Source of the DNA: an uncultured cyanobacterium
Lineage (GTDB): Bacteria; Cyanobacteriota; Cyanobacteriia; Cyanobacteriales; CAWCAG01
DNA: 64,000 nt
Direction: 5' to 3'
Assembly: GCA_963803805.1 (NCBI GenBank)
Contig: CAWDOD010000010.1
Span: forward strand, 480,001-544,000
The position numbers were made by a program, and so were the translations under genes. This document shows positions 1 through 64,000 of the stretch, in pieces (positions within the stretch are counted from its first letter, which is position 1; every line of letters starts with the position of its first letter). The notes under the pieces were generated by a model that saw only the letters and a program-made list of their open reading frames with translations, ran no database searches and was not told the origin of the DNA.

Positions 1-31
1 ATAGGATTATTTGTCGGATTAATTATTAATT

Positions 32-772
32 ATGAAGCAATTATCAGAAATTATCGAAAATCAGCCCTATCCTTTATTATTCGTTACTATTAGCGGGGCG
101 CATTTATATGGCTTTCCTTCAGCAGATTCGGATTACGATTTACGGGGAGTCCATATTTTACCAGCAGCAGAAGTTGTTGGTTTATATAATGTTCATGAAA
201 CTATTGAATTATCTGAGATAAAAGAAGGCGTGGAAGTTGATTTAGTCACCCACGATCTTAAAAAGTTTTTTAGCTTATTATTGACCAGAAATGGCTATGT
301 TTTAGAGCAACTTTACTCTCCTTTGGTTTTACATACTACCCCTGCTCACAAAGAACTAAAAGCAATTGCTAATAGTTGTATTACTAGCTATCATTGCTAC
401 CATTATCTTGGTTTTGCTAAAACACAATGGCGATTATTTGAGAAAAAGCGACCCCAACAAGTTAAACCTTTACTTTATGTTTACCGTGTATTGTTAACAG
501 GTATTCATCTGATGCAAACAGGAAGAGTAGAAGCAAATCTGCTTACTTTAAACGAAAAATTCCAGTTACCTTATCTTACAGAACTTATTGAGAAAAAAGT
601 AACAGGGCAGGAGAAAGGTATTCTAAAAGAAACTGATTTAGTGTTCCATAGACAAGAATGTGAGCGCTTAAAAAACACTTTAAAAAAAGCTAGTGAGGAG
701 AGCCATTTACCTGAAAAGACTACTGCCAAAGAATTATTAAACGATTTACTCGTTAAGTTGAGGTTATCCTAG
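32..772 (+). CDS. Pol-beta superfamily nucleotidyltransferase (YcgL/RlaP-like, Nuc-transf)
   Basis: SGAHLYGF...DSDYDLRGVH motif (G-x-x-x-x-G...DxD); 246 aa. Confidence 0.85.
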   Translation: MKQLSEIIENQPYPLLFVTISGAHLYGFPSADSDYDLRGVHILPAAEVVGLYNVHETIELSEIKEGVEVDLVTHDLKKFFSLLLTRNGYVLEQLYSPLVLHTTPAHKELKAIANSCITSYHCYHYLGFAKTQWRLFEKKRPQQVKPLLYVYRVLLTGIHLMQTGRVEANLLTLNEKFQLPYLTELIEKKVTGQEKGILKETDLVFHRQECERLKNTLKKASEESHLPEKTTAKELLNDLLVKLRLS

Positions 773-1021
773 ATAATTAATCACATCAGAGTTTATCCAA
801 GTCTTTCTAATCTAAGAACCTATCCCACTATTTCAAAAAGGCGATTTACTTAAGTAAAATATGTCTTAAAAGTTTGATTTTTAGTTTTAATATGAAATCG
901 AAAAAATAACGCTACAGATAAATAAATCGCTTTTGTATCGCTCTTTTTTAGTCAATCCTTCTTTTAAGTTAATCTGTGGGTATTTTTTTACTAAGATAAG
1001 TTCAATCAAGAAACTTTTGAA

Positions 1022-1246
1022 CTAGCTACTTATATGATTCAAGTTCTCTAGTTTAGAAGGAGTTGCAGACATGATTCTTCTTCTACCAGTACCACCACGA
1101 CAGCCGCTGATTTTGACTCTGCAACTTCGGTAAGTAAAGCTATTATTTTCTGCTAAGCCAGTGGAATATGAGTTGTTATTTTGTGAAGCTATAGTTACTA
1201 TAACCAAAAATAAACTATTTATAAGTAAGCAATATTTAATCTGCAT
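1022..1246 (-). CDS. Small secreted peptide, PatX-like (variant RGGTGRR motif)
   Basis: 74 aa; hydrophobic N-terminal signal-like segment; CRVKISGCRGGTGRRR near the C-terminus. Confidence 0.55.
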   Translation of the reverse strand: MQIKYCLLINSLFLVIVTIASQNNNSYSTGLAENNSFTYRSCRVKISGCRGGTGRRRIMSATPSKLENLNHISS

Positions 1247-1491
1247 AAGCTAACTATTTATTAAACACCTAGTTACTTATACAGAAGTTTTTTCAAGAAA
1301 CAGGAAATCACATAATTACTACTTTTAAGAACTTTTTGCAAAAAATAACAAATAACAAATGTGCTGATTATGATCAACTTGAAACCTTGTTACATTTACA
1401 AAATGACATTATTCTGTGGCAAAACTGGTATTATATTTTCATACTAGTTAAAATAGGGCGCTGCTACCCAGGGTAAGGTGATAACTGAAAT

Positions 1492-3543
1492 ATGCTTTCC
1501 AATCTTGACCCCAAGGGTGAAATTTGGCAACTATGTCAACAAAGTAAAGTTGGCAAACTTTTACCCAATGCTTTATACGTCCATACTTCTGCTCTAAATT
1601 CCCTCACTCCCCAACTCCAAAATTATGAAAGCCGAGTTAGGCAAACTAACAAACGCTTAGCTGAAGCTACCTTAATTAAATTCAACTTTAATAAACCGAA
1701 AATTTCCTATCTCTTTTACCCAGATTTTGATGAAGATCCTCATCCATCTCTGCAAAGTAGTATTCAAGTAGATGTGCTGAGTTTAGAAACTAGTTATCGA
1801 GATTATAGTAGCTCAGAAAATCCTCCCATACTGCATCGCAAAGAAGCCTTTGTAACTGCCGACTATCCCCTTTACCAAAAATTCGCTCAACTTACTCTCA
1901 CTGAAGAAGCTTTAGGTTTATTAGATAAATCTCGCTTCATCGGTACTCAAAAGGAATGGCAACAACGCCTTGCTAACTATGGCGTAGAATTACAAGGGCA
2001 TTACCTTGCTTGTCCCTTACACAAAGCCCAAAAAACTCGCACCATCAGAATTGAACGCCACAAAGCAGCAATGGTGCGTAAGTCCCTTTCCCGTCCTGTC
2101 CGTTTAGCCCTAGAAGCAGATTTATTTCCCCCCGGTACAACTTTTTTTGACTATGGTTGCGGTTGGGGAGGAGATATAGAACGTATGGCAAAAAAAGGTT
2201 ATCATAGTTCCGGTTGGGACCCCTATTATTGCCCAGAAACAGCCTTAACAGCCGCCGATGTGGTTAACTTAGGCTATATTATTAACGTCATAGAAGACTT
2301 GGCAGAACGGCGAGAAGCCCTTGTTGAGGCTTGGAATTTAACTCAACAGGTCTTAATTGTAGCAGCACAAGTCTTAATTAGTAGCAGTAGTAGAGGACAA
2401 ATTGCCTACGGAGATGGTGTAATCACCAACCGCAATACCTTTCAAAAGTATTATGAACAAGAAGAGTTAAAAAGTTACATCGACCAAGTTCTAGACGTTG
2501 ATGCTATCCCTGTTGGGTTAGGAATCTACTTCGTTTTCCGCGACGGAACCCAAGCCCAAACTTTCCGTGCCTCCCGCTTCCGTTCTAGGGCTACCACTCC
2601 AAGGGTTTGCAAGCCTGTTAGACGTTTTGAAGATTACCAAGAATTGCTTGCTCCGTTGATGATCTTTATCACTGAACGAGGACGCTTGCCAGCCAAAGGA
2701 GAGTTAGCCGAAGAAGTTGCCCTTAAAGAAGAATTTGGTACTTTGCACCGTGCTTTTAAACTTATTTTACAAGCAACAGACCCCCAAGAGTGGGAAGCGA
2801 TCGCTGAAAAACGCCGTCAAGATTTGCGACTCTACTTAGCCCTAGCAAAATTAAATCAAACTCCTAAACTAAGGGAGTTTGCACCTAGAGTAAAAGAAGA
2901 TTTTAAAAGCTTATTCGGTAGCTATCGTCAAGCAACTTTTGAGGCGGAAGATATGTTATTTAGTCTTGGTGATCCCGAAGTTATTGCCGAGTGCTGTTTG
3001 CATAGTAAAATTGGACAGAAGGGGCGTAACTCTCTTATTGTACATATTAGTGCTTTAGAAAACCTTGATCCGTTGCTACGACTTTATGAAGGTTGTGCCA
3101 GCCGTACCATTGGCAGAATGGAAGAAGTAACCTTGATTAAGTTTCACATCCGCAAACCCAAAATTTCTTATCTCTTCTACCCCGACTTTGACACAGAACC
3201 CCATCCCCTTCTCCATACTAGTATGCAAATAGACTTGCAAGACTTACACGTTAGTTATTGGGAACATGACCCTGAGAATCCTCCTGTTTTACACCGAAAA
3301 GAAACCTTAGTTACAACAGATTATCCCTTCTATGAAAAATTTGCCCGTCTCAGCCGCCAAGAGCAAGACTGGGGCCTATTAGATGAGCCTAATAACATTA
3401 GATACCTCCAAGGCTGGTTAAAATACCTCGAAAACCATTGTGCCACTTTTAAAGGTCATTTTCTGGTATGGCGTAAGGATGCTGACCCTTATAAAGTTAA
3501 GTTACTCAAAGCTGCAGTTCAAGCCCGTAGGAGGGGAAGATAG
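1492..3543 (+). CDS. DNA phosphorothioation-associated putative methyltransferase
   Basis: SAM motif FDYGCGWGGD, GWDPYY, ADVVNLGYIINVIED; duplicated KISYLFYPDFD...NPP.LHRKE domain at both ends. Confidence 0.85.
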   Translation: MLSNLDPKGEIWQLCQQSKVGKLLPNALYVHTSALNSLTPQLQNYESRVRQTNKRLAEATLIKFNFNKPKISYLFYPDFDEDPHPSLQSSIQVDVLSLETSYRDYSSSENPPILHRKEAFVTADYPLYQKFAQLTLTEEALGLLDKSRFIGTQKEWQQRLANYGVELQGHYLACPLHKAQKTRTIRIERHKAAMVRKSLSRPVRLALEADLFPPGTTFFDYGCGWGGDIERMAKKGYHSSGWDPYYCPETALTAADVVNLGYIINVIEDLAERREALVEAWNLTQQVLIVAAQVLISSSSRGQIAYGDGVITNRNTFQKYYEQEELKSYIDQVLDVDAIPVGLGIYFVFRDGTQAQTFRASRFRSRATTPRVCKPVRRFEDYQELLAPLMIFITERGRLPAKGELAEEVALKEEFGTLHRAFKLILQATDPQEWEAIAEKRRQDLRLYLALAKLNQTPKLREFAPRVKEDFKSLFGSYRQATFEAEDMLFSLGDPEVIAECCLHSKIGQKGRNSLIVHISALENLDPLLRLYEGCASRTIGRMEEVTLIKFHIRKPKISYLFYPDFDTEPHPLLHTSMQIDLQDLHVSYWEHDPENPPVLHRKETLVTTDYPFYEKFARLSRQEQDWGLLDEPNNIRYLQGWLKYLENHCATFKGHFLVWRKDADPYKVKLLKAAVQARRRGR

Positions 3544-4032
3544 GAAAATGGGGAAAAGATTGAATCTTAATACTAATTTTCTGAAACTTCTATCTATCCC
3601 AAGAGTTACTTGGTTTGGGCTTTAACGGGAAAAGAACTAAGGTAATGATGATGACGTGAAAGGATGATGTAATCAACAGTTGTCAATAGTTATTTGACGT
3701 ATTTCTACTTAGTTTGGTTATAATAGATTGGAAATATAGAATATTTAGCTTCCTTAATTAAAAACTGGTTACTTGAATTTCAAAACTGCTAGTAACCAGG
3801 TTAACTTAAATTCGTTAGAGGGAAACATTAGGGTGATCTTACTATCAATAACCAAAAAAATCGCAGTTATTTTGGAGCTTAAAGACTACCAAGATCGAGA
3901 ACAGGGTTGAACTATTGCTCCTGATGTCCGAAATAAAGAAATATATTAACAAACGTCCTATTTGTGAGTACCAATGGCTATAAAGCCTTTAATAGTTCAA
4001 GTCAACTGTTATCAAAGCTAGAGGTTTATGAT

Positions 4033-4485
4033 GTGATTGCTATCTCTATACTTCCCACCAGACAAGAATGGTCTAAAATGAGTTTTGCTTCTACCCTCTA
4101 TCTTTGTCCGATTCTGGATTTACTTCTAGCCAAAGTACCTAGTGAATTGCAAGCAGAATTAAGGCTAGGACTACAAGAAGCACTGGTTAATGCTGCCAAG
4201 CACGGTAATAAGCTTGATCCTAGTAAGACTGTTGCCGTAGAATTTTCCATCTTGAAAGATAGTTATTTTTGGATTATTTCTGATGAAGGTTCTGGTTTTG
4301 CTCCTAGTTGCGAGTGCAACATTCATCCGGAAGAATACTTACCACCAGAAGAGTCGGAAAGCGGTAGGGGACTGTGTATCCTCAACCTGATTTTTGATGA
4401 GGTTCGTTGGAATTCTCAAGGAACCCAATTGATGCTTTTTAAGCGGATCACGAAGACTAAGGCAAGTGCTACTTTAGTAACCTGA
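4033..4485 (+). CDS. pmgA: RsbW-like anti-sigma factor/ATP-binding protein PmgA
   Basis: SFASTLYLCPILDLLL, LQEALVNAAKHGN, DEGSGF, ESGRGL. GTG start at 4033 after GAGG preferred over the ORF-track start 3964. Confidence 0.85.
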   Translation: MIAISILPTRQEWSKMSFASTLYLCPILDLLLAKVPSELQAELRLGLQEALVNAAKHGNKLDPSKTVAVEFSILKDSYFWIISDEGSGFAPSCECNIHPEEYLPPEESESGRGLCILNLIFDEVRWNSQGTQLMLFKRITKTKASATLVT

Positions 4486-4497
4486 ATTCACTTAATC

Positions 4498-4785
4498 TTA
4501 GTTTTTCTTAGCTCCATGAGTAGGGCAAGGAGGAGCAGAAATAGAACGGTCTAACCACCCTACGGCTTGCTTAAATCTCAATAGTGCCTCTTGGGAGTTA
4601 TCTCTTAATAAAAAGACTAAAGCTGCCGCAGCTTGCTGACTAGCTTGTGCTGGGCGATTGGCTTTAAGACGATGCCAATCATTGGGCTTAATGCTTAAAC
4701 GTTCTGCAAGGGCTTGTGCTAACTCTAGAGTACTTATTTCATCAAGAGTTGCTTTGGAGTGCGATCGCTGGGTTAGGTGAGACAT
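4498..4785 (-). CDS. Conserved cyanobacterial protein (DUF6439-like)
   Basis: DWHRLKANR...GWLDRSISAPPCPTHG. Confidence 0.75.
   Translation of the reverse strand: MSHLTQRSHSKATLDEISTLELAQALAERLSIKPNDWHRLKANRPAQASQQAAAALVFLLRDNSQEALLRFKQAVGWLDRSISAPPCPTHGAKKN
4761..4768. repeat. HIP1 octamer GCGATCGC (example; many copies across the window)
   Basis: Also at 5829, 11960, 14705, 58201 and elsewhere; cyanobacterial hallmark. Confidence 0.95.
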
Positions 4786-4847
4786 AGATTTTTATAATAA
4801 AAATATTAAAGCTAGGATTTCAACTAAATATTAGTCTATCGCAGCAG

Positions 4848-5213
4848 ATGAATCCACCTAAAAAGCCAAGACTCTCGGAAAATGGTGATCCAGAAATAGA
4901 GAAAGCTCTAGTAGAGGTTGAAGAATTGTTTATAGCTGTTAAGGAGCGCTATAGCCAAGTAACTCGTTCGCAAAATAGGAAAACTCAGCTTCAGCAAGAA
5001 CAAAAGCAACTCAACAAGCAAAAAAGTAACTCTAGTAATTCTCAGCAAATCAAAGCAGAATTACGACAAATTCAACAGGAGTTAGAAACCATTGAACTTA
5101 ACTTAGAGAGTCGTTTGTTTAGCTGGGATAGCTTCAAAGAACCTTTTTGGCAAGCAGTTAGGTTTGGAGGCTTAGGAATCGTCTGTGGTTGGATTTTAAA
5201 GTCTTGTACTTGA
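4848..5213 (+). CDS. Coiled-coil protein with C-terminal membrane anchor
   Basis: Q/E/K-rich heptads followed by FWQAVRFGGLGIVCGWIL. Confidence 0.75.
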   Translation: MNPPKKPRLSENGDPEIEKALVEVEELFIAVKERYSQVTRSQNRKTQLQQEQKQLNKQKSNSSNSQQIKAELRQIQQELETIELNLESRLFSWDSFKEPFWQAVRFGGLGIVCGWILKSCT

Positions 5214-5215
5214 GG

Positions 5216-6355
5216 CTAACTAACTATTAAAGGCATTGTTAAAGTTAAAGTCGTCCCTTGACCAGTTTTACTCTCAACTTTAATTGTACCTTTGTGAAGA
5301 TCAACAAATTGCTTAACAATTGCTAAGCCTAAACCGCTACCTTTCACTTTCCCTACATTTTTAGCTCGACGAAATGGCTCGAAAAGATGTTCTAAGTCTT
5401 CTTGGGGAATACCAATACCTTGATCTTTGATGATAAAAATAGCTGTTTGATTTTGACAAGTAAGTATGAATTCAATAGCTTCTTCATTAGGAGAATATTT
5501 GATTGCATTAGAAAGCAAATTCATTAAAATGTGCCGTAAACCATGAATATCCATTTGTCCTGAGATGCTTTTTCTTTCCTTAATAAGGAGAATTTGGCAC
5601 TGAGAAATAGTTTGAAATTCGTCTACTAAGTCTTGGCAAAATGCCACAATTTCTACTGGAACTGGGTTGAAAGGTAATTGAGCTAATTGAGATTTACCTA
5701 AAATAGATAGATCCTCTAGGATCTGCTTCATGCAATCTACACTTGTTTGGATACGATGAAAATATTTTTCACCTTTTTGCTCAAAACTACCTTTCTGGCT
5801 ATATAAATTGAGTAATTCCGCAGAACCAGCGATCGCCGTGAGGGGAGTTCTGAGATCGTGGGCAGCCATAGAAAGAAAGCGAGTTTTGAGATTATTAAGT
5901 TCCTTTTCTTCTAAAAGTGTTGCTTCTCTGGTTTGATCGGCACTGTGCTTAGCTAGAGCCATCTCTATGGTAGTTTTAGTATCTTGAGGTTTAAAAGGTT
6001 TAACTAAGTAACCATAAGGCCCTGTTTTTTTTGCTCTGTCTAAAGTAGAATCATCAGCATGGGCTGTCATATAAATAATGGGAATGTGAAGTTGAGAGTT
6101 AATAATTTGAGCAGTTTCAATACCATCTAAGTCTCCTTGAAGAGTGATATCCATTAAAACTAAGTTAGGGTGAGTTTCTGTTGCTTTTTGAATAGCTAAC
6201 TTCCCAGAACTAGCAACTCCCATTACCTCATAGCCTTGTTTTTCTAGGCTACGAGTCAGATTTTTAGCAACAATCAACTCATCTTCTACAACCAAAATTT
6301 TGGCTGGGGAGATATGTTGGCTTTCCTGATTCATCTGCTTATTTACTGTCAGCAT
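5216..6355 (-). CDS. Hybrid response regulator/histidine kinase (REC-HisKA-HATPase)
   Basis: ILVVEDE, LVLMDI, AHDLRTPL, NLLSNAIKYS, DQGIGI, GSGLGL. Confidence 0.92.
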   Translation of the reverse strand: MLTVNKQMNQESQHISPAKILVVEDELIVAKNLTRSLEKQGYEVMGVASSGKLAIQKATETHPNLVLMDITLQGDLDGIETAQIINSQLHIPIIYMTAHADDSTLDRAKKTGPYGYLVKPFKPQDTKTTIEMALAKHSADQTREATLLEEKELNNLKTRFLSMAAHDLRTPLTAIAGSAELLNLYSQKGSFEQKGEKYFHRIQTSVDCMKQILEDLSILGKSQLAQLPFNPVPVEIVAFCQDLVDEFQTISQCQILLIKERKSISGQMDIHGLRHILMNLLSNAIKYSPNEEAIEFILTCQNQTAIFIIKDQGIGIPQEDLEHLFEPFRRAKNVGKVKGSGLGLAIVKQFVDLHKGTIKVESKTGQGTTLTLTMPLIVS

Positions 6356-6453
6356 AAGAATAGTTTTAACGATTTTTATTTTGACTTTCTTGATCTAGTT
6401 ACTTCTAAGATCCTAGAAAGGCGTTCAAGATCGCGCATATTTTAATGTATAAG

Positions 6454-8754
6454 TTAAAATCTAGCTTTGTAGTTGAGTTGAAAAAATCTGAAAGTAAAAG
6501 AAGTACCATTTTTACTGTCAAGAATTATTTCAGAATGTAACTGTTCGGCTAGCGTATGTACTAGTTCTAAACCTAAAGAATTAGAATTTCGCCAATCAAC
6601 ACTGGGGGGAATGCCAACACCATCATCCCAAACTACTAAACAAATTTTTTTGTCGGCATCTTGCTGAAGTTTGATATGAATTTCGCCGCTACGTCCATAG
6701 GGAAAAGCGTGTTTAAAACAATTAGTAACTAGTTCGTTAATTAATAAACCACAGGGAATTGCCGTTTCTAAGTTGAGAATAACAGGCTCTACTTCCATAA
6801 CTAGGGAAATAATACTTAAATCACAGTTATAGGAAATAGCTAAGTTGTCCATTAGCCTATGTATATAATCTTCTAGATTAATTTGTCTCAAATCTTCAGA
6901 CTGATAAAGCTGTTCGTGAACTAAAGCCATAGTTTCAATACGACTTTGACTATCAGCAAAAACACTAGAAAAACGTTCGTCTTCAAGATAGTCAGATTGT
7001 AATTCTAGTAAGCTAGAAATTATATGTAAGTTATTTTTAACTCTGTGGTGAATTTCTTTAAGGAGAATTTCCTTTTCTCGCAGGGAGGTTTTAATTTTCT
7101 CTTTTGCCTCTTTGCGATCGCTAATATCTTCAATTATGCCGACTGCATAGTGGGGTGTACCGTTGGGAAGATAGACTAAAGAAGCCGTTGAACTCGTCCA
7201 AACCGGGCTGCCATTTTTGCATACATAACGTTGCTCTCTAAAAAAAGTAGAAACTTCCCCTGCTAATAATTGGGTAAATAACTGATAAGAATTTTCCCAA
7301 TCATCGGGAGGGGTAATATTCTCAATACTCTTGGTAAGAAGTTCACTTCGAGAATAACCAATAATTTGGCAAAACTTTGGATTAACATTAAGAAAGTTTC
7401 CTTGTAAGTCAGTCTGGATAATTCCTATAGCCGCTTGATTAAAGGTCACTTTAAATCTATCTTCACTGTGGCGTAAAGCTTCTTCAACTTGTAAGCGATA
7501 GCTAATTTCTTTGTGGAGTTTTTGGTTTATTTCTACTAAAGATTGAGTGCGTTCTTTGACTAGCTGTTGAAGATTATCACGATATTTTTGCAATTCTGTT
7601 TCGGTTTGGTAATTTTTAAGGGCGATAGAAATGTACTTCGCAGCATCTTTTAAAGTAGAAATTTCATAATAACTCCAGTTTCTCGGTTCTGAAGTACAAA
7701 AGTAGATTAAACCAACAAATTTTTTACTGTCATGAAGGGGGGCAACTAGCCAGCTTCTAATTTGATGGGTAGAAAGTTGAGGTAAAAGAGGGAGCAGTTG
7801 TGATTCTTTGCTTGTATCGTTAGCTATGATCATGGCTCCTTTGAAGAGATTTTTTAGGCAATTTGGAACAACATCAAGCTCTAATTTTCTCCCTATTAAA
7901 TTATCATTACTTCCATAATGACTATAATGGTATTTGACCTCTAATTCCCCTCTACCATGACTTACTCCGTAAGCCATACTAATATCTGAATAATATTTAC
8001 CCAGTCTTTGAAAGGTTTCTGCTAAGATTTTTTCAATTGATAAATTGTCAATAATACCAGTGGATATTCTATTAATAGTAGTTAAAGATAATTGACTCTC
8101 AATAAGATTTTCTTGAATTTGCTTTCTTTGGGTAAGCTCTTTTAAAAGCTTTTCATTAGTTTCAATTAGTTTTGCACTACGTTCAGTTGCTCTTTGTTCT
8201 AGTTGAAGATTGATTTTTTGTAATTCTGCTTTATTAAGTTTATTTGCTTGTGCTAAAGCAATGGCGTTAGCAGATGAATGTAACCAAGTAATTTCTATAG
8301 GTTCCCACAACTTAGCTTCTAGACAGTTCTCAAAACCAATAATTCCCCAAAATTTGTCATTAATCATTAAAGGAAAGATTAAAATTGATAAAACATCTCT
8401 AGCTACAAAAAAATCCTTTTCCAATTCTGGTAAATCGTCAACGACTTCGTGGAGATATTGACCTTGAGCAAAAAAAGCAACTCTATTAGCTAGTATTTCT
8501 TGGTAAGATGTTGGAGCAATAGAATCTTTTCTAAGAGGAGCAATTTCTGAAGCGCAGTATTCTACTTGATAACGAGTTGCTGAACTTTCTTTATTTAGGT
8601 TACTTTCCAAAATATAGACTCGACTAGCTCTCGCTGCTTTTCCTAAAGTAGAGATAACTTGTTTATAACTATGAGAATCTTCTAAAGAAGCCAGTAACTC
8701 AAATTGCACCTTAGTCAAGGCACTCAGGTAGCGATTCTCGTAAAATAACCTCAT
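6454..8754 (-). CDS. GAF-GAF-PAS sensor histidine kinase (HisKA_2 type)
   Basis: EIHHRVKNNL H-box, NELVTNCFKHAF, DDGVGIP, SLGLELV; PAS and two GAF-like regions. Confidence 0.92.
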   Translation of the reverse strand: MRLFYENRYLSALTKVQFELLASLEDSHSYKQVISTLGKAARASRVYILESNLNKESSATRYQVEYCASEIAPLRKDSIAPTSYQEILANRVAFFAQGQYLHEVVDDLPELEKDFFVARDVLSILIFPLMINDKFWGIIGFENCLEAKLWEPIEITWLHSSANAIALAQANKLNKAELQKINLQLEQRATERSAKLIETNEKLLKELTQRKQIQENLIESQLSLTTINRISTGIIDNLSIEKILAETFQRLGKYYSDISMAYGVSHGRGELEVKYHYSHYGSNDNLIGRKLELDVVPNCLKNLFKGAMIIANDTSKESQLLPLLPQLSTHQIRSWLVAPLHDSKKFVGLIYFCTSEPRNWSYYEISTLKDAAKYISIALKNYQTETELQKYRDNLQQLVKERTQSLVEINQKLHKEISYRLQVEEALRHSEDRFKVTFNQAAIGIIQTDLQGNFLNVNPKFCQIIGYSRSELLTKSIENITPPDDWENSYQLFTQLLAGEVSTFFREQRYVCKNGSPVWTSSTASLVYLPNGTPHYAVGIIEDISDRKEAKEKIKTSLREKEILLKEIHHRVKNNLHIISSLLELQSDYLEDERFSSVFADSQSRIETMALVHEQLYQSEDLRQINLEDYIHRLMDNLAISYNCDLSIISLVMEVEPVILNLETAIPCGLLINELVTNCFKHAFPYGRSGEIHIKLQQDADKKICLVVWDDGVGIPPSVDWRNSNSLGLELVHTLAEQLHSEIILDSKNGTSFTFRFFQLNYKARF

Positions 8755-9016
8755 TATTTCTTTCCTTTGTTTTGCTTAAGCTGGCGAAAAGAAAAACTAC
8801 AATAAGGGTAAGCAAAAGCCACAAAAAAGAGTTTGAAGATATGGGACGAGTAGTTAATAAATAATTGACCGCAAGATGATGAGGGTTTTCAAGGTATTGA
8901 AGCAGCATTCAAAATAAGTTCGCGAAATATTCAAGGTTTCCTTTTTTACTTTCGCAGATGAATGTATGCGTTCCTATGTATATTTATATAGTAAAATTCA
9001 AGCCCAGAAAGAAATA

Positions 9017-9038
9017 GAGACGTTAAAGCTAACGTCTC
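9017..9038 (-). terminator. Probable intrinsic terminator of the site-2 protease gene
   Basis: GAGACGTTA-aagc-TAACGTCTC 9-bp hairpin followed by a T-rich run on the minus strand. Confidence 0.55.
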
Positions 9039-9069
9039 CAAATAAATTGTTTCACTTAGTATTTAAGCT

Positions 9070-10191
9070 TTAAGTAGGATTAGTTTGTGCTTGCTTTTGT
9101 AATAAGTTCGTAATGGAGGATTTTTCCAGTAAGCCTACCACTGTACCATTTTCACTGATAACTGGTAGCTGTTGAACTTCTTTTTGTTCTAGTAACTGGA
9201 CAACTTCTAAAAGGGATTGTCTGGCATTAACCGTCATTGTTTCAGCCGTTGATTTCATCACTTCTCGGATAGAAGTTTCTGGCCACAAAGAAGTAGAAAC
9301 TAGCTTCATATCATCAACAGCAATTGTACCAATTAGTTGTTCTGCTTCGTTAGTTACTAAGAACTTGCGCCATTTACCATTACCAATTACATAGTTGTTA
9401 GCAAATTCTCGTAAATTCAAATCAGCAGAAATAACCGGACTATTGGGAATTACTGCATCTGCGGCAGTTAAATTGTTGAGTTTGTCCTGAAGGTTAGCTG
9501 ACTGAGCAGAAAATCCGGCATTTTGTAGTAAAAAGAAACCGATTAATAGAGTCCAAAAACTTCCTATAGGGCTAATTCCTAAAATAGCTAACCCCCCGAC
9601 AATTACTGCTAGCCAACCGAAAAATTGACCAACTCTACTAGCAAAAACCACACCTTTATAAGGATTTCCGGTAATCTTCCAAACGAGGGCTTTAAGAATG
9701 TTACCACCGTCTAAAGGTAAACCTGGGAGCAGGTTGAATAAAGCTAAAACTAAATTAATAGAAGCTAGCAGATTAATGATTACGGCTAAAGGTCCGGAAA
9801 CGCTCGTGGTGAGAGCTAATACAGTAAATAAGCCAAAGAGTAATAAACTAACTAAAGGCCCGGCGATCGCGACGAGAAAGGCTTCTCCAGGAGTTTTTGA
9901 TTCCCTTTCTAAAGAGGCTAAACCCCCAAAAATAAACAGGGTTATAGATTTGACACTAATTCCTTGTTGAATAGCTGCTACACTATGTCCTAATTCATGG
10001 GCTAACACTGAAGCAAATAATAATAAAGCTGTGATTAATCCTAAAATCCAAGGTACTAATCCTGACAATTGAGGAAACCCAGTTAGCTGCCCTCCAAAAG
10101 ATAAAGTAACTAACCCCAGAACTAAAAACCAGGAAGGATTAATAAAGAAAGGAATACCAAATAAACTACCAACACGAATATTATTGTTCAT
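9070..10191 (-). CDS. Site-2 protease (peptidase M50) with CBS domains
   Basis: HELGH, AGP, NLLPGLPLDGG; C-terminal CBS pair. Confidence 0.93.
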   Translation of the reverse strand: MNNNIRVGSLFGIPFFINPSWFLVLGLVTLSFGGQLTGFPQLSGLVPWILGLITALLLFASVLAHELGHSVAAIQQGISVKSITLFIFGGLASLERESKTPGEAFLVAIAGPLVSLLLFGLFTVLALTTSVSGPLAVIINLLASINLVLALFNLLPGLPLDGGNILKALVWKITGNPYKGVVFASRVGQFFGWLAVIVGGLAILGISPIGSFWTLLIGFFLLQNAGFSAQSANLQDKLNNLTAADAVIPNSPVISADLNLREFANNYVIGNGKWRKFLVTNEAEQLIGTIAVDDMKLVSTSLWPETSIREVMKSTAETMTVNARQSLLEVVQLLEQKEVQQLPVISENGTVVGLLEKSSITNLLQKQAQTNPT

Positions 10192-10447
10192 AAATAATGA
10201 CCTTTTTTCTTAAGCAAGAAGAGGTTTATCTCTCCATGAAAATATTGTAACGAAGTGTAAAAATAACCACCACGCAAAGATTACCGTAAATGCCGCCCTT
10301 TCAAGTTCGGTTATGAAGACAAGTTTAGGATCTGCCATTACCCTAATAAGTTAGGCATAATATAACTAAGAATTCTTAGACCATTTTCTTTAGTAAATGC
10401 TGCTTCACCCCAGCGACGCTTACCTGTAACCTAAACCCAGTAATCGC

Positions 10448-10948
10448 ATGATGTCAGCTTCAGAACTTTCTACCCCCTCATCTTATAATCAAGAACAACT
10501 ACAACAAATTCTGCAACTTGCGATTACCCGTCAAGCAGATCGAGAAGAGTTTTCTAGAGAAGAACTTTGGGAGATTGCTACAGAATTAGAAATTCCCATT
10601 GAATGTATGCAGGAAGCGGAACAAGATTGGCTATCTCAACAACTTATAGACCAAAGACGGCAAACTTTTGATCTATATCGAAAAGAAAAGTTACAACAGA
10701 AAGTTGCTAAGTATGCAATTATCAATATTTTTCTAGTAAGTCTTGACTCAATTAGTTCTAGTCATCTTTCTTGGTCAGTATATACTCTTTTGATTTCTGG
10801 TATGTTTCTCTCTCTAAGCGCTTGGAGAACTTATCAAAGCAAAGGAGAAGCTTATGAACAAGATTTTTTGAAGTGGGAACGCAAGCGTCAACTCAAGCAA
10901 TCTGTACAGACTCTTTGGCAAATGTTGCAAAAAACTTGGCAAAGTTAA
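10448..10948 (+). CDS. 2TM domain-containing cyanobacterial protein
   Basis: QQILQLAI..Q, SREELWEIATEL; two hydrophobic helices. Confidence 0.75.
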   Translation: MMSASELSTPSSYNQEQLQQILQLAITRQADREEFSREELWEIATELEIPIECMQEAEQDWLSQQLIDQRRQTFDLYRKEKLQQKVAKYAIINIFLVSLDSISSSHLSWSVYTLLISGMFLSLSAWRTYQSKGEAYEQDFLKWERKRQLKQSVQTLWQMLQKTWQS

Positions 10949-11156
10949 GCAATACTAATTTTTCACTAAACTAAATATAAAATTAAACTAGCTGTGCTTC
11001 AGGGGTTAAGTTGAGGTACACAAAAGGCGTTTTATGCTAGATGTCTTAATCGTTACCATAAGCCATAGAAATATTAATCAAATGTTAAATTTATTGAAAT
11101 TACTTTACAATTAAACTTAACAAAAATTAATTTTAATCTGAAACCCCTACTCTTAC

Positions 11157-11888
11157 ATGGCTGATCCTAACCATATTGCTCTACTGGATAAAGGCATCAT
11201 TACCTGGAACAACTGGAGACTAAAAAACTTAAAGTTAGTACCTGACTTAGTTGGAGTTGTTTTAGCAGAGAGGGATTTAACTAAAGCAAACTTCTATTTA
11301 GCCGAACTTCTTGAAGCCAACCTTACCAGAGCAAATTTCACTGAAGCTAACTTAATTAAAGTAGACCTAACTAGAGGTAACTTGACTGAAGCAATTTGTA
11401 TTCAAGCAGACTTAGAAGACGCGAATCTCAGTCGAGTTCGTATGAAAAAAATTTACTTAATGCGAGCTAATCTTCGCAAAGCTAATCTCACCAGGGCTAA
11501 CTTAATTGAAGCCAATTTAACCGGGGCTGATCTTAGCCAAGCTAATCTTGTGGGAGCCAATCTTACTCAAACCATAGGTTTGCGGAGTAATTTTAGTCAA
11601 GCCAATTTAACTGGGGCTGATTCTAGCCGGGCAGACTTGACAGGAGCTAATTTAGATAGAGCAAACCTTTTAGGGGCAGATTTAGTTGAGAGTAATCTTA
11701 CCGGAGCAAACTTAGGGAGAGCTAATTTTAGAAAAGCAGATTTGAGTGGTGCAAATTTGCAGGAAGCAAACTTAAGTCAAACAGATTTAACGGGTGTAGA
11801 TCTAAGTGGAGCTAATTTAAATGGAGCTAATTTAGTAGGAGCTAACTTAGATGGGGTAGTTTTGCGTACTTTTCAAAACACTCAGTAA
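11157..11888 (+). CDS. Pentapeptide repeat protein
   Basis: WNNWR N-terminus followed by tandem A(N/D)Lxx repeats. Confidence 0.95.
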   Translation: MADPNHIALLDKGIITWNNWRLKNLKLVPDLVGVVLAERDLTKANFYLAELLEANLTRANFTEANLIKVDLTRGNLTEAICIQADLEDANLSRVRMKKIYLMRANLRKANLTRANLIEANLTGADLSQANLVGANLTQTIGLRSNFSQANLTGADSSRADLTGANLDRANLLGADLVESNLTGANLGRANFRKADLSGANLQEANLSQTDLTGVDLSGANLNGANLVGANLDGVVLRTFQNTQ

Positions 11889-12099
11889 AGCAGATATTTT
11901 TGTTGAGTAGTTGGAGTAGTTGGAGAATTTAATTACTTTTAGAAAGAGAAAATAATAGTGCGATCGCGGTCACTATAAACAGCAATTTTTGTCACTTCAA
12001 TATAATTACTGAGTCACGGAAATCCTAGCCCATCAAGCTGATACTTATATACATAAGGGATAACAGAGTTTTTAATCAACATACAACTTTTGAAAAGCC

Positions 12100-12279
12100 A
12101 TGAAAATTGATATCCAAGAACTGTTTTGCAAAATCATGTCTGTCCGCAATATTTCTCTTGTTGAGCAAAAATTAATCACCTCTCTCTTACAAGAAGACGG
12201 TATCGAAGAAACTGAACGTGCTTTAATTAAAAGATTATTTTATGGCGTAGAACGTGGTTTAGTAAAAGTTGCCCACTAA
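12100..12279 (+). CDS. Small cyanobacterial hypothetical protein, 59 aa (absent from the ORF track)
   Basis: Hand-translated MKIDIQELFCKIMSVRNISLVEQKLITSLLQEDGIEETERALIKRLFYGVERGLVKVAH; resembles cyanobacterial EE..AI.RL.Y.V.RG..KV small proteins. Confidence 0.7.
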   Translation: MKIDIQELFCKIMSVRNISLVEQKLITSLLQEDGIEETERALIKRLFYGVERGLVKVAH

Positions 12280-12381
12280 ATGGCAAACGGTTTATAGATA
12301 ACAAATATTTAAACAGACAGTTAAATTAAAAAGTATCAAGAAACGAAACAAACGCAAAGATAAGACATTTAAACGATATAT

Positions 12382-12520
12382 TATAGCTATTCCCAAGCTG
12401 CTGAGGTAGATTTCCACTAGCCATTAGCCAAAGCGAAAAAATCAGAATGGTACTAATAATTTTTATATTGGGTCATTTCAAATAAGCTACTACGCCTTTC
12501 TGCTGCTCTGTACCTCCTGA
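12382..12520. repeat. Degenerate TATAGC...TGAGGTACA-family short dispersed repeat
   Basis: 12382-12430 aligns by eye with the reverse complement of 38555-38603; TGTACCTC at 12509-12516. Confidence 0.6.
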
Positions 12521-12850
12521 CTCCAACAAGTAATTCTTTATACCTGATAGCTTAATAACTTATTGACAGATAGCTTTTTAACTGCAACTTATTACTAATT
12601 TTACTTTTTGCAGATTCTATTTATCCCAATAGGAACTAATATTGAGGCTAAGGGCAGAATAAGGGAAGTAGTACTAACTTCAGATAACACAACCTCACTT
12701 GTGAGGCTATCTGAGAGGAATCAAATTATTGGTTGCTTAGGGTTTGTATCTATTTGTGGTTAGTCATTCCTGTGCTAGTAGCTCAGCAAAAAGCAGGGAT
12801 ATTCCCAGTACTAGCTACTTAAGTTAAGTTTGTGAGTGTAAACAGCAGCA

Positions 12851-13600
12851 ATGACAAAGCGCCAGATTTTAATTGGTGACGTTCATGGTCACTACGATGC
12901 TTTGAAGGTACTATTAGAAGCGGTTGCTCCTGGACAACAAGATCAAGTATATTTCCTTGGAGATCTGATTGATAGAGGACCAAAAAGTTCTCAAGTAATT
13001 GAATTAGTAATGCAGAATAACTATTCTTGCATCTTAGGCAACCACGAAGATATGTTGCTTGCTGTCTTAGACAAAGAATCTACTTCTGAAGCAGCGCTAC
13101 AAGCTTGGTTATATAGTGGTGGTTATGCGACTATAGCTAGTTATGGGGAGGAAGGCATTCCTAAAGAGCATATTGAATGGCTACGTACCTTACCCAGTTA
13201 TCTCGATTTAGGGGAGATTTGGCTGGTTCATGCGGGGGTTAATCCTAATTTGCCCTTAGAACAACAAAGTTCTGAACAGTTTTGTTGGATTAGGGAAGAA
13301 TTTCATCGCACTACTCAACCCTATTTTCCTGATAAGTTGATTATTACAGGACATACCATTACCTTTACTTTACCGGGAGTATCACCAGGAAAAATTGCTT
13401 CAGGTCCAGGCTGGTTAGATATTGATACCGGAGCTTATCACCGTAAAAGTGGCTGGCTGACTGCTTTAGATTTTACCCATAAATTAGTTTACCAAGTAAG
13501 GGTAGAACAGCAAGAAGTACGACTTGTTCCTTTAGAAGAATCTGTCGCTCAAGTCAAGTCTGCTCAAGTTTCTACTCACAAATTTGCCTTTCCTTTTTGA
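12851..13600 (+). CDS. Metallophosphoesterase, PPP-family Ser/Thr phosphatase
   Basis: GDVHG, GDLIDRG, GNHE, HAG, GHT, DTGA. Confidence 0.93.
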   Translation: MTKRQILIGDVHGHYDALKVLLEAVAPGQQDQVYFLGDLIDRGPKSSQVIELVMQNNYSCILGNHEDMLLAVLDKESTSEAALQAWLYSGGYATIASYGEEGIPKEHIEWLRTLPSYLDLGEIWLVHAGVNPNLPLEQQSSEQFCWIREEFHRTTQPYFPDKLIITGHTITFTLPGVSPGKIASGPGWLDIDTGAYHRKSGWLTALDFTHKLVYQVRVEQQEVRLVPLEESVAQVKSAQVSTHKFAFPF

Positions 13601-13718
13601 GGTCTTGCTCCCATTAAAAGATGATTGAACCCCTCAACCTTTTAGTTCCCCTGGCTCTTTTAGGTTTGATTATTATAGCAGCGGTTTTTTTTGGTCTGAC
13701 TAAAAGTTAGAGAGATTT

Positions 13719-15122
13719 TCAACACCACTTTTCCTTAATACGCTTAACTTGTGCTTGAAAATGACTTCCCTTAACGGAATTAACCATTGCCACAAAATTA
13801 CTAAAACCTTGAATTGCAGCTAGGATATCACTAGAATTTCCCCAGGTTTTTCCGGTTAAGCCATCTTTTTCAATTTGGTATAAAGTAGCACGGAATCGCT
13901 TGAGGGTTTTGCGATCTAAGTTGGGAAATTCGTTCACTACAACCCCAGTTACTTCTATTTGGCTAGATTTGCGGCGTAAAATTCTGGTTTTTTCTTGGTT
14001 GATGGTAAAACCTTCATGGCTAACAATTGATTCGGTACGGCGGAGGAGATTGCAAATATAGCGAAGGTGAGTGCCAGAAGCAGAAAAGGTGAGATCGTCA
14101 GCATAGCGAGTATAAGTAAAGCCTAATTCTACAGCAGCATTAGTTAAGCGTTTGTCCAAACGGCGACAGAGAAGGTTAGAGATGGCGGGGGAAGCGGGGG
14201 AGCCTTGGGGTAAATGACGTTCTCCTAAGGCGACATAATAGGTTTTACTATCTAGTTCTACGGTTTCTAATTCTGCTTCGGTACATAACAAAGCAAAAAT
14301 AGTGGCGGCGGCTTCGGAATAGCCGAAGGAGCGGTATAAGCCTTTAACTCTTTTATAGGAGATAGAGGGGAAAAAATCTTTGAGGTCAAAATTAATAGCC
14401 ACATCAGCACCGACATGGGGTTGAGCATTAGTTACGATAGAGCGATCACGTCGAAAACCATGGGCAGCATTATTAATGGCTATTTTTTCTAAAATATTGC
14501 TCAAAAGCCAGTGTTGAGCTTGTTTTAACTTGGGCAGGGGAGCAGATATTAAGCGCTCTCCCCCGGTTTTTTTCGGGATTTTAAAGCGTATGTAATGGGA
14601 TATGGTGGCAGTTTTGCGGTTAAAAGTGAGGAAGCGTAACTGCCCGATGCTAATTTTCATGGCTTGGGCAATTTCCTGGGCTGTTCCTAAGATTGGTATA
14701 CCATGCGATCGCAACCTTTCTTCGTCGCAGTGAGTATGATTTAGCCCTCCGGAAACCTCTTCTCCTAAATAGACAATATCTTGCTCTTGTTTTTGTTGCC
14801 AAGCTTCTGAGCGTTCCTGTCGTTGTCTTTCCCGCCTTTCTTTGGTTTGGGCCTGTTTGCGTCGGGATTCAGCTAATCGCTGCTTCAAAGCCTCTTTACG
14901 GAGGGCTTTTTCATTAGTAAGTCGGGAACTTTCTCGCCGTAACTGTTCTAACTCCCGGCGAATCTCTCCTGTCCGGCGAATCTCATCGGCAGGATCTTGG
15001 GGGATCTCTCCTTCCTCTGGCCAAAAACCCAAGCGAATCATTTCTTCTAAAATAAATTCTTGTTTCCCTCTTTGGCGGATAATATCGTAGAGTTCCTGAC
15101 GGTTACGGGGTTGCTCGGACAT
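13719..15122 (-). CDS. Retron-type reverse transcriptase with N-terminal extension (myxobacterial Mx162-like / type XIII-like)
   Basis: IPKKTGGERLISAP, AHGF, NAQPH (NAxxH), DLKDFFPSI, LPQGSPASP, YTRYADDLTFS, VTG in region Y; about 130-aa charged helical N-terminal extension. Confidence 0.9.
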   Translation of the reverse strand: MSEQPRNRQELYDIIRQRGKQEFILEEMIRLGFWPEEGEIPQDPADEIRRTGEIRRELEQLRRESSRLTNEKALRKEALKQRLAESRRKQAQTKERRERQRQERSEAWQQKQEQDIVYLGEEVSGGLNHTHCDEERLRSHGIPILGTAQEIAQAMKISIGQLRFLTFNRKTATISHYIRFKIPKKTGGERLISAPLPKLKQAQHWLLSNILEKIAINNAAHGFRRDRSIVTNAQPHVGADVAINFDLKDFFPSISYKRVKGLYRSFGYSEAAATIFALLCTEAELETVELDSKTYYVALGERHLPQGSPASPAISNLLCRRLDKRLTNAAVELGFTYTRYADDLTFSASGTHLRYICNLLRRTESIVSHEGFTINQEKTRILRRKSSQIEVTGVVVNEFPNLDRKTLKRFRATLYQIEKDGLTGKTWGNSSDILAAIQGFSNFVAMVNSVKGSHFQAQVKRIKEKWC

Positions 15123-15150
15123 GGTTTGGGCAGGATAGAGGAACGAAGAT

Positions 15151-15156
15151 ATTATA
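15151..15156 (-). promoter_or_regulatory. Candidate -10 box (TATAAT) of the RT gene
   Basis: Perfect TATAAT on the minus strand, 28 nt upstream of the RT ATG, within a 50-bp intergenic gap. Confidence 0.45.
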
Positions 15157-15172
15157 GTACAAGCGAACTTAA

Positions 15173-15868
15173 TTATCTATATTTGTTCAACCAGTTATTA
15201 AGAAAATTCTGCAACCATTCTTCTCTTTCCTTGCTATAACAGATATGTTTCTCAAGCTGTTCCGCAACAGACTGCGCCCCAGGGAGAGTCAGTTGATCTG
15301 CCCCGTTTGTTGTCCAAAACTTAATCATCTCCTCAGTCATTTCCGGGTGAAACTGCAACCCGTAAGCATTCTTACCATAACGAAAAGCCTGATTAGGAAA
15401 GAGTTCTCCTGATGCTAATTTAACAGTTTCTGGTGGCAGTTCAAATCCTTCTTGATGCCATTGATAAACCTGTTTGAGTTGAGCAAAATCTGCTTTGCCT
15501 TCTGGGGTAGAGGTGATAGGAAAATAACCAATTTCCCTAATTCCTTGAGGGTGTCGGACAACTTTTGCTCCCAAAACTCTAGCTAATAATTGTGCGCCCA
15601 AGCAGATACCCAAAAAGGGTTTTGCTGAGGTGATCGCGGTGGGAATCCAGTCTAATTCTGTGCGAATATGGGGTAAGGTCTGGTCATCATTAGCACTCAT
15701 AGGACCACCAAAAACGACCACAGCTTGATGATTATCTAAACTAACAGGAAGTTCCTGCCCTACACTAGGAATGCGAATATCAAGTCCATATCCCGCTTGT
15801 TGTAACAGCTTTCCTACTAATCCAGGATTAGATGTTGTTTGGTGAACAACAACCAGAATTTGCTTCAT
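15173..15868 (-). CDS. Type 1 glutamine amidotransferase
   Basis: GGPMSA, GICLGAQ nucleophile elbow, QFHPE. Confidence 0.92.
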   Translation of the reverse strand: MKQILVVVHQTTSNPGLVGKLLQQAGYGLDIRIPSVGQELPVSLDNHQAVVVFGGPMSANDDQTLPHIRTELDWIPTAITSAKPFLGICLGAQLLARVLGAKVVRHPQGIREIGYFPITSTPEGKADFAQLKQVYQWHQEGFELPPETVKLASGELFPNQAFRYGKNAYGLQFHPEMTEEMIKFWTTNGADQLTLPGAQSVAEQLEKHICYSKEREEWLQNFLNNWLNKYR

Positions 15869-16173
15869 TTGCTAAGGATAATGAATGATTGACCGCTATT
15901 TTCTCGTCTCGGTGGCCACAGGTCTGTATTGGTTGAGTCAGTTAATCATCGGTTCGACAATTTCTATTGGTCAAATTATCTTTCTGTTGTGGCAGGTTAG
16001 ATGTTTACCTTCCATGCCCATTTAAAAAAAGCTCCCAACCCATCTCCGATAAAATATTTTTTTTGATTTGAAATTGATTTTTATCCGATGAGATAATTAT
16101 AACATAAATTCAGCTTTGGTGCTAGGAAAGTAGTAGAAGTGGAAACAGAAAAGATTCGTATTATAGTAATTAT

Positions 16174-19062
16174 TTACTTCGCTTCCATCCAGTTACTTCC
16201 AGAATTAATTTCTACCAATAAAGGTACACTCAACTCTACGGCATTTTCCATGGTTGTTTTGACTTTATTCTGTAAATCTGACCATTCTTCTGGAGGAACT
16301 TCTAAGATTAGTTCGTCGTGGACTTGAAGCAATAACTTGGCTTGATAATTTGTGAGGATTTCTTGCAATCTTATCATGGCAATTTTAATAATATCGGCAC
16401 TGGAACCTTGAATAGGAGAATTGGCTGCCGCCCTTAATAATTGTGCGTCATATTGACCAATGTTTTTAAGTTCATTGAGGTCAATATCTTGAGGCTCACT
16501 ACCTCTTAGTTTGCGGAGGCGATCGCTGGTGAAATTAAAGTAGCGACGACGGTTAAAGATGGTGGTGACAAAACCATTAGCGATGGCTTCTTTTTTCTTA
16601 CTTTCTAAGTAGTCAAAAATGAGGGCATAACGTTCTCGATAGCGTCCAATAAAATCTTTACCAACGTCAGAACTTAATCCTGATTCCCTAGCAAAACGTT
16701 GCGCTCCCATACCATAAATTACTCCAAAATTAATTATTTTTCCTAACCTTCTTTCTTCTGTGGTTATTATTTCTTTTTCAAAGATAATTTGAGCAGTAAC
16801 GGTATGAACATCTTTTTGTTCTTGATAAGCTGTCACTAAAGTAGGTTCTTGACTAAGATGGGCAAGAATTCTTAATTCAATTTGTGAGTAATCTGCTGCG
16901 ACAAGTAACCAACCTTCTTTGGGAATAAAAGCTTGGCGAATTTGCCGAGAAAAAGCTGTACGAATAGGAATATTTTGTAAGTTAGGGTTAGAAGAAGAAA
17001 GTCTGCCTGTGGTAGTAACGGTTTGGTTAAAGTTGGTATGAACTCTACCTGTATCTGGGCGAATTAAAGCCGGTAAAGCATCTACATAGGTGGATTTTAA
17101 TTTAGCTAAACTACGCTGTTCTAAAATGAGGTCAATTAAAGGGTGATCGCCTTGTAATTTTTCTAAGACGGCATGGTTGGTAGAATAGCCTGTTTTTGTT
17201 TTACGAGTCTTTCCCGTATCTAATTCTAACTTTTCAAAAAGTACTTCACTTAACTGTTTAGGAGAAGACAAGTTAAACTCTTTCCCTGCGGCTTGATAAG
17301 CTTGTTGTTCAATTTTTTGTAAGTCTTGCTCTAATCGTTGAGAAAAGTTTTCTAAATACTCTTTATCTATTCTTACCCCCAGATATTCCATTTCTGCTAA
17401 AACTGGTTCGAGGGGTTGTTCTATGGTGGTTAGTAGTTCTGCTAAAACTGGTTTAGTAGCTAGCTTTTTCTCTAATTCCAACTTTAAACAAAAGGTACTA
17501 TAAGCATCTAATCCACAATATTCGGCAACAGTAGGAATATCCAAATCAGCAATAGTTTTTCCCTTGGGAATACCTAAATCTTCATAACTTTTGGCTTCAA
17601 TTCCTGATAAATATTTGAGAGCTAAATCTCCTAATTTATGGGAAGCATTGGGGTCTAAAATATAACTTGCTAACATAGTATCAAAGACAACCCCTTTCAA
17701 CTCAATTCCTTGGGCTTTTAATACTAAACGGTCAAATTTGGCATTTTGTAAAACTTTAGGATACTTATCACTTTCTAGTACGGGTTGTAAAGCTGCCAAA
17801 ACTTCTTTCTTGGGTAAATTAGCACCAGAATTATGACCTACAGGAACATAAGCAACTTCAGTTAATTCTTTGCCCCAACAACAACCAATTCCTACTAATT
17901 CAGCATCCCTTGGTTCTAAGGCTGTGGTTTCTGTATCCCAAGCAACGGAGATTTTTTGGTAGGTTTTAAGTTGCTTAACTAAAGCCGTTAATTTCTCTGG
18001 GGTATCAATAATTTGTGTTTGAGTTTGTACTTGATTTACTTGTTGATTTTTTTCTGTATCTTCAGAACTAAAAAACCATAAGTCTTCATCCTCAAAAACT
18101 TCTACAGTTTCTTCTTGCTCTTCTAATAACGAATCACCGCCGAACTTATCCTGTAACTTACTAATATCTTTAACAAACTTCTTTAACTCCAACTCTTCTA
18201 AGAGAGCTTGTAACTTAAGAGTATCAAAGCCTGTCAAGTGAAACTCTTCTTCTTGTAACTCTATCCCAGGAATTTCATCAATTAACTGAGCCATATATTG
18301 AGAATGGTAAGCAATATCTTTTCCCTCCGCCAACCTTTTCTTCTGCACCCCTTTAAGCTTTTCTAAATTCTCATAAACTCCTGCCAAACTTTCATATTCT
18401 CGCAACAACTTAACAGCAGTTTTATCCCCTATCCCCCTAATACCAGGAATATTATCGGACTTATCTCCAGATAAAGCTTTATAATCAACTACCTGAGAAG
18501 GTGTAATACCCATTTTCTCTTTTACTTCCTCTTCCCCAAATTCAATGATGCCAGAAGCACTTTTCATGGCACGGGGATCTAAATAAAGGACAGAAATATC
18601 TTTTTGATTATCTACTAGTTGAAATAAATCGCGATCGCCACTAACAATTTTGACTTGATAACCTAAGTTACTCCCTTGTTTAGCCAAAGCTGCAATGACA
18701 TCATCTGCTTCGTAACCAGGGCTAAAAACTACGGGCAAGTTTAAGGCGGAGATTAGTTTTAAAAGATTTTCTAAGTCAATACTAAAATCCTCTGGAGTTT
18801 CTTGACGATCTGCTTTATAAGTAGCATCTTTTTCATGGCGAAAAGTCTTTCCTCCTAAATCAAAAGCTACTGCTATTAACTGAGGCTGTTGAGTATCTAT
18901 AACATGAATAAGAGAATTGAGAAAACCAAAACAAACGCTAGTAGGAATTCCTGTTGAAGTATATAATCCTCCGCTACGGCTTTTAGCAAAGGCATAATAA
19001 GCACGGAAAGCTAAGGAATGTCCATCAATTAATAGTAGTTTTTTAGGAGTTCGATTAGGCAT
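16174..19062 (-). CDS. polA: DNA polymerase I
   Basis: LLIDGHSLAFRAY 5'-3' exonuclease, WDTETT 3'-5' exonuclease, DYSQIELRILAH, QVHDE. Confidence 0.98.
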   Translation of the reverse strand: MPNRTPKKLLLIDGHSLAFRAYYAFAKSRSGGLYTSTGIPTSVCFGFLNSLIHVIDTQQPQLIAVAFDLGGKTFRHEKDATYKADRQETPEDFSIDLENLLKLISALNLPVVFSPGYEADDVIAALAKQGSNLGYQVKIVSGDRDLFQLVDNQKDISVLYLDPRAMKSASGIIEFGEEEVKEKMGITPSQVVDYKALSGDKSDNIPGIRGIGDKTAVKLLREYESLAGVYENLEKLKGVQKKRLAEGKDIAYHSQYMAQLIDEIPGIELQEEEFHLTGFDTLKLQALLEELELKKFVKDISKLQDKFGGDSLLEEQEETVEVFEDEDLWFFSSEDTEKNQQVNQVQTQTQIIDTPEKLTALVKQLKTYQKISVAWDTETTALEPRDAELVGIGCCWGKELTEVAYVPVGHNSGANLPKKEVLAALQPVLESDKYPKVLQNAKFDRLVLKAQGIELKGVVFDTMLASYILDPNASHKLGDLALKYLSGIEAKSYEDLGIPKGKTIADLDIPTVAEYCGLDAYSTFCLKLELEKKLATKPVLAELLTTIEQPLEPVLAEMEYLGVRIDKEYLENFSQRLEQDLQKIEQQAYQAAGKEFNLSSPKQLSEVLFEKLELDTGKTRKTKTGYSTNHAVLEKLQGDHPLIDLILEQRSLAKLKSTYVDALPALIRPDTGRVHTNFNQTVTTTGRLSSSNPNLQNIPIRTAFSRQIRQAFIPKEGWLLVAADYSQIELRILAHLSQEPTLVTAYQEQKDVHTVTAQIIFEKEIITTEERRLGKIINFGVIYGMGAQRFARESGLSSDVGKDFIGRYRERYALIFDYLESKKKEAIANGFVTTIFNRRRYFNFTSDRLRKLRGSEPQDIDLNELKNIGQYDAQLLRAAANSPIQGSSADIIKIAMIRLQEILTNYQAKLLLQVHDELILEVPPEEWSDLQNKVKTTMENAVELSVPLLVEINSGSNWMEAK

Positions 19063-19180
19063 TTTTTAGGTAATAGGTAATTTTTGTTTTTATTCAAGGT
19101 TGAAATTAAGCATAGCAACTAATATTTAAACTAGGCTTGAAAGACGTTTAATACTTCAAATAAACTGTTAACAATAGCGA

Positions 19181-20530
19181 TTAGTCTTCAACAACCTTTC
19201 CCACTCCTTCCGGCAAAGTAGGCAAATCCCGAAACAGTAAAGTATAAATATCTGTAGGCATATCAATATCTGCTTTTTCTAAAGCTTCTTTAATAGCTTG
19301 GGCTACTTCTGAGGTGGTAGCCAAAAAGCTTGAACGACGAGAATCTACCCAAAAGCGGACTTCTAAATTAACGGTACTTGCTGCTAATTCTTGCACTAAA
19401 ACATCTGGGGCAGGAGAAGTTTCTACCTCAACTATCTTTTCTAAAACTTGAGAAATTACTTCTTTGGCTTGAGCAATATTTTCCCCATAATCAATACCTA
19501 CTGTAACCGAACTACGACGGCGAGGGGAAGCGGTATTATTAATAATGCTAGCTTGAAAAACTTCTTGATTAGGAATATAAACCAACCGCCCATCATAGGT
19601 TTTCATCGTTGTAGCCCGGAGTTGTATTTGGGTAATAGTTCCTTCATAATCTTCAATTACTACTTGGTCATTGATAGCAAAAGGACGAGCAGCAAGTAAA
19701 ATAACCCCAGAAATATAGTTACTTAAAACATCTTTGAGACTGAAACCAATGGCTACGCTAGTCAGTCCTAATGCCCCTAATAAAGCTCCAAAATCCAATC
19801 CTAAAACACCCAAAGCCACCACAGTCCCTAATACCCAAACTCCCCCATAACCAAGACGGCCAATAAGTATTTCTGTAGAGCGATCGCCTTCTGTTTTTTG
19901 GGCCCAGGTAAAGGCAAGATAGCGTACCAGTTTAGCAACTATCCAAGTAATAATGAGAACGATGAATGCACCAAGAAAAGCAGGAAGATTACCAATAGTA
20001 TCCCGTGCTAATTGTTGTACTGTCCCATAAAGACGTTGCCCCACATCAATAGCTAAAGGTGGTTTATTAATAGCTTTGTTAAGGCTATCAGCCCACTTTT
20101 CGGCTAATTCTTCCACATCTAAACCAAAATCTTGGGCATCTTGTTCTGTTATCGTCATCAAAACCCGATTTTTCAGCCGTAAAGTGGCAATTTTGCGGGG
20201 ATTATCTGGGTTAACAGCAATTTTTTCTACTGTATCGCTTTGAGCCAAAACGCTAGCAATACGTCTATTAATAATTTCAGCCCTTTCCGCAGCGCTAACT
20301 TCAGTCAAACTACCTATTTGAAAGATTGGCCTTCCCCTCACCATAACATCAGCAAAGTAAAGCCCTTCTGAAGAACTAGTTGCCTCTTCTTCTTGGGTTG
20401 GGGAAGGAGGTATAATAGCTTCTTGGCTCAAAACAGTCTGGGCTGAGAAAGAAACAAAACTAATTGTAATTAGAATAATTGCATGAGGATAAATCTTGAG
20501 CTTATATAACTTACTTAATTTTTTTTTCAC
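19181..20530 (-). CDS. MscS-family mechanosensitive channel with N-terminal periplasmic domain
   Basis: AIGFSLKDVLSNYISG, RPFAIND, DGRLVYIPN. Confidence 0.92.
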   Translation of the reverse strand: MKKKLSKLYKLKIYPHAIILITISFVSFSAQTVLSQEAIIPPSPTQEEEATSSSEGLYFADVMVRGRPIFQIGSLTEVSAAERAEIINRRIASVLAQSDTVEKIAVNPDNPRKIATLRLKNRVLMTITEQDAQDFGLDVEELAEKWADSLNKAINKPPLAIDVGQRLYGTVQQLARDTIGNLPAFLGAFIVLIITWIVAKLVRYLAFTWAQKTEGDRSTEILIGRLGYGGVWVLGTVVALGVLGLDFGALLGALGLTSVAIGFSLKDVLSNYISGVILLAARPFAINDQVVIEDYEGTITQIQLRATTMKTYDGRLVYIPNQEVFQASIINNTASPRRRSSVTVGIDYGENIAQAKEVISQVLEKIVEVETSPAPDVLVQELAASTVNLEVRFWVDSRRSSFLATTSEVAQAIKEALEKADIDMPTDIYTLLFRDLPTLPEGVGKVVED

Positions 20531-20707
20531 ACCGATTTTTAATTAAAATTATTACTTATAAATCTTCAAAGAAGAAGCGCCGAGACGCTGATTTTTAATC
20601 ACCGCTTCGGCCGCTTGCCAATACTTTTTTATAGCTCACTGATAATTATCTTTAAGAAGGCCAATAAAGTAAAAAATCACCTTATTAGCTAGCTTAAACA
20701 GTAAAAT

Positions 20708-21052
20708 CTATTTAGAAGTCAAGTCCCTTAATCCTTCTTTGATTTGCTCTTCTACTGAGGTGGACTTAGCATTTTCAGGACGATTAAGCTTGTTATAATC
20801 AGCGCCTCCTTGTACTGCGTTGAGTCCTTTCTGTGCTTCTGATTGAGTTTTTTCTAAATCACGAGGCCCTTCCTTGAGGACATCTTGAGATTTTTGCTCA
20901 ATACCTTGTAAGGGGGTTACGCCTTTATCAGGGCTACTGGTAGCAGCGGCAGCAGGCAAAGTATTAGCAACAAATAGTAATGTGCAGAAAACAGCAGCTA
21001 TTAAAAAACGCATTGGACGCAAATTAGCTATTTTAGAGAAGAAATTATTCAT
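20708..21052 (-). CDS. Small secreted cyanobacterial hypothetical protein
   Basis: Signal-like segment, GLNAVQGGAD motif; ATG at 21052 preferred over the ORF-track start 21085. Confidence 0.7.
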   Translation of the reverse strand: MNNFFSKIANLRPMRFLIAAVFCTLLFVANTLPAAAATSSPDKGVTPLQGIEQKSQDVLKEGPRDLEKTQSEAQKGLNAVQGGADYNKLNRPENAKSTSVEEQIKEGLRDLTSK

Positions 21053-21210
21053 TATTTTTTGTAACTCGTAAACTTGCTTTAACAATTATATTTTCTAACG
21101 AATAAACCCTAGCTTTACAATCGTTCCCAGGACTGAAACAGCTAAAATAGATACAGATAAATACTCTACTTAAGATATGAATAAATTTGCTTAGTTTTGG
21201 GGCAAAAAAA

Positions 21211-21894
21211 CTATTTTCCAAAAGCTGTGGTTGCCAAGGCGATCGCCCCTGCCACTTTAATGCCATTGCTGCGTAAAGTTTGAGCTGCCGCTTTAATAGT
21301 AGCACCAGTGGTATAAATATCATCTAATAAAAGTACTGGTAAGGGGGGGGTTTGTCTTTGAAAGCTTTTGCCTAAACTAAAAGCATCAGCAATATTCTTC
21401 TCTCTTTGTTTGGCATTTAAGCCAAACATCGCTTCAGTTTCTTTAACTCTTACTAAACCAGATGTTTGCAAAGAAAAACCTGTAAACTGACAAAAACTGC
21501 GCCCAATTAATTCTGCTTGATTAAATCCCCTTTCTGCTAATTTACGAGGATGACTGGGTATAGGAATAACTATCAATCTACCACTTTTATGTCCTAAATC
21601 AGAATTTAACCAAGCTTCTCCCAACCATTGTCCCATTGGCTCAGCTAACTGGGGTTGATTTTGGTATTTTAAAGTCTTAATAGCTCGACTCAAAGTACTA
21701 TCATAGGAACCCCAAGCAAATAAAGGTAATTCTTGCTGCCCAAACTGGCAGGGGTTATGCAAGCGACACTGTTGTAATTGTTCTTCACAATGAACACAAA
21801 TAACCTTTTCAGTAGGGCGATCACAAAGGGGACAATTAGATTCAAGAAAAAAAGAGAGAAAGCCTTTAAATACTCGGTTCGTCCAATTAATCAT
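21211..21894 (-). CDS. comF: ComF family protein
   Basis: CPLC/CVHC zinc motif, RGFNQAE, LLDDIYTTGAT. Confidence 0.92.
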   Translation of the reverse strand: MINWTNRVFKGFLSFFLESNCPLCDRPTEKVICVHCEEQLQQCRLHNPCQFGQQELPLFAWGSYDSTLSRAIKTLKYQNQPQLAEPMGQWLGEAWLNSDLGHKSGRLIVIPIPSHPRKLAERGFNQAELIGRSFCQFTGFSLQTSGLVRVKETEAMFGLNAKQREKNIADAFSLGKSFQRQTPPLPVLLLDDIYTTGATIKAAAQTLRSNGIKVAGAIALATTAFGK

Positions 21895-22008
21895 CTTGCT
21901 TTTTCAGAAGTTATAAATAAAATAAGTGCCAGAAAAATCTTCCCTAGCTCCTTACCCAAAAAACCGCTAAAGGTAAAAAACCTACACTTGTTAAACTCTC
22001 TACTCCCT

Positions 22009-22159
22009 GGGAGCATCTCAGTTTTGCAGAAATAGTTTGTCTGTGAAGTTAGCTATTAGCTATTAGCTGTTAGCTTTAAGAATACATTTCTTGTTGCTTC
22101 AGTGAAGCTAATATCAAGTTGACGGCTAAAGCCTGTATTTACCAATTTGAGATGCTCCC
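22009..22159. mobile_element. MITE-like element with 12-bp perfect terminal inverted repeats
   Basis: GGGAGCATCTCA (22009-22020) / TGAGATGCTCCC (22148-22159); flanking direct repeat TACTCCCT (22001-22008, 22160-22167); internal TTAGCTA heptamers. Confidence 0.7.
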
Positions 22160-22233
22160 TACTCCCTGCTCCCTTCATAAAGTAAGATACAATGCTAAAC
22201 AAACAAGAATTGTACTAAATATTTTTAATATTC

Positions 22234-22602
22234 ATGAGTTCCGAAGCAGTTGATAACCAACAAAAAGATAAAACCCTTGAGTCAATGAAGAAGTTTGCAG
22301 AGCAGTATGCTAAGGGTACTGACACCTTCTTCTGTAGCGATCCTTCTGTAACGGCTGTAGTAATTGAAGGACTAGCCAAAAATAAAGACGAATTAGGCGC
22401 TCCTTTATGTCCTTGCCGCCACTATGAGGACAAAGAAGCAGAAGTGAAAGCAACTTTCTGGAATTGTCCTTGTGTACCCATGCGGGAGCGTTACGAATGC
22501 CATTGTATGTTATTTATCACTCCTGACAATGAATTTGCTGGCGAAGCGCAAGAAATTTCCTTAGAGGAAATAAAAAAGGTGCGAGAGAGCATGGCATCTT
22601 GA
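22234..22602 (+). CDS. ftrC: Ferredoxin-thioredoxin reductase catalytic subunit
   Basis: CPC...CPC...CHC motifs. Confidence 0.97.
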   Translation: MSSEAVDNQQKDKTLESMKKFAEQYAKGTDTFFCSDPSVTAVVIEGLAKNKDELGAPLCPCRHYEDKEAEVKATFWNCPCVPMRERYECHCMLFITPDNEFAGEAQEISLEEIKKVRESMAS

Positions 22603-22611
22603 GGATAATTT

Positions 22612-23016
22612 ATGCTGCCTCAAGAATTTTGGCAAGGAATTGACCAATTTAATGGTCAAGAATTTTATGCCTGTCATGATACTTTAGAGGCTTTGTGGAT
22701 GGAGTCTTCAGAGCCTCTTAAAAAGTTTTATCAAGGTATACTACAAATCGCTGTAGCCTGTCATCATCTAGGCAATCATAACTGGCGAGGGGCAGTTATT
22801 TTGTTAGGAGAGGGAGTGAGGCGAATTAGCGATTATCAACCTATATATGAAGGTATTGATATAAGCAGCTTATTAGACCAAAGTTTACAACTTTTAGAAA
22901 GATTACAAAAAATTGAGCCAGAAGAAATTAGCAGTTTTGTTGAGGAACTCAAAACTAATAATTCCAGTATCTATTTGCCCCAAATAGCTACAGTAGAACC
23001 GCAGAGTATTAAGTAA
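22612..23016 (+). CDS. DUF309 domain protein
   Basis: FN..EFYACHDTLEALW, YQGILQIAVA.HH. Confidence 0.9.
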   Translation: MLPQEFWQGIDQFNGQEFYACHDTLEALWMESSEPLKKFYQGILQIAVACHHLGNHNWRGAVILLGEGVRRISDYQPIYEGIDISSLLDQSLQLLERLQKIEPEEISSFVEELKTNNSSIYLPQIATVEPQSIK

Positions 23017-23149
23017 CGAAACTTCAGAAGCTACTTAAGCGTCAAAGTCTAAATATCAGCAAAACAAGATAATTTACTTAGGATAGTCAAGTATTAACCT
23101 GATTTGGCTAGCTATCCACGGTATTATTTTCTGTAGATTCCTCAATTAT

Positions 23150-23677
23150 TTGCACCTTGTTAAATCAATTATTATGTTCTCTGTTAACTCCCCTACTCCC
23201 CTGATGCGCCGCTTAGGAGTCATGTTTGTTATTCCTGCTGCTTTAATAGGAGCGATCGCCATTCCCGGAGCGCTTAAAAATGCCGAAGCACAACCAGGGC
23301 GGGCAATTACTATTCGTTCTGATCTCCAAGAAGCTAACTCCAAAACCGGGGTAATTACCGCTAGTGGCAACGTGCAAATTAATTATCCTGCCAGACAAAT
23401 CCAAGCTACTGCTGCTCAAGCGCAATATTTTAGTAGTGAACGTATTATTGTCTTAAGAGGTAATGTTTACGTCCTCCAAAGCAATGGTAACAGCATTAGA
23501 GGAGAAGAAATTACCTACCTGATGGATGAAGAACGTTTTGTTGCCACACCCAAAACAGAACGTCAAGTAGAATCAATTTACATCATCTCTGACCCAGAAG
23601 CAGCAACTCCAACTGTTAGCCCCGCACCACCTTATAATCCTAAGCCAGTTTTCAAAGAGCCGCAAAGCAATCCTTAA
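23150..23677 (+). CDS. lptA: LptA/OstA family LPS transport protein
   Basis: TIRSD.QEA, ASGNVQI, LRGNVYV; upstream of lptB; true start may be 23174 or later. Confidence 0.88.
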   Translation: MHLVKSIIMFSVNSPTPLMRRLGVMFVIPAALIGAIAIPGALKNAEAQPGRAITIRSDLQEANSKTGVITASGNVQINYPARQIQATAAQAQYFSSERIIVLRGNVYVLQSNGNSIRGEEITYLMDEERFVATPKTERQVESIYIISDPEAATPTVSPAPPYNPKPVFKEPQSNP

Positions 23678-23685
23678 TAATCCTC

Positions 23686-24432
23686 TTGCTCTCCAAAAAT
23701 AGTGTGAAAATAATTCTTAAAAACGTTCACAAATCCTATGGCAAGCGAGTAGTGGTTAACCGAGTCAATGTAACGGTTTCTCAAGGGGAAATTGTTGGTT
23801 TATTGGGGCCTAACGGTGCAGGTAAAACCACCACATTTTATATTGCTACTGGTTTAGTCAAGCCCAATAAAGGTTCTGTTTGGCTCAACGAAAGAGAAAT
23901 CACCACTCTACCTATTGATAAAAGGGCTCATCTTGGTATTGGTTATTTAACCCAACAAGCTAGTATATTTCGCAATCTTAGCGTTCAAGATAATATTAAA
24001 CTTGTTTTGCAACAAACCGACGTACCAGCTAGGGAAAGACGCAAGCGTTTACTTACGCTGCTTAAAGAGTTCCGTTTAGAAAAAGTAGCCCAAACCCAAG
24101 GAAGTCAAATTTCTGGGGGGGAGAGGCGACGTACAGAAATAGCCAGATCCTTAGCTGCGGGGAAAGAAGGGCCAAAGTTTTTTCTCTTAGACGAACCCTT
24201 TGCCGGAGTTGATCCCATCGCTGTTTCTGAGATTCAACAAATTATTGCTCAATTGCGGAATCGCAATATGGGAATATTAATCACTGACCATAATGTGCGA
24301 GAAACTTTAGAAATCACTGACCGTGCCTATATCATGCGAGATGGAGAAATTCTCGCTTCTGGGGCAGCAGAAGAACTTTACAACAATCCTTTAGTCCGCA
24401 AATATTATCTAGGAGACAAATTTCAAGCGTAA
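23686..24432 (+). CDS. lptB: LPS export ABC transporter ATPase
   Basis: GPNGAGKTT, SGGERRRTEIAR, DEPFAGVDP, TDHNVRETL. Confidence 0.96.
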   Translation: MLSKNSVKIILKNVHKSYGKRVVVNRVNVTVSQGEIVGLLGPNGAGKTTTFYIATGLVKPNKGSVWLNEREITTLPIDKRAHLGIGYLTQQASIFRNLSVQDNIKLVLQQTDVPARERRKRLLTLLKEFRLEKVAQTQGSQISGGERRRTEIARSLAAGKEGPKFFLLDEPFAGVDPIAVSEIQQIIAQLRNRNMGILITDHNVRETLEITDRAYIMRDGEILASGAAEELYNNPLVRKYYLGDKFQA

Positions 24433-24476
24433 ACTACTCTTGATGGGACACAAAAGCAATCTGAACCTTAAATTTT

Positions 24477-25655
24477 ATGGCCCTGAGCAAATCTTTCCAA
24501 GCTAAACTTTCTTGGTTTCCATTATTTTCTGGCTTTTCTATTCTGGATCGCTACATATTAACGGAGCTAACTTTACCCTTTCTCTTTGGGGTAGGAGCTT
24601 TCTCTTCTATTGGTGTGGCTATTGGTAGTTTGTTTGAACTGGTGCGAAAAGTTGCTGAATCTGGGCTACTAATGAGTTTAGCTCTAAAAGTTCTGCTTTT
24701 AAAGATGCCAGAATTTATTGTCTATGCCTTCCCTATGTCTGCTCTTTTAGCTACTATGATGGCCTATGGTCGTTTTTCTAGTGATAGCGAATTAACGGCT
24801 CTACGTAGCGTTGGCATCAGTGTTTATAGAATTGTTTTACCAGGAATTATCTTCAGTCTGGCAGTAACAGGCTTAACCTTCGTTTTCAACGAACTTATAG
24901 TTCCCAATGCGAACTACCAAGCAACTTTAACTTTAGATCGGGCCTTGGGGGAAGAAAAACCCTCCTTTCAAGAAAAAAACATTCTTTACCCAGAATATAA
25001 TAATGTCCAGCGTCCTGAAGGAGAACAAGAAGTCTTGACTCGCTTGTTTTACGCTGAAAAGTTCGACGGTACAACCATGGAAGGTTTAACCTTACTGGAT
25101 CGTTCTCAAGAAGGAGTTGAACAAATTGTCACCTCTGAATCTGCCACTTGGGATCTTAAAGATAATACCTGGAATTTCTTTAATGGTACAATTTACCTTA
25201 TTGATGGCGATGGCTCCTACAAAAAGATTGTTCGCTTCGTCCACCAGAAACTAAAATTACCAAAAGCTCCCTTTGATTTAGCCCAAAAAGGTCGCGATTA
25301 TGGGGAGATGAATATTACCCAAGGATTCGAGCAAATGAAAATTCTCGAACAAAGCGGCGATACCAAGAAGTTGCGTAAACTAAGAGTTCGGGTGCAACAA
25401 AAAATTGCTTTTCCCTTCGTTTGTTTAGTTTTTGGTTTAGTAGGTGCAGCATTAGGAACTCGGCCCCAAAGAGCTTCTAAAGCGACAAGTTTCGGTATGA
25501 GCATCGTGATAATTTTCTCCTACTACCTACTCGGTTTCATCACTGGAGCAATGGGGATAGTAGGAGCAGTTTCTCCTTTTTTGTCTGCTTGGTTGCCTAA
25601 TTTCTTTGGGCTGGGGGCGGGAGGATTTTTGTTAATGCGCTCCTCTAAGTTATGA
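24477..25655 (+). CDS. LptF/LptG family permease
   Basis: ILDRYI, SELTALRSVGIS; six transmembrane-like helices. Confidence 0.92.
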   Translation: MALSKSFQAKLSWFPLFSGFSILDRYILTELTLPFLFGVGAFSSIGVAIGSLFELVRKVAESGLLMSLALKVLLLKMPEFIVYAFPMSALLATMMAYGRFSSDSELTALRSVGISVYRIVLPGIIFSLAVTGLTFVFNELIVPNANYQATLTLDRALGEEKPSFQEKNILYPEYNNVQRPEGEQEVLTRLFYAEKFDGTTMEGLTLLDRSQEGVEQIVTSESATWDLKDNTWNFFNGTIYLIDGDGSYKKIVRFVHQKLKLPKAPFDLAQKGRDYGEMNITQGFEQMKILEQSGDTKKLRKLRVRVQQKIAFPFVCLVFGLVGAALGTRPQRASKATSFGMSIVIIFSYYLLGFITGAMGIVGAVSPFLSAWLPNFFGLGAGGFLLMRSSKL

Positions 25656-25662
25656 GATCCAT

Positions 25663-25690
25663 TAAGGGAACTCCAGAAAATAAAAGATCC
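25663..25690 (+). repeat. Short dispersed repeat (AGGGAACTCCA..AAATAAA..ATCC family)
   Basis: Near-identical copy on the opposite strand at 54162-54188. Confidence 0.6.
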
Positions 25691-25780
25691 AATAATTGCG
25701 ATCGCCAGTTTAATTTGTAGTTAATTCTTCAGTTACTTAACCGGGCTAATCATTAGAAAAAGGAACTAACCAATTATCAA

Positions 25781-27379
25781 TTACCTATTGGTGATTTGTG
25801 CAAACTGCCAACTTTTGGTTTCTGGATTCCAAATTAAGAAATAGCGCAAATTATGGCTAGAAACTTTGCCGTTATTCATATTATATTTGAAGCGCACATC
25901 AACCTTAGCTGTTTCTTCTTTTTCTTCTGCTACCTTAATTTGTTGTACGTCTACAAAGTCTACTGTACTAAACCAAGTTGCATAGGAAACATAGCCTCTC
26001 GGATGTACTCTAGGATTATTTTGTAACTCTTCAGGTAACTGTTCCCAAGCAGCTTGTAATTTACCATTGTTTAAGTTGCTGTAATAATCTAATACAGTTT
26101 GTTCTGGAGAAGGTCGAGAAACTTCTTGTCTGTCTGGTTGAGATTTTTCAGTTACGGGAGAATTGTTACTTTCAACAGGTGGGGAGGAATTCTCTTCTTG
26201 ATTAGCAACTTCTTCCCTAACCGGGGCATTATTTTGAGTTTGAGTTGGTTCTGTTTGAGAATCAATTGGTGCTGAGGAGCTACTTTCAGAAGAGTCTGTC
26301 GTTGTAGTAGAAGCAGTTTCTTGGCTAGTTGTGTCCGCAGTATTGTTCAACCTCAAACCGAGCATCACAGCACCACCAATTATACCAGCCATGATTATGC
26401 TACCGATGATAATACTACCAGCAAGACCAGATTTTCTATTCGGAACGGTTACAGTTTGGCTAGCAGGGGCAGCAACAGCTACGGTAGGAGAAAATTCTGC
26501 TTGGGAAACGGGATAGCTATTTCCTGGGGCAACGGCTACTGTAGGTGCATTATCAAGATTACTTTGCAAAGCTGCCAACATTTGGTGGGCATCATTGAAG
26601 CGATCGCGGGGATGACTCATAATCCCTTTGTTAAGTACTGTGGCTAACTGAGGACTAACTTGAGGGGCGTATTGCTGCCAAAGAAGTTCATCAGTTTGAG
26701 GATCATTAACTAACTCCTGGGGCATTTTCCCTGTTAAACAATAAATTCCTACTAACCCCAAACCATAAAGATCACTAGCATAAACTGGCCTTCCGGCAGC
26801 TTGTTCACTAGCCATGAAACCAGGAGTACCAATAACAATAGAATTGGTGGCGTTACCTTGAGAATTAACCACCGTACCCATGGCTTCTTTCACTGCACCA
26901 AAATCAATGAGTACAGGTTGATTATCCACAGAACGAATAATAATATTATCCGGTTTAATATCCCGATGAACGATGCGATTAGAGTGGATATAAGCCAACA
27001 CAGGTAGAAGACTAGCTAACACTCCTTTTACCTGGTTTTCTGCTAACTTACCCTGTTGTTCAACCAGTTTAGTCAGAGTCTCCCCTTCTATCCATTCCTG
27101 CACCAAGTAAAACTGATCAGCTTCAGAAAAATAGGCATATAAATTAGGTATTTGATTATTACCTTGGCCTAATTTTTCTAAGGTTGCCGCCTCTCTTTGG
27201 AAGCGATCTTTAACCAATTGATAGTATTGGGGATCGTTGGTGACGGGCTTCAGTTGCTTAATAACACAGCGTCTTCCGGAGGGCATATGGGTATCTTCTG
27301 CTAGGAAAGTATTGCCAAAACCACCCTCGCCAAGGGGTTTAACGATGCGATAGCGATTGTTTAAAAGGTTAGATGTCAT
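25781..27379 (-). CDS. Membrane Ser/Thr protein kinase (Hanks type)
   Basis: LGEGGFG, VIKQL, HRDIKPDN, DFG, GTPGF; one TM, S/T-rich linker, C-terminal extracytoplasmic domain. Confidence 0.95.
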   Translation of the reverse strand: MTSNLLNNRYRIVKPLGEGGFGNTFLAEDTHMPSGRRCVIKQLKPVTNDPQYYQLVKDRFQREAATLEKLGQGNNQIPNLYAYFSEADQFYLVQEWIEGETLTKLVEQQGKLAENQVKGVLASLLPVLAYIHSNRIVHRDIKPDNIIIRSVDNQPVLIDFGAVKEAMGTVVNSQGNATNSIVIGTPGFMASEQAAGRPVYASDLYGLGLVGIYCLTGKMPQELVNDPQTDELLWQQYAPQVSPQLATVLNKGIMSHPRDRFNDAHQMLAALQSNLDNAPTVAVAPGNSYPVSQAEFSPTVAVAAPASQTVTVPNRKSGLAGSIIIGSIIMAGIIGGAVMLGLRLNNTADTTSQETASTTTTDSSESSSSAPIDSQTEPTQTQNNAPVREEVANQEENSSPPVESNNSPVTEKSQPDRQEVSRPSPEQTVLDYYSNLNNGKLQAAWEQLPEELQNNPRVHPRGYVSYATWFSTVDFVDVQQIKVAEEKEETAKVDVRFKYNMNNGKVSSHNLRYFLIWNPETKSWQFAQITNR

Positions 27380-27514
27380 CAGTTTATTGCCAAAGGGAAT
27401 AGTAAAGGTTGGTTGGAAAAGATTATTTTGTATCTTAACTGCAATGAATCGCTCAAATAGTAACCTTTAGCCTGACAATAGAAATAAATAGTCAAATTTT
27501 TTTACACATAGGCA

Positions 27515-27976
27515 ATGGCACATCAGATTGAAGATATTGATGGTATAACTCCTTTTTATGTCAATCAATTAGAAAGGGCAAATATCAATACTGTAGAGGA
27601 ACTCTTAGAAAAAGGTAAGTCTGTAGCGGGAAGAAAAGAATTATCCCAAGTTGCAGGCATTGAAGAAGGAATGATCTTTCGCTGGTTACATTTAGCTGAC
27701 TTAATCCAAATCAAAGGAGTAGGAGGGGAGTACTCGAAGTTATTAGAAGCAGCAGGAGTAGAGAGTGTCGAGAAACTTGGCCAGGTTTCAGCCAATGAAC
27801 TTTATGAGGAGATTTTAAGGGTCAATGAACAACTGAAAATTGTCAAGTTGCTTCCTTCTTTTGAGCAAATAATTAACTGGATCTCCCAAGCGAAAGAACG
27901 TCCTGTGATTATTGAAGAAGAATCGCGCTATAACTGGGATAATAATTCTGAATGGTCTATTGAATGGGCTGATTAA
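27515..27976 (+). CDS. DUF4332 (HhH) protein
   Basis: IEDIDGI, ADLIQIKGVGGEYSKLLEAAGV. Confidence 0.85.
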   Translation: MAHQIEDIDGITPFYVNQLERANINTVEELLEKGKSVAGRKELSQVAGIEEGMIFRWLHLADLIQIKGVGGEYSKLLEAAGVESVEKLGQVSANELYEEILRVNEQLKIVKLLPSFEQIINWISQAKERPVIIEEESRYNWDNNSEWSIEWAD

Positions 27977-27995
27977 TTAGCTTAGGGGTTAAAGG

Positions 27996-28523
27996 TTGAA
28001 ACATAAGAGACGAATTGGTTTGTTTTGTTTCGGGCTAATGCTAATGCTTAGCTTTACCTTTGCAGGCTGTAGCACTGTCACCACAGAGCAGTACCAAGCT
28101 ACAGCCTTAACCAAACTTACTTGGCAAGTTAAGTATACTCCTGAATATCAGGGGCAAAGTGAACGAGAAAGACGTTTTGAGGAGTTTGCTTCTGCCTCTT
28201 TGGTTAATCTTAACGGTATTAAACCTGATGAGGTTCTTACTCCCCCGGATGATCAAGGTTTATGGTGGCCCAAAGTACCACCTAAACCGAGTTTAGATGA
28301 AATTGAACAGAGAGCAAAATCTCAAGAAAAGCACCATCGCCCGGAGTTATTACGACAAGTTAGCTATGAGATTAGTTATCAAGATGGGGGGAATAGCGTT
28401 ACCTTGCCCACTAACTACGATGTTTATAGACAGGTGGTTAAGTCTTTACCTCAAAAAGAAACTTTGCGCTTAACTTTAGGGGTTCGTAATCGATCTGTGG
28501 AACAGGCGGAATCAATCAGTTAA
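27996..28523 (+). CDS. Hypothetical lipoprotein
   Basis: FAGC lipobox after a hydrophobic signal. Confidence 0.75.
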   Translation: MKHKRRIGLFCFGLMLMLSFTFAGCSTVTTEQYQATALTKLTWQVKYTPEYQGQSERERRFEEFASASLVNLNGIKPDEVLTPPDDQGLWWPKVPPKPSLDEIEQRAKSQEKHHRPELLRQVSYEISYQDGGNSVTLPTNYDVYRQVVKSLPQKETLRLTLGVRNRSVEQAESIS

Positions 28524-28588
28524 CAGTTATCAATTAACAGTTGTTAGTTGTCTAATTAGCAGTTAGCGATTAGCTATTAGCCGTTAGC
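28521..28588. repeat. Degenerate heptamer tandem repeats (STRR-like)
   Basis: TTAGCAG/TTAGCGA/TTAGCTA/TTAGCCG units between convergent genes. Confidence 0.7.
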
Positions 28589-28592
28589 AAAC

Positions 28593-29252
28593 TTATTTAG
28601 CATTGGCATAGAAACCAATTTCAAATAAGTCCCGCACTCCAGTAAAACCTTGCCCAATAAAAAATAGCAAAGCAATAGTATTAAGGATAATATGAACTTT
28701 GCGCCAAGTTAGGGATTTATCTTGATAAATATCTTGGATAATTGCCAAAGAAAAAATCATCAGCAAAGTGGCAGCCATTCCTAAATAAAAATGGGACCAA
28801 TACCACTCATTGCTACGGCGAAAGATGCCATCTTGGCAACCTAGGATAACTATGCCCATACCAGTTAGGGTAGCAAAGACACCGCGCCAAAGTTTCTGTC
28901 TTGCTCGATAAAGGAAGATTAAGGAAGCAATGGTGAGGGCAAAGAGAAGGAAAATAAAGACTGTTTGAAAAGGATCACTATTCCATAATTTGTTCGCCAC
29001 AATATTTTTGAGAACAATAGCATAAGCAAACCCAACTAAACTCAATATCACTACTGCACTAGCTAACCAACGCCCCAACTGAACGTGTTCTTTACCTACT
29101 GCTGGAGGGATTTTACTTTTGATGCCCTCCGCTAACTGGAGGCGACGCTGGCGTGTAGCCCAAGCAAAGTTAACCACAATGCCAATGAGGGGAAAAACGA
29201 CAATAACAGCTAGGGTAGGATGAATTAAAGAAAGAAAATCTGAAGCAGTCAT
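28593..29252 (-). CDS. DUF4079 membrane protein
   Basis: HP.LA...P..G, EHVQLGRWL, SHFYLG, WRKVHIILN, QGFTGVRDL. Confidence 0.85.
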   Translation of the reverse strand: MTASDFLSLIHPTLAVIVVFPLIGIVVNFAWATRQRRLQLAEGIKSKIPPAVGKEHVQLGRWLASAVVILSLVGFAYAIVLKNIVANKLWNSDPFQTVFIFLLFALTIASLIFLYRARQKLWRGVFATLTGMGIVILGCQDGIFRRSNEWYWSHFYLGMAATLLMIFSLAIIQDIYQDKSLTWRKVHIILNTIALLFFIGQGFTGVRDLFEIGFYANAK

Positions 29253-29446
29253 AGTTTTATTTTGGGAATAGGGAATAGCGTTAATTAAAAATTAAAAACT
29301 AGGATTTGACAGATACTAATAGCATAGATAAAAGACTGAAGAAATACTTCTTGACAATATCAGGATTTTACAGAGGTTTCAGCGAGTGTTTATTGAAAGG
29401 GAACAGGGAATAGTCAATGGTTTTCTCCCTGTCTCCCCCTCAATGT

Positions 29447-29944
29447 CTACTTTGAAGCTAAGGTTGCGTAACCGAAGGTGGCATTGAACTTGCGACACCA
29501 AATTACTGTAGATTGGTAATCTGCCAGGTTGACATTATCGGGAATTTCATAGCGTTGGCTTCCCTGAATGCTTTGTAATTCACCGAGGCTAATATAGTCT
29601 GCTTCTTGATAGGTTTTGGGGACTTCTGATTTATGTAACAAAACAAATAAATCTGGTCCGTCATCGCTTTTAAAAGTGTCATCAAATTCCAAATAATTCT
29701 TACCATTTTCATTGACGATAGTCACTACCCCCATAGTGGGATGTTCTGCTTCTACAAAGTTACCAGTAGCAGTTGCTTGCACTTCACTAGAGGTTTCGGA
29801 AGTATCAGCAGTAGTTGTTTCTTCTATTGTTGGACTCTCAGAAGTGTCTTCTGAGGAGGATTCTGGTGTTTCTGTGGCACAACTTGCTAAAAAAAGTGCT
29901 ATGGAAGCGGCGATCGCTAATTTTTTGAGTTTACTGATATTCAT
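29447..29944 (-). CDS. DM13 domain lipoprotein
   Basis: LASC lipobox; GPDLFVLL, VIWCRKFNATFG; ATG at 29944 preferred. Confidence 0.9.
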   Translation of the reverse strand: MNISKLKKLAIAASIALFLASCATETPESSSEDTSESPTIEETTTADTSETSSEVQATATGNFVEAEHPTMGVVTIVNENGKNYLEFDDTFKSDDGPDLFVLLHKSEVPKTYQEADYISLGELQSIQGSQRYEIPDNVNLADYQSTVIWCRKFNATFGYATLASK

Positions 29945-30204
29945 AAAAAATACCTCATCATTAAAGTTATTGCTAGTAATAATTTTCAACTAAAACCCTA
30001 ACTTTAAATTAGGAATAAATGAGAACTTGAAGAGAAAATGGTGAGATATGGCTTCAGGTGTTAGGTAAGCTGATGTGCATTTAAACTGTGTATTACTCAA
30101 CGAGGAAAGAAGCTAGGCAATTTTCTTCCCTACTTCTTCATTATTCTTAGAGATAATTTCATTTAGCTAAGTCACACTTAAAGCTACATTAACAAAAGGA
30201 AAAT

Positions 30205-32421
30205 ATGACAGTATCTAGATGGGGTAAAAGAAGACTTTTCAGGGGCGGTAAGTCAAAATGGCTAATTATTATGGCGATATTATTCGGGTGTACCACGGCT
30301 ATAGCTTGGTTTCCTGAAATAGGTCAGGTTACTAATTTTTTTACACAATTAAATCAAGAGCAAGGAAATCTTACTTTTTGGTTAGAAGTTCCTGATTGTA
30401 AGCAGCAATATTATTTATTTCTACCTACTATTATTTTGTTTGGTATTGCCCAAGGAGTGATGAAAGTTTCACCCCAACCACAAAAATGGTCGCGGGTAAT
30501 TATTGTGGCTATTGTTCTTGCTGTAACAGTGCGTTATTTAATGTGGCGTAGTTTGTCTACTCTTAACTTAGATACTCTTTTAAGCGGTATTTTTAGCTTT
30601 AGTTTATTAGGGTTGGAAGTGATTATAATTGCTATGGTTGCTATCCAGCTATTTTTCTTACTACATCGCAAAGTAAGAAACAAAGAAGCAGACAGAATGG
30701 CAGTGGCAGTAATAGAGCAAACTTATACTCCTTCGGTAGATATTTTTATCCCTACTTACAATGAACCAACTGAAGTTTTACGCCGGACAATTATTGGTTG
30801 CCAAGCTTTAGATTACCCCAACCAAACTGTCTATCTTCTTGATGATAGTCGTCGCCCAGAAATAGCTCAATTAGCTTTGAAGTTAGACTGTAAGTATATT
30901 ACTAGACCTAATAATGTTCATGCTAAAGCAGGTAATTTAAACCATGGTTTAGGCAAAACTCAAGGAGAATTAATTGCTGTTTTTGATGCGGATTTTATCC
31001 CTACTAAAAACTTCCTTACCCGTACCGTAGGCTTCTTTAAAAAAGCTAACATTGCTTTAGTGCAAACCCACCAAGAGTTTTATAACTTTGAACCTTTAGG
31101 CCGCAATTTAGGTTTGGCAACAGTTATTCCCCACGATCAAGAACTTTTTTCTCGCCACAACCAACCTATTCGTGACGGGGCTAATATTGCTATGTGTTAT
31201 GGTAGTTCTTTTGTGGTGAGAAGAAGCCATTTAGAAAGGATTGGCGGCTTTGTAACTGAATCTTTAAGTGAAGATTACGCCACCAGTATTAAGCTTTCTG
31301 CTTCTGGTTATCAAGTCATTTATTTAGCAGAAAAATTAAGCGCCGGTTTAGCGGCAGAAAATATCGAAGGATTAATGACCCAAAGATTACGTTGGGCGAG
31401 GGGAACTTTACAAACTTTTTTCATTGATGCCAATCCTTTAACCATCCCCGGACTAAATTTTCGTCAAAGATTAGCTAACTTTGAAAGTTTACTTTATTGG
31501 TTTACAAATATCTCACGGGCTGCTTTTTTGATTTTACCCATAGTCTATGCTCTCTTAGAGATTATCCCTGTCCAAGCTACTATTAGTGAATTACTCTATT
31601 TTTTCTTACCTTATTACCTATTAAACATAGCTGCTTTTTCCTGGTTAAATAACCATTCCCGTTCTGCTATTACTCTAGACTTTGCTAATGTTGTTTATTG
31701 TATTCCTGTAGCCCTAACTGTAATTCAAACCCTAATCAAACCCTTTTCTCAAGGATTCAAAGTAACACCAAAAGGAATCTACCGCGATCGCTTTCATTTA
31801 AACTGGTTATTAGCTACTCCTTTAATCCTAATTTTCCTTGGCACTTTAATGGCATTAGGACGTAGTTTTGGCTTGTGGCTATCACCAACTTTAGCCTCTA
31901 ATAATTTAGGTTTGATTTGGTTTTGGAGTACCTACAATCTTTTTTTGTTAGGTATAGCAATTCTTTCTTTAATTGATGTTCCTCAGCCTAATGCCTATCC
32001 TTGGTTTAATTTACAGAGAGTGGTTGAAATTAAAGCAGAGGGACAAGTTTTTCTAGGGACAACTACCAAAATCTCCGAAATTGGTGCAGAAATAAAGTTG
32101 ACTCAAAATAGTTGCTTTTTTAATGAAGCTAAGTCAGTAAACTTAACTGTAGTTGCCGACAATTTAATTATCGACTGTGAGGTTGAAACTGTTAAATACA
32201 AGAACAACTTTTCTTACTTACAAATAAGCTTTGTTAATCTCGGTTTAGAACAAGAAAGAAAGTTGATAACTATGCTTTTCTGTCGTCCGGGACAATGGTT
32301 ATTTGAAAGGACACCAGGAGAATTAGCTTCTCTATTTTTCTTGATTAAAAGTTTGGTATTGCCAAGGATATTTTTTACAAGTCGAGGCAATAATCAAGGT
32401 AGAAAAGTTGCTCAGTTGTGA
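30205..32421 (+). CDS. bcsA: Cellulose synthase catalytic subunit-like GT2 with PilZ-like C-terminus
   Basis: DIFIPTYNE, LDD, HAKAGNLN, FDADF, SED, QRLRW. Confidence 0.85.
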   Translation: MTVSRWGKRRLFRGGKSKWLIIMAILFGCTTAIAWFPEIGQVTNFFTQLNQEQGNLTFWLEVPDCKQQYYLFLPTIILFGIAQGVMKVSPQPQKWSRVIIVAIVLAVTVRYLMWRSLSTLNLDTLLSGIFSFSLLGLEVIIIAMVAIQLFFLLHRKVRNKEADRMAVAVIEQTYTPSVDIFIPTYNEPTEVLRRTIIGCQALDYPNQTVYLLDDSRRPEIAQLALKLDCKYITRPNNVHAKAGNLNHGLGKTQGELIAVFDADFIPTKNFLTRTVGFFKKANIALVQTHQEFYNFEPLGRNLGLATVIPHDQELFSRHNQPIRDGANIAMCYGSSFVVRRSHLERIGGFVTESLSEDYATSIKLSASGYQVIYLAEKLSAGLAAENIEGLMTQRLRWARGTLQTFFIDANPLTIPGLNFRQRLANFESLLYWFTNISRAAFLILPIVYALLEIIPVQATISELLYFFLPYYLLNIAAFSWLNNHSRSAITLDFANVVYCIPVALTVIQTLIKPFSQGFKVTPKGIYRDRFHLNWLLATPLILIFLGTLMALGRSFGLWLSPTLASNNLGLIWFWSTYNLFLLGIAILSLIDVPQPNAYPWFNLQRVVEIKAEGQVFLGTTTKISEIGAEIKLTQNSCFFNEAKSVNLTVVADNLIIDCEVETVKYKNNFSYLQISFVNLGLEQERKLITMLFCRPGQWLFERTPGELASLFFLIKSLVLPRIFFTSRGNNQGRKVAQL

Positions 32422-32468
32422 TTCTATTAGACCAATCAAAATGTGCATTATGAATGAAAATGTGTAGG

Positions 32469-32497
32469 ATATCTAGAAATAAGTTATTTCTAGATAT
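32469..32497. terminator. Perfect 14-bp inverted repeat between convergent genes (possible bidirectional terminator)
   Basis: ATATCTAGAAATAA-G-TTATTTCTAGATAT. Confidence 0.5.
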
Positions 32498-32504
32498 TGA
32501 CAGG

Positions 32505-32837
32505 TTAAGCGTTAGGAGCAGGGCAATTATTATTAGGAGCAGGGCGATTTGGGGTAGATTGATTGTTATTAGGAGCAGGGCGATTGTTATTAGGAGCAGG
32601 ACGATTTGGGGTAGATTGATTATTATTAGGAGCAGGGCGATTATTATTAGGAGCAGGTGGCGCTCCGATATTGACATCAACCTCTAAGGCTACTTCACTC
32701 TTTTTTGAGATAGAATCTAGAGTATCTATAGTTGGCAATGTTACTGCAAAGGCTGGGGCCGTAGCTATAATACCAACAACGCTAGCAGTAATAGGCAGAG
32801 AAGTGAAGAGATGACGGAAAATCGCAGGTTTTTTCAT
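32505..32837 (-). CDS. Secreted Pro/Asn-rich tandem-repeat protein (110 aa)
   Basis: Signal peptide MKKPAIF...APAFA; repeats PAPNNNR / PAPNNNQSTPNR; ATG at 32837 preferred over 32921. Confidence 0.75.
   Translation of the reverse strand: MKKPAIFRHLFTSLPITASVVGIIATAPAFAVTLPTIDTLDSISKKSEVALEVDVNIGAPPAPNNNRPAPNNNQSTPNRPAPNNNRPAPNNNQSTPNRPAPNNNCPAPNA
32514..32657. repeat. Coding tandem repeat with alternating 21/36/21/36/21-nt units
   Basis: Each unit starts AGGAGCAGG; all unit lengths are multiples of 3. Confidence 0.95.
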
Positions 32838-32981
32838 TGTTTTTATCCTTTTTGATTGCTTACCGTTACATATTAAGCAACCTAAAAGAGTAATGACATG
32901 GTGCAATATTCCTAAATTCAATAGTTCTTGAGTACCATTTACTAGTTAGTACTTTGGGACTATTGGAGGGAAATTATTATT

Positions 32982-35900
32982 TCACTCAACTTCTTTTCGG
33001 CAGCTTTCAAAATACATTTTTGTTAACCTATCTTCAGGATTTTGTTGTAAACAATAAGCAAAAAGTTCTGCCGCTTCAGAGAATGATTTTTGTTGGTAAA
33101 GTAACCAGGCTTGTTCAAAATCACTTTTAGTAATTAACTTGCCTTCTTTCAAAGCTGGTTCATCTGCTGCAAAGACTTCATAAACAGTTACTAATTGAGA
33201 CTTGCCCTTAACTTTTACCCTGCCTACTAAGCGAATATTGTCCTTATTTACTTGTTTTAATTGCCAGAAAGTTTCCTGAGAAATCAACAAAGATACACCG
33301 TAATCTTTAGTTAAGCTTTCGATGCGAGAAGCTAAGTTAACAGCATCGCTAATTACAGTACTGTCCATACGGTTGCTACCTCCTACTGTTCCTAACATTA
33401 AAGAACCTGTGTTGATGCCGATGCCGATTTTAATCCTTTGTCGCCCTGACTTTTGCCGCTTCTGGTTATAGATAGCTAAACTTTGCAACATCGCAATTCC
33501 AGCTTTGACAGCATCATCAGCACTGCCGCCAAAAAGTGCCATAATCGCATCACCAATGTATTTATCAATGAAGCCTTGATTTTCTAGAATGGCAGATTCC
33601 ATGCGGGAAAGGAAGGCATTAATAAACTTAAAATTATCCTCCGGTGTCATCTGTTCAGAAAGGGTTGTGAAGGAACGAATATCAGAAAACAATACTGACA
33701 TTCGCTTTTTAACATGATCCCCTAACTGCACATCGGCAATGGTTTCCTTTTGCAGAAATTGCAGGAATTGTCGGGGAACAAAGCGAGAAAAAGCTTCATT
33801 GAGACGAGCCATTTCTGTGTGAGAGCGGGCATTTTCGATGGAGATAGCGGCTTGGGAAGAGAGGATGTTGAGAAGCTCTAAACGGTCTTCTGTAAAAGCT
33901 CCTGTGGTAAGATTATTTTCTAGGTAAATGATGCCACTGAGTTTACCTTGATTAAGTAAAGGGGCGCAAAGAATGGATTGGGGTTGGTTAGCTTGGAAGT
34001 AAGGATCATTGAGATAAGCAATTGCTGCTTCTAAGTCTTTAATGACAAGGCTTTCCTGGGTGCGGGCTACATAATTAATCATAGACAGAGGTAAAGGTGC
34101 ATCCCCTTGTAAATCCAACAATTTTAAAGACTGCCTTCTTAATACTTTAACTTCCTTTTCTACTGTTCCTTCTGCTTCAATGCTCAATTTACCTTTATTA
34201 TCTAAAAGCAAAAAACCTTTTTGCCCCCCAGCATTTTCTAACAGAATAGCCATCAAGTTAGCTAGGAGTTTGTCGAGGACAATTTCTTGAGAAATAGCTT
34301 GGGAAGCTTTGATAACTGTCGCTAAATCTAAGGATGTTCCTAAAGCGCGATCGCTGGTGGTAACAGTGGCGCTATGGGGAGATTGGCTGCTAATGTGCGT
34401 TACCCGAAGGAATTGAGGATATGCTTGATCTAATATCGCTACTTTGGCAGTTGCACCCCATTGTTGATAGCAGTAACGGGCATTGAGGAAATAAGCTGTG
34501 GCGCTGGTGATGCGATCGCAACCTAAGTAAAACTTGGCAGCGAGTTCGTTTGCCAGGGCTTCTTCTTGGAGATAGCCATTTTCTTTTGCTAAGCTGATTG
34601 CTTTGTCATAATATTCCATGGCGGCATATTTTTTTCCTAAAACTCTTTGCCTTTCCGCTTCCACAAGATAGTATTTATGCAAATGGTTAGCTGGGGCATA
34701 ATCAGCCCATTTTCTAAGTTTCTTTTGGTTGGCTTGTACCTGGGGTAAAAATTGTTGGTTAGGGGTTGCAGCTAGTTTTGTTAAGGAGTCGTAGAAGTGG
34801 AAGATAACCACGGTTATGGTTGCTAATCCTCCATCTAAGTATTTAGCTGTCAAAGTAGTGTAAGTTAAGGCTTGGGCATATTCTCCGAACAGATAGCACA
34901 GTACCAATTTGTTAAAATAAACTAAGAATAAAGCAGTATGATCATTGGCTTGGTGATGCAACGGCAACATCGTCTCTTCATCGTAGGCTTCCCCTTGTAA
35001 ACTACAAACCTTAGCTGCCTTGCCTTGTAAATTCAAAACCGTTTGTTGCCAAATACTCAAAAAATTGTGGGTTGTTATTTGCTTTAATTCCCTAGCTTCA
35101 TCACAATAATTGGCAATTTCTGGTTCTAGTTCCCCTAACTTTTTACCACAGAAGTAGGCATGATAGGCATAAGAGTTAGCTGCCCTAACTTTAAATTCTA
35201 GCTCACCAGTTTCTAAAGCTTTAGCATAGGCTAATTTCAGAGGGGAGAGGGTTTCTTGGAGATGATCTTGCCAAGGTTTAATTAAATCATTAACTAGGAA
35301 TAGAGTTTTAGCTTGAACTTCCCTAGCATCTAATTTAGTAAGCAAATCTAAAGCCAGTTGTCCAAACTGATAGCCGGATTTAATATCTCCTAATACACCA
35401 CAAAGAATGATGCCATAACCGGCATAAACAACCGGAGATAAAGCTGTGTTGCCATATTTTACCGAGAGGGCAACAGACTTGCAGCTAACCAAAGCAGTTA
35501 ATTCTGGTACAGTTAAATAGGCGGCAGCCCCTAATGTGGTGAGGAGGCGGAAAGCTGCAACTATTTGCTCATCCTGCATGATTGGCAGATTAACCAACTC
35601 AGGAATATGCTTACCCCTTAAAGTTCTTTTGCTATTAAGCAAACCCAACAAGACATTTAACTTGCTAGGTTGTTGCGGTAGCTTCACCCCTAAAAAGTCA
35701 AGTACAGTTAGGGAAGTTTTTACTGCTTCTGCTAGGCGATTCTGGGCGATATCAGCCTCTATTTTCAGTTCATAGACTGGAACCTTATCTAGCAATGTTT
35801 GCCCTTTCTGGAGGACTGTAGCTATGTGTCTATCCATGGCTGCTAAGTTACTGCTGAGATAAGCAACCTCTGCTGCTAAGGTAAAGATTTCTAGGGCTAG

Positions 35901-38285
35901 GTTGTATTGTTTCTGCCAACAATCTGGAGATAGAAGTTGACAACCCACCTCCAGATATTGATAAGCTGAATCATATGCCGCAGAAGCTTGGGCTTTTTTA
36001 GCAACTAATAAATTCAACTGCGCTAATTCTGCTTTTTCTGCTGCCCTGGTAATTAATTCTCTGCCTAAGTTCAGTTGATTGACAATGGTAAAGAGATACT
36101 CTGATTCTGGGTAGGTGCGATGTAACAACCTACCGATTTGCAAATGTAAACTTTGCTTTCTGTGCTTAGGAATAAGAGAATAGGCTGCTTGTTGGATGCG
36201 ATCATGAATAAATTCATACTGGGTTGCTATTTCTTCCCTTTCTGGGGGAACAATCAAATTTTCTGCTACAGCAGCCCGTAATAAGGTGGTGGTTTCCGAG
36301 GAGGATTTTTGCCAAACGGTTGCTAAAATATTGAGGTTAAATTGATTACCAATACAAGCTGCCAACTGTAAACCAGTTTGGGTTTGTTGTGGTAGCTGAT
36401 GAATTCTAGCTGCCATAAGTTCGACAACATTATCAGTAAATCCTTGGGCTTCAATTTGCTCTAAATCCCAATGCCAACTGGGTGCTTGTTGTGGTTGAGA
36501 TTGACTGTAGAGAAAAGAGATAAAACCTTGTTTATAAAGGGCTTGCAAAAATTCTCTAATAAAAAAAGGATTGCCCCCCGTTTTAGCCAAAATTAGTTGG
36601 GCTAGGGGTTCAGTTTGAGCTTGATGACAACCAAGAGTATCAGCAATTAACTCCTTAACCTGTACCAAGTTTAAAGCTTTGAGTTCAATTTGGTTGACTG
36701 TTGCTCCCACTTTCACAATCTCCGCTACAGTTAACGGCAAAAGATGGGTTGCACTAACTTCTTCTACTCGATAAGCGCCAATTAATAACAAACTAGTAGG
36801 ATGAGTCATACTTTGACGGCGTACATTAGTTGTAGCTAGCATTTGCAGCAATTGTAGAGAGGCACTGTCAGCCCATTGTAAATCGTCAAGGAAAATAACG
36901 AGGGGATGTTGAGGTTGAGCGAAAACTCGAATGAAATTTTGTAAAACTAAGTTAAAGCGATTTTCTGCTTCTATGCCTCGAAGCTGAGGGATTTCTGGTT
37001 GCCTTCCGATGATCAATTCTATTTCCGGAATCACTTCAACAATTACCTTACCTAGGTTTCCTAAAGCTGCCTCGATTTGTTCTCGCCAAGTTTGCAACTT
37101 TGTCTCACTTTCCCTTAACAGTTGCTGCACCAATTCTCGAAAAGCTCTAATCAAGCCTAAATAAGGGACATTGCGTTGATATTGTTCAAATTTACCAGAA
37201 ATAAAGTAAGCACCTTGGGCAGCAAGGGGGCGATGAATTTCTTCAACCAGTGCTGATTTACCAATACCAGAGTATCCCGCAATTAAGCATAGTTCGATTT
37301 CCTCACTTTTCCCTTTGAGAGTAGAGTGCTGGGGGGATCTGGCTATACGCTCAAATGCTGTTAACAATTGAGTTACTTCGGTATCCCTGCCATAAAGTTT
37401 AGTAGGAATGTTGAACTTATCACTAATATCTTGGCTTGCTAAGGGAAAGGGGGTAATTGTTCCTGTGGTTTGTAATTGTTGCAAACACGTTGCTAAATCT
37501 GCCTGCAATCCCCAAGCACTCTGATAACGTTCCTCCGCCCTCTTAGCTAGTAATTTCATGACAATATCTGCAATCCCCTGGGGAATCTCCCCGCCCCCTA
37601 TTGCCATAGGCATTTTAGCAATATGACAATGTACCAACTCTAAAAGATCTGTGTTAGAAAAAGGTGGCTTTTGAGTTAGTAATTCATAAAAAGTTGCCCC
37701 CAAAGAATAAAAATCTGTGCGGTAATCTAGGGCGCAATTCATTCTTCCTGTTTGTTCCGGGGACATATAAGCCCAAGTACCTAAGATATCCTGGGGAGGA
37801 AGAGGAGAATTTTCATTAATACTAGCGATCCCAAAGTCAATAATCCTCACTTGTTTAGTGACAGGATCAATTACGATATTGGCAGGATTAATATCTTTAT
37901 GAATAATCTTGCGGCGATGAATTTCTCCCAAATTTCCAGCTATTTGAATAGCTATATTGAGAAATTCTTCTCCTCTTAAAGGTTTGTGGGCAATAAATTC
38001 TTGTAGTGATTCTCCCCCAAAATCTTCAAAAACAATCACTAAAGTTCTTTGATAGCTTTCTAAGCCATAAACTTTAATTGCTCCAGGAAAGTCTAAGCGA
38101 CAATTAATTTCATACTCTTGCTTATACCTATTTAATTGCTCTGGTGTAGGATAATCTTGATTAAGAACTTTAAGGACAACAGGTTGACTATTTTGGGTTT
38201 GGATGGCACGATAAACTAAAGAGCTTGAACTCTCAGAAATAAAGTCAACAATTTCATACCCAGACAAAGAAATCATGAGAAGCAA
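32982..38285 (-). CDS. Multidomain Ser/Thr kinase - AAA/STAND ATPase - GAF - class III adenylate cyclase
   Basis: HKDINPAN, DFG, GYSGIGKS Walker A, FLDDLQWAD, GNPFF, GAF (YLENN), FSDIRSFT, DKYIGDAIM, DAVNLASRIE; ATG at 38276 is an alternative start. Confidence 0.93.
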   Translation of the reverse strand: MLLMISLSGYEIVDFISESSSSLVYRAIQTQNSQPVVLKVLNQDYPTPEQLNRYKQEYEINCRLDFPGAIKVYGLESYQRTLVIVFEDFGGESLQEFIAHKPLRGEEFLNIAIQIAGNLGEIHRRKIIHKDINPANIVIDPVTKQVRIIDFGIASINENSPLPPQDILGTWAYMSPEQTGRMNCALDYRTDFYSLGATFYELLTQKPPFSNTDLLELVHCHIAKMPMAIGGGEIPQGIADIVMKLLAKRAEERYQSAWGLQADLATCLQQLQTTGTITPFPLASQDISDKFNIPTKLYGRDTEVTQLLTAFERIARSPQHSTLKGKSEEIELCLIAGYSGIGKSALVEEIHRPLAAQGAYFISGKFEQYQRNVPYLGLIRAFRELVQQLLRESETKLQTWREQIEAALGNLGKVIVEVIPEIELIIGRQPEIPQLRGIEAENRFNLVLQNFIRVFAQPQHPLVIFLDDLQWADSASLQLLQMLATTNVRRQSMTHPTSLLLIGAYRVEEVSATHLLPLTVAEIVKVGATVNQIELKALNLVQVKELIADTLGCHQAQTEPLAQLILAKTGGNPFFIREFLQALYKQGFISFLYSQSQPQQAPSWHWDLEQIEAQGFTDNVVELMAARIHQLPQQTQTGLQLAACIGNQFNLNILATVWQKSSSETTTLLRAAVAENLIVPPEREEIATQYEFIHDRIQQAAYSLIPKHRKQSLHLQIGRLLHRTYPESEYLFTIVNQLNLGRELITRAAEKAELAQLNLLVAKKAQASAAYDSAYQYLEVGCQLLSPDCWQKQYNLALEIFTLAAEVAYLSSNLAAMDRHIATVLQKGQTLLDKVPVYELKIEADIAQNRLAEAVKTSLTVLDFLGVKLPQQPSKLNVLLGLLNSKRTLRGKHIPELVNLPIMQDEQIVAAFRLLTTLGAAAYLTVPELTALVSCKSVALSVKYGNTALSPVVYAGYGIILCGVLGDIKSGYQFGQLALDLLTKLDAREVQAKTLFLVNDLIKPWQDHLQETLSPLKLAYAKALETGELEFKVRAANSYAYHAYFCGKKLGELEPEIANYCDEARELKQITTHNFLSIWQQTVLNLQGKAAKVCSLQGEAYDEETMLPLHHQANDHTALFLVYFNKLVLCYLFGEYAQALTYTTLTAKYLDGGLATITVVIFHFYDSLTKLAATPNQQFLPQVQANQKKLRKWADYAPANHLHKYYLVEAERQRVLGKKYAAMEYYDKAISLAKENGYLQEEALANELAAKFYLGCDRITSATAYFLNARYCYQQWGATAKVAILDQAYPQFLRVTHISSQSPHSATVTTSDRALGTSLDLATVIKASQAISQEIVLDKLLANLMAILLENAGGQKGFLLLDNKGKLSIEAEGTVEKEVKVLRRQSLKLLDLQGDAPLPLSMINYVARTQESLVIKDLEAAIAYLNDPYFQANQPQSILCAPLLNQGKLSGIIYLENNLTTGAFTEDRLELLNILSSQAAISIENARSHTEMARLNEAFSRFVPRQFLQFLQKETIADVQLGDHVKKRMSVLFSDIRSFTTLSEQMTPEDNFKFINAFLSRMESAILENQGFIDKYIGDAIMALFGGSADDAVKAGIAMLQSLAIYNQKRQKSGRQRIKIGIGINTGSLMLGTVGGSNRMDSTVISDAVNLASRIESLTKDYGVSLLISQETFWQLKQVNKDNIRLVGRVKVKGKSQLVTVYEVFAADEPALKEGKLITKSDFEQAWLLYQQKSFSEAAELFAYCLQQNPEDRLTKMYFESCRKEVE

Positions 38286-38507
38286 ATAGTACCTTTCAAT
38301 TTCAATTTTGACCCAGTTTCTTTTTATCTAGCTAGAGAAAAATGAATTTCTATCTTGTGGGTCTAGATTAAGTTTTTCGAGACTAATTTAGTAATATCGG
38401 GATTGTTTAAACTATTACCGCAAATATAATTGCTTGTTGAGGGTAGGGAATAGGCAGCACAAAAGAGCTACAGCTTATTTGGCTAGTTCAATAATATGTT
38501 ATTGGTT

Positions 38508-38603
38508 TATAGCAATTCTTGATAGCATGAGGTACAGTCTAGACTTTGGTTTTTTGCTAATAGCTAATGGAAATTTACTTCACCAAGCGTGGGAATCGCT
38601 ATA
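38508..38603. mobile_element. 96-bp MITE-like element with TATAGC...GCTATA termini
   Basis: TATAGCAATTC...TGAGGTACA on the left and TACTTCA...GAATCGCTATA on the right (imperfect TIR); homologous copy at 12382. Confidence 0.65.
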
Positions 38604-38649
38604 GTTGAATAATAAGTAACAAATATGAAAAGTTTCTCAGAGTAACTAC

Positions 38650-38882
38650 TTGATTTTGCGCGGCAGGGTAGGTCACAAAATGGCTGTTTGTTTAAAAATC
38701 CCTGAAAGCACCTGGGAGAAAGGCATAGAGCGATTTCTGTTCCCAGGAGTGCCGCGCGCCTTACACAGCAAGGGTTTCAGCGTTTTAGGGTTGTTTTCTA
38801 GAGGTGGTTATGATAAATTTATAGGGGTACAGCGCAAACGAACTTTGAAAACTAAATATACTAATGGTTTCAAGATGCCGCA
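38650..38882 (+). promoter_or_regulatory. CRISPR leader (cyanobacterial type I-D-like)
   Basis: Directly precedes repeat 1; motifs AAGGGTTTCAG and GCGCAAA...TTGAAAACTAAATA...GGTTTCAAG; inverted repeats GCGCGGCA/TGCCGCGC and CCTGGGA/TCCCAGG. Confidence 0.7.
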
Positions 38883-39133
38883 GTTGCAACGTACAATAAT
38901 CCCTATGAGGGATTGAAACAGCTTTAGGAAGAGAAACACCTCGCTCCCAGTCAGGTTGCAACGTACAATAATCCCTATGAGGGATTGAAACGAGAGCATG
39001 AATCAAGAGAACCGTTAGAGTATTGCGTTGCAACGTACAATAATCCCTATGAGGGATTGAAACTCTAAATTCTAAACTTACAACTCCAGGATAAATGTTG
39101 CAACGTACAATAATCCCTATGAGGGATTGAAAC
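38883..39133 (+). CRISPR. CRISPR array, 4 identical 37-bp repeats and 3 spacers (35, 35, 33 bp), type I-D-like, no cas genes in window
   Basis: GTTGCAACGTACAATAATCCCTATGAGGGATTGAAAC at 38883, 38955, 39027 and 39097; internal hairpin AATCCCT/AGGGATT; 3' ATTGAAAC. Confidence 0.97.
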
Positions 39134-39159
39134 TGTAAAGTAATTCAAGAAGAATATTT

Positions 39160-39257
39160 CCACTAGCAACTAGCCATTAGCAACTAGCCACTAGCCACTA
39201 GCCACTAGCCATTAGCAACTAGCAACTAGCAACTAGCAACTAGCCATTAGCAACTAG
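39160..39257. repeat. STRR-type heptamer tandem repeat
   Basis: About 14 units of CCACTAG/CAACTAG/CCATTAG. Confidence 0.92.
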
Positions 39258-39273
39258 TCAAAAAGAATAAATT

Positions 39274-40218
39274 TCAAAGTCCCACTTGTACACCAAAAGT
39301 CGAGAACTTAGTCAACCAAAAATCCAGATTAGGATCGGCGATCGCCTCCTTCACTTCTTCTGTTACTCGCCAAGCTTCCTGTTCAGTTTCGCATAAAGCA
39401 AACACTGTCGGACCCGAACCTGACATCATTGTTCCCAATACTCCCGCTTTTTGAAAACCTTGCTTGAGTTTTTGAATTTGAGGATATTCTGGTAAAGCCA
39501 CTTTTTCCAAATCGTTATGTAACAATTGACCAATTTGCGGGGAATTATCATGTACAATTGCTTGTACTAAAGAACCAGAATGAATCTCCATTGTCCGAGA
39601 TTTAATGGTGGCAGGATCTCTAACATAAGTACTGCCAAACTTTTGCCGATAGGTTTGATAAGCCCAGGGGGTAGAAATGCTGAGGTTGCGGTATTTAGCT
39701 AAGATAACAAACAGAGAATCTAGGCTTTTGAGATAATCTAATTGTTCTCCTCTACCTGTGGCGATCGCAGTTCCTCCGGCAATGCAAAAGGGAATATCAG
39801 AACCAATTTTAGCAGCTAAGGTTTGTAATTCTGGTTGGGTTAAGCCCAAATGCCACATAAGGTTAATACCAACTAACACTGCGGCAGCATTGCTAGAACC
39901 CCCAGCTAACCCTGCGGCAACGGGGATGCGTTTATCTATGGTAATTTCTAAACCACCATATTGAGCAAAGGAATTAGGAAATTCTTGAACCATTAACCTA
40001 GCTGCTTTGTAAGCTAGATTAGTTTCATCTAAAGGTACTTGGGGATCATCGCAGTGAATACGAATTTCTTCTGTACCGCTAGAGCGCAACTCCACTTGAT
40101 CAGCTAATTCAATACTCTGCAAAACCATGGCTAATTCATGATAACCATCGCTGCGATCGCCGATGATTTCTAAATAAAGATTAATTTTAGCCGGTGCAGT
40201 TAAAGAATAAGAACCCAT
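39274..40218 (-). CDS. ispE: 4-diphosphocytidyl-2-C-methyl-D-erythritol kinase
   Basis: APAKINLYL, DGYHEL, IPVAAGLAGGSSNAA, GSDIPF, MSGSGPTVF. Confidence 0.97.
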   Translation of the reverse strand: MGSYSLTAPAKINLYLEIIGDRSDGYHELAMVLQSIELADQVELRSSGTEEIRIHCDDPQVPLDETNLAYKAARLMVQEFPNSFAQYGGLEITIDKRIPVAAGLAGGSSNAAAVLVGINLMWHLGLTQPELQTLAAKIGSDIPFCIAGGTAIATGRGEQLDYLKSLDSLFVILAKYRNLSISTPWAYQTYRQKFGSTYVRDPATIKSRTMEIHSGSLVQAIVHDNSPQIGQLLHNDLEKVALPEYPQIQKLKQGFQKAGVLGTMMSGSGPTVFALCETEQEAWRVTEEVKEAIADPNLDFWLTKFSTFGVQVGL

Positions 40219-40265
40219 ATCAATTATCAGTTATCATTAAACATTTATCAACATACAAGAAAATG

Positions 40266-40685
40266 CTATGTTGTCCAATCTTCAAACGTTAAGCCAGGTA
40301 CTCTTTCAAAATCACGACTATTACGTGTGACTAAAATACCCTGAACAGAAATAACAACCGAAGCAATTCGTAAGTCTTGACTACCAACACGTATTTTTTG
40401 CTTAATTAATTATTGGTAGCAGTTATAAGCAGCTTGATAAAAATCAAGTAATTTAATTTCAGCAAAATACTTCAAAGTACCTGATAACCCTTGGTAAGCC
40501 CATATTATTTTATCAGAACCAGATCCTCTCCTTACAGCGTTAAGCCAACCCCGCATTTGTTCTTCTGCTGTGATAATTGTTGTGGCAATTTCTTCTGGTT
40601 TGGTTTGATTAATACCCTTGCTGATCAGCGGATGTCCCTGTAGAAAAAGTGAAACATGGTCTGTATCGAGTACCCACAAACTCAC
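40266..40685 (-). pseudogene. vapC: VapC/PIN toxin interrupted by an in-frame TAA
   Basis: WVLDTDHVS...; after TAA (40410-40412) the frame continues LIKQKIRVGSQDLRIASVVISVQGILVTRNSRDFERVPGLTFEDWTT* to 40266. Confidence 0.85.
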
Positions 40686-41080
40686 TTTGCTGTCTCCTTG
40701 GCATCAGCTTGATAATTATATCCTTCCCTTTCTATGTCAGTTTCTTGGCGATGGACTGCTATATCTGCTAATACTTCCTCAAACAAAGGATTATTTGCAT
40801 AGATACCAGCAAACTGCATCCAAGGATGTTTATGATTAGGAGATTCAATCTCCAAAGAAATGATGTTTGCTTTAGCTAAACGATTGCTCAAAAGTTGGCG
40901 AACATTTGTAATAGCTTCTTCTTGGCTATTTCCTTCAACTTGGCAATTGGGAAAACCCAAAACTATAGCACGAAATACGTTTTGGTCTAGATTTTCCACC
41001 AAAATGTTGAAGGTTAGTTTATCTGTAATTTGTTTAGCTAGAGTCGGAGAATCTGTATACATAATCGTCCATTTCGCCAA
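40682..41080 (-). CDS. HicB-like antitoxin
   Basis: A.VLGFPNCQVEGNSQEEAI; HPWMQFAG; 4-bp overlap with vapC; start may be 41062. Confidence 0.8.
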   Translation of the reverse strand: MAKWTIMYTDSPTLAKQITDKLTFNILVENLDQNVFRAIVLGFPNCQVEGNSQEEAITNVRQLLSNRLAKANIISLEIESPNHKHPWMQFAGIYANNPLFEEVLADIAVHRQETDIEREGYNYQADAKETAK

Positions 41081-41142
41081 ATTTAGAGGGTATCTATATT
41101 AATTATTATAATCGCCCTTCTAAGGGATTATTGCTATGCAAT

Positions 41143-41967
41143 TTATTCAGTCATTACTTTCAACTTATCACTTAAATTAATCCAGTCTTCTACACTCAAA
41201 TCTTCGGCACGGGCTTGGGGATTTACTTGCAACTCTTCTAATACATTGCTGAGGCGATCGCTTTCTATAATTGATTTTAAATTATTCCGTAACATTTTAC
41301 GCTTGCTAGCAAAGCCCATTTTCAATAATGTCTCTAGGTAACGGGGATGATTAGGGGATTTTTCTCTGGATTGGGGGCAAATTCTGACTACCGCAGACTC
41401 TACTTTTGGAGGGGGATAAAAGGCTTTAGCAGGGACGGTACAAATTAATTCACAAGTAGCAAGATATTGTACCCGTACTGAAAGCAAACCGAAATTGCGG
41501 GAACCTGGATTGGCACAGAGGCGTAGGGCAATCTCCCTTTGTACTAGCAAAACAATAGCCTCAAACGGTTCCGTTGCTGGTTGAGATATCGTTCCTAACA
41601 ACTTAGTTAAAATTGGCCCAGTGATATTGTAAGGAATATTAGCAACCACTTTGTTGGGGTTGCGAAATTTAGGAAAAGCCGCTAAATTAGCAGCGATATC
41701 AAAAGAAAGTATATCCCCTTGTAAAAGTAGGAAATTTTCCCTTTCCCCCAAACTTTTAACCAATTTCTGACATAAATCTCGGTCAATTTCCACTGCTGCA
41801 ACAGCTTCAACTTCCGGCAAGAGGCGGCGTGTCAAAACCCCCGTACCTGGTCCAATTTCTAAGAGGCGATCGCTCTTATTTAGCTGGGCGGCGACAACAA
41901 TTTTGTTTAAGGCTTTCTCGCTACGGAGCCAATGTTGAGCATAGCGTTTTCGGGTTCGAGTAGCCAT
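41143..41967 (-). CDS. rsmA: 16S rRNA m6,2A dimethyltransferase
   Basis: KRYAQHWL, EIGPGTG, ANIPYNIT, F.PPPKVESAV. Confidence 0.97.
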   Translation of the reverse strand: MATRTRKRYAQHWLRSEKALNKIVVAAQLNKSDRLLEIGPGTGVLTRRLLPEVEAVAAVEIDRDLCQKLVKSLGERENFLLLQGDILSFDIAANLAAFPKFRNPNKVVANIPYNITGPILTKLLGTISQPATEPFEAIVLLVQREIALRLCANPGSRNFGLLSVRVQYLATCELICTVPAKAFYPPPKVESAVVRICPQSREKSPNHPRYLETLLKMGFASKRKMLRNNLKSIIESDRLSNVLEELQVNPQARAEDLSVEDWINLSDKLKVMTE

Positions 41968-41971
41968 AAAA

Positions 41972-42286
41972 TCAAGCTAACATTTGCCTAATTAAGCATA
42001 CTAGAGTGATTACCCCTTCGCCAAACATTAATCCTGCGGGCATAAATTTCCTGGTTTTCTTTAGTCGTAGGGCAAAAACGATGAGCAACGCCACAGTGAG
42101 AATTAAAGCCAAAATCAACCCAAAAGCTTGTCCTTGCAACATTAATATGCCAGCAATTATTAGCAAGATACCGCTAATTAGACCCGAAATCAAAGACATT
42201 TTACTTTGAACTTGTACATAACCAATGATGCCCCCCACCAGGGAGAGGATACCATAGATAAATGTGGCGATAGTGGCGATAGTCAT
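41972..42286 (-). CDS. TMEM14 family membrane protein
   Basis: YG.L..VGGIIGY...S..SLISG, KFMPAGL; ATG at 42286 preferred. Confidence 0.88.
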   Translation of the reverse strand: MTIATIATFIYGILSLVGGIIGYVQVQSKMSLISGLISGILLIIAGILMLQGQAFGLILALILTVALLIVFALRLKKTRKFMPAGLMFGEGVITLVCLIRQMLA

Positions 42287-42380
42287 AAAAATAGTAGGAC
42301 TAAGTAATGAAATAAGCAAAGCATTGCTCAACAATCTATTTCATAAAAGATGCTACTTGTCAATCTAAATTTTCTTGAAC

Positions 42381-42537
42381 AGGACTTACGCAAAGCCTCT
42401 ATTAAACTTTACCCCTTACCCATCAATTTCCAATTGACAGACTACTATCCACTAGCCATTAGCCACTAGCTACTAGCCACTAGCAACTAGCAACTAGCCA
42501 TAAATAATTTCCATTCTATATCTTTTGCGTCAGTCGT
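42381..42537. repeat. AGGACTTACGCA-family element with degenerate TIRs enclosing an STRR tract
   Basis: AGGACTTACGCAAA (42381) versus TTTGCGTCAGTCGT (ending 42537); CCACTAG/CAACTAG heptamers at 42449-42500. Confidence 0.6.
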
Positions 42538-42541
42538 GATT

Positions 42542-43183
42542 ATGAACCAGAACAAAAACCTCAAAAGCTATGCACCAGCAACTCAACGCAACCGCGAACC
42601 GATTTTGGCAGTACTTTCGCGGGTGCTACCTCCTAAAGGTACAGTTTTAGAAATTTCTAGTGGCACAGGAGAACACGCTGTCTTTTTTGCCCCTCGCCTA
42701 CTCCCTCGTTATTGGTTGCCTAGTGATCCTAACCCTATGGCAAGAACAAGTATCCAAGCTTGGTGTGAAGATTCACCTGCGGATAATCTCCATTCTCCTC
42801 TTGATATTGATGTACAAAAACCTCTGTGGGGGATTGAAAAGCAACCATTATTAACATTGCAAAATAATCCTATCACCGCGATCGTTAATATTAATATGAT
42901 TCATATCGCACCTTGGTCAGCTTGTTTAGGCTTGATGGCTGGGGCTAAGGAGATTTTGCCTAGTGGAGGTATTCTTTATTTGTATGGCCCTTTTAAGCAA
43001 AATGGTCAACATACTGCACCGAGTAACCAAGACTTTGATCTTTCCTTGCGTCAACGCAATTCAGAGTGGGGTATACGGGATCTTGATGCTGTTATCGAGG
43101 TTGCGAAGAAATGTAATTTCACTTTACAAGAAGTAGTTTCTATGCCTGCTAACAACCTTTCTGTGATCTTTAAAAGTTATTAA
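42542..43183 (+). CDS. DUF938 SAM-dependent methyltransferase
   Basis: APATQRNREPIL, LEISSGTGEH, NMIHIAPW, YGPF, MPANN. Confidence 0.92.
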   Translation: MNQNKNLKSYAPATQRNREPILAVLSRVLPPKGTVLEISSGTGEHAVFFAPRLLPRYWLPSDPNPMARTSIQAWCEDSPADNLHSPLDIDVQKPLWGIEKQPLLTLQNNPITAIVNINMIHIAPWSACLGLMAGAKEILPSGGILYLYGPFKQNGQHTAPSNQDFDLSLRQRNSEWGIRDLDAVIEVAKKCNFTLQEVVSMPANNLSVIFKSY

Positions 43184-43201
43184 TAGCAAAAAACCTTAAC
43201 A

Positions 43202-43273
<72 letters not shown>

Positions 43274-43320
43274 GTTATGCAACATTAAATAGATTAGCAC
43301 AAATTGTCGAAAAAAACTCT

Positions 43321-43869
43321 ATGCCTTCTGGCAAAACCCATGATCGCATAACTTTGTGGAGTTTACCCTGGGTAAGTGGGCTAACTTTATTGGTTACTCG
43401 CGACCCCAAGTTAACTTTAATTGTGGCAGCCACTTTTCTGTTTAGCGGCTTAATGTTTGGTCCTGATTTAGATATTTATTCTGTTCAATACAAGCGTTGG
43501 GGCTGGTTACGCTGGATTTGGCGACCTTATCAAAAAGTCCTTCGCCACCGTTCTAGTTTGTCCCATGGTTTGATTATTGGTACTAGCTTAAGATTAATTT
43601 ATTTCTTTAGCATCTTGTCCTTGGTGGGAATACTGATAACAGTAATCGCCCAGCTAACTGGGGGTTTTACTCTTGACTGGCAAGAATTTGCTCAAAAAAC
43701 CTTTGATTGGTTGCATATCTATCCTGCTGAGGCGATCGCAGTTTTTCTTGGTTTAGAATTAGGAGCAATGAGCCATTCTTTCAGTGACTGGACTGGCTCT
43801 AGTTATAAACGCTGGCAAAAACGGCGCAAAAAAATCAATAAGAGTAAGTCTTCCCGAAGCAAGAAATAG
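43321..43869 (+). CDS. Metal-binding membrane protein (DUF2227)
   Basis: MPSGKTHD, GPDLD, HRSSLSH, SHSFSD. Confidence 0.88.
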   Translation: MPSGKTHDRITLWSLPWVSGLTLLVTRDPKLTLIVAATFLFSGLMFGPDLDIYSVQYKRWGWLRWIWRPYQKVLRHRSSLSHGLIIGTSLRLIYFFSILSLVGILITVIAQLTGGFTLDWQEFAQKTFDWLHIYPAEAIAVFLGLELGAMSHSFSDWTGSSYKRWQKRRKKINKSKSSRSKK

Positions 43870-43916
43870 GGACTGAATTATAAAATCAATCATCCATAAT
43901 AGCCCCAAGGTAATCA

Positions 43917-44750
43917 ATGTCCAGCACAGAGGAAAAGGCTCAAGTTGTTTCTCAAGCTACCTTAGAAGCGTTAGAAAGATTGATTGAAGTGGTTGCGAAG
44001 TTGCGATCGCCTCAAGGAGGCTGCCCCTGGGATTTGGCTCAAACACCAGAGACTCTCATCCCCTACGTTATTGAAGAAGCCTATGAGGTAGTTGATGCTA
44101 TTCGCAGTGGTGATAGTAAGGCGATCGCCGAAGAATTAGGAGATTTACTGTTACAGGTAGTATTACAGTCGCAAATTGCTGGGGAGTACCAACAATTTAG
44201 CCTCGCTGAAGTAGCCCAAGGTATTACTGAAAAATTAATTCGCCGTCATCCCCATGTTTTTGCCAATGTTTCCGTTAGTAGCGCCGATGAGGTGCGTCGT
44301 AATTGGGAACAAATCAAAGCTGTAGAGAAGGGAGAAACTCCTGAAGAAGCCCAATTACTTAGTCGTAAATTAGCTAAATATTCTCGCAGTTTACCTCCTT
44401 TAACCGCAGGAATGAAAATTTCTCAAAAAGTTGCTCAGCAAGGATTTGAGTGGGAAAATGTTGAGGGAGTATGGGAAAAGTTTCAAGAAGAATTAGCAGA
44501 GTTTCGCGAAGCTCTACAAGAAGAAGATATTGCCCAGCAAACAGCAGAATTTGGTGATATTCTCTTCACTTTGATTAATATTGCTCGCTGGTACAATATA
44601 GATCCCACAGAAGCGCTACAAAGTACTAATCAAAGGTTTAGTCAGCGTTTCGCCAAGATGGAAACTCTGGCTGGCAATTCCCTCACAGGATATGGCTTAA
44701 GTGAGTTAGAAGCCCTTTGGCAGCAAGCTAAAGCTGATGCGAGAGAATAG
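43917..44750 (+). CDS. mazG: Nucleoside triphosphate pyrophosphohydrolase
   Basis: GCPWD, EEAYE, EELGDLLLQ, KLIRRHPHVF. Confidence 0.96.
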   Translation: MSSTEEKAQVVSQATLEALERLIEVVAKLRSPQGGCPWDLAQTPETLIPYVIEEAYEVVDAIRSGDSKAIAEELGDLLLQVVLQSQIAGEYQQFSLAEVAQGITEKLIRRHPHVFANVSVSSADEVRRNWEQIKAVEKGETPEEAQLLSRKLAKYSRSLPPLTAGMKISQKVAQQGFEWENVEGVWEKFQEELAEFREALQEEDIAQQTAEFGDILFTLINIARWYNIDPTEALQSTNQRFSQRFAKMETLAGNSLTGYGLSELEALWQQAKADARE

Positions 44751-45264
44751 GGAATAGGGAGCAATAGTAAAGAGATTGCGAAAAACCATCTTTCTATATA
44801 AGTGTTAGCTTACCTATTACCCAATCTTGACAAGTTTAGCTGAAGAAAAACCTTATAAGTAACAAATAATGGGTAAATTATGCTCGATATCTGTAGTTTA
44901 AGATATAGTTTGAGTAGTAGAGGGTAAAATAATTAATTAAGCTTGACTAAGTTTCTTCTCAATCTACCAAAATTTCTTTTAACTAAATATTTTCTGCTTC
45001 AAGCCGTCACCAGGTTAGAAACTGTACCCCAAGCTAAAACTCCGACTCAAATAACTAACCAGGGCCGAACAACTTCTCAAAGGAATGCTTCTTGGGGTGC
45101 AGGAATATTGTGCTATTAAAGAAGCCAATTCAGTTTCTATAGGTTACTTTGGAGTGAGTATTATCTTTTTTCTGAGCAGAGAATACTTTACTCAATTAAC
45201 TTAAAACTTTTGAGTCCGGCAGATTTAAAAGTTTCAATTATAAAACATTATATTAAATATTTCT

Positions 45265-48200
45265 TTGACATCTACCAAAATAATAATGTCAACCAGTAAT
45301 TCCTACATCAAGTTTTTGGCTTTGGAACAAGTAATTACCAAAAACCCCTTAACTGTAACTGCCAACACTCCTGTAAGAGAAACTATTTCTCAAATGCAAA
45401 GAGAGAAAGTTGGTTATGCCTTGGTAGTGGAAAAACAACGCTTAGTAGGGATGTTTACAGAAAGCAACCTCCTACATACCATCGCCCACGATACAAATTT
45501 GGCGGGAGTTCCTGTAGCTTTGGTAATGACCCAACAGCCTTTTACCCTACTAGCTACAGAAAGTTACGATTTAAGTTCTTTACTAAGCTTATTTAATCAA
45601 CGCCATATTGCCCATCTGCCTATAGTGAATGAGGAAAATCAGGTAGTAGGCATTGTTACCCAAAACCATTTATTAAAACTATTAGAATCAAAGCAACATC
45701 TCCCTGAAATCGAGGAATTAGCCCAAGCCCCTCTGTTTGCCAGGGAAACCCAAGAGCAAATTTTAGAAAAAACCATTGCTGAGCTAAAGCAGCAGTTGGT
45801 GAAGGGAACTAAACAGCTAGAAGAGGCAAACAAAGCCAAAAATCAAGAAAGTTTTGAGCGCAAGTTACTAGAGCAAAAACTTCGCTCTAGTGAAGCGGAA
45901 ATGCGGGCTGTCTTAGAAGCGATGACTGATATTGTTTTAGTTGTGGAACTTCCTGGACCTAATTTACAGGTAATGCCTACTAACTATGCTCATAACTACG
46001 AGCCAGGCGTAGATGTGATTAGCTCCACATTCAACCAATTTTTAACAGGGACTCAAGCAGAAACCTTTGCCTCTGCCATAAACAATTCCTTAAGCAGTAA
46101 AGAAACAGTCCATTTTGAGTACAACTTAAACTTAGGAGAAAAACAAGTTTGGTTTGCGGCTAGCATTTCGCCGATGTCAGAGCATTCTGTTATTTGGGTA
46201 GCGCGGGATATCACCTCAAGTAAAGAAGCCGCCGTCGCTTTAGAAGAAAGCGAAGCCAGGGTTCGCCTTTTTGTCGAATATACCCCAGCCGGAGTAGCCA
46301 TGTTCGACAACCAGATGCGCTATTTAGTTGCCTCTAACCGTTGGTTGCGGGATCATAACTTAGAACAACAAGAATTAGTGGGTTGCTCTTACTACGACAT
46401 CTTCCCTGACACATCCCCAACCACCCAAGAAATCCATAATGCTTGTTTAGAAGGAGAAATTAAAAAATGTGAAGAAGAGGCTGTACTTCATGGTGATGGT
46501 TCCTTAGATTGGCTGAGATGGGAAATTCACCCTTGGGGTGATAATCACCAAGAAATTGGCGGGATCATAATGTTTTCCGAGGTGATTACAGAGCGTAAAC
46601 AGGCTGAAATCGAACTTCGAGACGCAGAATCTGGTATTCGTACCCTTTATGAAGTAACCTCCACACCAAAACTTAATTTAGACCAAAGACTGCAAAGACT
46701 TTTGGCCATGGGAAGAGAAAGATTTGGCTTAGAAATTGGCTTGCTATCCCAAATTGAAGGGGATGAATATCGCATTATTGCCTCCCAAATACCAGAAGGC
46801 TTCCCTTTCTCCATTCCCCCTGGTACAACCTTAGATATTCATCAAGTCTATTGTCATGAAACACTTTTAGCAGAAGAACCCATTGGTTTTGTGGCCGCCG
46901 GTCAATCTGAGTGGCGTAACCACAGGGCTTACGGAGGAATTTTCAGGCTCGAAGCCTATATTGGTGTAGGGATAGTAGTAAATGGCCAAATTTATGGAAC
47001 CTTAAGCTTTTCTAGCCCCCAAACCAAGCTAACTCCTTTTAAAAACGGCGATCGCCAAATTCTCAAACTAATGGCTCAGTGGGTAGGTAATGAGATTGAG
47101 CGCTCTTGGGCCAAGGAAGCTTTAGAACAACAAATTAACCAAGCACACCTGCTCAAACGCATTACCACACAAATTCGCTCTACCCTCTCTAGCCAACAAA
47201 TTTTTCAAACCACCGTTGATTTAATTGGTCAAACTTTTGGGGTGAATCGCTGCTTAATTTATAGTTATACAGCCCAAATTCAGCCGGAAGTTCCTTTAGT
47301 AGCAGAATATTTAGAAACAGGCTATAACTCCCTAGTCAATATCTCTTTACCAATAGAGGAGGAAATTTTAGCCCAAGATAAGGCCATAGCAATTAGGGAT
47401 GTTTATGGTGGTGAGCTACCCGAAACCACTGCTCAAATTTATGACCAAGCAGATTTAAAATCCTTACTGGGAGTGCGTACATCCTACAATAGCCAACCCA
47501 ACGGCATTATAGTTTTACATCAATGTGATCGCTTCCGTAATTGGAGTAGTGAAGAAATCAAATTACTGGAATCATTGGCAGATCAAGTCGGAATTGCCCT
47601 TACCCAAGCCCATTACCTAGAACAAGAAAAGCAACAAGGTTCGCTACTGACAACGAAGAATTTAGAGTTAGAGAAAGCGAAAAAAGCCGCAGAAGCAGCT
47701 AATCGTTCCAAGAGCGAATTTCTGGCGATGATGAGCCACGAAATTCGTACCCCCATGAATGCCATCATTGGTATGACGGGTTTGTTATTGGATACAGAAC
47801 TAGATTATCAGCAAGAAGATTTTGTTAATACTGTTCGCAACAGCAGTGATTCTCTCCTCACCATTATTAATGATATCCTCGACTTTTCTAAAATAGAATC
47901 GGGTAAGTTAGAGCTAGAAGAACAGCCTTTTAACCTCAGAGGTTGTATAGAATCGGCTTTAGATTTGGTTGCCTCCCAAGCAAGTGCCAAAGGATTGGAA
48001 CTAGCTTATTTATTGGGACAACAAACCCCTTCTATGGTACGAGGAGACGTTACCCGTCTCAGACAGATTCTCACTAACTTGCTAAGTAATGCCGTTAAGT
48101 TTACCGAATCTGGCGAAGTAATTGTCTCTGTAGAAGCTGAGGTTTTAAAACAAGAGCAAGAACAAGCCTACCCCACCTGCGAAATTCACTTCTCAGTTAG

Positions 48201-49848
48201 GGACACAGGCATTGGCATCCCTACAGAAAGGTTAGAAAGATTGTTTAAACCCTTTAGCCAAGTTGATGCCTCCATGACCCGACAATATGGGGGTACTGGT
48301 TTGGGTTTAGCTATCAGTAAGCGTCTAAGCGAGTCTATGAAAGGGCAAATGTGGGTAGAAAGTAAAATAGGGGAAGGTTCCACTTTCCACTTCACAATCC
48401 AAGGAACTGCAACTCCTGATGAAGATTGGGTTAACCTAAAAATCCCTCAACCGGAGTTAAAAGATAAACGCTTGCTGATCGTGGATGATAACCAAACTAA
48501 CCGTAAAATTCTCACCATGCAAGCACGCTCTTGGGGCATGAAAATTAAGAGTGCAGAATCTGGTTTAGTAGCTTTAGAATGGCTCAAAGCCGGAGAGCAA
48601 TTTGATTTAGCTATCCTTGATATGCAGATGCCGCAAATGGATGGTGTAACCTTAGCAGCAGAGATTCGGGCTTTACCAGACTATCAAGACTTACCTTTAG
48701 TTATGCTCAGTTCAGTGGGGCAACTTAGCCTCGAAGAAATTGGTGGTAGAGAGAGATTTGCCTCTTCTTTGAGTAAACCTATTAAACAAGCACAACTTTA
48801 CGAAGCTTTAAATCGTATTGTGGCTTCTCAACCGATTCCCGTTAAAGTTGAAAATAGCCGTACCTCAACTCCAAAGTCCCTACTCAGCTCTCAATTTCCT
48901 CTCCGCATTCTTTTAGTTGAAGATGTTGTTGTTAATCAAAAGGTGGCCTTACTTTTGTTACAGCGTTTGGGCTATCGCGCTGATGTAGCCAATAACGGTA
49001 TAGAAGCCATTGAAGCTTTACAACGCCAGTCCTACGATTTAGTCTTTATGGATGTACAAATGCCCCAAATGGACGGCTTAGAAGCTACTAGTCGCATTCG
49101 TAAGCGAATCCTTGCTGATAAGCAACCCTGGATTATTGCCATGACAGCCCATGCTATGAGGGGCGATCGCGAAGAGTGCCTTAATGCGGGTATGGATGAT
49201 TATATTAGTAAGCCGGTGCGTACAGAAGATTTAGTCGAGATATTAACTAAGTATGGTAAAAAGCAGCAAGAAGAAGTTGAAAAAATTGAAGAGGTAAGTT
49301 TCTCAACGAATGGCTACAATGAGGAATTATCTACACTACCTCCTCTTTCAGAAAACGATGAATTAGAAAACGATGAATCAGAGGAGCTAGAAGTCTTCAC
49401 AACCTCATTATCCCAAACTAATGGTAATATTTCTCTTTTGGTTGGGGAGAATAATTTAGAAGAACCAGCAGAAGCTAATGCAACCCCTTTAGATGAGCAA
49501 GTACTTACTAGTTTAAAAAATCTTTTCAACACTGGAGAAGAAAATAGTTTCCAAGAAATTGTCGATAGTTATCTTGAAGATGCACCTTTAAGAATAGAAT
49601 CAATCCGTTCAGCCTTAGCAACCAAAAACCTACTGAATTTAAGAGAATCTGCCCATGCTCTTAAATCCTTAAGTCTGACGGTAGGGGCTATATCTCTAGG
49701 GCGTATAGCTGGAGAAATTGAAATGATTGGCCGCATCGGTACTACCACCGGAGTAGAAAAACTACTAGAGCGACTCCAAGTTGAGTACCAAAGAGTAGTT
49801 GATGCCCTACAAAGAGAACACCTAGCCAACCCAAGCGACCATGATTGA
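45265..49848 (+). CDS. Hybrid sensor kinase (CBS-PAS-GAF-GAF-HisKA-HATPase-REC-REC-HPt)
   Basis: [27 protein letters not shown], two receiver domains, AHALKSLS HPt; ATG at 45286 is an alternative start. Confidence 0.95.
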
Positions 49849-50851
49849 GCCTGAATTACGGAAAAAGTCTCCCTTAATTCTGATTGTAGATGATGAAAAA
49901 ACCGTCAGAATGGTTTTGCGTCGAGCAATGGCTAAAGAGGGATATAAAATTATTGATGCTTGTGATGGGGAAGAGTGTCTAGAAATTTGTCTCAAACAAC
50001 AACCGGATCTAGTTTTGTTAGATGCGATGATGCCAGGGATAGATGGCTTCACTTGCTGCGCTCAATTACATAAGTCATTGGGCAAAAATTGTCCCCCAGT
50101 ACTGATGATCACGGCCTTAGATGATCAAACTTCTGTGGATTTAGCTTTTGATGTGGGGGCAACAGATTATATTACCAAACCAATTCACTGGGCTGTTTTA
50201 CGACAGCGAGTTCGTCGCTTAATTCAAGCTTGGTGGCTGGTACAGGAGCTTAAGCTACAGATCGAAAAAGAAAAAATGCTCAGCGAAGAGTTAGAAGTTG
50301 CTAATCAAAAATTACAGCGTCTTGCTAGTATAGACGGCTTAACTCAAATTGCTAATCGTCGCTGTTTTGATCAAACTTTCCATTACGAGTGGAAACGTAT
50401 GACTAGACAAAAGCGACCTTTATCTTTAATCCTCTGTGATGTAGATTTTTTTAAAGCTTACAACGATACTTATGGTCATTTAGCTGGGGACAAATGTTTG
50501 CTCAAAGTAGCTCAGATCATTGAAGCTAATACTAAGCGTCCCGGAGATTTAGCTGCTCGCTATGGCGGAGAAGAGTTTGCGATTATTTTACCTAATACTG
50601 GAGGAGAGGGTGCTGTTAAAGTAGCAGAAAACATCAAACAACATCTGCATTCGTTAGCTATTCCCCATGTAAATTCCCAGATTAACAACTATATAACTCT
50701 TAGTTTCGGTATTGCGAGTACTATTCCTAATACCAATTGCTCTCCTGAAACCTTAATTAACCAAGCAGATAATGCTCTTTATGAAGCGAAAAGAAAGGGG
50801 AGAAATCGAGTTTGTTTCCAAACTTTGAGTATTGCTGGGTCGGAGGTTTAG
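49841..50851 (+). CDS. REC-GGDEF diguanylate cyclase (PleD-like)
   Basis: [22 protein letters not shown]-site, RYGGEEF; overlaps the kinase stop codon. Confidence 0.95.
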
Positions 50852-50955
50852 TTTTTAGGCAGGGTTAAGGGTTTGAGAATTGTCCGCTCGGTAAAATAGG
50901 GTTGACGAGCCAAACTTGATATCATTAGGCAAAGAATAATCCTAAGCTCAAACCC

Positions 50956-52893
50956 ATGGCTAAAAGAAAGAAGCGTTCCAAACCTGCTGGTGGTTTTGTT
51001 ACTAACACCCAAGCTCTAAAATCAGGCATCACTAGAGTAGAAAGATTCCTGGCTCAACAACAATGGCAAAAAGCAGAAGATTTATTAAGGGAATTGGAAG
51101 AACGTTTTCCTAATCGCCAAGAAGTACTATCAGCAAGAGTGAATTTTTGTTATCAACTAGGGGATATCAAAGCTTACGAGAAAGCAGCAGAGAAACTTTT
51201 GGCTGTTGACCCAAAAAATAAGGACGCAATGTTGGGTTTAGCCGGTGCTTATATGAATAATACTCGACCCTTAATGGCAATGGGGGCTTTTCAAGAATTC
51301 CTCAAAGTTTATCCCAATGATGAACGAGCTAAAGAAGTTAAGCAAACAGTATTTACCATAGAAAATACTCTCGACAAGCTCATCAAGGAAATGGGTTTAT
51401 CAGGAGAAAATGGCCGCTCCTTGGCTTTATTACATGAGCAAGCCATGTCTGCATTAGAGGGAGGGGAATTACAAAAAGCTCGTCAACTAGAAGAACAGAT
51501 CCTCCTTAGCAAACCGGATTTTGCTCCGGCAAACAACAATATTAGTCTTTCCTATTGGGCAGAAAATAATACTCCTAAAGCCATTGAGACTGCTCAAAAT
51601 GTTCTAGATAAAGATCCTGACAACTTCCATGCTTTAAGTAATCTTGGTCGGTTTTTGGTCTTAAACGGGCAGATGGAAGAAGCATTGCAGGTGGGGGAAA
51701 AGTTAAAACTAGTTGAACATGAGTCTGAGGATTTGCCCATTAAACAAGCAGAAGCCCTCTCTTATTTGGGGGATAACTCTGGAGTTATTGCCATTTATGA
51801 AAATACTGACCCCAAAAATTATATTCCTCTTTTACAACACTTAGCTGCTGTGGCTTATGTGAACCAGGGAGAAGCAAAAAAAGCAGTACAAATTTGGCAA
51901 GAAATTCTCCAGGAATCTCCAGGATATGAACTGGCACAACAGAATTTAGCTAACCATAAAAAGCTCCCCAGTCAACGGCATCCCGCCTGGGCTTTTCCTG
52001 TAACTAACTGGATTACTTCAGCTATGGTAACTGAGTTATTAGAACTGTTCCAACAAAAAGACAAAACTGATAGTGATAAAGCCCAAGTTTATTTACAAAA
52101 GCATCCAGAATTAGTTAAATTAATCCCTATTTTATTAGAGCGAGGTGACCCTTCTGCAAGACAGTTTGTTTTATATTTAGCTTCAATGGCCAAAACTCCA
52201 GAAATACTGGAAATATTAAAAGATTTTGCCCTCAGTGATAAAGGACCAGATAGTATGCGCCAAGAAGCTGCTCAATTAGCCTCAGAAGCAGGGTTGATTC
52301 CAGCCGGAGAGGTGCGTATGTGGTTGCAAGGATCTTGGCAAGAAGTACTATTATTGGGGATGGAGATTCACGACGAACCCACCCAAAATCATGGTTCTAA
52401 GGTTAATAAAGCTTTGGGAGAAGCCATTACTTGTTTAAAAGCAGACGAGTTTAAGGAAGCTGAATCGATACTAAAAGAATGTTTAGAAAAAGAGCCGAAT
52501 GCTGCTGATTTAATGTTCAATTTGAGCGTTGCTTACGAACAACAAGGACGTGAAAAAGAGGCTTTAGATTTAGTTGAACAGATTATTGAACAACATCCTG
52601 ATTACGCCTTTGCCAGAATTGATTTAGCTAGAAGACATATGAAGGAAAAAGATTATGATGCCGCAGGAAAGTTACTAAAATCTATGTTGCAATGGAAAAG
52701 TTTCCATTACCAAGAATTTTCCCTTTACTGTCAAACACAAATTGAATTTTTCTTAGCTCAAAATGAAAAAGGTAGCGCTCGTTCTTGGTTAGGTATGTGG
52801 CAAAGAGTGGAACCAGATCATCCTAATATTCCCTATTGGCAGCAGAAGTTAAGTAGTTCGACAAAACAGAAAAAGTGGATGATTAATCAATGA
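50956..52893 (+). CDS. Tetratricopeptide repeat protein
   Basis: Multiple TPR-like helices (e.g. PDFAPANNNISL, PDNFHALSNLG, PNAADLMFNLSV). Confidence 0.85.
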   Translation: MAKRKKRSKPAGGFVTNTQALKSGITRVERFLAQQQWQKAEDLLRELEERFPNRQEVLSARVNFCYQLGDIKAYEKAAEKLLAVDPKNKDAMLGLAGAYMNNTRPLMAMGAFQEFLKVYPNDERAKEVKQTVFTIENTLDKLIKEMGLSGENGRSLALLHEQAMSALEGGELQKARQLEEQILLSKPDFAPANNNISLSYWAENNTPKAIETAQNVLDKDPDNFHALSNLGRFLVLNGQMEEALQVGEKLKLVEHESEDLPIKQAEALSYLGDNSGVIAIYENTDPKNYIPLLQHLAAVAYVNQGEAKKAVQIWQEILQESPGYELAQQNLANHKKLPSQRHPAWAFPVTNWITSAMVTELLELFQQKDKTDSDKAQVYLQKHPELVKLIPILLERGDPSARQFVLYLASMAKTPEILEILKDFALSDKGPDSMRQEAAQLASEAGLIPAGEVRMWLQGSWQEVLLLGMEIHDEPTQNHGSKVNKALGEAITCLKADEFKEAESILKECLEKEPNAADLMFNLSVAYEQQGREKEALDLVEQIIEQHPDYAFARIDLARRHMKEKDYDAAGKLLKSMLQWKSFHYQEFSLYCQTQIEFFLAQNEKGSARSWLGMWQRVEPDHPNIPYWQQKLSSSTKQKKWMINQ

Positions 52894-52975
52894 TCAATGA
52901 TCAATGATGCCTAACGGCAACGGCAAGCCTAATAGTTATTAATGATGTCAACGGCAACGGCAAGCTGAATAATGA
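52887..52975. repeat. CAATGAT heptamers with two AACGGCAACGGCAAGC insertions
   Basis: 16-mer at 52913-52928 and 52950-52965. Confidence 0.7.
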
Positions 52976-53005
52976 TTATTGTTTTCTTAACTTTTGAATT
53001 GACTT

Positions 53006-53680
53006 ATGGCTAGCGGTGACCAAATTTATACAATCCGAGAATTTATTAATATTCAAGGAATCTACGAACATCACGGTATTGATTGTGGAGATGGTAGTGT
53101 CATTCACTACCGCAAAAGTAATGAAACTATTTCCCGCACTTCTATGGCTACTTTTACTCACGGGAAAAAAGTGTATGTCAAAATATACCAAACCTGCTAC
53201 ATTCCTGATGTGGTAGTACAAAGGGCAGAAAGTAGATTAGGAGAGCAAAAATATAATTTACTTTTTAATAATTGCGAACATTTTGCTACCTGGTGCAAAA
53301 TTGGTAAAAATTATAGCCAGCAGGTTGAGGATTTTGTACCTGTTATCAGGCATATTAATCTTGATAGTTTATACCAACCCCTTAATCAAGCATTCCAAGA
53401 AGCCACAAAAGAGGATGCACCCCAATTGTTGAATAAAGCTTTGGCGGATATTAAAGTAATTTGGGATCAGACTCAACCTGCTTATAAAGAAGCCATTAAG
53501 GAAATGAATGCTTGGCAGCAAGTAGCTAGAGAAGCGGTGAAAAGAAATCGAGAAGACTTGGCTAGAGAAGCAATTAAGCGGAAATTAAAATATTCTAAGC
53601 GTGCTGCTAAAGAAAAAGAAACCCTTGATAAACTAGCGAAGATGACAGAAACTTTATTGCGTAATCAAGCAAATATGTAA
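53006..53680 (+). CDS. LRAT/NC-domain (permuted NlpC/P60) protein with PspA-like coiled-coil C-terminus
   Basis: HHGIDCGDGSVIHY and YNLLFNNCEHFATWC; C-terminal W...A..A.....EDLAREA..RK. Confidence 0.88.
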   Translation: MASGDQIYTIREFINIQGIYEHHGIDCGDGSVIHYRKSNETISRTSMATFTHGKKVYVKIYQTCYIPDVVVQRAESRLGEQKYNLLFNNCEHFATWCKIGKNYSQQVEDFVPVIRHINLDSLYQPLNQAFQEATKEDAPQLLNKALADIKVIWDQTQPAYKEAIKEMNAWQQVAREAVKRNREDLAREAIKRKLKYSKRAAKEKETLDKLAKMTETLLRNQANM

Positions 53681-53769
53681 GAAGATTGGCGAGAAACTTA
53701 ACTTTCTGTTTTTGACTCAAGTTGACTTCAAGCCTTAAGCTGTTAACAAACACTTATGATTTTATTTTC

Positions 53770-54090
53770 ATGGCTGAAGCTGAACATATCACAGATGAGC
53801 AATTAAACGAACTTCTAACTTCTGAACTCCCTTTAGTAGTAGATTGTACTGCCCCTTGGTGTGGCCCCTGTCGTCGAGTTGGGCCTTTGATTGACCAATT
53901 GGCAGGAGAATACGAAGGACGAGCTAATGTAACGAAACTAAATATTGATGAACATAAAGCTAGTGCTAGCAAGTATGGAGTTAAGAGTATTCCTGCGGTA
54001 CTGATGTTTAAGGGTGGCGAGTTAGTAGAAAATTTAGTTGGTGTTGCTCCTTACGAAACCTTTAGTGAAGCCCTTGATAAACATATTTAG
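53770..54090 (+). CDS. Thioredoxin
   Basis: WCGPC, SIP, GVAP; ATG at 53770 preferred. Confidence 0.93.
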   Translation: MAEAEHITDEQLNELLTSELPLVVDCTAPWCGPCRRVGPLIDQLAGEYEGRANVTKLNIDEHKASASKYGVKSIPAVLMFKGGELVENLVGVAPYETFSEALDKHI

Positions 54091-54161
54091 AGAGAGCCAA
54101 GAAAAGACTTATCTAAAAGCGATAAGCTAATGGCTAGTTGCTAAAATCTTATACTTGGTGA

Positions 54162-54188
54162 GGATATTTTATTTATTGGAGTTCTCTT
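54162..54188 (-). repeat. Short dispersed repeat (second copy of the 25663 family)
   Basis: Reverse complement AAGAGAACTCCAATAAATAAAATATCC versus AAGGGAACTCCAGAAAATAAAAGATCC. Confidence 0.6.
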
Positions 54189-54231
54189 TAAGGAAAATAT
54201 AAGGTGATGATTAAAGCTCCAAGATATTATG

Positions 54232-54253
54232 TATGACTACCTCGGTAGTCATA
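54232..54253. other. Perfect 10-bp inverted repeat between convergent trx and phoX
   Basis: TATGACTACC-TC-GGTAGTCATA. Confidence 0.5.
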
Positions 54254-54321
54254 ATTACATTGTGGTCAATCCAAAGTTAGGGGTTGAGTACGTAGGCTCG
54301 TTTATTTGCTAACATTGCTAT

Positions 54322-55638
54322 TCACACAGAGCTTGTGACTTTCCACGGGCCCCAAATAGCTAAAGTAATACCCGGCTTTTGAATATTAACAAACATAGTT
54401 TCTCCATCAGGAGCAAAACAAACTCCTGCAAACTCGCTAAAATTGAGGGCATTGCTAGCAAACTTGTAGCATTGACCTTGGGGTGTAATTCCTACTAAAA
54501 ACTGTTCCCTATAACCATCTTCACAAACAATTAAATCCCCAAAAGGAGACATCACTAGGTTATCGGGATAATCCAAGACATCACCACCAGGAGATTCTAC
54601 GAATAATTCGATTTGCTCTGTTTGAGGGCTATAGCGAAAAACTTGTCCCCTAGCAGCATTGCCTCCACTGGTACAGGTAAAATAAATTGCACCGTCGCTA
54701 TAACAAATACCTTCCCCCCGTTTAAAAATGGCTGCACCCTTCTTTTGGGCTTCGTAACGTAAGGTATCCTGTTGGGGGTCTACATCATCAATTTTGACCC
54801 ATGTCACAGCTTTAGGGATATCCATAGGGAAATTAGTACTGGTATCGATTTTTGGCATTCCTTGAATAACCAAAGCTTCTAAAACTCCTCCGGCTTCTAA
54901 ATTTCCTTTCTCTTGGGGACGAAAGCGATAAAAACAACTATCATCTCGATCTTCAGTTTGATAAACGTAACTAGTTTCTGGATCTACGGCGATCGCTTCG
55001 TGGTTAAAGCGCCCCATGGCTACTAACGGAGTAGGAGTTACCAACTGTTCTTGAGTTGCAGGTACTTCAAAATTATAACCGTGCTTGAATGCTACCTTAG
55101 CTGGTTTATTCTTCGTTGTGGCGGGGGTAGAAATATCTTCCTCGCAACTGATCCAAGAACCCCAGGGAGTTGGCCCTCCAGCGCAGTTACGGCTAGTACC
55201 AGCCAAGGAAGCAAATTGTTTAATTACTTGGCGATCGCGGTTTAAAACCATGGTTGTAGTCCCCCCCTGACCCCAAGGATCATATTTTTGGGTTGCGGAG
55301 GCTTTCACTCCTTTTAGCTGATCGGGGCTAACTTCATGGTTGCGAATCAAAATAGTTGTGCCATCTTCCCCTGGAAATGCTGCCATACCATCAGGATCTT
55401 CTGGTGTAGTATTACCATCACTCATTGGCTGCCCTGTTTTGGAAAGGATACGATACTGAAAACCTGGGGGCAGGTCTAAAATTTTCTGAGGATCTGGTTG
55501 TAGTGTGCCAAAGCCTTCGGTAACAAGAGAATCACCGCTTTGCCCTCTAGCATAAAGAGCCTTTAAAGGAGATGCCACCACGCAAGTTGCTGTAGTCGCC
55601 CCAGCAATAGCAAAAAATTTACGTCGTGATAAAGTCAC
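54322..55638 (-). CDS. phoX: PhoX-family alkaline phosphatase (DUF839), Tat-exported
   Basis: SRRKFF Tat motif, RNHE, NCAGG.TPWG.WISCEE, GRFNHEA, PDN, CED. Confidence 0.9.
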   Translation of the reverse strand: MTLSRRKFFAIAGATTATCVVASPLKALYARGQSGDSLVTEGFGTLQPDPQKILDLPPGFQYRILSKTGQPMSDGNTTPEDPDGMAAFPGEDGTTILIRNHEVSPDQLKGVKASATQKYDPWGQGGTTTMVLNRDRQVIKQFASLAGTSRNCAGGPTPWGSWISCEEDISTPATTKNKPAKVAFKHGYNFEVPATQEQLVTPTPLVAMGRFNHEAIAVDPETSYVYQTEDRDDSCFYRFRPQEKGNLEAGGVLEALVIQGMPKIDTSTNFPMDIPKAVTWVKIDDVDPQQDTLRYEAQKKGAAIFKRGEGICYSDGAIYFTCTSGGNAARGQVFRYSPQTEQIELFVESPGGDVLDYPDNLVMSPFGDLIVCEDGYREQFLVGITPQGQCYKFASNALNFSEFAGVCFAPDGETMFVNIQKPGITLAIWGPWKVTSSV

Positions 55639-55692
55639 AGTTTCCCTCTTGGTAGTTTTCAGTTTCTTTGATTTATACTAGATCGATTTTTA

Positions 55693-55728
55693 GTTACATA
55701 GGTTAAGGTTTTGGTTACATAGGTTAAG
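55693..55728 (-). promoter_or_regulatory. Candidate Pho box (SphR site) upstream of phoX
   Basis: Minus-strand direct repeat CTTAACCTATGTAAC twice with 21-bp period; CTTAACCT matches the cyanobacterial PyTTAAPyPy(T/A) unit. Confidence 0.65.
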
Positions 55729-55747
55729 AGAATAGGCAGCATGGGAT

Positions 55748-55780
55748 AAAAAAAGGGGGCGTAACCTCAAGCTACACCCC
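55748..55780 (-). terminator. Intrinsic terminator of groESL
   Basis: Minus strand GGGGTGTAGC-TTGAG-GTTACGCCCC followed by a T run. Confidence 0.8.
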
Positions 55781-55813
55781 ACAGTAATTACCAATTAGTC
55801 ATTAGCTAATAAA

Positions 55814-57466
<1,653 letters not shown>

Positions 57467-57486
57467 CTAAGTGTTTACTTTTAGAC

Positions 57487-57798
57487 CTAATCGACTACCG
57501 CGAGAATGTCTTTCTCCGAGAGAAGTACATAATCTTCGCCACCGAGTTTAATATCAGTTCCAGCATATTTAGAATAAAGAACTTGGTCGCCAACTTTGAC
57601 ATCCATTGGTACACGCTTACCATCGTTGTCTATTTTTCCAGGACCAACAGAAACAATTTCGCCAACTTGAGGCTTTTCTTTTGCGGAGTCGGGTAAGAAA
57701 ATACCGCCACTGGTTTTCTCTTCAGCTACGTTGACTTTGACGAAAACGCGCTCCCCAAGGGGGCTAACGGTGGATACATTAATTGTTAAAGCTGCCAT
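57487..57798 (-). CDS. groES: Co-chaperonin GroES
   Basis: PLGERV, GGIFLPD.AKEKP, YSKYAGT; ATG at 57798 after GAGG. Confidence 0.98.
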
Positions 57799-57832
57799 AT
57801 AAACCTCATCTACGTTTTTGCGGTCGCTCAAA

Positions 57833-57859
57833 TTAGCACTCTCGACCTCTGAGTGCTAA
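57833..57859. promoter_or_regulatory. CIRCE element (HrcA operator)
   Basis: Perfect TTAGCACTC-N9-GAGTGCTAA. Confidence 0.97.
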
Positions 57860-57898
57860 TTTATCTAAATTTGGTTAACTATGGCAACTGTATTTTCA

Positions 57899-57914
57899 GT
57901 ACGGTTTCCCGAAC
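57899..57914 (-). promoter_or_regulatory. K-box
   Basis: Minus strand GTTCGGGAAACCGTAC matches GTTCGG-NNAN-CCNNAC upstream of groES. Confidence 0.85.
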
Positions 57915-58056
57915 TAAAAATTATAGTAAATATGTATTTATGTTTTGCGATCGCTATAGCTTTCTATTAACTAACTCTAAGCATCTATTTGCAGGCACTG
58001 TACTATTATTGGTTTATTTATAATCATCAGTTATCTTTGCGAGATAGGAAAATCTT

Positions 58057-58659
58057 ATGCCTTACAGTAAATTTACCCTTAGTAAAGCTATAGAAGATTT
58101 TCAACTCACCCTTATTGAGGGCGATCGCTTTGTGGAGAATATTTCCCCAGTTAATCCCAGTGCTTTGCTTCAAGAAACCCTCAAAGAAACACTACCTTGG
58201 GCGATCGCAGTCAGTACAGAAAAAGCACGGTCTGAGGGTATCATCAATCCGGTATTATTAGAAGTTAAACGTCAACTCAACGGACAGATTAGCCTCTTCT
58301 CTGGTGAAGAGTTCAATGTGCAACCAGATGTTGATTTAACCGGCTATGTCGATTTTTTAATGAGTCGTTCTCCGGAGCAATTGTATATCAAAGCCCCGGC
58401 AATAGTTTTAGTAGAAGCAAAAAAAGAAGACCTTAAACCAGGGTTAGGGCAGTGTTTAGCGGAAATGGTAGCAGCCCAACGCTTCAATCAACAGAAACAG
58501 CAGCCTATTTCTACTATTTATGGAGCAATTACCAGTGGTACAGTTTGGCGGTTTCTTAAACTGGAAGGGCAAACCGTTACAATCGACTTAACGGATTATC
58601 CCTTACCGCCAGTTGAACCAATTTTGGGCTTTCTAGTTTGGATGATGCTTAACGGCTAA
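58057..58659 (+). CDS. Cyanobacterial PD-(D/E)xK-fold hypothetical protein
   Basis: SEKARSE-like motif, GYVDF...LVEAKK, GQC.AEM.AA, YGAITSG..W.F. Confidence 0.8.
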   Translation: MPYSKFTLSKAIEDFQLTLIEGDRFVENISPVNPSALLQETLKETLPWAIAVSTEKARSEGIINPVLLEVKRQLNGQISLFSGEEFNVQPDVDLTGYVDFLMSRSPEQLYIKAPAIVLVEAKKEDLKPGLGQCLAEMVAAQRFNQQKQQPISTIYGAITSGTVWRFLKLEGQTVTIDLTDYPLPPVEPILGFLVWMMLNG

Positions 58660-58683
58660 GGTTGTTCGTTTTGCTAACATAAT

Positions 58684-58989
58684 CTATCCATATGTATTTT
58701 GAGCCAAAACAATCCTCACAGATTCTGGCATTTCTTCATAATGCTCCAATAAGAAATCTGCTAAGCCAAGATGATACTCGTCGTTGAAACCTGGTTGACG
58801 CTGACTTCTGACGGAAAACCATTTACTCACTGTTGATTTTGCTCTCCGACAAATCAAAGCGACATCATCTTGAGTTACTGGCCACCTTGAATAAAATTCC
58901 TGGGGAGTCATAATCAGATTACAGGAACTATAAAGCAAAATGATTTTTCGCTCCCTAGAAGTCAGGGAACGTGGCTGTTTTTCTGGCAT
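58684..58989 (-). CDS. Small helix-turn-helix protein
   Basis: MTPQEFY.RW.VTQDDVALICRRAKSTVSKWF. Confidence 0.75.
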   Translation of the reverse strand: MPEKQPRSLTSRERKIILLYSSCNLIMTPQEFYSRWPVTQDDVALICRRAKSTVSKWFSVRSQRQPGFNDEYHLGLADFLLEHYEEMPESVRIVLAQNTYG

Positions 58990-59017
58990 AATTTAATTAA
59001 CCTATAAGTGGGTCCGC

Positions 59018-59049
59018 CCGTGCAGATTGGTTGTCAGCCCCTGCACGGG
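59018..59049. other. GC-rich hairpin upstream of the HTH gene
   Basis: CCCGTGCAG-N14-CTGCACGGG followed by TTTTT on the + strand. Confidence 0.6.
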
Positions 59050-59149
59050 TTTTTAATATCTGGAAAATAACATTTTCCACACTGTATGGCACAATGTACA
59101 AAAACAGTTAATTATACTTGTAGTTAATTTGAGTTAACAGCAGTACAAA

Positions 59150-59341
59150 GTGTCAGAAAAAAGAGAAGGAAAGGACATAATGAGGTTCTATATGCCAGAG
59201 GGACTAAAAGACAGATACAAAAGGCTCTGTGGTATTAAGGGAACTACTATGACGGAAGATTTGGTTGCTTACATGGAAAGCGAGGTTGAGGATAACAAGG
59301 AACTTATAGAAATGGCGGAAAAGAAGTTTGGAGGGAAATGA
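59150..59341 (+). CDS. Ribbon-helix-helix protein (ParG/CopG-like)
   Basis: IMRFYMPEGLKDRYKRLC...GTTMTE.L..Y; 63 aa; divergent from the HTH gene. Confidence 0.7.
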   Translation: MSEKREGKDIMRFYMPEGLKDRYKRLCGIKGTTMTEDLVAYMESEVEDNKELIEMAEKKFGGK

Positions 59342-59449
59342 TTTCTAATTGGCTCTAAACTACTGTCTTTTTAAGTGATTTAAGCAACTGTCGATGATTA
59401 AAATGAATTCAAAACGATTGCTTGGTATACCAAACTGAAAGGGTAATTT

Positions 59450-59734
59450 ATGACGGTTAAAACAACGTTATATTTAACAGCAAAAGTTTTGCCAGGAAAC
59501 AAAATTGAAATTCAGGCTCCCAGTCTTTCAGTGGGGCAAACTGTTGAGGTGGTTATTTTAGTTCAGGAGGTCAATCTTCCCTCTACTGCTATAGAGAAAC
59601 AAACCCTATCATTAGAGCAACGCCTTGCTTTCCTCAAGTTGCCCATTGCCGAGCGTAAGCGTGTTCTCGAAAACCAAAGTGAGAAAATGCTCAGTCATTA
59701 TCAACAGGATTCTGAATATCATGATGAATGTTGA
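59450..59734 (+). CDS. Putative antitoxin-like hypothetical protein
   Basis: KVLPGNKIEI...GQTVEVVIL (AbrB-like strands), AFLKLPIAERKRVL. Confidence 0.65.
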   Translation: MTVKTTLYLTAKVLPGNKIEIQAPSLSVGQTVEVVILVQEVNLPSTAIEKQTLSLEQRLAFLKLPIAERKRVLENQSEKMLSHYQQDSEYHDEC

Positions 59735-60286
59735 AGAATTAAAACAACTAGTATGGCAAGCTTGTAACCAAGATGGATTTGTTCTTCTGGAAGATGGAGT
59801 AACTAAATGTTTGAAGAATTTGAGCATTCTAATGAATTACTTGATTCTTCTGAGGGTCAACTAAGTGAGCCAACAGATATTAGTTTAGATTTGCGATTAC
59901 GCCTTATAACTTTGACAGCAGAGTTAGGTGAAAAGGAAGCAGATCGAGCATGGAAGCGTTATGGGATTATGTTGACTTTGAATGCTGGTTTAATTGCCAT
60001 AATCTCTTATACATTTAGTCAGTCTTTATACTTATTAACCGCTTTTAGGCGTAGTGATATGACCGCTCTTATTGATGAAAATTCTTATTTGGCTGGAGTT
60101 TTTCGCTCTCGCTCAAGTTTAGGCCCGCGTACAGAAAGGCCTTTTCAAGGTTCGTCTACAGGAGATGCAAAGATGGTTGTTTGTGGTGTGGGTGTATTTT
60201 GGTTTATCTTAATGATTTATGGCATAATTGCTGCACTAGCAAATTGGGATGGAGTTGAGTTATTCTTCACAAATTTCGGCTCCTAG
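59721..60286 (+). pseudogene. Small membrane protein, probably frameshifted or degenerate
   Basis: ORF from ATG 59721 joins the 59807 ORF if one A is added in the AAA at 59805-59807; two TM segments, W.RY..ML..NAGL. Confidence 0.4.
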
Positions 60287-60527
60287 ATTACTGAATTAAT
60301 TTTATACAAGTATAAGGTTGCAATGGGGGGATTTTTGACCTCACTGGAAATCTTGTTTAGGAGATTTTTTCGATATCAACGTATTCAAAAATCTTAGATA
60401 CTAAGCTGATTATGTTGTTGTGATTGCATCCTCAAGAGAAGGGAAGAAAATAATGTAGAGATTGTCCATCTACTTACGAGGTAAAATTAGGAAAACAACA
60501 TATGGCACGACGAACAGGAGTCAACAT

Positions 60528-60794
60528 ATGCAGGCGATTCTTCTAAGCCGTGAGGAAGTTGCGAGGCGTGCAAAGCAATTGTACAAAAGCAATATTCATC
60601 AACAGGTAGAAGTGGAAGAGAATATTGGCAAAATGGTCATCATTGATATTGAAACAGGTGATTACGAAGTTGATAAGACTGGGCTGCAAGCATCCCGTAA
60701 TCTCAGTAAAAAGCACCCAAATGCTCGACTCTTTGGTATTCGTATTGGATACAAACTCGCTGTTTCATTTGGCGGTGTCATGGAGCGTGTGTAG
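60528..60794 (+). CDS. Small hypothetical protein, partner of the aspartic protease
   Basis: AGGAG RBS before ATG 60528; GKMVIIDIETGDYEVD...RIG. Confidence 0.8.
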   Translation: MQAILLSREEVARRAKQLYKSNIHQQVEVEENIGKMVIIDIETGDYEVDKTGLQASRNLSKKHPNARLFGIRIGYKLAVSFGGVMERV

Positions 60795-60796
60795 AG

Positions 60797-61162
60797 GTGA
60801 TTTCTGGACTTGTAACAGATAGACACGCAACTGTTGCACTGACATTCCTGTTGCCAAATGGCTCAAGCATAGCCATTGAGTTCGTTATAGACACAGGATT
60901 CACAGGAGAATTATGCCTTCCTCCAGAAGCAGTTTCATTAATGGGCTTACCCTTCAGGTATGATACTGCCGCAAATTTGGCAGATAATAGTGAGGTATTA
61001 CTATCTGTTCATGAGGCAATTATCCTTTGGGATGGTGAAGAACGAGAAGTCCTCATTATTGCTTCAGGAAGGCGGCCTTTACTTGGAACCGCTTTGTTGG
61101 ATAGACAAGAACTTGTAATTCAGTTTACGGATGGTGGCTTGGTAACAATTGATGAACTATAG
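60797..61162 (+). CDS. Clan AA (retropepsin-like) aspartic protease
   Basis: IDTGF catalytic motif, LAD, PLLG..LL. Confidence 0.9.
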   Translation: MISGLVTDRHATVALTFLLPNGSSIAIEFVIDTGFTGELCLPPEAVSLMGLPFRYDTAANLADNSEVLLSVHEAIILWDGEEREVLIIASGRRPLLGTALLDRQELVIQFTDGGLVTIDEL

Positions 61163-61284
61163 GTAATATCTCGTTTTTGTTCATTGGAGAACTGGGCAAT
61201 TAGGAAAAATTTCTAATGTGGGGGCGACCCGCTTCCCTTGCATTTGGGAACAATAATAATTCTTATTGGGTCACCCGTCTAAAA

Positions 61285-62585
61285 TTACAAACCAGCTAAA
61301 ACTTCCTTTGCCGCAGCTATAGTTTGCTCCACATCTTCCTCACTATGAGCCAAAGAAGTAAAACCAGCTTCAAATTGAGAAGGTGCAAGATAAATGCCTC
61401 TTTCCAACATTCCTCGGTGGAAACGACTGAACTTTTCTAAATCAGACTTTTTAGCATCGTCGTAATTTTTTACCTTTTCTCCGGTAAAAAACATACCAAA
61501 CATGGCGCTAATTTGACCACCAGAAACTTCATGCCCCGCTTCTTTCGCAGCGCTCAAAAGCCCTTCGCTTAATCTTTTAGTAATCTTGTCCAACTGTTCG
61601 TAAGTTCCTGGCTTTTTCAGCAACTTCAAAGTTTCAATCCCGGCTGTCATTGCTAAAGGATTACCGGAAAGGGTTCCCGCTTGATACATTGGCCCAGCCG
61701 GAGCTACCATAGCCATAATATCGGCTCTACCCCCATAAGCACCCACTGGCAGCCCACCACCAATAACTTTACCCAAAGTGGTTAAGTCGGGAGTGACACC
61801 AAATTTAGCTTGCGCCCCACCATAGGAGATACGGAAACCGGTCATCACTTCATCAAAAACCAGTAATGCACCGTATTCTTTGGTTAATTCTCGTAAACCT
61901 TCGAGGAAACCAGGTTCAGGGACAACAAAGCCAGAATTACCTACCACAGGCTCTAAAATTACCCCGGAGATGTCTTCAGGATTTTCTTCAAAAAGCTTTC
62001 TGACTGCTTCTAAGTCATTGTAGGGAGCGGTCAAAGTATTGGCAGTGGTAGACTTAGGAACTCCAGGAGAATCTGGCAAACCTAAAGTCGCAACTCCAGA
62101 ACCCGCTTGTACGAGAAACATATCGGCATGACCATGATAGCAGCCTGCAAATTTAATGAGCTTATTTCTACCTGTGAAGGCTCGCATCAGGCGTAAAACT
62201 GCCATACAAGCTTCTGTTCCCGAATTGACAAACCGCACCATCTCGACGCTAGGAACAGCATCTATGACCATTTCCGCGAGAACATTTTCTAGGACGCAAG
62301 GCGCACCAAAACTAGTACCCTTATCTAAAGCCTTGTGTAGAGCAGCAATCACATCCGGATGGGCATGACCACAGATTGCAGGACCCAAGTTCCGACATAA
62401 TCTATATACTTGTTACCATCAATATCCCAAACATAAGCACCTTCGACTTTATCAAATACTATTGGCTGTCCGCCGACGGATTTAAAAGCTCTAACTGGGG
62501 AACTAACACCTCCAGGCATTAGTTTTTGGGCCGCAGTGAAAATTTCTTCTGATTTAGTGGTTTTTAAAGAAGTAGTCGCAACCAA
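61285..62585 (-). CDS. hemL: Glutamate-1-semialdehyde 2,1-aminomutase, split by a 1-nt frameshift at about 62385
   Basis: [12 protein letters not shown]...YIDYVGTW then [10 protein letters not shown] in another frame; [26 protein letters not shown]. Confidence 0.95.
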
Positions 62586-62788
62586 TTTTATCTCCTTGCC
62601 TGAGTTATTAATAATTGCCTTTCAATTTCTTTAGTTTACAACTTTTTACCACAACAATAAACCAAGGGAATTATTGTCGGCGAATAAGGTAAAAAACTTA
62701 ACATTTCTTGAAAAGTAAACTGTTATATCAAATTTTTCTAAATTAATGATTTAAAGTTGATTTTAGCTCGTTATTATTAGTAGATTTT

Positions 62789-63508
62789 ATGTTGCCAAAA
62801 TTTCCCCAACCTTATCAACCTCTGTTACTTCGTATTCTTCACAGTTTAACAGGATTATTCGCGATCGCAGCTATTCTTACTGCTTTTTGGACTTACAATA
62901 CTTATGATGGGCGTTGGGGAAAGATCCCCTTACCTGAATTTAGAGAAATCGAAGGGATTCATGGCACATTCGGATTGTGGACGTTACTGGTTTTTCCTCT
63001 TTTTGTTATCTACGCTTTTAATCGAGGAAAGCAAAGATTAATCCAGAAAGATTCTTTTGCTCAACTAACTCGATTTGGGCAACAAATTTGGTGGTACAAT
63101 TTGCATCGTTTGATTAATACGTTGACCATCTTCGGAGTGACTTTTGCTGTCTTTTCAGGCAAGATGATGGACGAAAAGTGGCTGCCTAAAGGTGAAGTTG
63201 ATCATGGTTGGTACTATGCCCATCTTATTTCTTGGCTTATTTTAGTTAGTTGTATTGCACTGCATTTGTTGATGAGCATTAAAGTTGGCGGGATACCTTT
63301 GATTTTATCAATGACTCATTGGCGGTTTCATAGTAAGGATAGTCCTACTTTATGGCGCAAACACTTTTCTGATTGGCGTTCTAACTTTAGTTTCAGCACA
63401 ATTAAGCAATGGCTATTATCTCTTGATTCTCTTGGTTTTTTAGAAGTTTTTATCTTAACGGCTATTGCTCTGGCTTGGATAATTTCACTAACCAAAGAAT
63501 TAACCTAG
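62789..63508 (+). CDS. Cytochrome b/b6 domain membrane protein
   Basis: PYQPLLLRILH, IHG..G, WYYAH, ALH: four His in TM helices. Confidence 0.85.
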   Translation: MLPKFPQPYQPLLLRILHSLTGLFAIAAILTAFWTYNTYDGRWGKIPLPEFREIEGIHGTFGLWTLLVFPLFVIYAFNRGKQRLIQKDSFAQLTRFGQQIWWYNLHRLINTLTIFGVTFAVFSGKMMDEKWLPKGEVDHGWYYAHLISWLILVSCIALHLLMSIKVGGIPLILSMTHWRFHSKDSPTLWRKHFSDWRSNFSFSTIKQWLLSLDSLGFLEVFILTAIALAWIISLTKELT

Positions 63509-63557
63509 TCAATAAACCATCGCTTATTACCTATGACTTATTACTTATCACTTATAT

Positions 63558-64000
63558 TCACCCTCGCCACCGCAACACTCTACCCTTAACCGGATTAACA
63601 AAGGGTCTATTTTCTTCTCTAGATTTAGAAAATTCAGCCTTCAAGCGATAATACCAAATTGCTTGGGTATCAGCATCATGAATTAAAGTTAAGTTGGGGT
63701 CATATTTTAAGCCTTCTTGCTGTTTAATTACTACGTCACGATCTTGTTTTAAAAATGCTTGAGCAGGAAATTTTAAAACTGGTTTAAGAGGGGTTAACCA
63801 AGGTATATCCCAATAGGCTAAGAAAGTTACTTCAGTTTCCTGATCTGATAAAGGAGTTACAGCGGTAAGATTAGATAACTTATGACGCTTGTTGGTGATA
63901 TTTTCAATGCGAATTCCTGGTAATTGAAAAGATATTTCTACCTCTGGTGCGCCACCGATGATACTATAGCCAAGGGCTAGGTTTTCGTTGTGGTGTTTGC
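63558..64000 (-). CDS. C-terminal part of a Rieske non-heme iron oxygenase alpha subunit (5' end outside window)
   Basis: Hand-translated EISFQLPGIRIE...AVTPLSDQETE...FLKQDRDVVIKQQEGL...DADTQAIWY...VLRWRG*. Confidence 0.75.
   Translation of the reverse strand, partial: KHHNENLALGYSIIGGAPEVEISFQLPGIRIENITNKRHKLSNLTAVTPLSDQETEVTFLAYWDIPWLTPLKPVLKFPAQAFLKQDRDVVIKQQEGLKYDPNLTLIHDADTQAIWYYRLKAEFSKSREENRPFVNPVKGRVLRWRG

Follow-up and report, generated by a model that had tools for sequence, protein, structure and literature searches.

A reverse transcriptase gene of the type XIII retron family

We analyzed a 64-kb stretch of an uncultured cyanobacterial genome, here called the window, which carries a gene for a retron reverse transcriptase (RT; Table 1). 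The preliminary description of this locus had recorded an intact 467-aa RT with a long charged N-terminal extension and an internal HIP1 site, and had likened it to Mx162-type (type XIII) retron enzymes; all four points hold. The reading frame is uninterrupted, with zero internal stops, and its start, MSEQPRNRQELYD, agrees with the conserved start of 15 orthologs. The PADLOC profile RT_XIII (PDLC02956) matched residues 2-466 (E = 1.4e-190, 632 bits, profile positions 8-427 of 469), with RT_other as the runner-up model (2.6e-90). Since the RT_XIII match spans nearly the whole protein, the family profile includes the N-terminal extension. The retron motifs listed earlier were confirmed in part: YADD and VTG are present and invariant across the 15 orthologs, but a strict NAxxH string was not found in the RT, where the homologous place reads NNAAHGF (residues 217-223). 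Only A219 and H221 are invariant at this place, and the orthologs mostly have HDAAHGF. A profile search of the whole genome returned this gene as its only RT_XIII member.

The RT is flanked by an upstream GATase gene (PF00117) and a convergent metallophosphatase gene (PF00149), in agreement with the neighbors named previously. The GATase stop codon occupies 15175-15173 and the RT start codon (ATG) 15122-15120; the 50-bp distance and the TATAAT within it had thus been given correctly. Homology to a same-genus genome begins merely 39 bp 5' of the ATG. Searches with tblastn against the flanks of 16 orthologs showed that only the sister species also has the phosphatase neighbor, and ruled out the GATase as a conserved RT partner, as it matched in this genome alone. 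The locus has a housekeeping context, next to polA.

The earlier statement that an msr-msd RNA does not fit upstream of the RT was likewise borne out, both by the 50-bp gap and by a family noncoding RNA (ncRNA) profile, described below, that gave zero matches in the window. Rfam retron RNA families yielded no match in the window at the gathering threshold and none over positions 11000-18000 at E values up to 10. Nor did the family profile reveal an ncRNA concealed within or partly covering the GATase gene or the sequence 3' of the RT; its single match is on a different contig.

Table 1 Features of the RT locus and of the unlinked retron parts. Positions refer to the window unless a contig is named.
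Feature	Position	Strand	Basis and remarks
Type XIII retron RT gene, 467 aa	13719..15122	(-)	ORF, PADLOC and Pfam profiles, ortholog alignment
Charged N-terminal extension of RT	residues 1 to about 145		Typical of the family
HIP1 site GCGATCGC	14712-14705		Inside RT gene
RVT_1 domain	14579-13938, residues 182-395	(-)	Pfam
YADD of RT	14105-14094, residues 340-343	(-)	
VTG of RT	13952-13944, residues 391-393	(-)	
Gap from GATase stop to RT start, 50 bp	15123..15172	(-)	Holds the promoter-like site of the RT and a short leader
-10-like hexamer TATAAT	15151..15156	(-)	Promoter scan; kept in same-genus genome G001
LexA-box-like 14-mer AGTTCGCTTGTACT before RT	15156..15169	(-)	Abuts the -10 with a one-base overlap; one mismatch to AGTACN4GTACT
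TAGATA, upstream partner of TATAAT	15179-15174		Promoter scanner; 17-nt spacer, 10/12 matches
msr-msd ncRNA	contig C2, about 544,578-544,823	minus	Profile from clustered relatives; promoter-like site and T-run
SWIM_XIII gene (SWIM/DEDE protein, 536 aa)	contig C6		Flanked by transaldolase-family and ferritin-like genes
WGR_XIII gene (WGR-HEAT/ARM protein)	contig C3		

A structured msr-msd-like RNA on another contig

The ncRNA was discovered by comparison of relatives in which the genes are laid out as WGR-SWIM-ncRNA-RT; the interval between their SWIM and RT genes contains a conserved element some 235 nt long. Relative G004 exemplifies the canonical state, as some 8-20 nt separate the end of its ncRNA from the RT start. 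Run against the genome studied here, the profile built from these relatives gave one match (E = 2.4e-62); the search, by nhmmer and BLAST, was sequence-based, so that weak second copies could escape it. Rfam families showed only chance-level matches at this locus. A promoter-like TTGCTA-18-TAAAAT stands directly upstream of the element.

The single-sequence fold of the C2 copy has an energy of -102.5 kcal/mol (z = -8.3). Across the alignment, 30 of 60 predicted consensus pairs carry compensatory changes, and 93.4% of cells are paired, versus 82.1% in shuffled alignments and 38-42% when partners were slid; the observed values were attained by 0/500 shuffles on four of five measures and by 1/500 on the fifth. 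In all 17 copies the 5' and 3' termini form a duplex 16-29 pairs long, made from differing sequences. The ncRNAs of genomes G000 and G001 share 95% identity, and their differences include compensatory changes at paired positions. The 5' arm has an invariant G at its inner end (G25 in the first row of alignment A1), the putative priming G for msDNA. The non-canonical template considered in the preliminary description was not borne out: the template is an ordinary one for type XIII.

Four parts on four contigs

The RT had also been called solitary and without an effector, which is true locally but not genome-wide. A SWIM_XIII gene was found at E = 6e-236, with its CxCx12CxH motif CSCNWYQQNKLYKGPCEH visible in the translation, and a WGR_XIII gene scored 1212 bits, its protein having the Pfam domains WGR and HEAT_2. 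There is exactly one SWIM_XIII, one WGR_XIII and one msr-msd-like ncRNA in this genome. With the RT on contig C10 and the other three parts on C2, C6 and C3, all four are mutually unlinked, each flanked by housekeeping genes. These positions support the first reading offered for the RT, namely an RNA and effector encoded in trans.

Could the parts be truly adjacent and merely have been divided over contigs during assembly? The assembly does consist of 11 contigs, but such an artefact is extremely improbable. The contigs bearing the parts are 0.3-1.4 Mb long, and none of the genes comes within 80 kb of a contig end; unrelated housekeeping genes stand on both sides of each. In the sister genome, ncRNA and RT share one contig with 530 kb between them. 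Separation of the same kind appears in single-contig G312, where distances of 0.5-0.7 Mb lie between WGR, SWIM plus ncRNA, and RT, and in two-contig G006, where the RT is 3.4 Mb away from WGR-SWIM-ncRNA. RT and ncRNA are separate in nine of the 16 carriers identified among same-order genomes. Trans layouts therefore recur, near-closed genomes included.

Co-occurrence, selection and shared descent

We surveyed 61 genomes of the same order. A full-length RT was present in 16, the ncRNA in the identical 16, and SWIM and WGR in an identical set of 15, giving 15 genomes with all four parts, one with RT and ncRNA only and 45 with none. An RT without an ncRNA did not occur in this set. The exception is G012, an assembly of 500 contigs in which SWIM and WGR were not detected; WGR_XIII was also not found in two small genomes and in G135. 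The partner set is thus not strictly obligatory.

Evolutionary rates were compared between G000 and G001, a pair from the dispersed genus with a dS of about 0.55. The dN/dS ratios of 0.083 for RT, 0.065 for SWIM and 0.180 for WGR indicate purifying selection on all three proteins. The RT, SWIM and WGR distance matrices are correlated (r = 0.83-0.90; 0/5000 permutations as high), a pattern that shared vertical descent alone would yield.

These data bear on the idea that the RT is an orphan relic left over from a decayed retron, the other parts surviving without cooperating. The RT does lack an adjoining ncRNA or effector, and synteny with the sister species stops 39 bp upstream of its ATG. Relaxed dN/dS had been named beforehand as the signature of such a relic and was not seen: at a dS of 0.55 the RT, like the other parts, is constrained. 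Its frame is intact, its catalytic residues are invariant, and the four parts are essentially all-or-none over the 61 genomes, G012 excepted. We consider a relic very unlikely.

LexA-box-like operators before the protein genes

For the search for regulatory sites, we used the pattern AGTACN4GTACT with at most one mismatch, based on the consensus in PMC3091678 (Li et al. 2010), where the cyanobacterial LexA box, cited from Mazon et al., is given as RGTACNNNDGTWCB / AGTACWNWTGTACT. Boxes with one mismatch each precede the RT (at -47), SWIM (AGTACATAAATACT, at -62) and WGR (AGTACATTAGTGCT, at -209). Genome-wide, 91 boxes occur in 5.3 Mb, corresponding to 1.7e-5 per position or about 0.007 expected per 400 nt. 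The genome's own lexA is preceded by AGTACTAGTGTTCT and its recA by AATACTTTTGTACT, and two SSB genes are also preceded by boxes. Among 16 orthologs, an RT box stands at the equivalent place in six, the one of this genome included (perfect or with one mismatch), versus 0.07 in shuffles. In G001 its left half-site is lost, and the dispersed genomes G052 and G060 lack a box even with one mismatch allowed. The SWIM box occurs in only two of 15 genomes, those in which SWIM has left WGR. No LexA-like box was found before the ncRNA in the four copies examined, and the four retron parts are therefore not uniformly regulated. Within the window, the strict published pattern had no match at 0 mismatches, and at the one-mismatch stringency of the RT box, isolated matches to the looser published form were at chance level (16 found versus 15.5 expected).

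From the shared operators we propose that RT, SWIM and WGR are DNA-damage inducible, with an unregulated ncRNA promoter; judged by their upstream sequences, the retron proteins are possibly LexA-controlled. An own promoter-like site and LexA-like box, in a housekeeping setting next to polA, could also be expected of a domesticated RT whose job, for example repair-type cDNA synthesis, is independent of ncRNA, SWIM and WGR, those parts being unused or used otherwise. The one genome that retains RT and ncRNA without SWIM or WGR is compatible with that idea. It is nevertheless improbable in view of the ncRNA that accompanies the RT in all 16 carriers, the status of this RT as the sole RT_XIII in the genome able to serve the C2 ncRNA, and the same operator type before SWIM and WGR.

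A retron probably acting in trans

In our assessment, the RT very probably belongs to a complete type XIII (Mx162-like) retron whose four parts came apart through rearrangement of the genome and now function in trans. If it operates like the retrons studied so far, the ncRNA fold would bring its 5' and 3' ends into pairing, and the RT, translated from its own short-leader mRNA, would bind the msr hairpins. The 2'-OH of the invariant 5'-arm G described above would then serve the RT as primer for copying the long msd hairpin into msDNA, and the resulting RT-msDNA particle may act together with the SWIM and WGR-ARM proteins. Co-regulation appears to replace linkage, with RT, SWIM and WGR sharing the operator type of lexA, recA and ssb.

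A broader proposal, which we put forward tentatively and regard as rather doubtful, is that the cyanobacterial Mx162-type retron is a vertically inherited chromosomal regulon and not a mobile phage-defence island. A constitutive msr-msd RNA would await the RT, the SWIM/DEDE nuclease-like protein and the WGR-ARM protein, jointly freed from LexA by DNA damage, and the operator would do what operon linkage does in all retrons described so far. To our knowledge, no function has been assigned to the Mx162 retron family, and a literature search found no paper giving it one. The shared LexA-type box is a first regulatory clue to such a function; if true, the LexA regulon reading would connect this retron type, long unexplained, with the response to DNA damage.

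Relation to described retrons and to the LexA regulon

Type XIII retrons correspond to RT clade 10 of Mestre et al. 2020, with Retron-Mxa1 (Mx162), Mxa2 (Mx65), Sau1 (Sa163) and Nex2 (Ne144) as members. Their partners are given there as a SWIM Zn-finger protein (cluster 114, CxCx12CxH) and a WGR protein with HEAT/ARM repeats (cluster 216). The system described here resembles this type in an RT that fits the RT_XIII profile end to end, N-terminal extension included, in partners matching SWIM_XIII (CxCx12CxH) and WGR_XIII (WGR and HEAT/ARM), in an ncRNA built like the msr-msd transcripts in Mestre et al. 2020, with ends that pair, msr hairpins and a long msd hairpin, and in inheritance that looks vertical, as they describe. 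It differs in that the ncRNA on C2 is not contiguous with the RT on C10, no part is linked to another, housekeeping genes surround each part, and a LexA-like operator is common to the RT, SWIM and WGR genes. The cyanobacterial members are not known to make msDNA, and Simon 2019 calls them putative.

In the definition of Mestre et al. 2020, a retron is an RT together with an ncRNA gene contiguous with it, and partners were identified there by linkage. The authors also describe 'orphan' retrons, stand-alone msr-msd-RT cassettes such as the Ec107 branch, and ask about effectors in trans. Like these, our RT has no adjoining effector; in contrast to them, where homologs of known partners are mostly missing from the hosts and the ncRNA remains by the RT, the partners are encoded elsewhere and the ncRNA is unlinked. 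The question of partners in trans thereby gains a concrete case, genetically testable gene by gene. Retron definition, search and classification rest on the adjacency of ncRNA, RT and effector, and adjacency-based surveys will call such RTs orphan or incomplete and undercount them; here, the four parts of a single retron type are unlinked yet retained jointly from species to species, under selection. Our search of titles and abstracts found neither unlinked retron parts nor LexA control of retrons, and the per-genome supplement of Mestre et al. 2020 may already list neighborless cyanobacterial clade 10 RTs.

The operators resemble the cyanobacterial LexA regulon described in PMC3091678, with a 14-bp pseudo-palindrome at promoter distance before RT, SWIM, WGR, lexA, recA and ssb. 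The targets described in the available text of that paper include no retron gene (the term 'reverse transcriptase' has 0 occurrences there), and the boxes reported here are candidate LexA sites.

Occurrence across the phylum

Finally, a sample of genomes from the whole phylum was scanned with the motif TCTAGTCC-N5-10-TTACGAAGG, allowing one mismatch. The scan recovered the ncRNA in the seven same-order carriers and in none from other classes, the remaining one-mismatch matches being at the level of a reversed-pattern control. In this phylum sample of 301 genomes, a strong SWIM_XIII match was present in all 18 that have a full-length RT.

An intact type XIII reverse transcriptase

The reverse transcriptase (RT) gene is intact, as first described, and its start, MSEQPRNRQELYD, is conserved across 15 orthologs of related genomes. 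Pfam placed RVT_1 at residues 182-395, and residues 2-466 matched the PADLOC model RT_XIII (E = 1.4e-190) with all other retron RT models far behind, which upheld the proposed Mx162-type (type XIII) assignment. Because this profile covers residues 2-466, the long charged N-terminal extension pointed out in the preliminary description is a normal family feature. Of the retron motifs listed there, both YADD (340-343) and VTG (391-393) were recovered and do not vary; the strict NAxxH string was not found in the RT, where NNAAHGF occupies that place. The HIP1 site reported inside the gene was recovered. In two RTs from related genomes, L020 (G005) and L025 (G060), an extra conserved C-terminal domain of ~65-100 aa (ECFKQGSKL...GFYR...) occurs that the other 13 orthologs lack.

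The surroundings were also as described, with a short gap, a perfect TATAAT and, by Pfam, a class I glutamine amidotransferase (GATase) and a convergent metallophosphatase as neighbors; DNA polymerase I lies farther upstream. Upstream homology to the sister species (the same-genus genome G001) starts just 39 bp before the ATG and includes TGTACTATAAT, so that the RT is predicted to carry a compact promoter of its own.

Coordinates of features in the window and, where a contig (C2, C3 or C10) is named, elsewhere in the genome
Feature	Position	Strand	Remark
RT ORF	13719-15122	-	467 codons, uninterrupted (translation)
HIP1 site	14712-14705		inside RT gene
39-bp stretch before RT ATG with homology to sister species	15123-15161		
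TATAAT	15156-15151		coupled by promoter scan with TAGATA, 17 nt apart
LexA-box-like site AGTTCGCTTGTACT	15169-15156		before RT, <=1 mismatch
GATase stop codon	15175-15173		50 bp from RT ATG (15122-15120)
ncRNA	C2 544554-544834	-	
Box before C-5 DNA methyltransferase	C10:82536		
Box before N6 DNA methyltransferase	C10:550603		
Box before Mrr-type nuclease-domain protein	C3:11959		
Box before HerA-like ATPase	C3:58539		
Box before DUF4007 protein	C2:1047455		
138-aa ORF	32505-32921	-	
Box-like site AGTACTTTGGGACT	32948-32961		27 nt upstream of 138-aa ORF
CRISPR array	38883-39133		
683-aa ORF	1492-3543		

Partner proteins and template RNA on other contigs

Partners were sought across the whole genome, a 97%-complete assembly of 5.3 Mb in 11 contigs. 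Besides one RT_XIII copy, it encodes a single SWIM_XIII protein on contig C6 (E = 6e-236), with CSC-x12-CEH close to the C-terminus, and a single 1051-aa WGR_XIII protein on contig C3 (1212 bits; Pfam WGR and HEAT_2). The former gene is flanked by transaldolase-family and ferritin-like genes, the latter by genes for a MotA/ExbB-family protein and a PLP-dependent enzyme; these settings are housekeeping, not defence islands.

Rfam detected no retron RNA in the window, and we therefore used relatives to locate the template. Comparing RT upstream stretches among them uncovered a conserved ~235-nt element directly 3' of the SWIM gene, and a profile of five copies gave one match in our genome (E = 2.4e-62), on C2 inside the 338 bp that separate an aldo/keto reductase gene from an ORF of 202 aa. 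The RT thus proved solitary and effector-free at its own locus but not genome-wide, and the suggestion that its RNA and effector are encoded in trans was right, with ncRNA, SWIM and WGR each present as a single copy on C2, C6 and C3.

The 5' and 3' ends of the element pair in 17/17 copies (16-29 pairs) with a different sequence in each; the element also has an msr hairpin, which is conserved, and a msd hairpin, which is long. This predicted anatomy is that of msr-msd transcripts as presented in the accessible text of Mestre et al. 2020 (PMC7736814). The C2 copy, which matches no Rfam family, folds at -102.5 kcal/mol (z = -8.3; equally stable shuffles, 0/200). RNAalifold applied to the 17-sequence alignment yielded 60 pairs, of which 30 stay paired despite changes on both sides, and 93.4% of cells are paired, versus 82.1% with partners shuffled and 38-42% with partners slid by 1-3 columns. 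The observed pairing was reached by 0/500 shuffles on four of five measures and by 1/500 on 'further standard pair types', a control that overstates support because the sequences are related; this kinship affects neither the slide control nor the argument from the many types of pair seen in the msd stem. A promoter-like TTGCTA-18-TAAAAT stops ~6 nt upstream of the 5' arm, and there is a T-run after the 3' arm. Synteny with the sister species breaks right upstream of both the RT and ncRNA promoters (L062/L063 for the latter, ~21 nt before the 5' arm), while downstream genes are syntenic at both loci.

Tandem ncRNA pairs lie beside the SWIM gene at L077 (G005), L074 (G017) and L075 (G058), with msr and flanks conserved and msd hairpins that differ and are at times longer (282-306 nt). 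In G052, a second copy (L078) is located on a different contig. In these relatives, a single RT may use several templates.

Co-occurrence and repeated separation among relatives

Full-length RTs (E at most 1.7e-189, profile start <= position 7) were found in 16/61 same-order genomes. BLAST detected the ncRNA in precisely these 16, and 15 of them, but no other same-order genome, encode both SWIM_XIII and WGR_XIII. Hence, 15 genomes hold all four parts, one holds RT and ncRNA alone (G012, 500 contigs) and 45 hold none, including G008 with only a shorter RT without the N-terminal extension. In a phylum sample of 301 genomes, all 18 carriers of full-length RT had a strong SWIM_XIII match; one more genome (93% complete, 290 contigs) had SWIM and WGR, with RT not found.

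Layouts vary widely. The three protein genes are clustered as WGR-SWIM-RT in six same-order genomes, and the ncRNA adjoins SWIM in 12/15. The RT lies within ~3 kb of the ncRNA in 7/16 (G004, G015, G050, G027, G022, G037 and G012) and elsewhere in 9/16. In G004, it starts within ~20 nt after the ncRNA T-run, a layout predicted to give the classical single transcript of ncRNA and RT. Among carriers, only our genome, the sister species and G060 have the ncRNA separate from all protein genes. In the sister species, 530 kb separate ncRNA and RT on one contig and 134 kb separate SWIM and WGR on another; in G006 (two contigs), 3.4 Mb lie between RT and WGR-SWIM-ncRNA. Dispersal as an effect of assembly was rejected, as the single-contig genome G312 of the phylum sample has WGR at 2.20 Mb, SWIM with the ncRNA motif at 2.68 Mb and RT at 3.35 Mb. 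Separation of the parts has therefore arisen repeatedly and not through assembly.

Two single-contig genomes of the phylum sample (G228 and G301, 1.7-1.8 Mb) carry adjacent SWIM_XIII and full-length RT_XIII genes with a 10-23 bp gap; neither WGR_XIII nor, by motif search, an ncRNA was found in them. RT_XIII-like matches starting only at profile position 66-92, without the N-terminal extension, occur in frames of 584-618 aa (L027 of G008, G116 and G152) and of 435 and 534 aa (G110 and G123). Neither SWIM_XIII nor WGR_XIII was found in these five genomes, and these RTs may represent a different, possibly fused, retron subtype.

Selection and joint descent

Between our genome and the sister species (synonymous divergence ~0.55), dN/dS is 0.083 for the RT (0.135 in the N-terminal extension, 0.062 in the remainder), 0.065 for SWIM and 0.180 for WGR. 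Relaxed dN/dS had been named earlier as one sign of an orphan relic; these ratios argue that the RT is not one. The ncRNA is 95% identical, and some differences are paired changes preserving the terminal and msd stems. Distance matrices of RT, SWIM and WGR across 15 genomes correlate at r = 0.83-0.90 (permutations as high, 0/5000), which demonstrates joint descent irrespective of linkage and is alone no proof of interaction.

A candidate LexA regulon

Aligned RT upstream regions contain a palindrome, AGTAC-N4-GTACT, that reaches the -10 in several orthologs. Cyanobacterial LexA boxes have the form RGTACNNNDGTWCB and AGTACWNWTGTACT in the accessible text of Li et al. 2010 (PMC3091678). Allowing <=1 mismatch, the box precedes RT at -47 to -65 in 6/16 orthologs (500 shuffles: mean 0.07, maximum 1) and WGR in 6/15 genomes. 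It precedes SWIM in only 2/15, our genome and the sister species, in both of which SWIM has departed from WGR, and the ncRNA in 0/4 copies examined.

Our whole genome has just 91 such sites, 4 of them perfect (~0.007 expected per 400 nt). Three precede the RT, SWIM and WGR genes, each with one mismatch, and others precede lexA, recA and two SSB genes. This rarity and placement make the box very likely the LexA operator of the organism, and the three scattered protein genes look like members of its putative regulon. Besides the mismatches, this reading is tempered by the sister species, which has lost the left half-site before RT, and by two other dispersed genomes with no box at <=1 mismatch. 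One site lies 178 nt from an ORF of 666 aa whose translation, judged by eye, resembles UvrB. A domain scan of 20/34 ORFs downstream of 42 intergenic sites identified, besides SSB, two DNA methyltransferases, an Mrr-type nuclease domain, a HerA-like ATPase and DUF4007; these defence-like genes may share the candidate regulon. Within the window, a box-like site precedes a 138-aa ORF with no Pfam match.

Comparison with known retrons

In the accessible text of Mestre et al. 2020 (PMC7736814), type XIII corresponds to RT clade 10 (including Mx162, Mx65, Sa163 and Ne144). The type is described there as having a linked SWIM Zn-finger protein (CxCx12CxH), in most cases accompanied by a WGR and HEAT/ARM protein, and an ncRNA that forms a structure type of its own; it correlates with 16S as vertical inheritance predicts. 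Every component is present here, but the literature definition of a retron, as worded in the portions available, joins the RT to a contiguous ncRNA gene with partners by linkage, and in our genome this contiguity is missing. The same source leaves open whether 'orphan' retrons use effectors in trans, their hosts mostly lacking homologs of known partners, whereas our genome contains the cognate partners. Putative cyanobacterial RTs group with myxococcal RTs in the accessible part of Simon et al. 2019. Unlinked retron parts receive no mention in the available portions of Paul et al. 2022 or the 2026 SPIRE survey, and a search by titles and abstracts returned no paper on unlinked retron parts or LexA-controlled retrons; the supplement of Mestre et al. 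2020 may bear on this. Judged from genome comparison, we take the set to be a type XIII retron with all of its parts scattered and with indications of co-regulation by LexA; its synthesis of msDNA, its priming G, the association of its proteins and its biological role are inferred.

Other features of the window

Rfam identified four CRISPR-DR5 repeats with a 70-72-bp period, forming a CRISPR array. Additionally, a 683-aa ORF carries a ~120-aa segment repeated N- and C-terminally (KFNFNKPKISYLFYPDFDEDPHP... and KFHIRKPKISYLFYPDFDTEPHP...) around a central region.
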